NCBI GenBank assembly: GCA_946618395.1 | Contig: CAMOLD010000001.1 | Coordinates: 1-43,444, forward strand | Length of the DNA: 43,444 bases | DNA from: an uncultured Clostridia bacterium | GTDB taxonomy: Bacteria; Bacillota; Clostridia; Oscillospirales; CAG-272 | Direction of reading: 5' to 3' | In this document: piece after piece, positions 1-43,444 of the stretch | How positions within the stretch are numbered: position 1 is the first letter of the stretch | How the letters are laid out: every line of letters starts with the position of its first letter | Position numbers and translations under genes: made by a program | Notes under the pieces: generated by a model | What the model saw: the letters and a program-made list of their open reading frames with translations, nothing else | Database searches by the model: none | What the model was told of the DNA's origin: nothing

Positions 1-831
1 AACGGCGATCGTGCTGTTGGCGTCATTGCCGTTGCCGATGTTCCCAAGCCGGAAAGCTCACAGGCGATTGCCGAGCTCAAAGAGGCTGGCGTCCGCGTTG
101 TTCTTCTAACCGGGGATCATCCCCAAACTGCGGCGGCAGTAGCACAATCGGTCGGCATCAACGAGGTCATTGCCGAGGTCTTGCCGGAGGAGAAAGCCAA
201 CGTCATTCTTCGCCTGAAATCCGAGGGCGAAAAGGTTGCCATGGTAGGGGACGGCATCAACGATGCGCCCGCCTTAACAGCCGCGGACGTGGGACTTGCC
301 ATCGGGGCGGGGACCGACGTCGCCATTGATGCGGCGGACGTGGTGCTGGTTCAAAGCCGACTTTCTGACGTTCCGGCGGCACTTCGCATCGGCAAAAAGA
401 CGCTTCGCAACATCAAGGAAAATCTGTTCTGGGCGTTTTTCTATAACGTCATCGGCATTCCGCTTGCCGCGGGTGCATGGTATGCGTGGAAAGGCTGGCT
501 CTTAAATCCTATGTTCGGCGCGGCGGCAATGTCGCTTTCCAGCTTTTGCGTGGTTATGAACGCTTTGCGCCTCAATTTGATGCGCCTGCACTCAAATCCA
601 AAAATCAATGAAACAAAGAGGGAAGAAATTATGAAAGAAACCTTAACAATTGAAGGCATGATGTGCACACATTGCGAAATGCACGTCAAAAAGGCGTTGG
701 AGGCAATTCCAACGGTCGAAAGCGCACAGGTCAGCCATAAAGACGGCACCGCCGTTGTCATCCTTTCGGCGCCAACCGACCGCTCCGTTTTTCAAAAAGC
801 CATCGCCGATGCAGGCTATGAATTGAAATAA
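1..831 (+). CDS. Heavy-metal-translocating P-type ATPase (CopA-like), 3' part; the 5' end lies upstream of the window; carries a fused C-terminal HMA domain
   Basis: Frame 1 is open from base 1 (NGDRAVGVIAVADVPKPES..LLTGDHPQTA). It has the P-type hinge motif MVGDGINDAPALTAADVGLAIGAGTDVA and last TMs ending NALRLNLMRL, then MKETLTIEGMMCTHCEMHVKKALE (MxCxxC HMA fold) in the same frame. Confidence 0.9.
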   Translation, partial: NGDRAVGVIAVADVPKPESSQAIAELKEAGVRVVLLTGDHPQTAAAVAQSVGINEVIAEVLPEEKANVILRLKSEGEKVAMVGDGINDAPALTAADVGLAIGAGTDVAIDAADVVLVQSRLSDVPAALRIGKKTLRNIKENLFWAFFYNVIGIPLAAGAWYAWKGWLLNPMFGAAAMSLSSFCVVMNALRLNLMRLHSNPKINETKREEIMKETLTIEGMMCTHCEMHVKKALEAIPTVESAQVSHKDGTAVVILSAPTDRSVFQKAIADAGYELK

Positions 832-833
832 CC

Positions 834-866
834 AAAAAAAGAGAACCGCACGGTTCTCTTTTTTTG
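834..866 (+). terminator. Rho-independent terminator after the ATPase gene
   Basis: A-run, GAGAACC-GCAC-GGTTCTC stem-loop, then TTTTTTT. Confidence 0.7.
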
Positions 867-870
867 CGCA

Positions 871-893
871 AATTTGAGAAAAATTCTCAAATT
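871..893. promoter_or_regulatory. Perfect 10-3-10 palindrome AATTTGAGAA-AAA-TTCTCAAATT; candidate operator just upstream of the -35 box
   Basis: Read directly. The reverse complement of 871-880 equals 884-893. Confidence 0.55.
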
Positions 894-896
894 CTA

Positions 897-925
897 TTGA
901 CAAACAAAAATAAATATGATAAACT
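897..925 (+). promoter_or_regulatory. Sigma-A-type promoter of the Fur-family/transporter operon
   Basis: TTGACA (897-902), 17-bp spacer, TG-extended TAAACT (920-925). Confidence 0.55.
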
Positions 926-940
926 ATCCTTTGCTAAAAA

Positions 941-955
941 TGAGAACCTTTCTCA
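941..955. promoter_or_regulatory. Second palindrome TGAGAA-CCT-TTCTCA with the same half-site as 871-893; candidate operator downstream of the -10 box
   Basis: Read directly. It shares the TGAGAA/TTCTCA arms and 3-nt centre with the first palindrome. Confidence 0.5.
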
Positions 956-973
956 AATATAAAGGAAGTAGAA

Positions 974-1381
974 ATGAAACAATACAAAACCGAGGGAAGA
1001 GAAAAACTCATCTCTTTTCTTTCTCAAAATCCAGACCGGCATTTCACCGCCGAGGAAATCTGCCTGGCGGTCCATGGCGGAAAAGCGGCGCAAAGCAGCG
1101 TTTACCGGCATTTGACCGAGCTTTGCTCCGGTGAGGTCGTGCGCAAGTTCCGCGATGAACAAACGGCAAAAATTCGCTACCAGTATGTTGGCAAGACCTG
1201 CGATTGCCGCAACCATTTCCATGCCAAGTGCACGGTTTGCGGAACCATTGAGCATCTTGACTGCGGCGATTCCATGGGCTTTGCCAGCCACCTGTTGGAG
1301 GAGCACGGTTTTTCCATTGACTGTGGTCAATCCCTTTTATACGGTGTGTGCGCCGCCTGCAGAAAAGGGGCAAGAGCATGA
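974..1381 (+). CDS. Fur-family metal-responsive transcriptional repressor
   Basis: 135 aa. Winged-helix region (SSVYRHLTELCSGEVV), HFHAKCTVCG (HxHxxCxxCG) and a second C-terminal CxxC (GVCAACRK). SD AAGGAAG lies before the ATG. Confidence 0.8.
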   Translation: MKQYKTEGREKLISFLSQNPDRHFTAEEICLAVHGGKAAQSSVYRHLTELCSGEVVRKFRDEQTAKIRYQYVGKTCDCRNHFHAKCTVCGTIEHLDCGDSMGFASHLLEEHGFSIDCGQSLLYGVCAACRKGARA

Positions 1382-2238
1382 TAGGAGTCATTCTGGATAC
1401 CCTTTTGGATACGGCAAAGCTTTTGCCGTTCCTCTATCTTGCCTATCTGTTCATGGAGTTTTTGGAGCACCATGCCGGCGGAAAAACCGAGCGCCTGCTG
1501 GCAAAATCGGGCAAAATCGCGCCGCTGTTCGGCGGATTGTTCGGTCTGGTTCCGCAGTGCGGCTTTTCGGCGGCAGCAAGCGAACTTTACGCCGGAAGAT
1601 TGATTACCACCGGAACGCTGGTTGCCGTTTTTCTTGCAACATCGGATGAAATGTTGCCCATCATGATCTCGCACGGCGTCTTTCCGTGGAAGCTCCTGCT
1701 TTCTAAACTGGTCGTCGGCATTTTGGCGGGGCTGTTGATTGATTTTGTCACCCGACTGTTCCGAAAGAATCACCCGGTTGCTGACGAAGGAAAAATTGAG
1801 GACATCTGCGAGCGTGAGCATTGCCAATGCGGCGATCATATCGCCCTTTCTGCGCTCAAACATACCCTGCGCATTGTGGCGTTTCTCTTGGTTGTCACCT
1901 TCCTTTTGAACACCGCCGTTCATTTCATTGGCGAGGAGCGGCTTGCCGCGTTTGTCGGCACGCGCCCCGTCCTTGCCAATCTGCTTTCCGCCATCATCGG
2001 GCTGATTCCCAACTGCGCTTCCAGCGTGGTGTTGACGGAGCTCTATTTGCAAGGCGTTTTGAGCGTTGGCGCACTTCTTTCCGGGCTGTTGGTCAATGCC
2101 GGCGTGGGTTTGTTGGTCCTCTTCCGCAATAACCGCCCGGTGCGCGATTCCTTCCGTGTGTTTGCCATTCTGTTCGGCGTCGGGTTGCTTGTCGGTTTGT
2201 TGGTTGACCTGACCCCGTTGCAAGCCGTATTACAATAA
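1378..2238 (+). CDS. Polytopic membrane protein, putative metal (Mn/heavy-metal) transporter of the ArsP_2/DUF2899 type
   Basis: The ATG at 1378 overlaps the Fur-gene stop (ATGA), implying translational coupling. N-terminus is MIGVILDTLLDTAKLLPFLYLAYLFMEFLEHH. It has multiple TM segments and a Cys/His-rich loop CEREHCQCGDH. Family assignment is from memory of the N-terminal signature. Confidence 0.6.
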   Translation: MIGVILDTLLDTAKLLPFLYLAYLFMEFLEHHAGGKTERLLAKSGKIAPLFGGLFGLVPQCGFSAAASELYAGRLITTGTLVAVFLATSDEMLPIMISHGVFPWKLLLSKLVVGILAGLLIDFVTRLFRKNHPVADEGKIEDICEREHCQCGDHIALSALKHTLRIVAFLLVVTFLLNTAVHFIGEERLAAFVGTRPVLANLLSAIIGLIPNCASSVVLTELYLQGVLSVGALLSGLLVNAGVGLLVLFRNNRPVRDSFRVFAILFGVGLLVGLLVDLTPLQAVLQ

Positions 2239-2244
2239 ATAAAG

Positions 2245-2272
2245 AAAAAACCGCGCGGCGCGCGGTTTTTTT
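2245..2272. terminator. Bidirectional rho-independent terminator between convergent genes
   Basis: AAAAAA-CCGCGCG-G-CGCGCGG-TTTTTTT. Confidence 0.75.
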
Positions 2273-2274
2273 CT

Positions 2275-2877
2275 TTATTTTCGCTTGAAAATTTCCAAAA
2301 TCTTAAAGCGGACTTTGTAAACCGGTTTTTCGTTTTCGGTAATGATTTTATACTGGCTGGGCGTCAGTCCGACCGAAATAAAGGTATCCTCCGCCTCTTT
2401 TTTGGAAACGGTTGCCGCCGCGCGGCAAATGGGGGGAAAGAGGCAGCACCACCAATTGTGCCCCTCGGCGTTTCCAATTAGAACGCGCATGGAAAGATAG
2501 GTTCCTGCGGGAAAGCAAAAACTGTCGTAGGTGCGCTCGGGGTATTCCTCTTCGTCAAATTCAATGGTCACCGGGTCGTCGTGTCCCTCTTTTTCCAAAA
2601 CGGCTTTTGCCGTTTGCGTTAATTCCGCAAGATGTTTGCGCAAAACCGCCTCCGCCTCATCTCTGTCGGCGCAGGCTTCCAAAAGCGGCGCGGTTTTTTC
2701 CAAAATCGCGTCCCGCACCTTCAATTTCAGCGCCTGATCCTCTTCGGTGTCCGAGTTTGCCAAAATGTGCAACCGGACGACCGAATCATAAACCTCTGCC
2801 TCTCCGTGAACGGGAAACAGACCAACAAACAAAAACAGGGAAACCACAACCAAAATCACGGCAAGTGTCTTTTTCAT
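2275..2877 (-). CDS. spoIIR: Stage II sporulation protein R
   Basis: Signal/TM segment MKKTLAVILVVVSLFLFV, then VVRLHILANSDTEEDQALKLKVRDAILE (SpoIIR signature). GGGAGGA SD precedes the ATG at 2877; the longer ORF start at 2910 lacks an SD. Confidence 0.85.
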   Translation of the reverse strand: MKKTLAVILVVVSLFLFVGLFPVHGEAEVYDSVVRLHILANSDTEEDQALKLKVRDAILEKTAPLLEACADRDEAEAVLRKHLAELTQTAKAVLEKEGHDDPVTIEFDEEEYPERTYDSFCFPAGTYLSMRVLIGNAEGHNWWCCLFPPICRAAATVSKKEAEDTFISVGLTPSQYKIITENEKPVYKVRFKILEIFKRK

Positions 2878-2969
2878 AAAAAATCCTCCCAAATCGGTTT
2901 GTTCCATCATGCACCGTTTGGGAGGGCTTTATTCAGTTTTGGGAAAAAATTTCCAAAAAAAGGAAACCG

Positions 2970-3347
2970 TCAGGGCTTTTCCGCGGGGGTGTCCTCTTCC
3001 TCCGGCTCGGAAATATCCAGGTTGTTCAAAATGGAGGCAATGTGCGCGCCATAGGCAATGGAGGTGTCGCGGTGGAAGGAAAGCTCAGGGGTAATGCGCA
3101 AATTCAGCGTGCGCGCAAGTTCGCGGCGAATGTAGCCGCTTGCAGCCTTCAACCCTTGCAAAACCTCTTTTTCATCTCCGGATAAAAAGGAGTAATAGAT
3201 TTTTGCATATTTCAAATCCGGAGTCACCTGGGCAGCGGTAACGCTTAAAAACGCGTCCTGCACGCGGGGGTCTTTCACGCCGCGCAAAATATTCATCAAT
3301 TCTTTCCGCATCTCTTCGTTAATGCGGTCTCTTCTGTATCTTCCCAT
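2970..3347 (-). CDS. rbfA: Ribosome-binding factor A
   Basis: RINEEMRKELMNILRGVKDPRV..SVTAAQVTPDLKYAKIYYS, with typical RbfA length and motif. Confidence 0.9.
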   Translation of the reverse strand: MGRYRRDRINEEMRKELMNILRGVKDPRVQDAFLSVTAAQVTPDLKYAKIYYSFLSGDEKEVLQGLKAASGYIRRELARTLNLRITPELSFHRDTSIAYGAHIASILNNLDISEPEEEDTPAEKP

Positions 3348-3382
3348 CGGTCAAAACAGCCTTTCTTTTGTTCGTGTTGCAG

Positions 3383-3409
3383 AAAAAAACGGCATACCGC
3401 CGTTTTTTC
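3383..3409 (-). terminator. Hairpin with flanking A/T runs after the small membrane-protein gene
   Basis: AAAAAACGGC-ATACC-GCCGTTTTTT. Confidence 0.5.
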
Positions 3410-3416
3410 GGGTATT

Positions 3417-3617
3417 TTATGCGTCCTCGCCGTCGTTAACTTCGGTCAGCTCTTCCATATCGGAAGTCTCTTCATCTTCCAAAAGTTCGCTTTCTTCTGC
3501 CGCTTGCAATTTTTTTGCCATATATTTTTTATAGAAGAAATAAGCAATCGCGGCAACCGCGGCAAACACCATCAAAAAAGATAACAACGAAGACATGCAG
3601 GATTTCTTTTCTTTCAT
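3417..3617 (-). CDS. Small membrane protein with an acidic C-terminal tail (hypothetical)
   Basis: MKEKKSCMSSLLSFLMVFAAVAAIAYFFY (one TM), then an E/D-rich tail. GGAGG lies 7 nt before the ATG at 3617. Confidence 0.6.
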   Translation of the reverse strand: MKEKKSCMSSLLSFLMVFAAVAAIAYFFYKKYMAKKLQAAEESELLEDEETSDMEELTEVNDGEDA

Positions 3618-3654
3618 ATTCAAATCCTCCTTTTTTCGGTCTGTTTTCAAGTAT

Positions 3655-3683
3655 AGTATATCATGGAATCCGGCTTTTTACAA
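3655..3683 (-). promoter_or_regulatory. Sigma-A-type promoter for the small membrane-protein gene
   Basis: Minus strand: TTGTAA, 17 bp, TATACT. Confidence 0.45.
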
Positions 3684-3732
3684 TACTTTTTCAAATTTTT
3701 TCTGCCTTTTCTCAAAAGAGCCCCGGTTTTTC

Positions 3733-3761
3733 TTGATTTTCGCAGGGATTTGTGGTAGGAT
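3733..3761 (+). promoter_or_regulatory. Candidate promoter for prmC
   Basis: TTGATT, 17 bp, TG-extended TAGGAT. Confidence 0.4.
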
Positions 3762-3794
3762 AATAGGGAAGTCTGCGCAAAAGGAGGGAATACC

Positions 3795-4628
3795 GTGACC
3801 TATCGGGAAATCGTTCAAAAATTGAAATCCGCAGGAATCGAAAACGCCGAGTGGGACGCTTTTTTGCTCGTGGAGCATTTTTGCCGTCTTTCCAGCGGTG
3901 CCGTTTTGAGCGCCCCGGAGCGGCAGCTTTTGTCTCCCGGGCTTTTGGAGGCGGTCGAGCGGCGCGCCGCCCGGTTTCCACTCCAATACCTGTTGGGGGA
4001 ATGGCAGTTTTATCAACAAACCTACAAGGTTTCTCCCGATTGCCTGATCCCGCGGCCGGATACCGAAATTTTGGTGGAGGAAGCAATCCGCAAGCTCCCC
4101 AAAGGGGCATTTTTTGCCGACCTGTGCACCGGCAGCGGGTGCATTGCCGTTTCAATCCTCTGCGAGCGAAAGGACACCACCGCTCTTGCGGTAGACCTTT
4201 CGGATGGGGCGTTGCAAATTGCCGCCGAGAACGCCGAACGCAACGGCGTGAGCGACCGGCTCTCCCTCCAAAAAGCCGATTTGCTGGAATCTTCCGCCGC
4301 GGATTGGACCGCAAATTTTTCCGCGCCGGCGGCAATCCTTTCCAATCCCCCCTATATCCGAACGGATGAACTTGCCCGCCTTTCGCCCGAGGTGCAAACC
4401 GAGCCGCGCATGGCGCTGGACGGAGGGGAAGACGGATTGATCTTTTACCGCGCCCTGCTCGCCCTATCCAAAAAATGGCTTGCTCCAAACGGCTTTTGTC
4501 TGTTTGAAATCGGCTATGATCAAGCGGCGGACCTTCAAAAGCTTGCCAAAAATCAATTTGCCGTTTGTCGCGTTTTGAAAGACCTTGGCAAAAACGACCG
4601 CGCGGTGCTGTTGGAAAAACAGATTTGA
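3795..4628 (+). CDS. prmC: Peptide chain release factor N5-glutamine methyltransferase
   Basis: GTG start after AAAGGAGGG. Motifs FPLQYLLGEWQFY, SAM motif DLCTGSGCIAV and the NPPYI catalytic motif. Confidence 0.88.
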   Translation: MTYREIVQKLKSAGIENAEWDAFLLVEHFCRLSSGAVLSAPERQLLSPGLLEAVERRAARFPLQYLLGEWQFYQQTYKVSPDCLIPRPDTEILVEEAIRKLPKGAFFADLCTGSGCIAVSILCERKDTTALAVDLSDGALQIAAENAERNGVSDRLSLQKADLLESSAADWTANFSAPAAILSNPPYIRTDELARLSPEVQTEPRMALDGGEDGLIFYRALLALSKKWLAPNGFCLFEIGYDQAADLQKLAKNQFAVCRVLKDLGKNDRAVLLEKQI

Positions 4629-4647
4629 GGCGGCTGTCATATACTGC

Positions 4648-4692
4648 ATGAGAGGAATCCCCACCGGGGCTCCTCTCATTTTTTGCTTTTTC
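4648..4692 (+). terminator. Rho-independent terminator after prmC
   Basis: ATGAGAGGA..TCCTCTCAT stem followed by TTTTTGCTTTTT. Confidence 0.65.
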
Positions 4693-4706
4693 GGGGGGGA
4701 AGGGGT

Positions 4707-5735
4707 ATGAAAATTGTGGTTTTGGCGGGCGGAAACAGCACCGAGCGTGAAGTGTCGATTTCTTCGGGCATCCGCGTTGCAAATGCCCTGCGCAAAAACG
4801 GACACCGGGTGCTTTTGTGCGATATTTGCAAAGGAATTTCCGCGATTCCGGACGATGTATCGGTTTTGTTCCGGCAAACGCCCGTTTCCGCGATGGAAGC
4901 CGAACATTTTTCGTCAAACACATTGCCTCAAAATTCGACGCTCATCGGGGAGAATGTTTTGGAGGTTTGCCGGGCGGCGGATGTTGTTTTTCTGGCGTTG
5001 CACGGCGGCGCCGGGGAGGATGGAAGCGTGCAGGCTTTTTTGGATTGCAACGGCATTTCCTATACCGGCAGTAACGCAACCGGCAGTATGCTCGCCATGG
5101 AGAAGGACTTATCCAAGCGACTTTTCTCTGCGGCTGGCGTTCCAACGCCCCCGTGGGCGCTTTATGACGTTGAAAAGGAAAGCTTCATAACACCGTTTGA
5201 AGCCATTGGCTACCCCTGCGTGGTCAAACCGGCAAACGGCGGTTCCAGCGTCGGCGTTTCCTTTGCGCAAACCGAACAAGAGCTTTTTCGGGCATTACAA
5301 AAGGCTTCGCTGTTGTGCCGGTATCTGCTGGTCGAGCGCAGAATCTACGGGCGCGAGCTTACAATCGGGGTTCTTGGCGAGCGGATTTTGCCACCGGTGG
5401 AAATTCTGCCGCCGGACGGCGTTTACGATTACGGCAACAAATATAACGGAAAAAGCATTGAAATCTGCCCGGCAAACCTCTCAAAAGCGGTGTCCTCCCG
5501 GCTGGGCGACTATGCCCGCCGCGCCTTTGACGCTCTGCGCTTGCGCGACTATGCAAGGTTTGATTTTTTGTTGGACGAAGAAGAAAACCTATGGTGTTTG
5601 GAGGGGAATACGCTGCCGGGCATGACGAAGACCAGCCTTTTTCCCAAGGAGGCGGAAACGGTCGGCATCTCCTATGCCGCTTTGTGCGAACTGTTGGTCA
5701 AAATGGCGGCTGAAAGAGCAACACCAACCCCTTAA
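4707..5735 (+). CDS. ddl: D-alanine--D-alanine ligase
   Basis: MKIVVLAGGNSTEREVSISSG, ALHGGAGEDGSVQAFLD, ATP-grasp body and EGNTLPGMT. The ATG at 4707 is chosen over the ORF-track start at 4683. Confidence 0.88.
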   Translation: MKIVVLAGGNSTEREVSISSGIRVANALRKNGHRVLLCDICKGISAIPDDVSVLFRQTPVSAMEAEHFSSNTLPQNSTLIGENVLEVCRAADVVFLALHGGAGEDGSVQAFLDCNGISYTGSNATGSMLAMEKDLSKRLFSAAGVPTPPWALYDVEKESFITPFEAIGYPCVVKPANGGSSVGVSFAQTEQELFRALQKASLLCRYLLVERRIYGRELTIGVLGERILPPVEILPPDGVYDYGNKYNGKSIEICPANLSKAVSSRLGDYARRAFDALRLRDYARFDFLLDEEENLWCLEGNTLPGMTKTSLFPKEAETVGISYAALCELLVKMAAERATPTP

Positions 5736-5744
5736 AAAACGGAC

Positions 5745-5773
5745 TTGACAAAAACATATAGTAGTGATATAAT
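5745..5773 (+). promoter_or_regulatory. Sigma-A-type promoter for the CapD-like gene
   Basis: TTGACA, 17 bp, TG-extended TATAAT. Confidence 0.6.
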
Positions 5774-5819
5774 AGTAAAAGGTCTGCTCTTCAATTTATG
5801 AAAAGAGAAGGATAACGAA

Positions 5820-7766
5820 ATGTTTAAGAAACCGTTGCGTATGCGCTACCGCAAAATGCTGTTGATGCTGTTTGACATTTTCTGCTTTGTGGTTGTTGCG
5901 GCATTGTATTATCTTACCACCAAAGTGGACAACAGAGTTCCAACGGACCCGGTCAAGGATTTTCTCATCAACTGTTTTGCATTGCTTGTATGGATCATGG
6001 TGATCCGCGTCATTACCGGCACCTATTTCAAGGTTTGGCGCTATACCAATACCGGCTCGCTTTTAATGTTGGCAATTTCGGATGCGCTCGGCGGAATTTT
6101 CGCCGCAATCACCTGCATTGTCGTTTTGCAAAGAATCGTCCTCACAACAACGCCCAGCATCTTGCCGTTCATTGTCATTTCATCGGTGAACGCGGTTTTA
6201 ACGCTGGCTTCCCGGTTCGTTTACCGGATTCTGTATAAGTATTTTGACAACAATCATGCTCCCGCGGAAGGAAAAAAGGTGCCAACCAACCGCATTCCTG
6301 TTGCCATCGTCGGCGCCGGACAAGTGGGCTATTCGCTCGTGCACGAGCTGTTTTCGGGCAGATACTCCAACTATAAGCCGCTGTTCTTTATCGATAACAA
6401 TACCGCAAAGGTCGGCAGCTATGTGGCAAATCTGAAGGTCTATCCCGAAAACGAGGAAGTGCTGGATCTGATCCGCGAGCAGGGCGTTGCCGAGATTTTC
6501 ATTGCGGTCACCGGGTTGGATGACGCAAAGGCGACAAACCTGTATCATTTTTATAAACGCACCTCCTGCAAAATCAAAATTTATGATACCGAAATGCGCG
6601 ATATGGGTGAAAAATCCGGACCGCGCAAACTGCGTGAATTCCGCATCGAGGATCTGCTGTTCCGCAAATCCATCCACTTTTTGGAAGGGGAAGCGCGGGG
6701 TTTTTACACCGGAAAGGTCGTTATGGTCACCGGTGGCGGCGGCTCTATCGGTAGCGAGCTCTGCCGTCAGGTCGCGGCGTGCGAACCCAAACAGCTCATC
6801 ATTTTGGATATTTACGAGAACAATGCCTATGACATTCAGCAGGAATTGACCTTCCAATACGGCAACCGGCTGGATTTGCGCGTAGTCATTGCCTCTGTTC
6901 GCGATCGGGCGCGGATGGAAGCCGTCTTCTCGGAGTTCCGCCCGCAAATCGTTTTCCATGCCGCCGCGCATAAACACGTGCCGCTCATGGAGAACAACTC
7001 CTGCGAGGCAATCAAAAATAACGTTTTCGGAACCAACAATACCGCCGACATGGCGGAAAAATACGGCGCCCAGAAGTTCATTCTCATCTCCACAGATAAA
7101 GCGGTCAACCCCACCAACATTATGGGCGCATCCAAGCGCCTGTGCGAAATGGTTGTGCAGTGCCGCAAGGATAGCAAAACCGCCTTTGCCGCGGTTCGCT
7201 TCGGCAATGTGCTGGGCTCCAACGGCTCGGTCATTCCGCTGTTCCGCAAACAAATCGAGCAGGGCGGACCGGTCACCATCACCGACCGCCGCATCATCCG
7301 CTATTTTATGACCATTCCGGAGGCAAGCCAGCTGGTCATGCAGGCGGGCGCCATGGCAAAGAGCGGCGAGCTCTTCGTTTTGGATATGGGCAAGCCGGTT
7401 TTGATCTATGATCTTGCCGTCAACATGATCCGCCTGTCCGGATTTGCCCCCGGCAAAGATATCGAAATTAAAGAGATTGGTCTGCGCCCGGGTGAAAAGC
7501 TTTACGAAGAGCTTTTGATGAAGACCGAGAACCTGGACAAGACCGAGAACAATCTGATCTTTATCGAGCGCGACCAGCCGCTTTCCCGCAAGGAATTGCA
7601 GGCAAAGCTGAACCTTTTGGAGCGGGTGGTCAAAGAAACGCAGGGGAAAGTCAACGCGGCGGAAATCAAGCGCGCGGTCAAAGAGGTGGTGCCTACCTTC
7701 CGCGATCCCGAGGAGGTCAACCGCAACGCCTCCGAGTCGGAGGAAATGAAACTCTGCCAAAAATAA
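5820..7766 (+). CDS. Membrane-anchored polysaccharide biosynthesis protein, CapD/PglF/WbpM-type nucleotide-sugar 4,6-dehydratase
   Basis: Four N-terminal TM helices, two Rossmann motifs (VGAGQVG, VTGGGGSIGSEL), HAAAHKHVPLME and STDKAVNPTNIMGASKR. Confidence 0.85.
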   Translation: MFKKPLRMRYRKMLLMLFDIFCFVVVAALYYLTTKVDNRVPTDPVKDFLINCFALLVWIMVIRVITGTYFKVWRYTNTGSLLMLAISDALGGIFAAITCIVVLQRIVLTTTPSILPFIVISSVNAVLTLASRFVYRILYKYFDNNHAPAEGKKVPTNRIPVAIVGAGQVGYSLVHELFSGRYSNYKPLFFIDNNTAKVGSYVANLKVYPENEEVLDLIREQGVAEIFIAVTGLDDAKATNLYHFYKRTSCKIKIYDTEMRDMGEKSGPRKLREFRIEDLLFRKSIHFLEGEARGFYTGKVVMVTGGGGSIGSELCRQVAACEPKQLIILDIYENNAYDIQQELTFQYGNRLDLRVVIASVRDRARMEAVFSEFRPQIVFHAAAHKHVPLMENNSCEAIKNNVFGTNNTADMAEKYGAQKFILISTDKAVNPTNIMGASKRLCEMVVQCRKDSKTAFAAVRFGNVLGSNGSVIPLFRKQIEQGGPVTITDRRIIRYFMTIPEASQLVMQAGAMAKSGELFVLDMGKPVLIYDLAVNMIRLSGFAPGKDIEIKEIGLRPGEKLYEELLMKTENLDKTENNLIFIERDQPLSRKELQAKLNLLERVVKETQGKVNAAEIKRAVKEVVPTFRDPEEVNRNASESEEMKLCQK

Positions 7767-7821
7767 TCTGCCGTAAAATCACCGCACCGGCAACCGGAAT
7801 ATAAAAAAGGAGTTGGAAAGT

Positions 7822-8196
7822 ATGCAACTACAGGAATCCGGCGAAATGTATTTGGAGTCCATCCTGGTCCTGTCCGAAAAGAAGGGCGCCGTCCGTTCCA
7901 TCGATGTTTGCGAATATATGGGTTTCAGCAAACCAAGCGTCAGCCGTGCCATCCATTTGTTGGAGGACGGCGGGTATTTGACGGTGGATGAAAAAGGATA
8001 CTTAAAATTGACCAATGTCGGCGCCGAGGTTGCAAAAAAGATCTATGAGCGCCACCGGGTCCTCACCGAAATCCTCTGCTATCTCGGGGTGGACCGCGAA
8101 ACCGCAACCGATGACGCCTGCCGGATAGAGCACGTCATCAGCGATACAACCTTCGAGGCGCTCAAAGCCCGCCTTTCCCATTTGAATTTGTTTTAA
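7822..8196 (+). CDS. DtxR/MntR-family metal-dependent transcriptional regulator (short form, no SH3-like domain)
   Basis: ESGEMYLESILVLS, SKPSVSRAIHLLEDGGYL and ERHRVLTEILCYLGVD..ACRIEHVIS. GGAG lies 10 nt before the ATG at 7822. Confidence 0.85.
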   Translation: MQLQESGEMYLESILVLSEKKGAVRSIDVCEYMGFSKPSVSRAIHLLEDGGYLTVDEKGYLKLTNVGAEVAKKIYERHRVLTEILCYLGVDRETATDDACRIEHVISDTTFEALKARLSHLNLF

Positions 8197-8199
8197 TGT

Positions 8200-8227
8200 A
8201 AAAAGCCGCCGAAAGGCGGCTTTTTTG
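8200..8227 (+). terminator. Rho-independent terminator
   Basis: AAAAAGCCGCC-GAAA-GGCGGCTTTTTT. Confidence 0.8.
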
Positions 8228-8327
8228 CAAGAAAAAAACTTTTTCCTTCATTTATCCCCCATTTTCATAAAAAGACTTTTTTGGGAATAGATAATAAAAA
8301 AGAACTTTTCAAAAGGGGGAGCGGCTT

Positions 8328-8861
8328 ATGGAAACCGAATGCCTTCGCGCCGGCGCCGTCATCAGGGAGGACTATCGCATTTTGGTAAAATGCGAGGTGG
8401 AGATCCGGGCTCCGAAAGAATATGCAAAGGCGTTGCTTTTCTATCAAAAAATGGCAAGCGCCGCGGTCAATTTCGGCAGGGACTTTTTGGGAGAACAAGG
8501 GAAAAAAGAATATGCCGTTCTGCCCGATCTTTGGGCAAAAGCGCGCTTCTTGCCGTATCGCTTTCGTTTGTATGGAGAGCCGGTTTTTGAGGATTCGGAG
8601 TGCTTTGCAATCGTTTGCAATGCAACATTTCTGCATGGCGGCGAGCGCGAGATCCGCCGCACGGCGCAGGTTTGGAGCAAACGGGACCAGACCATTCTTC
8701 CCAACCGGCAGGTTTTGCGCCGCTTTTGCGGTAGGAAACTGCCAAAAACAAAGGGCTTTCGGGCGGATGGATGCTATCCCGAAAACGGGGAAGTCGTCCT
8801 TTTCCGAAATTCCGAATCCCAAACTCCCTTTACGGAAAGAAAAATCCTTTTTCAAAAATAA
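8328..8861 (+). CDS. Hypothetical protein with no domain I can recognise
   Basis: 177-aa ORF with GGGGGAG SD 7 nt upstream. No TM or signal peptide. Composition is normal for this genome. Confidence 0.55.
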   Translation: METECLRAGAVIREDYRILVKCEVEIRAPKEYAKALLFYQKMASAAVNFGRDFLGEQGKKEYAVLPDLWAKARFLPYRFRLYGEPVFEDSECFAIVCNATFLHGGEREIRRTAQVWSKRDQTILPNRQVLRRFCGRKLPKTKGFRADGCYPENGEVVLFRNSESQTPFTERKILFQK

Positions 8862-8886
8862 AAAATGAAAAAATGCCAAAAAAGAC

Positions 8887-8915
8887 TTGCAAATCGTAAT
8901 ATACTATGATATAAT
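8887..8915 (+). promoter_or_regulatory. Sigma-A-type promoter of the V-ATPase operon
   Basis: TTGCAA, 17 bp, TG-extended TATAAT. Confidence 0.6.
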
Positions 8916-9004
8916 AAAGTTCGTTATATTTTTGATAATCTCAAAACCTTTGGCATCGGTTGTTCTTCTTTGCAATCGGTCCATAGAAAGGCGTGGGTAA
9001 ACCA

Positions 9005-9325
9005 ATGTCAAAAGAAATTTTGGAAAAAATCCGCCAAGCGGAAGCCGAGGCAGACCGCATCATTGCCGAAGCCGAGGCAAAAGCCGCCGCCAAGCGCGCC
9101 GAAGCCGAGGCAAAAGGGCAGAAGATTTGCGAAACTGCCGAAACCGAGGCAACCGTTGCCCTTAAACAGGCAATGGAGGGGGCAAAAGCGCAAATCGAAG
9201 CGCTGAACGCCCAGGCGGTCAAAGCGTCGGAGGCCGAAGCCGCCGCCGTGCTGGAATCGGCAAAGGCAAAAGCCGAAAAGGCAAAGCAAATCGTAATCGG
9301 AGGGCTGGAAGCAAAATGTCGGTAA
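9005..9325 (+). CDS. V-type ATPase peripheral-stalk subunit (G/H-like)
   Basis: MSKEILEKIRQAEAEADRIIAEAEAKA.. all-helical A/E/K-rich protein, first in the operon. The start could instead be GTG at 8993. Confidence 0.7.
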   Translation: MSKEILEKIRQAEAEADRIIAEAEAKAAAKRAEAEAKGQKICETAETEATVALKQAMEGAKAQIEALNAQAVKASEAEAAAVLESAKAKAEKAKQIVIGGLEAKCR

Positions 9326-11301
9326 GCAATATGAAAAGGCTGACCGTTTTTGCGTTCCAACAGGATGCCGACCGCATTGTTCGCCGGTTGATGAATCTGC
9401 GGTGCGTCGAGGTCCGGCAAGCGGATCCCGAGCGCGGCGATGAGGTTCTGCCGTTCTTAAAGGCGGAATCCGAGCTTGCGGAAATCAATCGCAATTTGGC
9501 TCAAATCCGTCAGGCAATTCCCATTCTTGCAAAGTATTGCAGAAAAAAAGGTCTTGCCCGTCGCGTTCTCCGTGCCAATCGCGAGCAATTTGTAAAAAGC
9601 GGACGAGCTGCCGCGGCATTGCAACTTGCCAAGGATACGTTGGAACTTCAAAACAGTCAAAAAGAGAATACGGCAAAGCAAGGGGAGCTTCGCGCGCTTT
9701 GCGAGGCGCTGTCGCCCTGGCTGGGCTATGAAACCCTTTTGAACGATCCGGGAACGCAAAAAACGACAACCGTTCTGGGCAGTTTCCCGCCAACGGTGGA
9801 GCCTGCGGTGCTTACCGGGGAGCTGGACGAGGCTGGAATCGCCGGGGAGCAGGTGCTGGCAGACGAAACAGGCGTCTACTGCGCGCTCACCTTCCTGCGG
9901 GCCGAGGAAAGCGAGGTCAACGCCTTCCTTGCCGCCAAGGGCTTCCAAAAGGTCGATTTGCCCAAAGAGGAAACAACGGCAAGGGAATTGCTCTCCCGCG
10001 CGACCAAAGAGATTGCCGCGCTGGAACAGCAATACCGGGAAAATGAAGAACGCTTCGCGAAACTTGCCGAAGGGAAGGATGAAATCGAGATCCTTTCGGA
10101 TATCGAGGAAACCAACCGCACCGCCGCGGAGCTCAAGCAACGGCTGGCGCAAACAAGCCATTGCGCCATTTTGGACGGCTGGGTGCCGGCAAGCATGGAA
10201 AAAACGGTGGCAGAGGCGCTGGATCAATTCGAGTGCGCCTATGAAACCGAGGACCCCGCTCCGGGGGACGAGCCGCCGGTTCTGCTCCGCAACAACCGGT
10301 TTGCCGCCAACTTCGAGTGGGTTATTGGAATGTATTCCTACCCGCGCTACGGAACCTTTGACCCGACCTTCATCATGAGCATTTTCTACCTGATCATTTT
10401 CGGGCTGATGTTTGCCGATTTCGGATACGGATTATTGCTTTCGGTGCTTTGTTTTGTTGGCATCAAGGTTCTCAATCCGCGCGCACCGATGAAGCGGATG
10501 CTGATGATGTTCGGCTTCTGCGGCATTTCCAGCGCCATCATGGGCGCCGTTTTCGGCGGTTGGTTCGGCAACCTTCCCATAGCAATTATGGAGCAGGTCG
10601 CGCCCAACGCCGTGGACTCTGCCGCCGGGCATATCTTCGCTTCCGGGCTGTGGTTCAATCCGCTGGACGATCCAATGACCTTTTTGGTCATCTCTCTGGG
10701 CGTCGGCGCGGTGCACCTCATTGCCGGTATGGCAATCAAATTCGTCGTTCTTTGCAAGGAAGGGCACGCGTTGGAGGCAATTTGCACCATCCTGCCTTAT
10801 TGGGTGTTGTTTGCCGGGCTTGGAATGTTCGCCGTCGGACTTGCAATGCCGGGGATGATTCCGTCCGGCGTCAGCGCCGGAATTTCGATTGCCGGCGCGG
10901 CAATGATCCTTTGTATGAACGGCATTGGGCAAAAGTCCTTCTTCCAATGGCTCATCAAGGGGCTTGGAGGGCTTTACGGGCTGATCAGCTATGCTTCTGA
11001 CCTGCTTTCCTATTCGCGTGTGCTCGCGCTCGGTCTGGTCGCCGGCGTCATTGCAAAGGTTATCAACATGATCACCGCGCTGGGAACCAAAGGACCAATC
11101 GGCTTTTTGGTCATGCTCGTCATTTTGATCGTGGGCCATGCCTTGAATATCGGAATCAACATTCTCGGCACCTTTGTTCACGCCGCAAGACTTCAATATA
11201 TCGAGTTCTTCGGCAAGTTTTATGAGGACGGCGGCGAGCCGTTCAACCCCGCGCTTCCGGCGGAAGAATACTCGGAAGATATTGCAGAAAGTTCAAAATA
11301 A
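9316..11301 (+). CDS. ntpI: V-type ATPase subunit I (membrane a-subunit)
   Basis: 661 aa with a soluble N-terminal half and a polytopic C-terminal half ending LRLQYIEFFGKFYEDGG. Overlaps the previous gene by 10 nt. Confidence 0.9.
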   Translation: MSVSNMKRLTVFAFQQDADRIVRRLMNLRCVEVRQADPERGDEVLPFLKAESELAEINRNLAQIRQAIPILAKYCRKKGLARRVLRANREQFVKSGRAAAALQLAKDTLELQNSQKENTAKQGELRALCEALSPWLGYETLLNDPGTQKTTTVLGSFPPTVEPAVLTGELDEAGIAGEQVLADETGVYCALTFLRAEESEVNAFLAAKGFQKVDLPKEETTARELLSRATKEIAALEQQYRENEERFAKLAEGKDEIEILSDIEETNRTAAELKQRLAQTSHCAILDGWVPASMEKTVAEALDQFECAYETEDPAPGDEPPVLLRNNRFAANFEWVIGMYSYPRYGTFDPTFIMSIFYLIIFGLMFADFGYGLLLSVLCFVGIKVLNPRAPMKRMLMMFGFCGISSAIMGAVFGGWFGNLPIAIMEQVAPNAVDSAAGHIFASGLWFNPLDDPMTFLVISLGVGAVHLIAGMAIKFVVLCKEGHALEAICTILPYWVLFAGLGMFAVGLAMPGMIPSGVSAGISIAGAAMILCMNGIGQKSFFQWLIKGLGGLYGLISYASDLLSYSRVLALGLVAGVIAKVINMITALGTKGPIGFLVMLVILIVGHALNIGINILGTFVHAARLQYIEFFGKFYEDGGEPFNPALPAEEYSEDIAESSK

Positions 11302-11340
11302 ATTCTTATAAAAACCAAAACAAAAAAGGAGACATCTATC

Positions 11341-11829
11341 ATGGAATTGTGGAAATCTATTTTTACGGGAACCAATCTTGCGCTTCTCGGCGCGGCGTTC
11401 GCAACGCTGTTTGCCGGCATCGGCTCTGCAAAGGGCGTTAACCTGGTTGCAAAAGCCACCAGCGGACTCATCAGTGAAGACCCCAACAAATTCGGTAAAG
11501 CCTTCTTGTTGCAGGCGCTCCCCATGACGCAGGGTATTTACGGCCTGGTTACTTCGTTCATGATCATCTTTAAAATCGGTCTGCTCAGCGGCGGCGCGGC
11601 AGATGTTACGCTTTCGCAGGGCGCCTACTATTTTGTAGCTGCGCTTCCTATTGCGTTCGGCGGTCTGGTTTCGGCCATCAAACAGGGCGAAGTTGCCGCA
11701 GCGGGCATCAAGGTTCTTGCCAAACGCCCCGAGGCAACCGGTAAAGCCATCATTTCGGCTTCTCTGGTCGAGACCTACGCAATTTTCGCGGTTCTTGTTT
11801 CGCTGTTGCTCATTCTGTTTGCAAAATAA
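11341..11829 (+). CDS. ntpK: V-type ATPase proteolipid subunit K
   Basis: 162-aa duplicated c-subunit with 4 TMs, PMTQGIYG and the essential carboxylate in LVETYAIF. Confidence 0.9.
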   Translation: MELWKSIFTGTNLALLGAAFATLFAGIGSAKGVNLVAKATSGLISEDPNKFGKAFLLQALPMTQGIYGLVTSFMIIFKIGLLSGGAADVTLSQGAYYFVAALPIAFGGLVSAIKQGEVAAAGIKVLAKRPEATGKAIISASLVETYAIFAVLVSLLLILFAK

Positions 11830-11875
11830 TTTTCAGGAGCGTTTCGAGAAAGCACAACAGAAAGGAGAAACACCG

Positions 11876-12562
11876 TTGGCAACAAACGGATTGAATCGCA
11901 TCACGGATAAAATCATCGCCGCGGCAAAGGAACAGGCAAACGGAATCCTTGCGGCGGCGGAAGAAGACTGCGCGCGCATTTTGGCGGAATATAACGAAAA
12001 AGCCGAAAAGATTCGCGCCGCTCTCGCCCGTGAGATAGAACAAAAAACGCAGGATCAACTTGCGCGTGCCAAATCTTCTGCCGCCATGGCGGGAAGAAAT
12101 TTGGTTGGAGAAGCGCGCAGTCAGCTGATCGAATCGGTCTTCCGGGATGCGTTTGAGGAAATTGAAAAGAAACCGGAAACCGAATATATCAACCTGATCG
12201 TGGGGCTGTGCTCCGCGGCGGCGGAAGAAATTTTCACCACCGAGGAAAAGAACCTTGCCGTTTACGGCGCCGAGGAAGAAGCGGTTGCCGAACAATGCGA
12301 GATTCTTTTAAATGCGGCGGACCGTAAAAAAATGGGCAATAAGATCCTTGCCGGCGTTCAAAAAGCGCTTTCGGGAAAAATCAGCCCGGAGAATTTGAAA
12401 AAGGTCACGCTCGCCGAAGACACCGTCAACATTCGCGGCGGCGTTGTTCTGCGGTATGGGGAAGTGGAGTCCAACTGCTCGTTTGAAATGCTCTTTTCGC
12501 TTTTGCGGCGCGAGCTGGAAACCGATGTCAGCCGCATGTTGTTCGCCGGCGAAGAGGCTTGA
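11876..12562 (+). CDS. ntpE: V-type ATPase subunit E
   Basis: TTG start 8 nt after GAAAGGAG, just past ntpK; the upstream part of the ORF-track frame overlaps ntpK. LNRITDKIIAAAKEQANGILAAAEED.. helical N-terminus with a globular C-terminus. Confidence 0.8.
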   Translation: MATNGLNRITDKIIAAAKEQANGILAAAEEDCARILAEYNEKAEKIRAALAREIEQKTQDQLARAKSSAAMAGRNLVGEARSQLIESVFRDAFEEIEKKPETEYINLIVGLCSAAAEEIFTTEEKNLAVYGAEEEAVAEQCEILLNAADRKKMGNKILAGVQKALSGKISPENLKKVTLAEDTVNIRGGVVLRYGEVESNCSFEMLFSLLRRELETDVSRMLFAGEEA

Positions 12563-12580
12563 CGGGAAAGGCGGAATAAG

Positions 12581-13567
12581 ATGGAAGACTATCTGTTCGC
12601 CTGTGCGCGCGTCAGTGCCCTGGAAAACGGGCTGATCGGGCGCGAAAAGTTGGAGCGCCTGATGGCGGCTCCCGGCATGGAAAAATGCGTGGAACTGCTT
12701 TCGGAATACGGCGTTGACGTCAAACGCGATCCCGCAACCGGCGCCTTTTTGCGCGAAGAAACCCTGCTTGCGCGTTTGCAAAAAGCCTATGCCGAGGTGC
12801 AGGACGGGACCGAGGATGCCCCCTTTGCCCGCATTTTCCGCCGTCAATATGACTGCAACAACATCAAAGCGGCAATCAAATGTCAAAAACGCGGCGTTGA
12901 TCCCGCGTCCATGATGTTTGATTTCGGAACGATTCCGGTGCAAACGGTTGTTGAATGTGCCGGGAAGAATGACTTTGAAAAATTGGAAGAACCCTTTGCA
13001 ACCGCCGCGCGCGAAGCAAGCGACGCGTTTGCAAAAACAAACAATCCACAATGGGTGGATTTGGTTTTGGATCGCGCCTGCTATGCGGCAATGCTTGCCG
13101 ACGCGGGAAAGAATGAATTTGCGCGCAAGATCGTCGCGCAAAAGATCGACCTGACCAATCTGCTCACCTGTTTGCGCCTGTTGCGCATGAGGAGCGGGGA
13201 AGCCGGCAGAATGCTGTTGCGCGACGCGCTGATCGAGGGCGGAGAACTGGAAAAGGAATTTTTTGAGGCCGCATACGGCGAAGGGGAAACTCCCTTTTGG
13301 GAAGCGGTTGCAAGAACCGATTACAGCGCCTTTGCAAACGGGCTGGAAAGCTCGTCCACACTCACAGAGATCGAGCGCGCGGCGGACAATTTCTGGATCT
13401 CGTCCGTCCGCCAGGCAAAATGGCAGGTCTTCGGGCAGGAAGTGCTTCTTTCCTATCTCGCAACGGTGGAGTATGAGGTCCGCAACCTGCGCATCGTTTT
13501 GGCAGGTGTAGAAGCCGGGTTGTCCCCGAAAATCATCGGAGAAAGGATCCGCTTGAATGAATTATAA
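12581..13567 (+). CDS. ntpC: V-type ATPase subunit C (eukaryotic d homologue)
   Basis: 328 aa, at the conserved operon position. MEDYLFACARVSALENGLI..VEYEVRNLRIVLAG. Confidence 0.85.
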   Translation: MEDYLFACARVSALENGLIGREKLERLMAAPGMEKCVELLSEYGVDVKRDPATGAFLREETLLARLQKAYAEVQDGTEDAPFARIFRRQYDCNNIKAAIKCQKRGVDPASMMFDFGTIPVQTVVECAGKNDFEKLEEPFATAAREASDAFAKTNNPQWVDLVLDRACYAAMLADAGKNEFARKIVAQKIDLTNLLTCLRLLRMRSGEAGRMLLRDALIEGGELEKEFFEAAYGEGETPFWEAVARTDYSAFANGLESSSTLTEIERAADNFWISSVRQAKWQVFGQEVLLSYLATVEYEVRNLRIVLAGVEAGLSPKIIGERIRLNEL

Positions 13568-13916
13568 AATTGGAATTATCGGAAACCGGGATGCCGTTCT
13601 CGGTTTCATGGCGCTTGGCTTTTCGGTGCACGAGGTCTCCTCGGTCGCCGAGGCAACCAAGGAACTGCATTCCATGGCGCGCTCGCAGGAATACGGCGTC
13701 ATCTTCCTCACCGAGGACTACGCCGCGCGCATGGAAGAGGAAACGGCGCGCTATCGCGATTTGCCCCTGCCGGCAATCGTTTCCATTCCTGCTCCCGGGG
13801 GCTCCTCCGGCTATGGAATGAACAATTTGCGCCAGGCGGTGGAACGCGCCGTAGGAGCGGACATCCTGTTCAAGAATAACGAAACGGCACAAACGGAAAA
13901 CGAAGAAAGGAAATAA
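13557..13916 (+). CDS. V-type ATPase subunit F
   Basis: [29 protein letters not shown], with the expected size and operon position. Confidence 0.85.
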
Positions 13917-13924
13917 CCTCTGAA

Positions 13925-15700
13925 ATGGTTGAAGGAAAAATTCGCAAGGTATCGGGGCCTCTTGTCATTGCCGAGGGAATGAGAGAAGCCAATCTGTTCG
14001 ACGTGGTTCACGTCGGCGAAAACCGTCTGATCGGTGAGATCATCGAAATGCACGGGGACCGCGCGTCCATCCAGGTTTATGAGGAGACTGCCGGACTCGG
14101 TCGCGGCGACCGCGTGGTATCCACAGGCTCGCCCCTTTCGGTAGAGCTGGGCCCCGGCCTCTTAACCAATATTTTTGACGGTATCCAACGTCCGTTGGAA
14201 ACCATGCGCGTCAAATACGGATCCAACCTGATCCGCGGAATCGACGAAAAAGCGCTGGACCGCAGCAAGGTCTGGCATTTTGTGCCTGCCAAAGCGGCGG
14301 GCGAAACCGTTGAGCCGGGCGATGTTTACGGAACGGTGCAGGAGAACGAGGTCGTTCTGCATAAAATCCTTGTGCCGCCCAAAACCTCCGGAACGGTTTT
14401 GGATATTGCCGAAGGCGACTATACCGTCACCGATGCGGTTGGACACATCAAACTTGCCAATGGCACCGAGCAGGAGATTACCCTCATGCAAAAGTGGCCT
14501 GTGCGTGTTTCGCGCCCCTATCGGGAAAAATTGCCGCCGGTTGACCCCATGATCACCGGTCAGCGCCCCATTGACGCGCTGTTCCCCATCGCAAAGGGCG
14601 GCACCGCCTGCGTTCCGGGCCCGTTCGGCTCGGGCAAAACGGTGGTTCAGCACCAGCTTGCCAAGTGGAGCGACGTGGATCTTGTCGTCTATATCGGTTG
14701 CGGAGAGCGCGGAAACGAAATGACCGACGTTTTGCGCGAGTTTCCGGAACTCACCGACCCGCGCACCGGAAAATCGCTTATGGAGCGCACGGTGCTGATT
14801 GCAAATACTTCGGATATGCCTGTTGCCGCGCGTGAAGCGTCGATTTATACGGGCATCACCATTGCCGAATACTTCCGCGATATGGGCTATTCGGTCGCCG
14901 TCATCGCCGATTCCACCTCCCGCTGGGCGGAGGCATTGCGCGAAATGTCCGGGCGACTGGAAGAAATGCCGGGCGAAGAGGGCTATCCCGCTTACCTGAC
15001 CTCCCGTTTGGCGCAGTTCTATGAACGCGCAGGGAAGGTGGTCTGCCTCGGCTCCGACGGGCGCATCGGCGCGCTTTCCGCCATCGGCGCGGTCTCGCCG
15101 CAGGGCGGCGATATTTCCGAGCCGGTCACCCAGGCAACGCTGCGAATCGTCAAAGTGTTCTGGGGGCTGGATTCCTCGCTGGCTTATCGCCGTCATTTCC
15201 CGGCAATCAACTGGCTCACATCCTATTCGCTCTACCGCGAGCGGTTGGAGGAGTGGTTCTCCGAGCATATTGCAAAGGATTGGACTTCGCTGGTTGACCG
15301 TTGCCTGCGCGTGTTGCAGGAAGAGGCGGATTTGCAGGAAATCGTCAAGCTCGTTGGTATGGATGCGCTTTCGCCCGAAGATCGCCTCAAACTGGACGTT
15401 GCGCAGTCGATTCGCGAGGACTTTTTGCAGCAAAACGCGTTCGTGGATGTGGATAGCTATACCTCGCTGGAAAAACAGCATGCCATGTTGCGGCTGATCT
15501 TCCTGTTTGCCGACGAAGGCAAACGCGCCATCGAGGCGGGCGCCGACATCGAGGATATTGCAACGCTCCCGGTGCATGAGAGCATCGGCCGTGCAAAATC
15601 CGTTCCCGAAAGCGAGTTCAAAACCGAGTTTGCCGCCATCGAGGCGCAAATCACCTCCGAAATGGACCGCCTGATCAAGAGCGCACGGGAGGAAAACTGA
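13925..15700 (+). CDS. ntpA: V-type ATPase catalytic subunit A
   Basis: [16 protein letters not shown], Walker [10 protein letters not shown], and [30 protein letters not shown]. Confidence 0.95.
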
Positions 15701-15702
15701 TT

Positions 15703-17085
15703 ATGATGAGAGAATACAGAACCATCGAAGAAGTCGCCGGGCCGCTGATGCTGGTGCGTCAGGTCGAGGGCGTCAAATATGACGAGCTGGGAGAGATCGA
15801 GCTGCCAAACGGGGAAGTTCGCCGTTGCCGTGTTCTGGAAGTCAACGGCAAAAATGTTCTGGTGCAGTTGTTTGAATCTGCGGCAGGGCTCAACCTTTCC
15901 AGCAGCAAGGTGCGCTTTTCCGGGCACGGGGTCGAGCTTCCGGTTTCGTCCAATATGCTCGGGCGCGTTTTCAACGGTATGGGCGAGCCGATCGACGGCG
16001 GCGCCAAACTGATTCCCGAAAAATCGCTGGACATCAACGGCACGCCAATCAACCCCGCCGCCCGCTATTATCCCTCCGAGTTTATTCAAACCGGCGTTTC
16101 GAGCATTGACGGCCTGAATACGCTCGTCCGCGGACAAAAACTGCCCATCTTTTCGGGCTCCGGTTTGCCGCATGCCAACCTTGCGGCGCAAATCGCGCGG
16201 CAGGCAAAGGTGCTGGGCAGTAACGAAAAGTTTGCCGTCGTCTTCGCCGCTATCGGTATCACCTTTGAGGAAGCCGATTTCTTCATTTCGGATTTCCGAA
16301 AGACCGGCGCGCTGGACCGCACCGTGCTGTTCATCAACCTGGCGTCGGACGCCGCCATCGAGCGTATTTCCACCCCGCGTATGGCGCTCACCGCCGCCGA
16401 GTATCTGGCGTTTGAATGCAATATGCACGTGCTGGTCATTATGACCGATATCACCAACTATGCCGAGGCATTGCGTGAGGTTTCCGCCGCACGCAAAGAG
16501 GTCCCCGGTCGCCGCGGCTACCCCGGCTATCTTTACACCGACCTTGCAACGCTTTATGAAAGAGCAGGGCGCAAAATGGGCTCGGACGGTTCCATTACCA
16601 TGATCCCCATTCTGACCATGCCGGAGGACGATAAAACCCACCCCATCCCCGACTTAACCGGGTATATCACCGAGGGGCAAATCATTCTTTCGCGCGAGCT
16701 TTACCGCAAGGGATACCTGCCGCCGGTAGACGTTTTGCCGTCGCTTTCCCGTCTGAAGGATAAGGGAATCGGCGCAGGGAAAACGCGCGAGGACCATGCC
16801 AACACCATGAACCAGCTCTTTTCCGCCTATGCACGCGGAAAGGAAGCGCGCGAGTTGATGGTCGTGCTTGGCGAGGCGGCTCTTTCCCCGGTCGACCGGC
16901 TGTATGCCAAGTTTGCCGATGCGTTTGAAACAGAGTATATCAACCAGGGGTTCTATGAAAACCGCTCCATCGAGGAAACGCTGAATCTGGGCTGGAAATT
17001 GCTCACCATTTTGCCGCGTAGCGAAATGAAGCGTATCAAACCCGAATTCCTGGATAAATATTGGAAGCAGAGCGCAGAACAGTAA
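15703..17085 (+). CDS. ntpB: V-type ATPase subunit B
   Basis: [54 protein letters not shown]. Confidence 0.95.
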
Positions 17086-17119
17086 TTTATGAAAAACTGC
17101 ACTCGGAAAGGAGGATGAC

Positions 17120-17803
17120 ATGGCGGAAATCCGGGTAAACCCAACGCGCATGGAGATGAAGAGCTATCAAAAGCGCTATCAGACCGCGCGCCGGGGGCAT
17201 AAACTGCTCAAAGACAAACGCGATGAACTCATGCGGCAATTTCTGGATGTCGTCCGGGAGGATAAAGCCTTGCGCGAGCGCGTAGAGGCGGCTTTGCAAC
17301 AGGTTTACGGCGGCTTTACGGTTGCCGGCGCCGTCAGCAATCCCAAAATGTTGCAGGAAGCGCTCATCTATCCCAAAAAAGAAGGCTCGCTTGAGGTGGA
17401 CTACCGCAATTTGATGAGCGTGAACGTTCCGGTGTTCCATCTGCACGTCCATGCGGAAGGGAACTCCGACCACTATAACTACGGTATGGCGTTTACCTCC
17501 GGTGAACTGGACTCTGCGCTGCGCGCCCTCAACGGAATTCTGGAGGACCTTTTGCGCATGGCGGAGCTGGAAAAAACGGCGCAACTGCTTGCCGAGGAAA
17601 TTGAGCGCACCCGCCGGCGCGTCAACGCGCTGGAATATATCCTCATGCCGCAGTATCTGCAAATCATTCGCTCCATTCGCATGAAGCTGGATGAAAACGA
17701 CCGCGGAAACACCACGCGGCTCATGAAGGTCAAGGATATGATGTTGCAAGCGCAAATGGCGCAAAACGCAAAAGCCGAAGAAGAGGATAGCGATCCTGCA
17801 TAA
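17120..17803 (+). CDS. ntpD: V-type ATPase central-stalk subunit D
   Basis: VNPTRMEMKSYQKRYQTARRGHKLLKDKRDELM.. RRVNALEYILMPQ. Confidence 0.9.
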   Translation: MAEIRVNPTRMEMKSYQKRYQTARRGHKLLKDKRDELMRQFLDVVREDKALRERVEAALQQVYGGFTVAGAVSNPKMLQEALIYPKKEGSLEVDYRNLMSVNVPVFHLHVHAEGNSDHYNYGMAFTSGELDSALRALNGILEDLLRMAELEKTAQLLAEEIERTRRRVNALEYILMPQYLQIIRSIRMKLDENDRGNTTRLMKVKDMMLQAQMAQNAKAEEEDSDPA

Positions 17804-17812
17804 TCGCTTTTC

Positions 17813-17851
17813 AAAAAGTCCGCGGAAACAATCGTTTTCGCGGACTTTTTT
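17813..17851 (+). terminator. Rho-independent terminator of the V-ATPase operon
   Basis: AAAAAGTCCGCG..CGCGGACTTTTTT. Confidence 0.8.
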
Positions 17852-17967
17852 GAACAAATTGAAAACAAATTTAAAAAAATTGTGGTGAAAGCCATTTTTT
17901 GTGATATAATAGAAGTAGAAAGACTCCGCCCAAAGCGGATTGGAAAGCAGAAAGGAGAGAAACCGCA

Positions 17968-18483
17968 ATGTTTGCAAAAGGCGACTACGTATTTTATGCC
18001 TCGGGCGGCATTTGCCGCATAGAGGATGTTCAGCGCGCCCCACTTCCCGGAATGCCGGAAGACCGAACCTACTATGTTTTGCGTTCCTTGCATGATGCAA
18101 ACGGCGTTTCCTACCTTCCAACCGATTGCACCACCGTCTTTCTCCGTCCCATTTTAACGTCGGAGCAAGCCAAGCAATTTTTAAGTGCGGCAAACAATGT
18201 GGAAACCATCGAGGCGGCGGATGCAAAAGCCCTGCGCACCAATTACCAGGAGGCTATGCGCAAAAACAGCCCCGATGAATGGTTCCGCATCATCAAAACC
18301 ATCCGGGAGCGCGCCGCCCGGTTGAATGAGAATGCCAAACCGGTCAAACTTTCGGAAACCGAGCGGACATTCAGCGAGGAAGCGAAAAAGTATCTTTATA
18401 CCGAGCTTTCCCTGGCGCTGGACCTGACCGTGGCGCAAATTGAACAATCTCTGTTTGACAACTGCAACAAAAAAGCCGAATAA
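17968..18483 (+). CDS. CarD/CdnL-family RNA-polymerase-binding transcription factor
   Basis: MFAKGDYVFYASGGICRIEDV..YYVLRS (Tudor-like CarD_CdnL_TRCF N-domain) plus a helical C-domain. TG-extended TATAAT at 17905-17910 upstream. Confidence 0.75.
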   Translation: MFAKGDYVFYASGGICRIEDVQRAPLPGMPEDRTYYVLRSLHDANGVSYLPTDCTTVFLRPILTSEQAKQFLSAANNVETIEAADAKALRTNYQEAMRKNSPDEWFRIIKTIRERAARLNENAKPVKLSETERTFSEEAKKYLYTELSLALDLTVAQIEQSLFDNCNKKAE

Positions 18484-18531
18484 AAAATCCGATTCCTTGC
18501 AACACGGGTGCAACAGAATCGGATTTTTTTA
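18483..18531. terminator. Bidirectional terminator between the carD-like gene and rpe
   Basis: AAAAAATCCGATTC..GAATCGGATTTTTTT long hairpin. Confidence 0.75.
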
Positions 18532-18536
18532 TTTTC

Positions 18537-19208
18537 TCAACCGCGAAACGGATTTGCGTTTGCCGCTTTCAGCATATTGGCAATTGTCAATTTCGGGCGC
18601 TTGGAGCGGAAGATGGTGGAGCCGGAAACAATGATGTTTGCACCCGCGGCGGTTGTCAGAGCAACGTTTTCTTCGTTGATGCCGCCGTCCACTTCAATAT
18701 CCAGTTTCAATTTGTCCCGTTTGGCAATGCGGCGAATGACCCGCACCTTTTCCAAACATTCGGGCATAAACGCCTGACCTCCGAAACCGGGAACCACTGT
18801 CATCACCAGCGCCATTTGAATTTCGGAAAGGTAGGGCAAAATCTCTTCCACAGGTGTTGCGGGGGAAATCGCCAAGCCGCATTTCAGGTCCCGCGCGCGA
18901 ATCTCGCGAATCACCGCCCGGGGGTCTTTGCAACTTTCCAGGTGGAAGGTGATAATGTCGGCGCCGGCTTTCGTAAAAGCGTCAATGTAGCGGATGGGAT
19001 CCTGAATCATCAAATGCACGTCAAAGCAAAGATTGCTCTTTTTGCGAAGCGCGGAGATGACCGGAGCCCCGAAACTGATGTTGGGAACGAACAGTCCGTC
19101 CATCACGTCCAAATGGAGATAGGTCGCGCCCGCGTCGGTTACGCGTTTGACACTTTCTTCCAGGTTTGCAAAATCAGCCGCAAGCAAAGAAGGTGCAATG
19201 TGAATCAT
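18537..19208 (-). CDS. rpe: Ribulose-phosphate 3-epimerase
   Basis: MIHIAPSLLAADFANLEE..HLDVMDGLFVPNISFG..MTVVPGFGGQAF..IEVDGGIN. GAGGAGG SD before the ATG at 19208. Confidence 0.92.
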   Translation of the reverse strand: MIHIAPSLLAADFANLEESVKRVTDAGATYLHLDVMDGLFVPNISFGAPVISALRKKSNLCFDVHLMIQDPIRYIDAFTKAGADIITFHLESCKDPRAVIREIRARDLKCGLAISPATPVEEILPYLSEIQMALVMTVVPGFGGQAFMPECLEKVRVIRRIAKRDKLKLDIEVDGGINEENVALTTAAGANIIVSGSTIFRSKRPKLTIANMLKAANANPFRG

Positions 19209-19392
19209 GGTGTTTTCCTCCTCAAATAAATTCGGTGGGAACAGGATTGCCGGTTTTGTCATATTCTGTCGTGAAAGAGCGCATCAACCAGCCGGTGCGG
19301 AGCCGCAAAAGGCAGGACGTTCGGGGAAAAATCGACCGGCAGGAAAATGCTTTTTCATAGCGGAGCGGTTCTCAAAGGAGCGCTCCGCATTT

Positions 19393-19875
19393 TTATGTTT
19401 TGTAAATCAGGCAAACCGCGTGTGCGGCAATTCCAAGCCCTTCTCCGGTAAAGCCAAGCCCCTCTTCGGTGGTGGCTTTCACGCTGACGCAAGCCGGTGG
19501 AATCCCCAGCGCGGCGGCAATATTTTCCCGCATTTTGGCAATGTGCGGCGCCAATTTGGGCGCTTGCGCCAAAACCGTTGCGTCAAGGTTGCCAATTTCC
19601 CAGCCGTTCTTTTGCAATAGCGTTGCAACCGTTTGCGCCAGCGCAAGGCTGTCCGCCCCTTTGAATGCCGGATCGGTATCGGGAAAGAGGTGGCCAATGT
19701 CGCCAAGTGCGGCGGCGCCCAAAAGCGCGTCCATAATCGCATGGGTCAAAACATCGGCGTCGCTGTGCCCCAACAGGCCAAGCGTATAGGGAATCTCCAC
19801 GCCACCCAAAATCAGGCGGCGGTCAGGGACCAAACGGTGGACGTCGTATCCGTGACCTACCCGAAAATCATTCAT
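19393..19875 (-). CDS. ispF: 2-C-methyl-D-erythritol 2,4-cyclodiphosphate synthase
   Basis: [46 protein letters not shown]. The start overlaps the ispD stop. Confidence 0.92.
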
Positions 19876-20635
19876 CTTCATCCTCCTCTCCTCGCGCGGC
19901 AAGAATCGCCTCTGCAAGGCGGATATCTTCCGGCAGGGTGATTTTGATGTTTTCTTTTCCGCAATCCACAAGGCGCACGCCGTAGCCCATGTGCTCAATC
20001 AGGCCGTTGTCATCGGTCGGCGAAAAGTTGTCCGCCTCAGCGCGGGCGGTTGCGGCGGCGTAAAGGGGAAGTGCAAACACCTGCGGCGTTTGGACTGCCC
20101 AAAGGTTTTCGCGTTCCACCGTTTCCTTCACGTTCCCCAAAACACCCGTCCGTTTTACGGTGTCGGTAATGGGATAGCCGGCGGAAGCGGCTTTGTTTTT
20201 GTAGGCGCAAAGGCAAACGCGCGCGATCTGCAAAGGGGTTGTCAGACACCTGGCACCGTCTGCAACCGCCAAAAAGCGCGTGTCAATGCTAACAGCGTTC
20301 AGCCCGTTGCGCGCAGATTCCGCACGGTCTTTTCCGCCCGGAACGATCGCCGCGCATTTGGAAATATCATAGCTGTCAACCATGTCCTGCACCAGCTCTT
20401 TGTCTTGCGCGCGCGTGACCACCACAATCTCGCGGATCAGCGGGCAGGTTTCATAGGCTTTCAGCGTGCGTGCCAGCACCGGCATTCCGCCAACCTCCAA
20501 AAACTGTTTGGAGGTTTTTGACCCCATGCGCGTGGAGGAGCCGGCGGCAAGAATGAGCGCGGTGGTGTAGTTTTTTACCGTCAGTTTTTGATAAAGATTC
20601 AAAAGTTCGCCTGCGCCTTTCAGCACCTTTTTCAT
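19868..20635 (-). CDS. ispD: 2-C-methyl-D-erythritol 4-phosphate cytidylyltransferase
   Basis: [45 protein letters not shown] before the ATG at 20635. Confidence 0.9.
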
Positions 20636-20671
20636 GTGCCGCCTCCTTTCTCCCAAATGCGGTGTTTCCAA

Positions 20672-21124
20672 TCAAAATTCGGTTTTTTCGTATTGCATGA
20701 ACATATCCACGCGGCGTTGGTGTTTTCCACCCTCAAATTCGGTGGCAAGGAATGCGTCCACCAAATCGCAGGCAACTCCGTAGCCAACCACGCGCTCGCC
20801 GAAGCAAAGGATGTTTGCGTCATTGTGCGCGCGTGTCAAACGGGCGCTGAACACGTCCGAACAAGCGGCGGCGCGAATGCCGCGGTGTTTGTTTGCCGCC
20901 ATCGACATTCCAATTCCGGTTCCGCAAATCAGAATGCCCAGTTTTGTGGTTCCGTTTTGAACGTTTTTGCAAACGGCGTCGGCAAAAACGGGGTAGTCGC
21001 AGCTTGCTTCGCTGTCGGTTCCAACGTCAATTACCTCCCAGCCAAGCTCTTTGAGGTGACCGATGATTTTGATCTTCAAAGCATATCCGGCATGGTCGGA
21101 GCCAATGGTAATCTTCTTTTCCAT
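20672..21124 (-). CDS. rpiB: Ribose-5-phosphate isomerase B
   Basis: KITIGSDHAGYALK..CDYPVFA..ILICGTGIGMSMAANKHRGIRAA. Confidence 0.92.
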   Translation of the reverse strand: MEKKITIGSDHAGYALKIKIIGHLKELGWEVIDVGTDSEASCDYPVFADAVCKNVQNGTTKLGILICGTGIGMSMAANKHRGIRAAACSDVFSARLTRAHNDANILCFGERVVGYGVACDLVDAFLATEFEGGKHQRRVDMFMQYEKTEF

Positions 21125-21152
21125 AGTTTCAGCGTCCTTTCAAAATGATGAT

Positions 21153-21848
21153 TCAATTAGATTCCTGTTTTTTCAAATTTTCTGCGCGCGTCCGTTCAGC
21201 CTGAGAAGGGCGCAGATAGACCGGGGAGAGGTGCGCGTCGTCGGTCGCCTTTCCGTTTTGCAGTTCCCGCAGGGCAACTGCGGCAACCGAGGCGGCGCTT
21301 TGCAGCTGCAACCGCTCGGGCAGGGGAAGATAGGGGTGCTTGATCTGCGATGTTACAAGCTCGTATCCGTCGCCAACGAACAAAACCGGTTCCGGATAGG
21401 CGGAAAGCTTTGCTTCCAGCTCCTCTATTGAAATTGCCATGTCCGGCAAGAGCCGTTCTTTGCCGCGGAATAGCGCGGTGTAAACCTGGTTTCTTCGGGC
21501 GTTCATCACCGGGCAAATCAGCTTGTCTCCCAAAAAGGAGAGGTTTTCGGCAAGCGCCTGCAACGTGGAAACCCCAACACAGGGCTTTCCTTTTCCAAAA
21601 GCCAGCCCTTTCACGGTCGCAACGCCGATGCGCACGCCGGTAAAGGAGCCGGGACCTGCCGAAACGGCAAACAAATCAATATCGTCTGTTGTCAGATCCA
21701 ACCGTTTCAAAAGCGTTTGTGCCATGGGGAGCAGGTTTTCGCTGTGCGTGTTTCCGCGGTTCAGCGTCATCTCCGCCAAAAGGCGATCGTCTTTTTGCAG
21801 GGCGACCGACGCCGCAATTGCCGAACTTTCAACCGCCAAAACGATCAT
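21153..21848 (-). CDS. tsaB: tRNA t6A biosynthesis protein TsaB
   Basis: MIVLAVESSAIAASVAL..AVSAGPGSFTGVRIGVATVKGLA. Confidence 0.88.
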   Translation of the reverse strand: MIVLAVESSAIAASVALQKDDRLLAEMTLNRGNTHSENLLPMAQTLLKRLDLTTDDIDLFAVSAGPGSFTGVRIGVATVKGLAFGKGKPCVGVSTLQALAENLSFLGDKLICPVMNARRNQVYTALFRGKERLLPDMAISIEELEAKLSAYPEPVLFVGDGYELVTSQIKHPYLPLPERLQLQSAASVAAVALRELQNGKATDDAHLSPVYLRPSQAERTRAENLKKQESN

Positions 21849-22306
21849 GCGTCTTTCCCCCTTTGCAAAATGGTAATTTTTCGATGGTCTGGCGCCGCAG
21901 GGTCATCTTTTTCAATGACGATCTCCAAGCGCTCTTCGGGCAAAAAGTCGGCAATTTTGTTGCTCCATTCGCAAAGGCAAATGCCGCCGCGCATAAGGTA
22001 GTCATCAAATCCAATCGAAATCAGATCTTCCTCGCTGTCAATCCGGTAAAAATCAAAATGAAAGACCGGGCGGGGGCACGCAGGGTATTCGCGCACCAGC
22101 GCAAAGGTGGGCGAGCGGACTGCCGACCCGGGCGAGATGACCGAAACGAATCCGCGCACGAATGCCGTTTTCCCAACGCCAAGGTCACCGTCCAGTGCCA
22201 AAAAAGGCGGCAGAGCGGCGTCTTTTTGCATTGCGGCGGCAATCGCGGCACCGAGCCGTTCGGTCTCTTCCACGGAGGAGGAGAATATAGGAGTTTCCCA
22301 GTTCAT
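21845..22306 (-). CDS. tsaE: tRNA t6A biosynthesis ATPase TsaE
   Basis: LDGDLGVGKTAFVRG (P-loop)..HFDFYRI..CLCEW. 4-nt overlap with tsaB. Confidence 0.88.
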   Translation of the reverse strand: MNWETPIFSSSVEETERLGAAIAAAMQKDAALPPFLALDGDLGVGKTAFVRGFVSVISPGSAVRSPTFALVREYPACPRPVFHFDFYRIDSEEDLISIGFDDYLMRGGICLCEWSNKIADFLPEERLEIVIEKDDPAAPDHRKITILQRGKDA

Positions 22307-22354
22307 ATCCGTTCACCTCCGCTTTCTGTGCGTTTTTGCACGATTTCTACAATT

Positions 22355-22383
22355 ATTATAACATTTACGGGAAATTTTGTAAA
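22355..22383 (-). promoter_or_regulatory. Sigma-A-type promoter for tsaE-tsaB
   Basis: Minus strand: TTTACA, 17 bp, TATAAT. Confidence 0.55.
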
Positions 22384-22412
22384 GTATTTTTCAAATTTTT
22401 CCGTCAGGTGGT

Positions 22413-22622
22413 CTACTTTTTCCGGAATGCCGTCAAAGGGATTCTGGTTCCGTCCGGTTCTTCCACAACGGTATTGTCCAGCGTCCTTTTCAAATTGGCG
22501 CGGAACTCGGCAAGGTATTCTTCGCGCAAAGCTTTCTGCTCGGCGGCCTCTTCGGGCGTCAACCCCTCGGATTTTTGCTTTTTTGCCAGTTCGTTGATGC
22601 GCAACTGCTTTTCAATCTCCAT
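22413..22622 (-). CDS. DUF896 (YnzC/UPF0291) family protein
   Basis: RINELAKKQKSEGLTPEEAAEQKALREEYLAEFRANLKRTLD. Confidence 0.8.
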   Translation of the reverse strand: MEIEKQLRINELAKKQKSEGLTPEEAAEQKALREEYLAEFRANLKRTLDNTVVEEPDGTRIPLTAFRKK

Positions 22623-22650
22623 AAAAAAACCGCTTCCTTTCCGTCAGAAT

Positions 22651-22688
22651 TTCAAAAAAGAAAGGGCAGGACACAATGGGTGCCTGCC
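22651..22688 (-). terminator. Hairpin plus T-rich tract after rpmB (probably leaky; the DUF896 gene follows without a promoter)
   Basis: Minus strand: GGCAGG-12 nt-CCTGCC then CTTTCTTTTTT. Confidence 0.5.
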
Positions 22689-22712
22689 GCATCTCTTTAT
22701 CTGCACCCGAAA

Positions 22713-22883
22713 TTAAGCCTTTCTCAGGGTGCGAAGGCAACGGGAGCAAACGTTAATTGCTTTCTCGCCGTCGAGTCTGATTTTGCGAATATTGGGTTTC
22801 CAGGTTCTGTTTGTTTTCCGGTGGGAGTGGGAAACGTTCTGACCGAACACAACTCCTTTACCGCAAATGCAGCATTTTGCCAT
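22713..22883 (-). CDS. rpmB: 50S ribosomal protein L28
   Basis: [43 protein letters not shown] precedes it. The ORF-track start at 22940 is upstream of the true start. Confidence 0.92.
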
Positions 22884-22960
22884 TTTGACACCTCCTACTA
22901 AACGCTTCACCGCCACAAAAAACCGGTCGTGACGGGGCAAAACATAACATAGCAGATTGT

Positions 22961-22989
22961 ATTATATCATATCTTTTTCCAGAATGCAA
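22961..22989 (-). promoter_or_regulatory. Sigma-A-type promoter for rpmB
   Basis: Minus strand: TTGCAT, 17 bp, TATAAT. Confidence 0.55.
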
Positions 22990-23110
22990 GAGTTTTTTTG
23001 AATTTTTTTCAAAAAAGTAAACGGGAGCAAAAAACGGCAAAATCCGGCGGTTCTATTTTCCTTTCCGGGCGCATAACATAAAACAAAAAATCGGAAAGGC
23101 GGTATGTTTT

Positions 23111-24409
23111 GTGAAATCCGTTTTCAAGTTGATGGTATTTTTGTTATCTGGCTTGCTCTTGCTTGCGGCGCTTCCGGTCTCGGCCCTTGCGGCAGAGGAG
23201 AAGGGGATTCTTTCGCAGGGGGTATCGGTTCTCGCTTCCGGAATGGACGTTGCCGTATCCGGCATGGTGGGGAACGATATTCCGTTTTGCGCCGATGATT
23301 TTGAAAAAGGGCTGAACCTTTCCGAGGTCCGCTATCTCACCTTCAAAAGCGTCCCGTCAAGCGCCGACGGTGACCTATTGCTGGGTTCTTCGCGCATTGC
23401 GGCGGGGCAAAGCGTTTCGGCGGCAACCTTGACGGCGGTTGTCTTTCATCCGGCAAGCGAGGAGGTCGCGCAGTCTTCGTTCACCTTCACCGTCAACGGC
23501 GGAAATATTCCGCTCACCTGCCGGCTTTGCTATCGCTCGGGCGCAAATTCGGCGCCAAGCGTCGGGGTGGCTTCGGCGCTCTCCTTGAACTGCATGACCT
23601 ACCGGGACGTCGATCGTTACGGAACGCTTTGCGCTGTTGATCCGGAGGGGGATGAAGTGCGGTATGAAATCATCACGCCGCCGCAAAAGGGAAGCGTTAT
23701 GCTCACCGATCCCGCCAAGGGCACCTATGTTTACAGACCCGGCAAAGGCTATATCGGGAGCGATTCATTCACCTACGTCGCGCGGGATTCCTACGGCAAT
23801 TATAGCCGCACCGAAAAGGTCAATCTGCGCGTGGAGGCGGCAGGAACCTCCGTTCAATATGTGGATGTTTCCAAGGAGCAAACGGTATCCGCCATTGCGG
23901 TCACCTCGGCGGGCATCATGAGCGGTTCCCAGCTTGGCGGCAAATATTATTTCTATCCCGAAGAAGAGGTCAGCCGGCTCGACTTTTTGGTCATGGCAAT
24001 GAACGCCGTTGGCATTTCGGAGGTCCCGGATTGCGAAAAAACGAGCTTTGCCGATGACGAAGAAATTCCCGCAACCATGAAAGGAACTATTTCGGCGGCG
24101 GAAAAACTGGGCATTCTCTCGGTTTTCGCAAACGGCGAAGAGGAAAACCGTTTTGCGCCCAAGGAGCCGGTCACCCGCGCCGAGGCGGCAGTCATTTTGG
24201 AAAAACTGCTCAATGCCCGGCCGGTGGCAAACAGCATTCCCACCTTTTCGGATACGTTGCAAATCCCCGTTTGGGCACAGGACGCGGTTTTCACGCTGGG
24301 GTCGCTCGGAATCATGACGTCCTCCGACGGCAATGTCTCCCCGCTTGCAAAACTCACCCGCGGCACAACGGCGGAATTGCTGGCGGCGGTCATGCGTTAC
24401 CGCGCGTAA
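23111..24409 (+). CDS. Secreted cell-wall protein: cadherin/Ig-like repeat region plus three C-terminal SLH domains
   Basis: Signal peptide MKSVFKLMVFLLSGLLLLAALPVSALA. DPEGDEVRYEIITPPQKGSVMLTDPAKGTYVYRPGKGYIGSDSFTYVARD (cadherin-like/tandem-95-type). Three SLH-like repeats (YVDV.., FADD..VTRAEAAVILEKLL, FSD..LTRGTTAELL). Confidence 0.8.
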   Translation: MKSVFKLMVFLLSGLLLLAALPVSALAAEEKGILSQGVSVLASGMDVAVSGMVGNDIPFCADDFEKGLNLSEVRYLTFKSVPSSADGDLLLGSSRIAAGQSVSAATLTAVVFHPASEEVAQSSFTFTVNGGNIPLTCRLCYRSGANSAPSVGVASALSLNCMTYRDVDRYGTLCAVDPEGDEVRYEIITPPQKGSVMLTDPAKGTYVYRPGKGYIGSDSFTYVARDSYGNYSRTEKVNLRVEAAGTSVQYVDVSKEQTVSAIAVTSAGIMSGSQLGGKYYFYPEEEVSRLDFLVMAMNAVGISEVPDCEKTSFADDEEIPATMKGTISAAEKLGILSVFANGEEENRFAPKEPVTRAEAAVILEKLLNARPVANSIPTFSDTLQIPVWAQDAVFTLGSLGIMTSSDGNVSPLAKLTRGTTAELLAAVMRYRA

Positions 24410-24460
24410 ATAAATAAAAAAGAATATTCCCATTGCTTTGATGGTTTGATAGAAATTTTG

Positions 24461-24507
24461 AAAAGCACACGTTTTTGCATGGCAAAACAACGTGTGCTTT
24501 TCTTTTC
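24461..24507 (+). terminator. Rho-independent terminator after the SLH-protein gene
   Basis: AAAAGCACACGTT-15 nt loop-AACGTGTGCTTTTCTTTT. Confidence 0.75.
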
Positions 24508-24595
24508 AGTTATAACGCTTGCTTTCTAAGCAGTTGTGATTTAAGCCTGTGCCTGAAAGGAATGAGATAGCCTTCTCTTGCAAGAACTTTTTTAC

Positions 24596-24702
24596 GTGCC
24601 GAAGGCACTCATCACGTCCGAAGGACACATCACGCGCAAAGCGCTCATCACTTGCCCGCAGGGCAAACATCACTCATCGTAGCGATTTCGATCGCTACGA
24701 TG
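24596..24702. repeat. Array of five different perfect palindromes separated by the invariant heptamer WCATCAC (minus strand: GTGATGW)
   Basis: GTGCC-GAA-GGCAC TCATCAC GTCC-GAA-GGAC ACATCAC GCGC-AAA-GCGC TCATCAC TTGCCC-GCA-GGGCAA ACATCAC T CATCGTAGCGAT-TTCG-ATCGCTACGATG. Confidence 0.85.
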
Positions 24703-24716
24703 CCGCGCCTCTTTTT

Positions 24717-24974
24717 TTACTCACCATTTCGTTTTTTTCGTTCCAGCTCAATCGCGTCGGCAACAATTGCCAGCAAAACGGCAACCAAAATGGCGGCAAG
24801 GTAATCATAAAACGCCATGGACCAGGTATCAAAAGCCAGCAAAACGTCTGTCTGCCGGTCCACAAGATAGGAGATCAAAATAAAAATTCCTTCCAAAATG
24901 ACCAGCGGAAGCGTCAGCCGCAAATAGAGAAGCGCCGAGCGCCCGGGGATGTAGATAGAAAATTTTCGTTTCAT
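24717..24974 (-). CDS. Small two-TM membrane protein (hypothetical)
   Basis: 85 aa, GGAGGATGA SD, two hydrophobic helices (LTLPLVILEGIFILISYLV; YLAAILVAVLLAIVA). Confidence 0.6.
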   Translation of the reverse strand: MKRKFSIYIPGRSALLYLRLTLPLVILEGIFILISYLVDRQTDVLLAFDTWSMAFYDYLAAILVAVLLAIVADAIELERKKRNGE

Positions 24975-25348
24975 TTGGCCGTCATCCTCCGAATATGTGA
25001 CTGTTTATGCAAAACGGAAAAAATGAATATTTTTTTCAAACTTGCAAAAAACGAGGGGTATTTTTGCTTCTACAACTCCATTTTAACGGCCGGTATGCAA
25101 AAAATCAAGTGAAAGTTTTTCCCAAATCGCCCGTTCAAAAAAATAAATATTGGAAAATTTGTATAAAAAATCCAAAAATAGAAGAAATATCCAAAAAATT
25201 GGGAGAAAAAAGAAAAAAAGACAGTTTTTTCTGTTCAAAATCGACAAAACTGCCCCTTTTTCGTTTGGATTTTCCAATTTTCCGGCGTGCTAAAATAAAG
25301 TTGTAAGCGCTCGAAAAAAGACGAAAACGCACGAAAGGAAGAAGAAAA

Positions 25349-25633
25349 ATGAATACGCTTGAAAACAACAATCTTTTAATGGAAGAAACCGTGTTTTGCG
25401 AGGGGTTACAACTGCAAAACCGGTTTTGGCAGGACCTTTCCACCCGACAGTTTCATGTTTCGGTCACCTGCGGAAAAGAGTCCGCCTCTGCCGCGCTCGG
25501 GAAAGATCCGCTCTTCGCCGCCGATTGTTACCGGAAAATCCGGGACGGCGGAGTCACGCCCTGCACGCTGGAGGATATCGTCTGCGACCTGACCAAGCTG
25601 GAAAAAAACGAAAAAACGCTTTACAAAATGTGA
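25349..25633 (+). CDS. Hypothetical 94-aa protein
   Basis: GAAAGGAAG SD. Soluble, with no recognised motif. Confidence 0.5.
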   Translation: MNTLENNNLLMEETVFCEGLQLQNRFWQDLSTRQFHVSVTCGKESASAALGKDPLFAADCYRKIRDGGVTPCTLEDIVCDLTKLEKNEKTLYKM

Positions 25634-25648
25634 CAAATATGGTATAAT
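25620..25648 (+). promoter_or_regulatory. Sigma-A-type promoter for nrdR, overlapping the last codons of the upstream ORF
   Basis: TTTACA, 17 bp, TG-extended TATAAT. Confidence 0.55.
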
Positions 25649-25692
25649 CAACAGTAGAAGCCGAATCTCCAAAGAAGGGAAGGTAACAAAAC

Positions 25693-26157
25693 ATGAAATG
25701 CCCCTATTGCGGACACACCGAGGATAAGGTCATCGATTCCCGCCCCATTGAGGATGAAAGCAGCATCCGCCGCCGTCGCGAATGCCTGTTTTGCCATAAA
25801 CGGTTCACCACCTTTGAAACGGTGGAGTCCACGCAAATCATCGTCATCAAAAAAAGCGGGCAAAAGGAGCTGTTTGACCGGCAAAAATTGCTTTCCGGCG
25901 TGCTGAAAGCAACGCAAAAACGCCCGGTGGATGCCGCCCAGCTGGTGGCGGAAATCGAGGCGGAATTGCAAAACTCCTTCCGCATGGAGGTCACATCCGG
26001 CGAGCTTGGCGAAATGGTCATGAGCCGCCTCAAAGCGCTGGACGAGGTTTCCTACGTTCGCTTTGCTTCGGTCTATCGCGAGTTTAAGGACATCGACACC
26101 TTCCTGGAAGCCCTCAAAGCCCTCAAATCTCCGCGCAAAAACAACGAAAAGAAATAA
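25693..26157 (+). CDS. nrdR: Transcriptional repressor NrdR
   Basis: MKCPYCGHTEDKVIDSRPIEDESSIRRRRECLFCHKRFTTFE (zinc ribbon) plus an ATP-cone. Confidence 0.95.
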   Translation: MKCPYCGHTEDKVIDSRPIEDESSIRRRRECLFCHKRFTTFETVESTQIIVIKKSGQKELFDRQKLLSGVLKATQKRPVDAAQLVAEIEAELQNSFRMEVTSGELGEMVMSRLKALDEVSYVRFASVYREFKDIDTFLEALKALKSPRKNNEKK

Positions 26158-26163
26158 AATCAA

Positions 26164-26202
26164 ACTGCGCCCGGCAAAAAACGGGCGCAGTTTTGCATTT
26201 TC
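26164..26202 (+). terminator. Rho-independent terminator after nrdR
   Basis: ACTGCGCCCG-8 nt-CGGGCGCAGT then TTTGCATTTT. Confidence 0.7.
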
Positions 26203-26246
26203 ATCCGCCAAAAGCCGCAAATATTCGATAAACGCCCCGTTTTTGC

Positions 26247-26274
26247 TTGACTTTGCCGGCGAAATGTGTATAAT
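26247..26274 (+). promoter_or_regulatory. Sigma-A-type promoter for the aminotransferase gene
   Basis: TTGACT, 16 bp, TG-extended TATAAT. Confidence 0.55.
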
Positions 26275-26307
26275 GAAAGTAGATTTGTTCCGCAAGGAGG
26301 ACTTTCC

Positions 26308-27492
26308 ATGAATGAAACAATGAAAAAACTCGGTTCCCATCGTTCTGCCATTCGGGAACTGTTTGAATACGGCAAACGCCGCAAGGCGGAAATTGGAGCC
26401 GAAAACGTGTTTGATTTCAGCATCGGCAACCCGAGCGTTCCGGCGCCGGAGGCTGTCAAAAAGGAGCTGATTCGCCTGTTGGAAAGCACCGACCCGGTCG
26501 CGCTCCACGGTTATACCTCCGCCCAGGGGGACCCCGGCGTGCGCACCGCGATTGCCGAATACCTCAACCGCACCTACGGGGCGGGGGTGGAGGCCAATCT
26601 CATCTATTTAACGGCGGGCGCCGCCGGCGCATTGACCGCGTCTTTAACGGCACTGCTCAATCCGGGCGACGAGGTTGTTTTGCCTGCGCCGTTTTTTCCG
26701 GAATACCGCGTGTTCGTGGAGCGCACGGGCGCCAAAGTCGTTCCCGTAGCTTGTGACGCGGCAACCTTCCAGCCCGATTATGCCGCGCTGGAATCGGCAA
26801 TCACCGAAAAGACGCGCGTTTTGCTGGTCAACTCGCCCAACAACCCCACGGGAGCAGTCATTCCCGAGGAGGGGGTCAAGAAAATTGCCGCCATTTTAAC
26901 GGCAAAACAAAAGCAATTCGGCAAGCCGATCTATCTCATTTCGGATGAACCCTACCGCGAGCTGGTTTGGGGCAATGCCAAAGTGCCGTATCTGACGCGC
27001 TACTATAACAACACGCTGGTTTGCTATTCGTTCAGCAAATCGCTGTCTCTGCCCGGCGAGCGTATCGGCTATGTGCTGGTTTCGCCCAAAGCCGAGGATG
27101 CCGGCGACGTTTATGCCGCCGTTTGCGGCGCGGGACGTGCGCTCGGGTTTGTCTGCGCGCCCAGCCTGTTCCAGTTCCTGGTTCCCAAGTGCCTGGGGCT
27201 GACCGCCGATTTCTCGGTCTATCAGAAAAACCGTGAATTGCTCACAACCGGTCTGCGCGCTTGCGGATTCACTGTTGTCGAGCCGGAGGGCGCCTTCTAT
27301 CTGTTTGTCAAATCGCCCGAGCCGGATGCAAACGCTTTTGCCGAGCGCGCCAAGGGAATGGAACTGTTGCTGGTCCCCAGCGATTCGTTCGGTTGCCCCG
27401 GATACGTGCGCGTTTCCTATTGCGTTTCCACCGCGCAAATTGAAAAATCGCTTCCGGCATTCCGGAAGCTGGCAAACTCCTACGGATTATAA
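26308..27492 (+). CDS. PLP-dependent class I/II aminotransferase (aspartate/alanine aminotransferase-like)
   Basis: AAGGAGG SD before the ATG at 26308. FSIGNPSVPAP, NSPNNPTGAV, and the PLP lysine in YSFSKSLSLPGERIGY. Confidence 0.85.
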   Translation: MNETMKKLGSHRSAIRELFEYGKRRKAEIGAENVFDFSIGNPSVPAPEAVKKELIRLLESTDPVALHGYTSAQGDPGVRTAIAEYLNRTYGAGVEANLIYLTAGAAGALTASLTALLNPGDEVVLPAPFFPEYRVFVERTGAKVVPVACDAATFQPDYAALESAITEKTRVLLVNSPNNPTGAVIPEEGVKKIAAILTAKQKQFGKPIYLISDEPYRELVWGNAKVPYLTRYYNNTLVCYSFSKSLSLPGERIGYVLVSPKAEDAGDVYAAVCGAGRALGFVCAPSLFQFLVPKCLGLTADFSVYQKNRELLTTGLRACGFTVVEPEGAFYLFVKSPEPDANAFAERAKGMELLLVPSDSFGCPGYVRVSYCVSTAQIEKSLPAFRKLANSYGL

Positions 27493-27533
27493 TTCTTCCA
27501 ACAACTTTTGTAAAGAAAGGCAGGAAAAACGGG

Positions 27534-28619
27534 ATGAACAGCTTTGGAACGGCGGTAAAACTCACGCTTTTCGGCGAGAGCCACGGGGAAGAGATTGGCG
27601 CTGTGCTGGAAGGGCTTGCGCCGGGACTTACGGTGGACGAGGACTTTATCTGTCATCAGCTTTCTTTGCGCCGTCCGCACGGGGCAATCTCCACGCCGCG
27701 TGTGGAGAGCGATGATTTTCGCATCGTCAGCGGTGTGTATCAGGGCAAAACCACCGGTTCCCCCGTTTGCATCCTCATTCCCAATGCGGATACACACAGC
27801 GCCGATTATCCCTTGGGCATGGTGCGCCCCGGACATGCCGACTATACCGCCCAATGCAAATACCACGGGTTCCAGGATCCGCGCGGCGGTGGACACTTCT
27901 CCGGGCGGCTGACGGCTCCGCTGGTTGCGGCGGGCGCCATTGCCGTTTCCGCCTTGCAGGAAAACGATATCTATATCGGAACGCATATCCGCGAGCTTGC
28001 CGGGTTGGAGGACCGCCCATTTGAGGACTTGGTCGCTGATGCCGACATGCTTGGCGAAATGATGTTCCCGGTGTTGGATGAAAAAATTGCCGAGCGGATG
28101 AAGGAGGAAATCCTTGCCGCGGCAGAGGACGGAGATAGCGTTGGCGGAACGTTGGAAACGGTTGTCACAGGCGTTCCCGCTGGCGTTGGAGAACCGTGGT
28201 TTGACAGTGTAGAGAGCGTGCTTGCCCATGCATTGTTCGGCGTTCCGGCAGTCAAGGGCATCGAATTCGGCGAGGGCTTCGGCTTTGCGCGGATGCGCGG
28301 CAGCGAGGCAAACGACCCGTTGCGGATCGACGGCGGCAAGGTCACCCATCTTTCCAATCATAGCGGCGGCATCAACGGCGGCATCACCAACGGAATGCCC
28401 ATCCTGTTCCGCAGCGTCATTCGCCCAACGCCAACCATTTCGGTCCCGCAATCCAGCATTAACCTGCGCACCCTGGAAAACGAGGTGCAAAAAGGGACGG
28501 GAAGACACGATCCCGCCATCGTTCACCGCGCGCGCGTGGTGGTGGATAGCGTAACGGCGCTGGTGCTTTGCGATCTGCTCACCCAACGCTACGGCACCGA
28601 CTTTTTGGCGCAAATATAA
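27534..28619 (+). CDS. aroC: Chorismate synthase
   Basis: FGTAVKLTLFGESHGEEIGAVLEGLAPG..RPGHADYT..GGGHFSGR..GINGGI..GRHDPAIV. Confidence 0.95.
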   Translation: MNSFGTAVKLTLFGESHGEEIGAVLEGLAPGLTVDEDFICHQLSLRRPHGAISTPRVESDDFRIVSGVYQGKTTGSPVCILIPNADTHSADYPLGMVRPGHADYTAQCKYHGFQDPRGGGHFSGRLTAPLVAAGAIAVSALQENDIYIGTHIRELAGLEDRPFEDLVADADMLGEMMFPVLDEKIAERMKEEILAAAEDGDSVGGTLETVVTGVPAGVGEPWFDSVESVLAHALFGVPAVKGIEFGEGFGFARMRGSEANDPLRIDGGKVTHLSNHSGGINGGITNGMPILFRSVIRPTPTISVPQSSINLRTLENEVQKGTGRHDPAIVHRARVVVDSVTALVLCDLLTQRYGTDFLAQI

Positions 28620-28637
28620 CCCCTATCAATAAAAAAG

Positions 28638-28669
28638 CCCCTTTTCCGCAGTTTTTCGGAAAAGAGGGG
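28638..28669 (-). terminator. Hairpin with a T-run on the minus strand (distal terminator for the rubrerythrin gene)
   Basis: Minus strand: CCCCTCTTTTCCG-8 nt-CGGAAAAGGGG then CTTTTTT. Confidence 0.5.
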
Positions 28670-28672
28670 AGC

Positions 28673-28733
28673 GCGAGGGGAGAAAAACACTTTTTTTAAA
28701 AAGGTTTTTCTCCCCTCGCGGTTTTCTTATTTT
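28673..28733 (+). terminator. Long hairpin with a T-rich tail on the plus strand (terminator for aroC)
   Basis: GCGAGGGGAGAAAAAC-15 nt-GTTTTTCTCCCCTCGC then GGTTTTCTTATTTT. Confidence 0.6.
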
Positions 28734-28742
28734 ACGGTTTGA

Positions 28743-29291
28743 TTATTTCCCAAAATATCTCTTCAAAAGGCCTTCAAAAGCTCTGCCGTGGCGAGCCTCG
28801 TCTTTTGCCATTTCGTGAACGGTGTCATGAATGGCGTCCAGGTTGAGGGCTTTTGCGCGTTTGGCAAGGTCAAATTTGCCGGCGGTTGCGCCGTTCTCGG
28901 CGGCAACGCGAACTTTCAGGTTCTCTGCGGTGGAGTCGCTGAGGCACTCGCCCAGCAGTTCGGCAAATTTTGCGGCGTGTTCGGCTTCCTCAAAAGCGGC
29001 GGTTTTCCAGTATTCCGCAATTTCGGGGTAACCTTCGCGTGCGGCAACGCGGGACATTGCCAAATACATACCAACCTCGCTGCATTCTCCGTTAAAGTTT
29101 GCGCGCAGATCGTCAATGATATCGGCGGGAGCGTCTTTCGCAATTCCAACAACGTGTTCGGTTGCCCAGCTCATTTCGCCGTCAACAACCTCTTCCAGCT
29201 TTTCGCCGGGAACGCGGCAACGGGGGCATTTTTCGGGTCTGGTTTCGGATTCAATAATTTCGCCACAAATCGGGCATCTCCATTTTTTCAT
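28743..29291 (-). CDS. Reverse rubrerythrin (N-terminal rubredoxin-like domain plus ferritin-like diiron domain)
   Basis: [27 protein letters not shown] (2x CxxC at the N-terminus), then diiron ExxH motifs ([22 protein letters not shown]). Confidence 0.88.
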
Positions 29292-29341
29292 GGGGTCTAT
29301 CTCCTTTTGATGTAAAATTGAGTAGCAAATTGCTTAAAAAC

Positions 29342-29370
29342 AGTATATCATATTTTTGAAAGCCTGTCAA
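29342..29370 (-). promoter_or_regulatory. Sigma-A-type promoter for the rubrerythrin gene
   Basis: Minus strand: TTGACA, 17 bp, TATACT. The palindrome AGCAA-A-TTGCT (29324-29334) lies just downstream. Confidence 0.6.
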
Positions 29371-29403
29371 TCATTCCAAAAAAAATTCTTATTTATTTTT
29401 TAC

Positions 29404-29432
29404 TTGACATTTTTCGCCAAAATAGTTACAAT
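29404..29432 (+). promoter_or_regulatory. Near-consensus sigma-A promoter for the 44-aa peptide gene
   Basis: TTGACA, 17 bp, TACAAT. Confidence 0.6.
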
Positions 29433-29468
29433 AATAAAGAGCAATTCCAATCAAGGAGCATTACCCGT

Positions 29469-29603
29469 ATGGATAGAAGAAACAACAAACGAAATCCCTC
29501 TACGGCAGGAGCCCTCACTCCGGGCGTTATCGTAACGCTTGCGTTGGTCGGTGCTTTTGCAATTTTGCTGACCGTCGTCGCGCTTGTCCGCGGCGCCATG
29601 TAA
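29469..29603 (+). CDS. 44-aa single-TM peptide (not in the ORF track)
   Basis: Hand translation: MDRRNNKRNPSTAGALTPGVIVTLALVGAFAILLTVVALVRGAM. AAGGAG lies 8-9 nt before the ATG. It has its own promoter and terminator. Confidence 0.55.
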   Translation: MDRRNNKRNPSTAGALTPGVIVTLALVGAFAILLTVVALVRGAM

Positions 29604-29611
29604 AACATATC

Positions 29612-29643
29612 AAAAATCCCCGAACGCTGTTCGGGGATTTTTC
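29612..29643 (+). terminator. Rho-independent terminator after the 44-aa ORF
   Basis: AAAAATCCCCGAAC-GCT-GTTCGGGGATTTTT. Confidence 0.8.
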
Positions 29644-29696
29644 ACATTTCAGCATCTTTTTGCATATCCTTCCATCAAAAAAGGAGGGATGGCATT

Positions 29697-30284
29697 ATGT
29701 TGGTAATCGAACCTTATCGTCGGGATCGGGCTGTTTCCTATGCGCGCGCATGGGCGCTGGGGCGCAACCCGCTTTTCTCGGATTTTACCGAGCAGGGCGG
29801 AAACTGCACCAATTTTGTTTCGCAATGTATTCTGGCAGGGAGCTGCGTTATGAACTATACCGCCGATTTCGGGTGGTATTATATTTCCCTGCAGGATCGC
29901 GCCCCGGCTTGGAGCGGCGTGCAGTATTTTTACGATTTTATGACCGGCGCTCCCGCATTTGAGCGCCGCAATGGCGGCATCGGACCTTTCGCCGTGGAAA
30001 CGGCTCCGGAAGGGGTCGAGGTCGGGGACGTTGTTCAAATTGCCGCTACGGGAACCGATTGGTCGCATACAATGATCGTCAGCGGATTTGCTGAGGACGG
30101 CGAAATCCTGGTTTGCGCCCAGTCGGTGGATTCCGTTGACCGACCGCTCTCCACATATGAATACGAGAGCATCCGTTATTTGCACGTGCTGGGTGTGCGG
30201 GTGGAGAACGACGATTCGGTCTGCTATGAATATCTGTTGCGCGGCGGAACCGACAACGTGGACAATAGCGAAGAAGAGGAGTAA
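29697..30284 (+). CDS. Putative amidase-domain protein (Amidase_6, NlpC/P60-CHAP-like Cys-His fold), cytoplasmic
   Basis: YDRxxAVxYAxxWA-type N-terminus (YRRDRAVSYARAWAL), GGNCTNFVSQCILAG (Cys nucleophile), WSHTMIV (His). No signal peptide. AAGGAGGG SD. Confidence 0.7.
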   Translation: MLVIEPYRRDRAVSYARAWALGRNPLFSDFTEQGGNCTNFVSQCILAGSCVMNYTADFGWYYISLQDRAPAWSGVQYFYDFMTGAPAFERRNGGIGPFAVETAPEGVEVGDVVQIAATGTDWSHTMIVSGFAEDGEILVCAQSVDSVDRPLSTYEYESIRYLHVLGVRVENDDSVCYEYLLRGGTDNVDNSEEEE

Positions 30285-30287
30285 AGT

Positions 30288-31250
30288 TCAAATTTCGTCA
30301 AAATCGATCTCGATTTTTTTGGCGGATTCCGGCGGCGAATATTGCCAGCGCGAAAGATGAACGGTGTTGGCAAGGGTAATAAAATAGGGCAGTTCTCTCG
30401 GGCGCGGAGGCGGAAAGCCGGTGTCAATCAAAACCAGCTTAATTTTCATGCGCTCGGGCAGAATGTTCTTAATGTAAACCGCCGCTCCTCGGCCAATCTG
30501 AGCGCGAATATCCAGGGCGTGCTTTTCGCTGTGCGCTTCGGCAAGACCGGCAAGGTTGGGGGCAAGCTCCACAAAAATTCCGTAGGGCTCTACGCTCCGC
30601 AAAACGCCGGTTACCGTTTGCCCAACTGCAAATCGGGCGGCGTTTTCCTGCCAGGTGCCAAGCAGTTCGCGCAAGGTGGTGTAAATGCGGCCGGTCAAAG
30701 GGTCAACCGACTTTACAACCACCGTCAGGTCCATCCCCACCCAAAGCCGGTCGCGCGGGTGGGAAATGCGGGAAACCGAAATGCAGTCCACCGTCAAAAG
30801 CGAGACAATCCCGCAACCAATGTCCAAAAAAGCCCCAAACGGTTCCAGGTGGGTTACGCGTGCGGGAATCAGATCTCCGGGGCGAAGTTCGGCAAGATAT
30901 TCCCGGCGGCAATCTTGTTGCGCCAGCCGCCGGGAAAGAACGGCAACCGTCTCTCCGCCGCGTTTTTCAAACCCGGTCACAACCGCGGCAAGCGGCTTTC
31001 CCACGCGGGAGATCACGGCAATATCCTTGCGGGCTTCGTCGGCGCGGCGCAAAAGCACCTCGTCCGGCGGCATGATTCCGCGGCAGGACCCGAAATCAAC
31101 GTGCAGGGTCAAATCTTCGTCGCAAAGGGTTGCTCTTCCTTCCACAACCCGTCGGTTCGCCATTGCAAATTCCAAACCGGTCAGTGAGGAGGTTAATTCG
31201 CTGTTTTCTTGCGTTTCGGATAAAATTCCTTCGGGATAGTATGCGTGCAT
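30288..31250 (-). CDS. S1 RNA-binding domain protein (three S1-like repeats)
   Basis: LRPGDLIPARVTHLEPFGAFLDIGCGIVSLL and GQTVTGVLRSVEPYGIFVELAPNLAGLAE are S1 OB-fold signatures. Confidence 0.75.
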   Translation of the reverse strand: MHAYYPEGILSETQENSELTSSLTGLEFAMANRRVVEGRATLCDEDLTLHVDFGSCRGIMPPDEVLLRRADEARKDIAVISRVGKPLAAVVTGFEKRGGETVAVLSRRLAQQDCRREYLAELRPGDLIPARVTHLEPFGAFLDIGCGIVSLLTVDCISVSRISHPRDRLWVGMDLTVVVKSVDPLTGRIYTTLRELLGTWQENAARFAVGQTVTGVLRSVEPYGIFVELAPNLAGLAEAHSEKHALDIRAQIGRGAAVYIKNILPERMKIKLVLIDTGFPPPRPRELPYFITLANTVHLSRWQYSPPESAKKIEIDFDEI

Positions 31251-31340
31251 TTTGTCATCCTTTCCTTATCGTTTTTGTTTTATTTTATGAAAGAAACAAA
31301 ACAAAAATGCCGGCAAAAAAGTGAAAAATCTGCAAGTCGG

Positions 31341-31369
31341 TTGACAAAAAGAAAAAGAGATGCTATACT
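31341..31369 (+). promoter_or_regulatory. Sigma-A-type promoter of the HprK-like/PqqD/peptidase operon
   Basis: TTGACA, 17 bp, TATACT. Confidence 0.6.
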
Positions 31370-31416
31370 AAAAACGGAAAAATCGTGTTTCCGCCAAAAA
31401 AAGAAAGGAGAACGGA

Positions 31417-32121
31417 ATGTTTGTCATCGAGCTTGCCGAAAAACGCATCCGCGTCAACAACCGTCACCCGTTCGTCGAGCGGCAATGCGGCGCACTGGGC
31501 TATATCGTTTCGGGAGAGGCGGCGGATTTTGAAGTTTCTGCAACCGACGCGGAAATCGCCGAAGAGCAAAAAACAGGTTCTTTTTCTCCCGGCTATTGCG
31601 AAAGCATCTGTATCTATCGGCATATCTGCGAAAAACTGCCGGAATACGGCATTTTCATTTTGCATTCCGCCATTATCGAGGTGGAAGGACGGGCCTATGC
31701 CTTTGCGGCAAAAAGCGGCGTCGGAAAATCCACGCATATCTCGCTTTGGCTCAAAAACATTCCCGGCGCACGCGTTCTCAACGGCGATAAACCGCTTTTC
31801 CGCATGGAGGCGGACGGTTCCATCACCGTTTTCGGGACCCCCTGGCAGGGTAAAGAAAACTGGGGCTACAACGGCAAGGCAAAGTTGGCGGCGCTCTGCT
31901 TTATTGAGCGCGGAGAGACCAACCGGATCCGCCAAGCCACCGAGGATGAAGTCATCTCGCGCGTCATCCATCAGGTGCTTCTGCGCGGCGAGCGGCAATC
32001 GGTCAACCTGCAGCTCACTCTGCTGGATCGGCTGATCCACGCCGTTCCATATTATATTTTGCAGTGCAACATTTCGGACGAGGCGGCAATCCTTTCCTAT
32101 CAAACCATGAGCAAACAATAA
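31417..32121 (+). CDS. HPr-kinase-C-domain-like P-loop protein (HprK-related kinase)
   Basis: HSAIIEVEGRAYAFAAKSGVGKSTHISLWLKNIPGARVLNGDKPLF aligns position by position with the HprK/P core [24 protein letters not shown]..LVADD (recalled from B. subtilis). Confidence 0.7.
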   Translation: MFVIELAEKRIRVNNRHPFVERQCGALGYIVSGEAADFEVSATDAEIAEEQKTGSFSPGYCESICIYRHICEKLPEYGIFILHSAIIEVEGRAYAFAAKSGVGKSTHISLWLKNIPGARVLNGDKPLFRMEADGSITVFGTPWQGKENWGYNGKAKLAALCFIERGETNRIRQATEDEVISRVIHQVLLRGERQSVNLQLTLLDRLIHAVPYYILQCNISDEAAILSYQTMSKQ

Positions 32122-32137
32122 AAAGGAGATATCCAAA

Positions 32138-32404
32138 ATGAAGATCAAATCGGATTTTACCATTCAAAAAGTCGGCAGTTCCTATGTTGCCATTGCCGTG
32201 GGAGAAACCAGCAAAACCTTCCGCACCATGATCAAGCTCAACGCAACAGGCGCATTCCTTTGGAATCTGCTTTCCGAAAAGGATTTGACCGAGGAAGATT
32301 TGGTCAACGCTTTGCTTGCCGAGTATGATGTGGACCGCGAGACCGCGGCAAACGACGTTCACAAGATTGTAACCGTCCTGACCGATCATCAAATCCTGCA
32401 ATGA
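32138..32404 (+). CDS. PqqD-family protein (RiPP recognition element)
   Basis: 88 aa. YVAIAVGETSKTFRTMIKLNATGAFLWNLLSE..TEEDLVNALLAEYDVDRETAANDVHKIV is the typical PqqD/RRE winged-helix pattern. Confidence 0.8.
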   Translation: MKIKSDFTIQKVGSSYVAIAVGETSKTFRTMIKLNATGAFLWNLLSEKDLTEEDLVNALLAEYDVDRETAANDVHKIVTVLTDHQILQ

Positions 32405-32856
32405 ACGAAAATATAGAAAAAATTCTTGCCGAGGACGGGTTTTACGTCAGCACCACGGTGGGCGCCAGTATGTCCCCCATGCTCCGCAACCGCAAAGACC
32501 GTGTGGTCATTCGTCCCGTCAACGGAAGGCTGAAAAAATATGATCTTCCGCTTTACCGCCGCCCGGACGGAAAATACGTCCTGCATCGCATCATCGGCGT
32601 TCGGGACGGATATTATATCATTCGCGGAGACAATACCTACCGTAAAGAGAAGGTGCCGGACGATTGGATCATCGGCTATGTTGCCGAGTTTTACAGGAAC
32701 GAAAAGCATTTTGTTACAACGCAAAAAAAATACCGCGCCTATGCGCGTGTTTGGAATTGGATTTATCCGTTGCGCGTTTGCGGCGTCAAATGCCGCCTGT
32801 TTCTTTCCAAAGTCAAACACGCAGTCCTCAAGCCTTTCCGGCGAAAAAAACAATAA
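32401..32856 (+). CDS. S24/S26-family serine peptidase, SipW/ER-type (Ser-His), without an N-terminal membrane anchor
   Basis: GASMSPML (nucleophile box), VLHRIIG (His where bacterial SPase I/LexA have Lys), IRGDN box. 4-nt overlap with the PqqD gene. Confidence 0.75.
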   Translation: MNENIEKILAEDGFYVSTTVGASMSPMLRNRKDRVVIRPVNGRLKKYDLPLYRRPDGKYVLHRIIGVRDGYYIIRGDNTYRKEKVPDDWIIGYVAEFYRNEKHFVTTQKKYRAYARVWNWIYPLRVCGVKCRLFLSKVKHAVLKPFRRKKQ

Positions 32857-32892
32857 AAAAACGACCTCCCGGTGCGGGAAGGTCGTTTTTTG
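32855..32892. terminator. Bidirectional terminator between the peptidase gene and ygiQ
   Basis: AAAAAAACGACCTCCC-GGTGC-GGGAAGGTCGTTTTTT. Confidence 0.8.
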
Positions 32893-32896
32893 ATGG

Positions 32897-34840
32897 TTAA
32901 AAGCGCTTTTTCTTGCGCGGCGGATGCACGCCGGAGGGCTTTCCGCCAATGCCGGAATTGCGCAGGGGACGGTGCGCGGACTTCGCCTCTTTTTTGGGCA
33001 CTTTTTCTTTTGCAAATTCCTGCTTGCGCGCAGATACTTTGGATGCCGGGCGGACAAGACATTCGGGCGAGAAGCCAATCAGATCCTCTCTTCCGGCAAG
33101 GCGGAGCGCTTCGCGCACAAGGTCGGCGTTTTGCGGGCGGTTGTATTGCAACAGCGCGCGTTGAAGTTGCTTTTCATGGTAATCGGTGGCAACGTAAACG
33201 TGCTTCATCGTCAAAGGGTTGATGCCGGTGTAATACATCACGGTCGAGGCGGTGCCGGGCGTTGGGTAAAAATCCTGCACCTGTTCGGGCGCGTAGCCGC
33301 CGCGTTTGAGGTAGAGCGCAAGTTCGATCGCGTCGGAGAGTGTAGAACCCGGATGGCTGGACATCAGATAGGGAACAAGATATTGCTCTTTTCCGGCTTT
33401 TTTCGTCAGTTCAAAAAAGCGCTTGCGGAACCGCTCGTAAACAGCAAAATCCGGTTTGCCCATGCAAGAAAGCACCGCGTTGGAGCAATGCTCCGGTGCA
33501 ACCTTCAACTGTCCGCTTACATTGTCGCGCACCAGCTTGTAAAAAAAGGTTTCGTCTTGATCCAAAAGCAGGTAGTCAAAGCGGATTCCACTACGAATAA
33601 AGACTTTTTTCACCTTCGGCAAAGCCTCTATCGCCTCAATCAACCGCAGATATTCGGAGTGATCCACGCGCAAATTCTTGCAAGGGGTAGGCGCCAGACA
33701 CTTGCGGTTGGAGCAAACGCCGTGCGTCAGTTGGTGTTCGCATGCCGGCGCGCGGAAGTTTGCAGTCGGACCGCCAACATCGTGAATGTAACCTTTGAAA
33801 TCTGGCAGCGCGGTAATTTTTTTGGCTTCTTCCACAACGCTTTCCTGACTGCGGGAGCGCACGGTGCGCCCCTGATGGAAAGCGAGCGCGCAAAAATTAC
33901 AGCCGCCAAAGCAACCGCGGTTGTGCGTCAGCGAGAATTTGACCTCTTCAATGCCGGGAATGCCGCCCATCGGTTCATAGGAGGGGTGGTAGTTCCGGGT
34001 GTAGGGAAGCGAATAGACGTGGTCCAGCTCCTCGCGCTCCAAAGGGGGCATGGGAGGGTTTTGCACCAACATTTTACGGTCATAAAGCTCGCAAATCGCC
34101 TTGCCGTTGATAGCGTCTTGGTTGCGGTATTGAATGCCGAATGCCTCGGCGTATTTGCGGCGGTCGGTTTTCAGCTCGTTGTAGTCAAAAGTCGCCGCAA
34201 CTTCATAGTGAACGGTGTCTTCCGGCGTTGTCAAATAGACCGTTCCGCGAACGTCATGAATTTTGCGGACGGGAATACCGCGGTCCAGCAGATTTGCAAT
34301 CCGAACCAGGATCTTTTCGCCCATTCCGTAGGTCAAAAGGTCAGCGCGGCTGTCCACCAGCACCGATCGGCGCACGCGGTCATCCCAGTAGTCGTAATGG
34401 GCAAAGCGGCGCAGGGAGGCTTCCAGCCCGCCCAGGATCACGGGAATATCGCCGTATGCTTCCCGAATGCGGTTGGAATAAACAATCAAAGCGCGGTCGG
34501 GGCGCAGTCCCGTTTTGCCGCCGGGGGAGTAATAGTCAAAGGAGCGGCGGCGCTTTGCGGCGGTGTAATGGGCGACCATGCTGTCAATATTCCCGGCAGA
34601 CACCAAAAATCCAAGGCGCGGTTTTCCAAATTCCCGAAAAGCCTCACAGGAGCGAAAGTCCGGTTGTGCAAGAATGGCAACGTGAAATCCGGCGTCTTCC
34701 AGCACGCGGGAAATGATTGCCGTTCCAAAGGAAGGGTGATCCACATAAGCGTCGCCCGAAACATAAACAAAATCCGGGCGATCCCAGCCGCGCGCCAGCA
34801 TTTCGGCGCGGTTCAGTGGCAAAAAAGCCGTTGCGTCCAT
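32897..34840 (-). CDS. ygiQ: YgiQ-family (UPF0313) radical SAM protein
   Basis: FLPLNRAEMLARGWDRPDFVYVSGDAYVDHPSFG, radical-SAM cluster motif CFGGCNFC, basic C-terminal tail. Confidence 0.9.
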   Translation of the reverse strand: MDATAFLPLNRAEMLARGWDRPDFVYVSGDAYVDHPSFGTAIISRVLEDAGFHVAILAQPDFRSCEAFREFGKPRLGFLVSAGNIDSMVAHYTAAKRRRSFDYYSPGGKTGLRPDRALIVYSNRIREAYGDIPVILGGLEASLRRFAHYDYWDDRVRRSVLVDSRADLLTYGMGEKILVRIANLLDRGIPVRKIHDVRGTVYLTTPEDTVHYEVAATFDYNELKTDRRKYAEAFGIQYRNQDAINGKAICELYDRKMLVQNPPMPPLEREELDHVYSLPYTRNYHPSYEPMGGIPGIEEVKFSLTHNRGCFGGCNFCALAFHQGRTVRSRSQESVVEEAKKITALPDFKGYIHDVGGPTANFRAPACEHQLTHGVCSNRKCLAPTPCKNLRVDHSEYLRLIEAIEALPKVKKVFIRSGIRFDYLLLDQDETFFYKLVRDNVSGQLKVAPEHCSNAVLSCMGKPDFAVYERFRKRFFELTKKAGKEQYLVPYLMSSHPGSTLSDAIELALYLKRGGYAPEQVQDFYPTPGTASTVMYYTGINPLTMKHVYVATDYHEKQLQRALLQYNRPQNADLVREALRLAGREDLIGFSPECLVRPASKVSARKQEFAKEKVPKKEAKSAHRPLRNSGIGGKPSGVHPPRKKKRF

Positions 34841-34857
34841 CCGTTCATCTCCTTTCG

Positions 34858-35625
34858 TCAGGATTCAGTCTCTTCGTCCGTTGTTTCTTCGTGTGTGCGG
34901 AATCCGGGGTGAAATCCGTCAATTTCGCCGCGCTGCATCGCGCCAAAAATTCGGTGCCGCAGTCCGCGGTGTTCGCGTTCCAGCCCGGCAAGCAGCTTTT
35001 TCATCGCTTCCCGTTGGGTGTTTCCGTCCGCCGGACAAACCGATTTAACCACCGGGAGCGCCATTTTTTGCGCAAAATAGCGAACGTCCTTTTCCGGCAG
35101 GTAGAGTAGCGGGCGGATCAGCCGTATTTTCCTGCGCGAAAGATAGGAAACCGGCGAAAAACAGCCGATTCTCCCCTCAAAAAACAGGTTGAGCATAAAG
35201 GTTTCCACCGCGTCGTCAAAATGGTGTCCCAGCGCCACCACGTTGCAGCCAATCTCGCTGGCGTAGCCGTGCAGGGCGCCGCGCCGCATTTTGGAGCAAA
35301 GCGAGCAGGGGTTTTGCTCTTTCCGAATGTCAAAAACCACTTTTGCAATATCGGAAGGAACCACATGGTAGGGAACGTCCAGCTTTTCGCAAAGTTGCCG
35401 GATGGGCGTAAAATCGGCGGGCGGGTCAAACCCCATATCCACCGTGATTGCGCAAAGCGTAAACGGAACGGGGTAAAAACGGCGCAATTCGGCAAGCGCG
35501 TAAAGAAGGGTCAGCGAGTCCTTTCCGGCGGAAACGCCAACAGCAACGCGGTCGCCGGGCTGGATCATATCGTAATCCTCCAACGCGCGGCGCGCATAAC
35601 TCAAAAGATGCTTCAAAGGTTCCAT
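34858..35625 (-). CDS. ttcA: PP-loop ATPase, tRNA 2-thiocytidine synthetase TtcA-like
   Basis: VAVGVSAGKDSLTLLY (PP-loop), NPCSLCSKMRRGAL, GHHFDDAVETFMLNLF, C-terminal CP..G cysteine. Confidence 0.8.
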   Translation of the reverse strand: MEPLKHLLSYARRALEDYDMIQPGDRVAVGVSAGKDSLTLLYALAELRRFYPVPFTLCAITVDMGFDPPADFTPIRQLCEKLDVPYHVVPSDIAKVVFDIRKEQNPCSLCSKMRRGALHGYASEIGCNVVALGHHFDDAVETFMLNLFFEGRIGCFSPVSYLSRRKIRLIRPLLYLPEKDVRYFAQKMALPVVKSVCPADGNTQREAMKKLLAGLEREHRGLRHRIFGAMQRGEIDGFHPGFRTHEETTDEETES

Positions 35626-35628
35626 AGT

Positions 35629-35802
35629 TCAGTCGCTTTCGGTTGTTTCAGTCTTGCCGTCTTCCTGCATAGCGTCGGCAACGGCTTGTTCGGCAAGCGC
35701 GGCATCTGCCTTCGCTTGCGCTTCTTTGGTTTTCTTGACCGATTCCGCAATTAAAAACGCGGCACCGGCAAAAAGAGCAAGTTTCAAAAACGGGTGATTC
35801 AT
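35629..35802 (-). CDS. 57-aa membrane-anchored helical protein (not in the ORF track)
   Basis: Hand translation: MNHPFLKLALFAGAAFLIAESVKKTKEAQAKADAALAEQAVADAMQEDGKTETTESD. AAGGA upstream. The stop lies 4 nt before the ttcA start. Confidence 0.45.
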   Translation of the reverse strand: MNHPFLKLALFAGAAFLIAESVKKTKEAQAKADAALAEQAVADAMQEDGKTETTESD

Positions 35803-35823
35803 CGTCAAATCCTTCTTTCTGTA

Positions 35824-36609
35824 TCAAACGCCCGCGTCGGGAAAAGAGCAGGCGGCATAGATTTGCGCGGCGGCAGGTGTCATTGCTCTGGCGCCGCCGG
35901 CTTTTTTGTTGCTTTTTTCATAAAGGAAGAGCGGGGGAAGCACGCGCAAGGAGGGTGAGGCGTCTTTCACGGCTTCGGTCAAAACGGCGCAGGGCGGCGC
36001 GTCAAGGTCGGCGTGAACGAACACCGCGCGCTTCGGTTCCAGGTGGTTTTCGCGCAAAGCCGTGTAGAGCTCCGGCAGGCGTTCCGCGCGCCAAACGGTC
36101 ACAAACCGTCCCCCGGAACCTAAAAGGCGACCCGCGCAAGCGCAAAAGTCAAGAATATCGCCAAAGCATTCGTGCCGCGCAATCTCTTTTTTGGGCGCAA
36201 GATTGGTTTTGCCCGAGCCTTTGGAAAGGTAAGGCGGATTGGCAACCACCAGCGCCGGCTGTTTGTCAAAATCCTTCGCGCCAATCTCACGGATGTCCTT
36301 GCAAATCGGAAAAACGCGGCTGGCAAGCCCGTTGAGGGCGGCGTTGCGCCAAATCAAGTCGGCAAACGCTGGCTGAATTTCCACCGCGGCAACCGATTGC
36401 ACCTTTTTGGTTGTTGCCAGCAAAAGCGAGACGATCCCGGTTCCGCCGCCCAGCTCCACGGCAAACGAGGAGGGCGCAGGGCGCACAAACGCGGCAAGCA
36501 GGTAGGCGTCGGTCCCAAAAGTCAATCCGTCTGTTTTTTGAATCAGCCGCAAGTTTTCGTTCACTTCATCCAACCGCTCGTCCGGCAAAAGAAAAACGTC
36601 ATGTTCCAT
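35824..36609 (-). CDS. SAM-dependent methyltransferase, tRNA1(Val) m6A37 methyltransferase (TrmN6/YfiC)-like
   Basis: FGTDAYLLAAF, ELGGGTGIVSLLLA (SAM motif I), VVANPPYL (N6-adenine/Gln MTase motif IV). Confidence 0.75.
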   Translation of the reverse strand: MEHDVFLLPDERLDEVNENLRLIQKTDGLTFGTDAYLLAAFVRPAPSSFAVELGGGTGIVSLLLATTKKVQSVAAVEIQPAFADLIWRNAALNGLASRVFPICKDIREIGAKDFDKQPALVVANPPYLSKGSGKTNLAPKKEIARHECFGDILDFCACAGRLLGSGGRFVTVWRAERLPELYTALRENHLEPKRAVFVHADLDAPPCAVLTEAVKDASPSLRVLPPLFLYEKSNKKAGGARAMTPAAAQIYAACSFPDAGV

Positions 36610-36629
36610 AAAATAATCTCCGTGTTCGG

Positions 36630-36670
36630 AATGAAAACGGCGGAGCAGAAAAGGGATTCTGCTCCGCCGG
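36630..36670 (-). terminator. Rho-independent terminator after the ferredoxin gene
   Basis: Minus strand: CGGCGGAGCAGAAT-CCCTT-TTCTGCTCCGCCG then TTTTCATT. Confidence 0.7.
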
Positions 36671-36690
36671 ATTTCGCCGAAGATGTATCT

Positions 36691-36861
36691 TTAAGCTTCG
36701 GCAGGTGCGCCAACAGGGCAAACGCCTGCGCAGGCGCCGCAGCTGATGCATTGATCTGCATCAATTTCATATTTGCCGTCGCCTTCGCTGATGGCGCCAA
36801 CCGGGCATTCGCCGGCGCAAGCGCCGCAAGCAACGCAATCATCGGAAATCTTGTATGCCAT
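36691..36861 (-). CDS. fdx: Clostridial-type 2x[4Fe-4S] ferredoxin (56 aa, not in the ORF track)
   Basis: Hand translation: MAYKISDDCVACGACAGECPVGAISEGDGKYEIDADQCISCGACAGVCPVGAPAEA, with two CxxCxxCxxxCP motifs. GGAGG SD. Confidence 0.9.
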   Translation of the reverse strand: MAYKISDDCVACGACAGECPVGAISEGDGKYEIDADQCISCGACAGVCPVGAPAEA

Positions 36862-36895
36862 TGTTTTGTCCTCCTACAAAATTTGGTTCAATACT

Positions 36896-36923
36896 ATTCT
36901 AACATATTTTTTTTATTTTGCAA
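36896..36923 (-). promoter_or_regulatory. Sigma-A-type promoter for the ferredoxin gene
   Basis: Minus strand: TTGCAA, 16 bp, TAGAAT. Confidence 0.5.
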
Positions 36924-36958
36924 CAGTTTCCTGCAAAAAAATTATTTTTTGTGCACAT

Positions 36959-38383
36959 TTATTCTTCCGCATCGTCGTTGTCGGCGGTTTCGGCAACCGG
37001 CTCCTCGTCGGCGCGCCGTTTGCCTTTGGAAAGAACGATTGTTTCCTCGCGCTTGTATTGCTTAAAGGCTTCGGTGTCGGTAAGGCGCACGCGAACGGTT
37101 CCCGCAATGGGGTTGTTGGCAACCACTTCGCCAATGCCGTCCGCAGTTTTCACGGTGGAGCCCACCGGAGGGGTCAGCTTCAATTCCTGCGCATAGGATT
37201 CGGTTTCATAGCGCAAACAGCACATCAATCTGCCGCAGGTGCCCGAAATTTTTGCCGAGTTGAGCGAGAGCCCCTGTTCTTTTGCCATTTTGATAGAGAC
37301 CTGAACAAAATCGGAAAGGAAAGAAGCGCAGCAAAGCGGACGTCCGCAGGCGCCCAAACCGCCCAAAAGTTTCGCCTCGTCGCGAATACCAATTTGGCGG
37401 AGCTCAATGCGCGTGTGGAAAACGCCGGCAAGGTCTTTGACAAGATCTCGGAAGTCCACGCGCCCCTCGGAGGTAAAGTAGAAAAGCAGTTTGGAGTTGT
37501 CAAACGCGAACTGCACGTCAATCAACTTCATGGAAAGCCCGTGCTCTTCCACCTTTTTGCGGAAGATTTCCGCGGCGTCTTTTTCGCGCGCGCGGTTTTC
37601 CGCGTTCACGTCAATGTCCTCTTGCGAGGCAATGCGGAGCAAAGGACGCAAAGGCGCCTGTAAATCCTCTTTGGAAATGGTGCGGTTGGGGAAGGAGACT
37701 TCGCCAAACTCCGGGCCGCGCGCCGTATCCACCACAACAAAGTCGCCCTGCCGGACCTGCTTGCCCTTCGGGTCAAAGTAATAGGTTTTTCCGGTGGAGC
37801 GGAAGCGAACGCCAATAATCTGCACGCGGTCTTCCGGCGGAATGGCGGGGGAGGAAAGAACGGAGGGAATGGAATCCAAAGGGAACTCTTCTATTTCCGG
37901 CAATTCCTCGGGTGCCGCTTTGGCAAGCGGTTCGCTTTGCACCGGCGCCGAAGTCACAAAAGAAAGCTCGGATCTGGGCGCGGCGGCAGTGCTTGGTGCC
38001 TCCGGCTTTGTTCCGTCTGCGGCTTGCAGAACGATCTGCGCCCGCAATTCCTCCATCGAGAGCGTTTCTGCTTGGGTCGGCTGACCGTAAAGATCGGCAA
38101 TTCCGCGGTTTTTCTCTTTGTTTCCTCTTCCGCGGCGGCGGTTTCTGCCGTGGCGGTTTCCGTTTTGATTGTTCTTATTTTGCTGGTTCTGGTTGGACTG
38201 CACGGGAGCGGCTTTTTGGGCTTGCTCCTGCGGTTGGCGCTCTTGCGCCGGTCCCTGCGGCGGCTGTTTCCGGTCGCCGCCGTGGTGCCGCCCGCCGCGA
38301 TGGCGGCGGCGGTTGCGCCATTGCCCGGAACCGTTTCCGGCTTCGGGAGCGGCGGTATTTTTTTGCTTTTGTTCTTCACTCAT
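36959..38383 (-). CDS. ricT: PSP1-domain protein RicT/YaaT (stage 0 sporulation family) with a ~186-aa low-complexity N-terminal extension
   Basis: PSP1 core from VQIIGVRFRSTGKTYYFDP..CGRLMCCLRYE. Lies immediately downstream of holB as in B. subtilis. The N-terminus is R/G/Q/N-rich. Confidence 0.8.
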   Translation of the reverse strand: MSEEQKQKNTAAPEAGNGSGQWRNRRRHRGGRHHGGDRKQPPQGPAQERQPQEQAQKAAPVQSNQNQQNKNNQNGNRHGRNRRRGRGNKEKNRGIADLYGQPTQAETLSMEELRAQIVLQAADGTKPEAPSTAAAPRSELSFVTSAPVQSEPLAKAAPEELPEIEEFPLDSIPSVLSSPAIPPEDRVQIIGVRFRSTGKTYYFDPKGKQVRQGDFVVVDTARGPEFGEVSFPNRTISKEDLQAPLRPLLRIASQEDIDVNAENRAREKDAAEIFRKKVEEHGLSMKLIDVQFAFDNSKLLFYFTSEGRVDFRDLVKDLAGVFHTRIELRQIGIRDEAKLLGGLGACGRPLCCASFLSDFVQVSIKMAKEQGLSLNSAKISGTCGRLMCCLRYETESYAQELKLTPPVGSTVKTADGIGEVVANNPIAGTVRVRLTDTEAFKQYKREETIVLSKGKRRADEEPVAETADNDDAEE

Positions 38384-38421
38384 AAATGGGAAAAATCCTT
38401 TCTGTGGATTCTTTGAAAAAA

Positions 38422-39459
38422 TCAGGGTAAAAGTCCCGTCCGCATTGCAAAACGGGTCAAGGTCAGGCGAATGTTTGCGTTGCGGTAAAGCGCGTCCATC
38501 GCCAGGGTCATCTCGCGCGTGTAGCGCATCAATTCCGGCGCGGTAAAGCGGTAGGCAAGGTCGGCGGCGCTTTCGCGGTCGTCAAAAAAGCAGAGCGGAG
38601 CCGTTTCGGATTGTTTGAGGAGCGAAAGGTCGCGCACGCAAAGAAGCATGGTGGAAAGCCGGGAGATCACCTCGTCGCGGCGTGTTCCGAACCCGTTCAA
38701 AAACGAAATGACCGCGTTGGCTTTTGTGCGGCTGGCGGCAAGCTCCGCAAAGGTGCGCGCAAGTTTGCGCTCTTCCATTACGGACTGGCGGAATTTCGGG
38801 TCCAGCAATTTTTTCGCCTGCCCAAAGCTTCCGTTCGCGGCAACCAGCAGCTCCCGGAATTCTTGGGGAGATTGTGATTGCAACATCCGCGCCTCCGGCT
38901 CGGCGTCTAAAAGACATTTCTGCAAAACCGGTTGAGAAAGAAGGGAAAGCCGAAGTGTCGGCGCGCGACTGCGGATGGTTTCCAAAAGCGGAATCGATCC
39001 GTCGGTCAACAGGAAAAAGCGCAAATAAGCGGGCGGCTCTTCCAAAATCAAAAGGAGCGCGTTTTGCGCCGAGGGCGTCATGGTTTGCGCGTCCTCAAAA
39101 ATGTAAATTTTATTTTCCAGTTCATTCGGCGCCATGTAGGAGAAATTGCGCGCCTCGCGGATCGTTTCAACGCCAATGGTTGCCTTTCCGTCCTCCCGAC
39201 CGATCCTAATTACGTCGGGCGAGTTTCCCGAGAGGATTTTGCGGCAGGAAGGGCATTGCAAACAGGGGAGCGGAACGCCGTCCTCTCCTTTGCGTTCACA
39301 GGCAAGCGAAGCGGCAATCTGCAAAGCAAGGGTGTGTTTTCCGGTTCCGGCAGGCCCTTCCAAAATGTAGGCATGCCCCAGTCGATCCGAAAGGATCTCT
39401 GCGCCAAGTTCTGCAAGAAGCGGCTCATTGCCGTAAAAGGTTGAAAAAAAGGATTTCAT
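38422..39459 (-). CDS. holB: DNA polymerase III subunit delta-prime
   Basis: GHAYILEGPAGTGKHTLA (degenerate P-loop), zinc module CLQCPSCRK, ALLLILEEPP. Confidence 0.88.
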   Translation of the reverse strand: MKSFFSTFYGNEPLLAELGAEILSDRLGHAYILEGPAGTGKHTLALQIAASLACERKGEDGVPLPCLQCPSCRKILSGNSPDVIRIGREDGKATIGVETIREARNFSYMAPNELENKIYIFEDAQTMTPSAQNALLLILEEPPAYLRFFLLTDGSIPLLETIRSRAPTLRLSLLSQPVLQKCLLDAEPEARMLQSQSPQEFRELLVAANGSFGQAKKLLDPKFRQSVMEERKLARTFAELAASRTKANAVISFLNGFGTRRDEVISRLSTMLLCVRDLSLLKQSETAPLCFFDDRESAADLAYRFTAPELMRYTREMTLAMDALYRNANIRLTLTRFAMRTGLLP

Positions 39460-39621
39460 TCAGCCGCCTCCTTATCTGTTTTGAAAAAATCGCAACCCAT
39501 CGTCCACCCTTTTGCAAAAGCGAGCGCTGCACATAAACTTTTTCATAATATTATACCATATAAATATTTCTTTGTCAAGAATTGCAAAGCGCCAATTTTG
39601 TGAAAAATTTGCAAATTGGTA

Positions 39622-39650
39622 TTGCAATTCCGGGGTAAAGAATGTATAAT
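39622..39650 (+). promoter_or_regulatory. Sigma-A-type promoter for nfnAB
   Basis: TTGCAA, 17 bp, TG-extended TATAAT. Confidence 0.55.
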
Positions 39651-39714
39651 AAAGAGCAAAGCACCATCGTTTTTGCAATTTTATTCAAACCCATAGCCAA
39701 AAAGGAGAAAAAGC

Positions 39715-40557
39715 ATGTTCCGCATCTTAAAAAAGCAGCCGCTCAATCCAACGGTCACGCTGATGAAGATCGAAGCTCCCGCGGTTGCCAAAAAGGCGAA
39801 CCCCGGCCAGTTTATCATTTTGAGAACCGACGAATGCGGCGAGCGTATTCCGCTCACCATTGCCGATTACGATACATCCGAGGGGAGTGTCACCATCATC
39901 TTTCAGGTCGTTGGCGCAACCACCGAAAAGCTCAATCACCTCAACGAGGGCGACTGCCTGCATGATTTTGTAGGACCGCTGGGGAAAGCGACCAATACCG
40001 AGGGCAAAAAGAAGGTTGCGGTTGTTGGCGGCGGCGTCGGATGCGCCATTGCCTACCCGGTTGCAAAAAAGTTTCACAGCCTCGGAACCGTGGTGCATAC
40101 CATTGCCGGTTTCCGAACCAAGGACCTTGTCATTCTGGAAAAAGAGTTTGAGGATGCCTCCACCCGGTTTGTCAAAATGTCGGATGACGGCACCTGGGGC
40201 GAAAAGGGACTTGTAACCGATGCGCTCCGTGCCCTGATCGAGAGCGGCGAACAATATGACGAAGTCATCACCATCGGGCCGTTGCCCATGATGAAATTCG
40301 TTTGCAAACTGACCAAAGAATACGGAATCCCGACCGTCGCTTCCATGAACCCCATTATGATCGACGGAACCGGAATGTGCGGCTGTTGCCGGCTCACAGT
40401 CGGGGGCGAGATGAAATTCGCCTGCGTGGACGGCCCCGAGTTTGACGGACATCTGATCGATTTTGACGAAGCCATCGCGCGGTCCTCCATGTATCGTCCG
40501 TTCGAGCGGAAAGCACACGAAGAAGCCTGCAACCTGTTCAAAAAAGAGGTGGAATAA
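39715..40557 (+). CDS. nfnA: NADH-dependent reduced ferredoxin:NADP+ oxidoreductase subunit A (PyrK-like FAD/[2Fe-2S] protein)
   Basis: MFRILKKQPLNPTVTLMKIEAP..GQFIILR..ERIPLTIADYD..GGGVGCA..C-terminal CGCCR cluster. Confidence 0.8.
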   Translation: MFRILKKQPLNPTVTLMKIEAPAVAKKANPGQFIILRTDECGERIPLTIADYDTSEGSVTIIFQVVGATTEKLNHLNEGDCLHDFVGPLGKATNTEGKKKVAVVGGGVGCAIAYPVAKKFHSLGTVVHTIAGFRTKDLVILEKEFEDASTRFVKMSDDGTWGEKGLVTDALRALIESGEQYDEVITIGPLPMMKFVCKLTKEYGIPTVASMNPIMIDGTGMCGCCRLTVGGEMKFACVDGPEFDGHLIDFDEAIARSSMYRPFERKAHEEACNLFKKEVE

Positions 40558-40559
40558 CC

Positions 40560-41948
40560 ATGCCGAATATGAATCCGAAAAAGAACCCCATGCCCTCGCA
40601 AGATCCGGCAGTCCGCCGGCGCAATTTCGGCGAGGTCGCGCTGGGATACACCAAAGAAATGGCGATTGATGAAGCCGAGCGTTGCCTGAATTGCAAGAAC
40701 ATGCCCTGCGTGAGTGGCTGTCCGGTCGGCATCGAAATTCCAAAATTCATTCAAAAAGTCAAAACGGGCGAATTTGAAGAGGCATACCGCATCATCACCG
40801 AGGCAAGTTCGCTTCCCGCCGTTTGCGGCAGAGTTTGCCCGCAGGAAACGCAATGCGAGGGCAAGTGCGTCCGCGGCATCAAAGGCGAGCCGGTCGGCAT
40901 CGGCAGACTGGAACGCTTCGTAGCCGACTATCACAATGCCCAGCCCGGCGTTCATGCCGAACCGGTAACATCAAACGGACATAAGGTTGCCGTCATCGGT
41001 TCGGGCCCTGCCGGATTGACCTGCGCCGGCGATCTTGCAAGAAAAGGTTACCAGGTCACGGTTTTTGAGGCATTGCACACAGCCGGCGGCGTGTTGGTTT
41101 ACGGCATTCCCGAATTCCGTCTGCCCAAGGCAATCGTTGCAAGGGAGATTGAAACGCTCAAAGAGCTGGGCGTCAAAATCGATGTCAACACCGTGGTTGG
41201 CAGAACGGTTTCCATTCGGGAACTGATGGAGGAAGAGGGCTTTGAGGCGGTCTTTATCGGTTCGGGCGCCGGACTCCCTCGCTTTATGAAAATCCCGGGC
41301 GAAAACCTCAAAGGCGTTTATTCCGCAAACGAATTTTTAACGCGCGTCAACCTGATGAAATCTTACCTTCCGGATAGCGCAACGCCAATCCAACAGGCAA
41401 AAAAAGTGGTCGTTGTCGGCGGCGGAAACGTTGCCATGGATGCGGCAAGAAGTGCAATGCGCCTGGGCGCCGAGGAGGTTTCCATCGTCTACCGCCGTTC
41501 GCTGGATGAGCTTCCCGCGCGGCGCGAGGAAGTGGAACATGCCATGGAAGAGGGCGTTGAATTCCGCCTGCTCAATAACCCCACCGAAATTTTGGGGGAC
41601 GAAACCGGTTTTGTCCGCGGCGTTCGCGTCATCAAAATGGAGCTTGGCGAGCCGGATGCTTCGGGCAGAAGAAGCCCGGTGGAAATTCCCGGCTCGGAGT
41701 ATGAGCTGGAATGCGATTGCGTCATCATCGCCATCGGAACCTCTCCCAACCCCCTCATCAAATCCACCACCAGCGGTCTGGAAGTCAATCGCCGCGGCGG
41801 CATTGTGACCGAGGAGGCAACCGGAAGAACCTCGCTTGCCCGTGTTTATGCCGGCGGCGACGCCGTCACCGGGGCGGCAACCGTCATTCTCGCCATGGGC
41901 GCGGGAAAAGCGGCGGCAAAAGCCATTGACGAAGACTTGAACCAATAA
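40560..41948 (+). CDS. nfnB: NfnB / GltD-like NADPH-dependent oxidoreductase (glutamate synthase small-subunit family)
   Basis: RNFGEVALGYT..ERCLNCKNMPCVSGCPV..CGRVCPQETQCEGKC..VAVIGSGPAGLTCAGDLA..VVVGGGNVAMD. Confidence 0.85.
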   Translation: MPNMNPKKNPMPSQDPAVRRRNFGEVALGYTKEMAIDEAERCLNCKNMPCVSGCPVGIEIPKFIQKVKTGEFEEAYRIITEASSLPAVCGRVCPQETQCEGKCVRGIKGEPVGIGRLERFVADYHNAQPGVHAEPVTSNGHKVAVIGSGPAGLTCAGDLARKGYQVTVFEALHTAGGVLVYGIPEFRLPKAIVAREIETLKELGVKIDVNTVVGRTVSIRELMEEEGFEAVFIGSGAGLPRFMKIPGENLKGVYSANEFLTRVNLMKSYLPDSATPIQQAKKVVVVGGGNVAMDAARSAMRLGAEEVSIVYRRSLDELPARREEVEHAMEEGVEFRLLNNPTEILGDETGFVRGVRVIKMELGEPDASGRRSPVEIPGSEYELECDCVIIAIGTSPNPLIKSTTSGLEVNRRGGIVTEEATGRTSLARVYAGGDAVTGAATVILAMGAGKAAAKAIDEDLNQ

Positions 41949-41960
41949 GAAAAAGCAAAT

Positions 41961-42015
41961 AAAAAAGCGGCAAACCGTTTTCCTTGCGGAATTCGGTTTG
42001 CCGTCTTTTATTTTT
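41961..42015. terminator. Bidirectional terminator between nfnB and the VanZ-phosphoesterase gene
   Basis: AAAAAAGCGGCAAACCG-16 nt-CGGTTTGCCG then TCTTTTATTTTT. Confidence 0.7.
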
Positions 42016-43255
42016 CCAAAGGCTTTACATCAATCAAAACCAGCTCGCGCGGATTGTTGATGCGCGGAATGCAGGTATGGTCGCCAAGCCCGCGGGAAAT
42101 CACACACCGACCGTCCAGAACGCCGGAAGTATATTTCGGAAACAGCCCTTGATCGGGTGCATAAAGCCCGTGCCCGAAAAACCGCCAGTGTCCGCCGTGC
42201 GCGTGTCCGCAAACGACCAGATCAACGCTCGTTTTTTGAATGTAGGGAACAAAGTATTCGGGGTGGTGGCAAAGCAGAACGCGGTAGCCCGGCAGAGCGT
42301 CAAATTTTGCAAGCGCACCGGTATCCGGCGCATTTTTTTCGCCTTCAAAGCCGGATTCCAATCCGCAAAACCAAATATCGTTTTGCAAAACACTCTCATT
42401 GCGCAAAAGAACGGCGCCCGTTTTCGCAACGCGCTCGGCAAAACCGGCGGGCAGTTCTTTTTTGCGCGGCTTTGCAAAGGGGTTCCCGTGCCGTGACGCT
42501 CCGCATTCGTGGTTTCCAAGCGAATAATAGGTCGGTGCAATCGAGGCGCAAACCGTCAAAAAATCAAACGGTGCGTCGCCGTCCTCCGCAATCTTCTCAT
42601 AGGTCACCAAATCTCCGGGAATCAGAATCGCGTCGGGCTTGGCGCTTCTCAAAAGCTCCGGCAGGCGCTCGTCAAAGCGACCGTGCAGGTCGGCAACCAC
42701 GGCAAAGCGGAGCGACTTTTCAATTTTGGAAGCGGAAAAAGAATAAACCGTTGTCAAAATCTTTTTCGGCTTTTTCTGCGCCCAAAGGACAAGAAAACGG
42801 ATCAATAGCAAAACCGAACAGGCAACCAGCGCGCCCGAGGTGTCAATCAGCATATCCAGCACACTTGCCGCCCGACCAAAGGAAAATTTTTGGTGCAACT
42901 CATCGGTCGCGGCATAGACCATGGCAAGGCCGATTGAGCCGGAATACTGCATGACTACAATGCCGTCCCAGGTCAAAAGGAACAGGAAAATCAAGGCACC
43001 CAGCGATGCGTATTCCGAAAAATGCGCAATCTTGCGGATTGGCGGCTCCATTTTTTTTACAATTATTTTTTGCTCTTCCGGCGGCTTTTTTTCAAAGTCC
43101 GGAACAACCACCTCGGCAACTTTTTCGGTCACAGTGCTGCTTGTTTGAGAGGACTTTGCGGCATTCTCGCCCGAAAAGCCGAAAATCACCGCAAGGTTCA
43201 AAGCAATCAGAATGCCGAGGATGATTCGTAAAACAATCAACCGTTTTTTTCTCAT
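42008..43255 (-). CDS. Fusion protein: N-terminal VanZ-like membrane domain plus C-terminal calcineurin-like metallophosphoesterase
   Basis: VanZ: IRKIAHFSEYASLGAL..ATDELHQKFSFGRAASVLDMLIDTSGA. MPE: FAVVADLHG, IPGDL, LGNHE, CHHPEYF, VCGHAHGG. Confidence 0.8.
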   Translation of the reverse strand: MRKKRLIVLRIILGILIALNLAVIFGFSGENAAKSSQTSSTVTEKVAEVVVPDFEKKPPEEQKIIVKKMEPPIRKIAHFSEYASLGALIFLFLLTWDGIVVMQYSGSIGLAMVYAATDELHQKFSFGRAASVLDMLIDTSGALVACSVLLLIRFLVLWAQKKPKKILTTVYSFSASKIEKSLRFAVVADLHGRFDERLPELLRSAKPDAILIPGDLVTYEKIAEDGDAPFDFLTVCASIAPTYYSLGNHECGASRHGNPFAKPRKKELPAGFAERVAKTGAVLLRNESVLQNDIWFCGLESGFEGEKNAPDTGALAKFDALPGYRVLLCHHPEYFVPYIQKTSVDLVVCGHAHGGHWRFFGHGLYAPDQGLFPKYTSGVLDGRCVISRGLGDHTCIPRINNPRELVLIDVKPLEK

Positions 43256-43288
43256 TCAACTATCCTCTTGGTTTGAAAATCTGATTTT

Positions 43289-43317
43289 ATTATACAGGAG
43301 CGCGGGGCATTTTGCAA
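43289..43317 (-). promoter_or_regulatory. Sigma-A-type promoter for the VanZ-phosphoesterase gene
   Basis: Minus strand: TTGCAA, 17 bp, TATAAT. Confidence 0.55.
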
Positions 43318-43343
43318 GTCTTTTTTGTCGAAAAATTGCATTT

Positions 43344-43444
43344 TCAGCAAAGTAGTAAAAGAGCAAGCAGAAGCGGTAGCTCGTTGTCCTCGCCGGAGGA
43401 GCCGAGCAAAACGATCAGCCCAATCAAAAGCAATTCTTCAAAAT
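43344..43444 (-). CDS. Possible 3' end of a minus-strand gene running off the window (hydrophobic C-terminus)
   Basis: Open frame ..FEELLLIGLIVLLGSSGEDNELPLLLALLLLC then a stop at 43344-43346. Too short to identify. Confidence 0.25.
   Translation of the reverse strand, partial: FEELLLIGLIVLLGSSGEDNELPLLLALLLLC

Follow-up and report, generated by a model that had tools for sequence, protein, structure and literature searches.

GUGAUGW-linked mini-hairpins between two convergent genes of an Oscillospirales genome: a probable solo copy of a Gut-1-type repeat

The window considered here, i.e., the whole 43,444-nt stretch of DNA that was analysed, comes from an uncultured Clostridia bacterium. 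Two convergent genes within it, one for an SLH/Big_9 surface protein and the other for an 85-aa predicted membrane protein, are separated by a gap of 307 bp (24410-24716), and in that gap lies an array of short hairpins which begins 15 nt past the stop codon of the 85-aa gene (Table 1). Gap and distance are as originally described. So too are five perfect stems, unit lengths of 20, 18, 18 and 22 nt, and a T/A/T/A alternation at the first base of the plus-strand heptamers, all of which hold on reading of the sequence. On the minus strand the order is a 12-bp hairpin (24702-24675), an A, and then four units, each consisting of GUGAUG(U/A) followed by a perfect 4-6 bp triloop hairpin that is closed by a C-G pair. 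The C(UUCG)G tetraloops which had been suggested for two of these hairpins are a coincidence of the letter string, since a UUCG tetraloop would break the perfect stems; the loop in question is a UUC triloop with a closing C-G pair. The window has ten copies of the heptamer GTGATGW, versus 4.8 expected; every one is on the minus strand, and four of the ten are inside 65 nt. By our own arithmetic, four at 10-16 nt spacing have a chance expectation of ~1e-8 per 43 kb. An Rfam scan of the whole window (1-43444) gave no family at cut-off, and no tRNA, riboswitch or leader.

Table 1. Features of the convergent gap and its flanks, in positions of the window.
Feature	Position	Strand	Remarks
SLH/Big_9 surface protein gene	23111..24409	+	convergent
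Insertion, ~284 bp	24422..24705		strain-group-specific; replaces loop and 3' arm of ancestral terminator; boundaries approximate, to a few bases
Non-array remainder of insertion	24422..24592		contains new bidirectional terminator; without homologue in fetched loci
Bidirectional intrinsic terminator	24460..24510		z -5.0 on +, -4.8 on -
Canonical left array	24593..24673	-	R1 model full-length match and Rfam Gut-1 match
Left array, first half: L0 GTGATGT, H1 TTGCCC-TGC-GGGCAA, GTGATGA, H2 GCGC-TTT-GCGC	within 24593..24673	-	
Left array, second half: GTGATGT, H3 GTCC-TTC-GGAC, GTGATGA, H4 GTGCC-TTC-GGCAC	within 24593..24673	-	ends at 24596
Unit GTGCC-GAA-GGCAC, TCATCAC	24596..24615	+	hairpin 24596-24608, heptamer 24609-24615; sequence reading
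Unit GTCC-GAA-GGAC, ACATCAC	24616..24633	+	hairpin 24616-24626, heptamer 24627-24633
Unit GCGC-AAA-GCGC, TCATCAC	24634..24651	+	hairpin 24634-24644, heptamer 24645-24651
Unit TTGCCC-GCA-GGGCAA, ACATCAC	24652..24673	+	hairpin 24652-24666, heptamer 24667-24673
T, then CATCGTAGCGAT-TTCG-ATCGCTACGATG	after 24673	+	hairpin 24675-24702
Linker heptamer GTGATGA	24609..24615	-	motif scan
Linker heptamer GTGATGT	24627..24633	-	motif scan
Linker heptamer GTGATGA	24645..24651	-	motif scan
Linker heptamer GTGATGT	24667..24673	-	motif scan
12-bp perfect hairpin CATCGTAGCGAT-CGAA-ATCGCTACGATG	24675..24702	-	at canonical members' intrinsic-terminator position; no U-tract
Ancestral terminator remnant, 5' half (TAAAAAAAGAGGCG)	24706..24719	-	overlaps stop codon of 85-aa gene
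85-aa predicted membrane protein gene	24717..24974	-	no Pfam match; 3'UTR now runs through array

An identical array is found in four contigs that encode an identical 85-aa protein, i.e., that belong to the same strain group. A fifth contig, L123, encodes that identical protein as well and is without the array. It reads TAAAAAAAGAGGCG-AAAACA-CGCCTCTTTTTTG-TTTTTTATTTACG, which is a single bidirectional terminator linking the two stop codons. In four related species, with 85-aa orthologues that are 73-84% identical and with synteny kept, the gap is 30-55 bp and contains one terminator and no array. The supposition of a conserved element at this locus is thereby lost: the region is absent from L123 and from all related species examined, an outcome which the original prediction had itself set against a cis-element. 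Going by these comparisons, the array arrived on a strain-specific insertion of ~284 bp that broke the native bidirectional terminator and supplied a new one. This new terminator, the 'normal' one that had already been noted in the gap, is a genuine bidirectional one (z about -5 for either strand), came with the insertion, and now ends both of the convergent transcription units. The array sits between the stop codon of the 85-aa gene and this sole remaining terminator.

The mobility of solo arrays is put forward from this single filled/empty site pair (window group vs L123), which is without a clean target-site duplication. The non-array 174 bp of the insertion gave no relatives in a homology search; the array part alone has relatives elsewhere. 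As there is no clean duplication, and as that 174-bp part has no relatives, the event could have been one of illegitimate recombination instead of transposition. A further palindrome, TCTTGCAAGA at 24575-24584, sits in the relative-less part of the insertion, and no role was found for it.

Folded as plus-strand RNA (z -4.15), or as DNA of whichever strand (z about -5), the array has its five hairpins both in the minimum-energy structure and in the centroid. Minus-strand RNA (z -2.0) has another minimum-energy structure, with alternative G-U pairings competing. The array does not have the makings of an intrinsic terminator, i.e., a GC-rich stem plus an immediate U-tract, as its four small hairpins run into GUGAUGW, and the 12-bp hairpin is flagged as a terminator only via its tail, AGUGAUGUUU. 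A script for family-wide terminator detection was too strict (19/123), and its result is left out here.

The original prediction took the architecture to be undescribed. It matches, in fact, the plan of the Rfam Gut-1 RNA (RF01706), which is that of a longer hairpin and then at least three short hairpins with a ~7-nt GUGA-type linker. A permissive search of the intergenic region (721 nt searched), run along the lines that the original prediction had proposed, gave Gut-1 as the sole significant match (24584-24675, minus strand, 32.6 bits, E 1.9e-4), with one unit modelled as an insertion and with the score below the Gut-1 gathering cut-off of 50 bits. In the Gut-1 seed alignment, GUGAAAU or GUGAUAU separates the hairpins that come after the longer one. 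In some seed members an inverted partner array, its linkers AUAUCAC, follows at a short distance downstream, and some are in tandem, ~240 nt apart. The window array shares with Gut-1 the longer first hairpin, the three or more short hairpins, the C-G-closed UUC-type loops, the 7-nt GUGA-type linker, the strand orientation, and an origin in gut-metagenome Clostridia. It differs in having GUGAUG(U/A) rather than GUGAAAU or GUGAUAU as its linker, and in having one more unit.

A second line of evidence is a covariance model, R1, which was built from 16 GTGATGT-type arrays of other loci and organisms, with the window excluded. R1 matches the window at full length at 24593-24672 on the minus strand (75.1 bits, E 5e-20), the next best match in the window reaching 8.6 bits. 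Aligned to R1, the TTGCCC hairpin is the canonical H1 and the GTGCC hairpin the canonical H4. By BLAST, the array is 81% identical to L141 over 80 nt. Arrays scoring above the Gut-1 cut-off are detected by R1 as well, at identical coordinates and with 36-61 bits, so that the two models cross-detect both ways. There is, accordingly, one superfamily of the Gut-1 type, of which the window array is a GUGAUGW-linker variant. The hairpins, whose stems differ between units, are not wholly unrelated in sequence as had been described: three of them (GTGCC-TTC-GGCAC, TTGCCC-TGC-GGGCAA and GCGC-TTT-GCGC) are present also in arrays of other organisms.

How widespread are such arrays? Relatives were scanned, as had been proposed. 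A genome scan for three GTGATGW gave 9 true arrays, i.e., ones with heterogeneous palindromic spacers, among the 120 matches listed, the rest being mostly simple or coding repeats. All of the true arrays among these matches are from Clostridia metagenome-assembled genomes (Ruminococcaceae, Oscillospiraceae, Acutalibacteraceae). A metagenome scan for a degenerate linker plus one CTTCG hairpin found at least 120 loci in gut and rumen samples. The hosts of the family are gut and rumen Clostridia (Oscillospirales).

At least 132 unique arrays were parsed, with 3-6 linkers each. Their four main linkers are GTGAAAT (48 arrays), GTGATGT (33), GTGATAT (27) and GTGAAGT (22), and with ATGATGT as a further type there are at least five. 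Arrays with GTGAAAT, GTGATAT and some with GTGAAGT pass the Gut-1 cut-off (50-82 bits), and GTGATGT arrays do not. The Gut-1 family, that is, is wider than its Rfam model, comprising five or more linker types of which the GUGAUGW type is missed at cut-off. The Rfam model consists of three left-array hairpins only; it is without the inverted right array, the terminator/promoter frame, and the tRNA-CCA and PF05635 links that are described below.

A complete member consists, in order, of an intrinsic terminator, a (G)AACGATGT-type start, 3-5 mini-hairpins, a centre, and an inverted right array, with an outward sigma-70-type promoter at the end of a subset; some members drive an Avd-like PF05635 gene. 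The mini-hairpins are separated by a lineage-specific heptamer, (G/A)TGA(A/T)(A/G)(T/A). Left arrays have GTGA-type linkers and mostly 11-nt spacers. Among the 43 unique double elements listed, which span five linker types, the majority linkers of the left and right arrays are exact reverse complements of one another in 38 and depart from this by one base in the remaining five. The 5' start (e.g., GATGT-GTTCC) is complementary to the centre (GGAAC-ACATC), a complementarity which likewise tracks linker type. Pairing of left with right linkers unit by unit was considered and rejected: they match by type only, with no register-specific covariation, and minimum-energy folds pair them just as they would any inverted repeat.

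Loops are TNC or TNNC in left arrays and GNA or GNNA in right arrays, with a closing C-G pair in more than 90%, the seed patterns of the scans biasing loop counts towards TTC. In a set of 67 different 11-nt units, drawn from many organisms, 93.7% of stem cells are paired versus 53% in shuffles, and two-sided changes number 112; the test is partly circular, its arrays having passed a prior filter for palindromy in most spacers. The original idea of selection on hairpin structure together with a conserved linear heptamer is borne out to that extent. Hairpin order varies among otherwise similar elements, and duplicated units are present, which together suggest a shuffling of units via their identical linkers.

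Complete members commonly begin directly after the CCA end of tRNA or tmRNA genes. Among the 132 arrays listed, 21 have a tRNA gene no more than 200 nt upstream, 20 of these being co-oriented with it, and some arrays follow the ends of 5S/23S operons. For solo arrays, the nearby upstream ORF is co-oriented in 37 cases and opposite in 9. Many solo arrays begin right after a stop codon and hence must be transcribed.

A survey in which 951 ORFs around arrays were clustered yielded a sole recurrent neighbour protein, the other clusters being housekeeping genes or spurious antisense ORFs. This neighbour (PF05635/TIGR02436) is a four-helix-bundle protein of ~115 aa that is related to the 23S rRNA intervening-sequence (IVS) protein and to Avd, and its gene starts just past the right array in 11 of the 131 array loci listed. 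Upstream of all five PF05635 proteins sampled (22 loci) the order is the same, running from the CCA end of a tRNA or tmRNA through a terminator and a double array to a promoter. The terminator upstream of these genes has the consensus ..CTTTTGTC-nnnn-GACAAAAG..T-run, and the sigma-70-like promoter abuts the last linker or is found just downstream. The clade is very large: 8000 candidates were scored, of which the best 120 are all at 74-83% identity and yet in separate 90% clusters. Most of its members are on very short contigs, which suggests a context that is multi-copy or hard to assemble. An association with arrays is not reported in the literature that was searched for PF05635, for S23p and for the four-helix-bundle protein.

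In one group of loci (L263-L270, e.g., L263:1199-2526), the terminator, double array, promoter and PF05635 gene, along with an overlapping gene for a 198-aa methyltransferase, form a cassette of ~1.3 kb. Copies that are 97-99% identical are found downstream of at least four different tRNA or tmRNA genes, with the left junction exactly after CCA and the right end reading ...CACGTCTTACACA, next to which is the native terminator. The methyltransferase (L263:1853-2449), which is co-transcribed with PF05635, matches PADLOC mad2 (mads_2; E 1.7e-26) and, going by that match, may be a defence-related cargo; a PADLOC search with the PF05635 protein gave no match. Tandem units made up of a terminator and a double array occur elsewhere (L259-L262; L272:560-1200, 1740-1960), with three double arrays around two tRNA-Val genes and one PF05635 gene, in assemblies that break or contain Ns. 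These tandem units match the 240-nt tandem copies of the Gut-1 seed alignment.

Against this background the window contains a left array alone. It has no PF05635 homologue, no tRNA, and no centre, right array or promoter of a complete cassette, nor did a motif scan find any right-type linker on the array's strand. The explanation that we prefer overall, and consider probable if by no means assured, is that the window array is a solo left-array copy of a Gut-1-type repeat, brought in as a passenger by the ~284-bp strain-specific insertion. As such it is probably transcribed within the 3'UTR of the 85-aa gene, where its hairpins could at most provide some incidental shielding of the mRNA 3' end.

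As to how such elements might work, each unit would act through nucleic-acid structure, i.e., as a C-G-closed hairpin of 4-6 bp with a TNC or GNA loop, and the heptamer would be recognised, putatively, by a trans-acting factor that co-evolves with it. The sole candidate seen for this factor is the PF05635 protein. That it binds the array we purely infer, and the presence of its gene at so few array loci (11 of the 131 listed, as above) counts against it as the binding partner. Units presumably have been duplicated, lost and shuffled by slippage or by recombination between identical linkers, with elements spreading or being exchanged between intergenic sites in what would be a REP/BIME-like lifestyle. 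No mobilising enzyme was found in ~1 Mb of flanks across 169 loci.

Is the active form then an RNA? Gut-1 was first described from human-gut metagenomes only and with no known function, and was rated as certainly an RNA on the basis of covariation (Weinberg et al. 2010, PMC2864571). In the literature searched, it is mentioned only in that 2010 description (PMC2864571). In keeping with this original sRNA reading, the array could be a functional structured RNA, its GUGA strand transcribed as a 3' trailer or 3'UTR. The hairpins, with GUGAUGW linkers left single-stranded, would then either be a platform of multiple sites by which an RNA-binding protein is titrated or recruited, or protect 3' ends from exonucleases. 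A multi-site protein-binding element had been among the original suggestions, and may exist as RNA or as DNA. Co-orientation of arrays with upstream tRNA genes and ORFs, together with the many arrays that lie in 3'UTRs directly past stop codons, favours a role as RNA, as does a sigma-70-like promoter in L272 that reads straight into an array. Consistent too is the position of the window array between a stop codon and the only terminator left.

Other observations favour DNA, or else count against an RNA of the classical, one-stranded kind. G-T (G-U) stem pairs are nearly absent and as rare as A-C pairs, at 11 versus 11 of ~1490 in double elements and 7 versus 17 in a first set, counts that are too few for assigning a strand. 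Loop type follows the orientation of the unit and not the strand, a symmetry at the level of units. Left and right arrays would offer a binding protein different RNA sequences. Canonical elements have a terminator ahead of them and a promoter behind, the opposite of how an RNA gene is laid out. The great stability of C-GNA-G loops as DNA mini-hairpins points the same way. In addition, the five-hairpin fold is not the minimum-energy one for minus-strand RNA, and the array is dispensable here, as seen from its absence from L123, with its identical flanking gene, and from the related species. A functional RNA seems to us, on balance, to be on the unlikely side.

A more ambitious version of the preferred reading takes the cassettes as its starting point. 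Gut-1-type arrays would be the cis module of unrecognised mobile cassettes which insert exactly at the 3' CCA ends of tRNA and tmRNA genes and which carry their own terminator, outward promoter and Avd-like PF05635 gene. Heptamer plus mini-hairpin would then be a recognition module for a pentameric PF05635 protein, perhaps together with a recombinase or reverse transcriptase supplied in trans, and solo arrays such as the one considered here would be non-autonomous derivatives. This is speculative, and unlikely as it stands. The 23S rRNA intervening sequences carry a PF05635 (S23p/four-helix-bundle) gene, and Avd is an accessory protein of diversity-generating retroelements (DGRs). Array family members resemble the former in carrying a PF05635/TIGR02436 gene, in attaching to stable-RNA genes (tRNA, tmRNA, 5S/23S operon ends) and in having inverted repeats alongside. 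They differ in that arrays are downstream of the RNA gene rather than inside it, and the window copy is without a PF05635 gene. Unlike with DGRs, no reverse transcriptase, TR or VR was seen.

Alternatively, the heptamers might be double-stranded DNA sites (of an operator, iteron or arm type) for a sequence-specific protein, with a nucleoprotein complex assembling upstream of the outward promoter and with the window holding an orphan cluster of such sites. The heptamers are 18-22 bp apart, direct within arrays and inverted between them. Paired arrays agree in linker type (38/43), and there is no position-specific linker pairing. Furthermore, the last right linker abuts the -35 box in 8 of 66 strand views, compared with 0.5% in controls, and in all five PF05635 cassettes the promoter is likewise abutting or just downstream. 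Left unexplained are the perfectly palindromic spacers of variable sequence, their C-G closure, and their loop types. No DNA-binding gene, moreover, is consistently linked, with PF05635 only a putative candidate. We view sites of this sort as an improbable explanation for the array.

A REP/RAYT- or IS200/IS605-type element, i.e., one acting as single-stranded DNA and moved by a Y1 HUH transposase, was among the original suggestions. C-GNA-G loops are of a very stable DNA mini-hairpin type, and the GNA and GNNA loops of arrays, closed by C-G on one strand, are of this kind. The intergenic location near terminators and the differences in presence between strains would suit such an element as well. 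Enterobacterial REP/BIME elements and the REPINs of Pseudomonas are, similarly to arrays, short intergenic hairpin repeats near the 3' ends of genes that are transcribed into 3'UTRs, that exist in single and inverted-pair forms, and whose presence differs between strains. Gut-1-type arrays, in contrast, are without GTAG, their stems are variable between units and not conserved between copies, only the linkers being conserved, and all units of an array share one orientation, head to tail. No RAYT was found, nor any Y1 transposase or TnpB in the window or in ~1 Mb of flanks across 169 loci, by use of a query with which a single-copy RAYT could be missed. The 284-bp insertion, lastly, is without a TnpA or TnpB ORF. 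An origin by this route is very improbable. Pneumococcal BOX elements resemble arrays in being modular and intergenic, in containing internal units whose number varies, and in having a strong predicted secondary structure. Their modules have a conserved sequence of 45-59 nt, and no kinship in sequence with arrays was seen.

That the array serves the 85-aa or the SLH gene as a conserved, dedicated attenuator or cis-regulatory 3'UTR element, as the start of the array so close past the stop codon of the former (15 nt) might suggest, is refuted by the absence of the array from L123, with its identical protein, and from the orthologous loci of four related species, and the same kind of array adjoins unrelated genes and tRNAs, so that next to no weight is left for it. 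For annotation of the window, the array accordingly is not a conserved regulator of its neighbours, having arrived on the 284-bp strain-specific insertion.

What appear to be new here are the GUGAUGW subfamily, the double-array frame with its matched linkers, the presence or absence of copies by strain, and the links to tRNA-CCA ends and to PF05635. Copies of the array come and go between strains, and the Gut-1 motif is one half of a terminator-array-array-promoter module that is linked with the 3' ends of tRNA and tmRNA genes and with PF05635 genes of the Avd-like kind. Should these links hold, then they would be the first testable leads to a role for Gut-1, which has been listed in Rfam since 2010 as an RNA of gut metagenomes only.

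Three minor observations may be added. In the window at 25349-25633 there is a 94-aa ORF with no Pfam match, whose position, flanked by the NrdR and 85-aa genes, is the same in all related loci (94-96 aa). Next to the orthologue of the SLH gene, one related species has a gene for a large serine recombinase (L132:4289-5255; Resolvase/Recombinase/Zn_ribbon_recom/DUF4368), in a position that is occupied in other relatives by a homoserine O-succinyltransferase gene. Viral contigs, subjected to the same scan as the metagenomes, yielded 1 match in 2.9 million and so little sign of a phage-borne family. That one match (L257:~12015-12350; IMGVR_UViG_3300018493_002828) is a complete GTGAAAT double element which follows a terminator, and its last linker is abutted by a TTGAAA-18-TATAAT promoter.

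Follow-up and report, generated by a model that had tools for sequence, protein, structure and literature searches.

A conserved gene trio of uncultured Clostridia encoding an HprK-fold protein, a PqqD-family recognition element and an S26-type peptidase, and its likely leader-peptide substrates

What does an operon do that encodes a kinase-like protein, a peptide recognition element and a peptidase, and has no peptide gene beside it? This question is raised by a three-gene locus (hereafter the trio, genes 1 to 3) on a contig of an uncultured Clostridia bacterium, of which a stretch of 43,444 nt, here called the window, was analysed. The original prediction had described a self-contained transcription unit that lacks a precursor, a cyclase and an exporter, and had proposed an undescribed system for the modification of ribosomally synthesized peptides (RiPPs) whose substrate is encoded elsewhere. 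Here we report that the trio is conserved as an autonomous unit among uncultured Clostridia of gut and rumen, and that a very large family of small leader peptides, encoded beside divergent homologs of the trio, likely comprises its substrates.

The predicted arrangement of a promoter, three tightly packed genes and a terminator was recovered by ORF calls, a promoter scan and a hairpin search (Table 1). The promoter-like site, called by its match to the consensus alone, shares 11 of 12 consensus positions and was the top site in a scan of 5.5 kb (29500-35000). Genes 1 and 2 are separated by 16 nt, genes 2 and 3 overlap by 4 nt (ATGA), and ribosome-binding sites are present at the trio genes. 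As T-runs flank the hairpin on both strands, it can terminate transcription in both directions and thus be common to the trio and to a convergent radical SAM gene (32897-34840). The latter was considered as a maturase and rejected: it is of the YgiQ/UPF0313 type (Radical_SAM_N plus DUF3362) and is not kept beside the trio in three related loci (L004-L006). An independent metagenome scaffold carries an identical gene 1 in the same synteny.

Table 1. Features of the trio locus (positions of the window)
Feature	Position	Strand	Remarks
Promoter-like site, sigma-70-type	31341..31369	+	TTGACA-17 nt-TATACT, extended -10 TG
Gene 1, HprK/P-fold P-loop protein	31417..32121	+	234 aa; ScmC-like family (PF27840); putative ATP-dependent kinase
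Gene 2, PqqD-family RiPP recognition element (RRE)	32138..32404	+	88 aa
Gene 3, soluble S26-type Ser/His peptidase	32401..32856	+	151 aa; putative leader peptidase
G+C-rich hairpin, intrinsic terminator	32856..32891	.	15-bp stem, T-runs on both strands

The assignment of gene 2 to the PqqD/RRE family was secured by a match to Pfam PF05402 (E 2.4e-18; 66.7 bits against a gathering cutoff of 23.4). Its closest curated sub-families are the lasso B1-type PqqD chaperones (E 1e-8 and 4e-7), both below their cutoffs (lasso_PqqD_Strm, 35 bits against 70; lasso_PqqD_Bac, 30 against 80), and the PqqD_rel_X chaperone model of the HPr-rel-A system gave 15.8 bits against a cutoff of 35.

Gene 1 contains the motifs EVEGRAYAFAAKSGVGKST and VLNGD, on which its description as an HprK-like kinase had been based. 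This description was backed by the predicted fold and by family-wide invariant motifs, with sub-threshold support from curated profiles. There was no Pfam match at E<=1, Hpr_kinase_C (PF07475) included; NCBIfam returned only sub-threshold matches to ScmC, HprK_rel_A and HprK_rel_B (E 7e-4 to 7e-3), with scores of 19.1 bits for TIGR04249 (ScmC; cutoff 125) and 17.0 and 15.6 bits for the HPr-rel-A kinase A and B models (cutoffs 200 and 200); and a gene 1 profile searched against the sequences of solved structures yielded chance-level matches only. Homologs of gene 1 carry precomputed matches to Pfam PF27840 ('ScmC') that range from 'faint' to unmarked. The AF2 model (pLDDT 89, pTM 0.83) retrieved HprK/P catalytic domains at the top of a PDB fold search (E 2e-7), followed by PEPCK. 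In 109 members of the gene 1 family, down to 31% identity, H83, G101-x-G-K-[ST]-T-H107, N122-x-D124-K-P and G140-T-P-W-x-G-K146 are 100% kept. N-G-D stands at the place of the D-D metal site of PsmK and HprK/P. On the fold and the weak profile matches, gene 1 is a putative kinase.

Gene 3 had been called a signal-peptidase-fold protease, and this call held up on fold matches and invariant Ser/His motifs despite sub-threshold profile scores: NCBIfam gave sigpep_I_arch (E 1.6e-4), the NiSOD maturation protease and sigpep_I_bact, and the highest curated-family score was 21.6 bits against a cutoff of 51.85. The top fold matches of its AF2 model (pLDDT 81) were SipA (the best), SpsB, and the C-domains of LexA and lambda cI, and its homologs are named 'S24/S26 family peptidase' by NCBI. 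It bears the S26 Ser/His marks, namely S23-M-S-P, H62-R with the general base, and the G76-D-N78 box; S23, M24, P26, H62, R63 and G76-D-N78 are 100% kept in 107 members down to 25% identity. We detected no hydrophobic N-terminal segment or membrane anchor in the protein, whose single long helix is C-terminal, basic and amphipathic (40 residues), and it is predicted to be soluble and cytoplasmic.

The co-occurrence of the three genes across genomes, on which the prediction depended, was found on a broad scale. Species-representative genomes contain the trio in the same gene order at about 540 loci, where its neighbours vary. Among the 56 loci at >=55% identity, the order is kept in 53, the remaining three being cut by contig ends, and here too the flanks vary; six divergent loci lack a PqqD gene between genes 1 and 3. 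In the window's clade the trio, with its own promoter-like site and terminator, is set among housekeeping genes. As the precursor, exporter and accessory genes of its relatives (see below) are missing from it, one could regard it as the decaying, presently functionless remnant of a larger cluster. We hold this to be extremely improbable and rejected it on the purifying selection acting on all three genes: dN/dS against eight relatives is 0.06-0.25 (0.08-0.19 for gene 1, 0.06-0.18 for gene 2). Also speaking against decay are the intact frames, the invariant catalytic residues, the presence of a consensus promoter, ribosome-binding sites and terminator, and the retention of the bare trio, with neither precursor nor exporter, in dozens of species. 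A role in anti-phage defence was likewise discarded, as none of the three proteins matched a PADLOC model at E<=0.01.

No gene for a precursor, cyclase, exporter or nucleotidyltransferase was found anywhere in the window. In other genomes, divergent trio homologs are adjoined by a family of peptides of 33-85 aa with a near-invariant leader of 24 residues, M-K-K-x-Y-x-x-P-E-[MIL]-E-[IV]-x-x-F-E-x-E-D-[IV]-I-T-[TA]-S, and hypervariable, mostly acidic, Gly/Pro-rich cores. A leader HMM gave 14 matches at E<=5e-4 in loci anchored on gene 1, the next best match having E=4, and in L088-L092 the peptide genes lie directly upstream of gene 1, PqqD and gene 3. In a reciprocal test, a hand-built degenerate DNA pattern of the leader alone was searched in metagenomic stretches. 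It retrieved at least 120 stretches, all 120 with a leader-HMM match, of which 39 held a gene 1 homolog, 38 a PqqD gene, 38 a gene 3 homolog and 31 an NTP_transf_5 gene; the full trio was present in 8 of the 9 peptide loci having at least 4 kb on each side. In each of 278 unique peptides Ser-1 and Asp-6 are kept (100%), followed by Tyr-20 (97%), Thr-3 (96%) and Gly+1 (74%); 95% of the cores are net negative, and they share no common position usable as a modification site. The family comprises 5,626 representative clusters at E<=1e-3, its genes often occur in tandem copies, and comparison with Pfam and NCBIfam returned nothing meaningful. These leader peptides are the trio's likely substrates. 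Two matches of the peptide profile, P0264 and P0387, which have 5-7 'DEDVVTAS' repeats and a TM segment, are false positives. Other candidates were dismissed as well: no conserved small ORF was found in the gene 1-PqqD gaps of L006, L017 and L045, and a 57-aa ORF directly 3' of gene 3 in five loci gave a weak DUF3006 match.

The relatives' clusters also carry accessory genes, namely an ABC exporter, an NTP_transf_5 nucleotidyltransferase or a radical SAM enzyme, the presence of the last going together with Cys-rich cores (Fisher p=8e-15). Phmmer matches to 'ABC exporter' were non-specific to the trio system and were put to no quantitative use; the exporters inspected bear no C39 peptidase domain. 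A Pfam census of 119 neighbour ORFs covered the best 25 families, and rare families could escape it. The reported lack of precursor and exporter is hence true of the window and untrue of the system: it is a property of the window's clade. Neither a lasso cyclase nor a B2 protease was found among the window's flanking genes (Pfam) or in any inspected cluster block, a check that covered the precomputed Pfam tables of L001-L006, L088-L093 and L214 and all genes of the co-directional blocks in L162, L094 and L173. The trio lies outside characterised RiPP classes, as had been proposed.

How far does the peptide link extend to the window's own clade? Within it, a peptide lies within 6 kb of the trio in one of the 56 loci at >=55% identity. 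In this locus, L013 (gene 1 67% identical), a giant gene, a peptide gene and the trio stand in a row; the peptide is MKKVYSMPQVSMTYVGEEDMITTSGLVLFKDGTGEDAVAKAGRGDIVTW. Peptide and trio are separate transcription units there, with a promoter-like site before the trio and an equivalent terminator after it. The link therefore relies on L013 and on homology to the peptide-linked clusters, whose gene 1 is 32-48% identical to that of the window. An alternative is that in this clade the trio acts as a kinase/peptidase pair on a protein, either a giant secreted or a housekeeping one, and that the link to peptides exists only in distant relatives. The 55 loci without an adjacent peptide, the housekeeping neighbours and the genomic tie between giant proteins and peptide genes (see below) would agree with such a role, as would the fold search with gene 3, in which the closest structure was SipA, a homolog of signal peptidases with pilus proteins as its targets. 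We nevertheless judge it improbable, for L013 lies inside the clade, PqqD domains are binders of peptide leaders, all catalytic and family-specific residues are common to the window trio and its peptide-linked relatives, and the giant proteins contain no leader-like motif. In this clade the substrate genes presumably lie at other genomic sites, probably following genes for large secreted proteins. The proposal of a distant substrate is backed by the precursors beside homologous trios in other genomes and by the existence of orphan peptide units without a cluster.

We think it fairly probable that the trio matures ribosomal peptides as an autonomous module acting in trans, in which the RRE binds the leader, the HprK-fold enzyme modifies the peptide and the S26 peptidase cleaves it. 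The PqqD protein would bind the conserved leader, whose Y-x-x-P-x-[MIL] motif resembles that bound by lasso B1 RREs, and would hand the peptide to the HprK-fold P-loop enzyme for an ATP-dependent modification of a conserved position. The best candidate acceptor would be the invariant Ser at the leader/core junction, since this Ser and Thr-3 are the only conserved hydroxyls of the substrates. The soluble Ser/His peptidase would then cut between leader and core (T-[TA]-S|G), where small residues at -3 and -1 agree with the signal-peptidase rule. In relatives, this enzyme core is joined by an ABC exporter, by NTP_transf_5 or, with Cys-rich peptide cores, by a radical SAM enzyme.

The same genes could, on a reading that we consider possible if rather unlikely, serve processing only: PqqD would recognise and S26 cleave, while the HprK-fold protein would be an ATPase or scaffold that energises or gates the reaction, and the products would be acidic peptides that bear no modification, in the manner of double-glycine-leader bacteriocins or pheromones. 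Lasso leader peptidases are likewise ATP-dependent. In line with this idea, 47 of the 278 cores have no hydroxyl residue (Ser, Thr or Tyr), the cores lack a common modification position, gene 1 is without the D-D pair of proven kinases, and the trio is constant while the true modifying enzymes (radical SAM, NTP_transf_5) are optional. Set against it, the invariant His83, Walker A, N-x-D-K-P and GTPWxGK motifs suggest catalysis past nucleotide binding. Moreover, NTP_transf_5 occurs in 31 of the 120 peptide loci; as its characterised relative depends on a phosphate acceptor, this argues for phosphorylation, at least there. Pseudomycoidin provides a precedent for the maturation model: the action of a kinase and an NTP transferase on its terminal Ser is established, with PsmN (NTP_transf_5 family) decorating the phospho-Ser (PMC6993621).

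The trio system shares much with the lasso clusters of paeninodin (pade) and pseudomycoidin (psm: A, C, B1, B2, N, D, K). The PqqD-type RRE corresponds to B1 and the HprK-fold ATP enzyme to K and, in trio relatives only, the NTP_transf_5 enzyme corresponds to N and the ABC exporter to D; the peptides resemble lasso precursors in the leader YxxPx[L/I/M], the Thr near the cleavage site and the Gly at core position 1. The trio differs in having an S26 Ser/His peptidase and in lacking an Asn-synthetase-like cyclase (PF00733) and a transglutaminase-type B2 protease (PF13471), and gene 1 differs from K in missing Hpr_kinase_C and in its N-G-D. To judge from the peptide sequences, phosphorylation at the C-terminus as in paeninodin fits the family poorly, for many cores have no Ser, Thr or Tyr and few (6%) end in Ser. 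A bolder proposal would make the trio a non-homologous analog of lasso B1/B2/C, with gene 1 forming an acyl phosphate on a side-chain or C-terminal carboxylate that is attacked by the freed N-terminal amine to give a macrolactam. RRE, leader peptidase and ATP enzyme do parallel the minimal lasso enzyme logic one-to-one, lasso B1 proteins are the closest curated PqqD relatives, the lasso-like leader, Thr and Gly+1 are joined by an Asp or Glu in 275 of the 278 cores, and the PEPCK/HprK fold performs phosphoryl transfer to carboxylate-type and enolate substrates. The lasso precursor rule asks for Gly, Ala, Ser or Cys at core position 1, for Asp or Glu at positions 7-9 and, in the kinase subclass, for a C-terminal Ser, and the peptides depart from it: Asp or Glu stands at core positions 7-9 in only 47% of cores, the first acidic residue lying anywhere from position 1 to 18. 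For HprK-fold enzymes forming acyl phosphates on peptides there is no known precedent. We regard macrolactam formation as very improbable.

Two uncharacterised systems, the SynChlorMet cassette (HprK-like ScmC, PqqD-like ScmD, and the radical SAM/SPASM proteins ScmE/F) and HPr-rel-A (TIGR04352/04353/04355), share with the trio the pairing of an HprK-like with a PqqD-like protein, and in one branch of trio relatives a radical SAM enzyme is present alongside Cys-rich peptides. They differ from it in taxa, in precursor family and in the far sub-threshold scores of gene 1 (19 against 125, 17 against 200 and 15.6 against 200); the window trio has no radical SAM/SPASM partner, the convergent gene being YgiQ-type. 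To our knowledge, an S26 peptidase is not a component of either cassette. Dedicated S26 homologs such as SipW of B. subtilis (for TasA/TapA) and SipA of S. pyogenes (for pili) have their fold in common with gene 3, SipW has the same Ser/His (ER/archaeal-type) catalytic pair, and trio relatives are likewise genomically associated with large secreted or surface proteins. In contrast to these, gene 3 encodes a protein without a membrane anchor and with a predicted cytoplasmic location, its partners are an RRE and a P-loop enzyme, and in place of Sec signal peptides it has small leader peptides as candidate substrates. Double-glycine-leader bacteriocin and pheromone systems resemble the trio system in combining a conserved leader with a variable core, often in tandem, and in the ABC exporters of trio relatives; they cleave the leader during export, whereas the trio has a separate soluble S26 peptidase with an RRE and an ATP enzyme, a T-T-S|G instead of a G-G junction, and, among the exporters inspected, no C39 domain. 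We found no description of the trio/peptide system in the literature library searched and no curated precursor model.

If the maturation model is right, gut and rumen Clostridia would harbour, in great abundance, a RiPP-like class so far undescribed, with thousands of precursor clusters and the roughly 540 enzyme loci, and the trio would be its constant core. It would provide a function for the ScmC-type HprK-like/PqqD pairing, known for years from comparative genomics alone, and would extend the range of RiPP leader peptidases by a soluble S26 Ser/His enzyme. A locus that contains an RRE and is otherwise empty could then act in trans on precursors scattered over the genome, a case that cluster-based genome mining misses.

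Giant secreted-protein genes are tied to the peptide genes in 54 of 81 cases, usually directly upstream of the peptide. This link is not visible from the window alone and finds no explanation under the maturation-module model. One tentative idea, to which we give little credence as yet, is that the peptides, instead of being free-standing natural products, belong as cognate partners to the giant polymorphic secreted proteins whose genes lie just upstream, either attached to them covalently or acting as matching ligands, immunity factors or recognition tags; the trio would then mature a peptide-plus-surface-protein system, with HprK-fold chemistry at the junction Ser. If true, this would be a previously unrecognised system of gut Clostridia, and such chemistry at an invariant junction Ser is seen in no known RiPP class. 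From the association itself one may suspect a function at the cell surface or in the recognition of strains within the microbiome.

The three genes form a compact operon-like unit in which, as had been predicted, the ORFs, their spacing, a near-consensus promoter-like site and a terminator-type hairpin are all present (see table). Genes 1 and 2 are separated by a 16-nt gap, genes 2 and 3 overlap by 4 nt, and a Shine-Dalgarno sequence lies ahead of each. The flanks are of housekeeping type, with chorismate synthase, rubrerythrin, Amidase_6 and a divergent S1-domain protein upstream, and a convergent YgiQ-type radical SAM protein, a PP-loop ATPase and a methyltransferase downstream. A second, independent metagenome scaffold shows the same gene order around an identical gene 1. 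The trio shares a bidirectional terminator with the convergent radical SAM gene, which was rejected as a RiPP maturase because its adjacency to the trio is not kept in other lineages. Two smaller features were observed. Between the -10 element and the ribosome-binding site of gene 1, the 5' UTR contains an 8-bp hairpin, which could be regulatory or fortuitous. Ahead of the Amidase_6 gene lies a 44-aa ORF whose product has a single hydrophobic segment (MDRRNNKRNPSTAGALTPGVIVTLALVGAFAILLTVVALVRGAM) and may be a small membrane protein; a gene of 44 aa is also annotated at this position in the relatives' loci L001-L003 and L214.

Coordinates of features in the window and in the loci of relatives (L handles)
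Locus	Position	Strand	Feature
Window	29469-29603	+	44-aa ORF
Window	31341-31369		promoter-like site, TTGACA-17-TATACT with TG, 11/12 matches
Window	31373-31395		8-bp hairpin
Window	31417-32121	+	gene 1, 234 aa
Window	32138-32404	+	gene 2, 88 aa
Window	32401-32856	+	gene 3, 151 aa
Window	32856-32891		G+C-rich hairpin, 15-bp stem, T-runs either side
Window	32897-34840	-	YgiQ/UPF0313-type radical SAM gene, Radical_SAM_N + DUF3362
L020	7490-7663		57-aa ORF
L028	5305-5478		57-aa ORF
L053	5413-5586		57-aa ORF
L056	7446-7616		57-aa ORF
L058	7441-7617		57-aa ORF
L013	1418-4404		giant gene/peptide gene pairing (likewise in the giant rows below; giants of 930-2,086 aa)
L088	5383-9114		giant gene
L092	1121-7706		giant gene
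L093	3-4938		giant gene
L094	2638-5980		giant gene
L098	422-5060		giant gene
L120	3886-8238		giant gene
L077	6996-9174		Wzm/Wzt-like pair
L078	7004-9183		Wzm/Wzt-like pair
L088	10620-12798		Wzm/Wzt-like pair
L162	7745-9100	-	cluster radical SAM enzyme, 450 aa
L173	2739-4121	+	cluster radical SAM enzyme, 450 aa
L088	9309-9608		Ser/Thr/Glu-rich protein, 99-107 aa
L091	9285-9608		Ser/Thr/Glu-rich protein, 99-107 aa
L088	1838-3094	-	radical SAM/SPASM gene with Target_ACGX peptide

Gene 1 had no match in the Pfam release searched and matched ScmC, HprK_rel_A and HprK_rel_B weakly (E 7e-4 to 7e-3, far under the cutoffs); its homologs carry precomputed matches to the newer Pfam family PF27840 'ScmC'. 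Sequence profiles found no solved relatives. The AlphaFold2 model is confident (pLDDT 89, pTM 0.83), and a PDB fold search with it ranks HprK/P catalytic domains first (E 2e-7) and PEPCK next. His83, the Walker A motif G101-x-G-K-[ST]-T-H107, N122-x-D124-K-P and G140-T-P-W-x-G-K146 are 100% conserved among 109 unique members, down to 31% identity. Fold and invariant motifs support the HprK-like assignment of the original prediction and make gene 1 a putative kinase. The assignment of gene 2 as a PqqD/RRE is secure (PF05402, 66.7 bits versus a cutoff of 23.4), the nearest curated sub-families being lasso B1-type chaperones at scores under their cutoffs. Relatives of gene 3 are named 'S24/S26 family peptidase' by NCBI, and gene 3 itself gives a weak match (E 1.6e-4) to signal peptidase I of the archaeal/ER type. 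Its model (pLDDT 81) matches the folds of SipA, SpsB, LexA and lambda cI C-terminal domains, and no substitution occurs at Ser23 (in G-x-S-M-x-P-M-L), His62-Arg63 or G76-D-N78 across 107 members, which reach down to 25% identity. The SipA/SpsB matches and the invariant Ser23 and His62 bear out the proposed Ser-His peptidase of signal-peptidase fold and, as gene 3 has no N-terminal membrane anchor, it is a soluble enzyme of S26 type. In six divergent loci (L065, L066, L068, L079, L080, L085) gene 3 directly follows gene 1, a sensitive PqqD HMM finding no gene between them, and L081 has gene 1 alone; in this PqqD-less branch the RRE is either encoded elsewhere or dispensable.

With each species represented by a single genome, 543 stretches were found to encode a relative of gene 1; uncultured Clostridia of gut or rumen (Oscillospiraceae, Eubacteriales and 'Clostridia bacterium' labels) account for almost all of them. 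The anticipated co-occurrence was found: the three genes are contiguous and co-directional in 53 of the 56 fetched loci at >=55% identity, the other three being cut by contig ends, and the flanking genes vary from lineage to lineage. Against eight relatives, dN/dS is 0.06-0.25 for all three genes, values that are approximate because dS is near saturation. Conservation as a unit and these ratios rule out that the trio is a relic. The MAG JAFTKJ01 (RGIG3898) has the trio on two contigs (L053 and L054) with identical HMM scores, reflecting either duplication or assembly redundancy. Directly 3' of gene 3, five trio-only loci have a conserved 57-aa ORF with a weak DUF3006 match (E 0.008) and no leader motif, which is probably not a precursor.

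The 43-kb window contains no leader-type peptide, NTP_transf_5 gene, cluster-type radical SAM gene or exporter, in agreement with the claim that the trio lacks a nearby precursor or exporter. Candidate substrates were found in relatives by looking for small intergenic ORFs that recur and then scanning with motifs and HMMs. Peptides of 33-85 aa adjoin gene 1 homologs in L013, L069, L072, L077, L078 and L087, and in L088-L092 database homologs of these peptides, with good ribosome-binding sites, lie directly upstream of gene 1-PqqD-...-S26. The leader HMM separated cleanly, with 14 matches at E<=5e-4 and the next best at E=4. In the reciprocal direction, a degenerate DNA pattern for [FY]-E-x-E-D-[IVM]-I-T-[TA]-S-G (~41 bits) retrieved at least 120 metagenomic stretches. 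A leader-HMM match was present in 120/120, and these stretches, many of them on short contigs, carry homologs of gene 1 (39), PqqD (38), gene 3 (38) and NTP_transf_5 (31). The full trio occurs in 8 of 9 peptide loci with >=4 kb on both sides of the peptide, and compact peptide-gene 1-PqqD-gene 3 arrangements are seen in L098, L123, L126, L130 (five tandem peptides) and L167. Pfam and NCBIfam have no model for the peptides, of which a HMMER scan of 1.84 billion representatives yielded 5,626 clusters at E<=1e-3, almost all of 33-66 aa. Two of the top 150 were false positives: the membrane proteins P0264 (377 aa) and P0387 (237 aa), which match the leader profile through 5-7 tandem 'GPPDVIIGMPDEDVVTAS' repeats and are probably unrelated.

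Among 278 unique peptide sequences, the leader is near-invariant at Met-24, Lys-23, Tyr-20 (97%), Pro-17 (76%), Phe-10 (84%) and Glu-7 (93%), and towards the junction at Asp-6 (100%), Ile-4 (89%), Thr-3 (96%), Thr/Ala-2 (91%) and Ser-1 (100%). Gly follows Ser-1 in 74%, and beyond it conservation collapses. Cores measure 4-63 aa (median 19), contain 19% Gly and 19% Asp+Glu, and are net negative in 95% of cases (mean charge -3.1); 31 have at least two Cys and 47 lack Ser, Thr and Tyr altogether. Judged by sequence, a conserved leader joined to a hypervariable core is the pattern of RiPP precursors. The Y-x-x-P-x-[MIL] element of the leader is similar to the motif that lasso B1 RREs recognise. 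The 278 peptides follow neither the lasso ring rule (Asp/Glu at positions 7-9 in only 47% of cores) nor the paeninodin C-terminal-Ser rule (6%).

The closest characterised systems, the paeninodin and pseudomycoidin lasso clusters, have in common with ours the RRE, the HprK-like enzyme, the N enzyme and the D exporter. Their class-defining lasso cyclase and B2 protease are absent from the window, as predicted, and from every inspected cluster block, their kinase target rule does not hold here, and our peptidase belongs to another clan; the suggested likeness to phosphorylated lasso peptides of paeninodin type is a poor fit. The closest uncharacterised relatives are ScmC/ScmD (SynChlorMet) and HPr-rel-A pairings, all curated cutoffs being missed by wide margins. 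PADLOC defence models did not match the trio. The literature searched contained no description of the trio/peptide system, and a 2026 rumen-isolate survey lists only generic 'RRE-containing' clusters, as abundant (PMC13289728). We rate the system as a pathway of RiPP type whose enzyme set and precursor family are both undescribed.

Expanded units occur where gene 1 is 41-48% identical. One branch has a Wzm/Wzt-like ABC-2 exporter pair between PqqD and peptidase, of a kind that normally exports polysaccharide or teichoic acid and not peptide; L077 and L078 read gene 1, PqqD, ABC-2 permease, ABC ATPase with Wzt_C domain, S26. L064 and L087 encode PqqD, S26, NTP_transf_5 (PF14907, E 1e-59) and an ABC exporter (ABC_membrane + ABC_tran) ahead of gene 1, and L072 has NTP_transf_5, PqqD and S26 near gene 1. 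NTP_transf_5 matters because PsmN, described as an uncharacterised NTP transferase, is reported to put hexose on the phospho-Ser made by the HprK-like kinase PsmK in pseudomycoidin (PMC6993621; PMC8498205). Another branch is ordered TetR, gene 1, radical SAM, peptides, PqqD, S26, ABC exporter, an unknown 322-aa protein and NTP_transf_5. Its radical SAM enzyme, found between gene 1 and the peptides in 21 loci, tracks Cys-rich cores such as GCNGMDASIGGWGCGTDNPSCPSDCWEFDVG on the same contig (2x2 table 18/3/4/95, Fisher p=8e-15), which suggests that thioether-type cross-links are an add-on. Accessory enzymes therefore follow core chemistry, and gene 1, PqqD and S26 are the constant part; since leader and junction are all that the substrates share, the simplest reading of the trio is as a leader-directed system. 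In L088 and L091 a protein with a lipobox-like LTGC N-terminus and no Pfam match is encoded between precursor peptide and gene 1 homolog. About 6 kb upstream of the L088 peptide cluster, a further radical SAM/SPASM gene stands on its own, accompanied by a 37-aa Target_ACGX peptide (MKNLFYKKPVSACGSACGAGDKKPSACGSACGAGDKN); the two make up a second, unrelated RiPP-like pair.

Typically, peptide genes directly follow genes for very large secreted or surface proteins (giants). Upstream sequence of >=1.5 kb is available for 81 peptide runs; in 54 of them a giant ORF (>=700 aa, or >=450 aa if cut by a contig end) directly precedes the run on the same strand, mostly at gaps of 15-90 nt; most of the others are preceded by the cluster's radical SAM gene. 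Recognisable giant domains are of surface-protein type (Glug, InlB B-repeat, CAP, Big_2/GH141), several giants start with signal peptides, and their C-terminal regions fall into a few shared types, one being a Tyr-rich terminal helix ...VKALYAYGSCAQEYEYY. This linkage is not predicted if the peptides are plain bacteriocin-like RiPPs, and it is the basis for reading the peptides as cognate partners of the giants, an interpretation we consider unlikely.

Gene 1-PqqD-S26 follows 12 of the 18 giant-linked runs with enough flank, and the other six are orphan peptide units with no nearby cluster. The giant-peptide-trio order recurs in L013, inside the window's clade and the only locus at >=55% identity with a precursor within 6 kb. 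There a strong terminator closes the peptide gene, and the trio begins ~400 nt further on with a promoter-like site and terminator of its own. The precursor-free window, the separate units of L013 and the orphan peptide units support the proposal that the trio acts in trans on substrates encoded elsewhere; for the window's clade, the putative link to peptides comes from this adjacent example and from homology to clusters whose gene 1 is 32-48% identical.

The three domains, the conservation of the unit and its genomic coupling to the peptide family are directly supported. The model built on them, module plus substrate, seems to us somewhat more probable than its negation. PqqD would bind the leader, and the HprK-fold enzyme would spend ATP on a conserved position, for which the invariant junction Ser or Thr-3 is the best candidate, as the substrates have no further hydroxyl in common; that gene 1 acts as a kinase on the junction Ser is a tentative assignment, with the balance slightly against it. 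The S26 peptidase would cut T-[TA]-S|G, whose small residues at -3 and -1 agree with the signal-peptidase rule; alternatively, a cut before the junction Ser would leave an N-terminal (phospho)Ser on the product. Where present, NTP_transf_5 may decorate the phosphate in the manner of PsmN.
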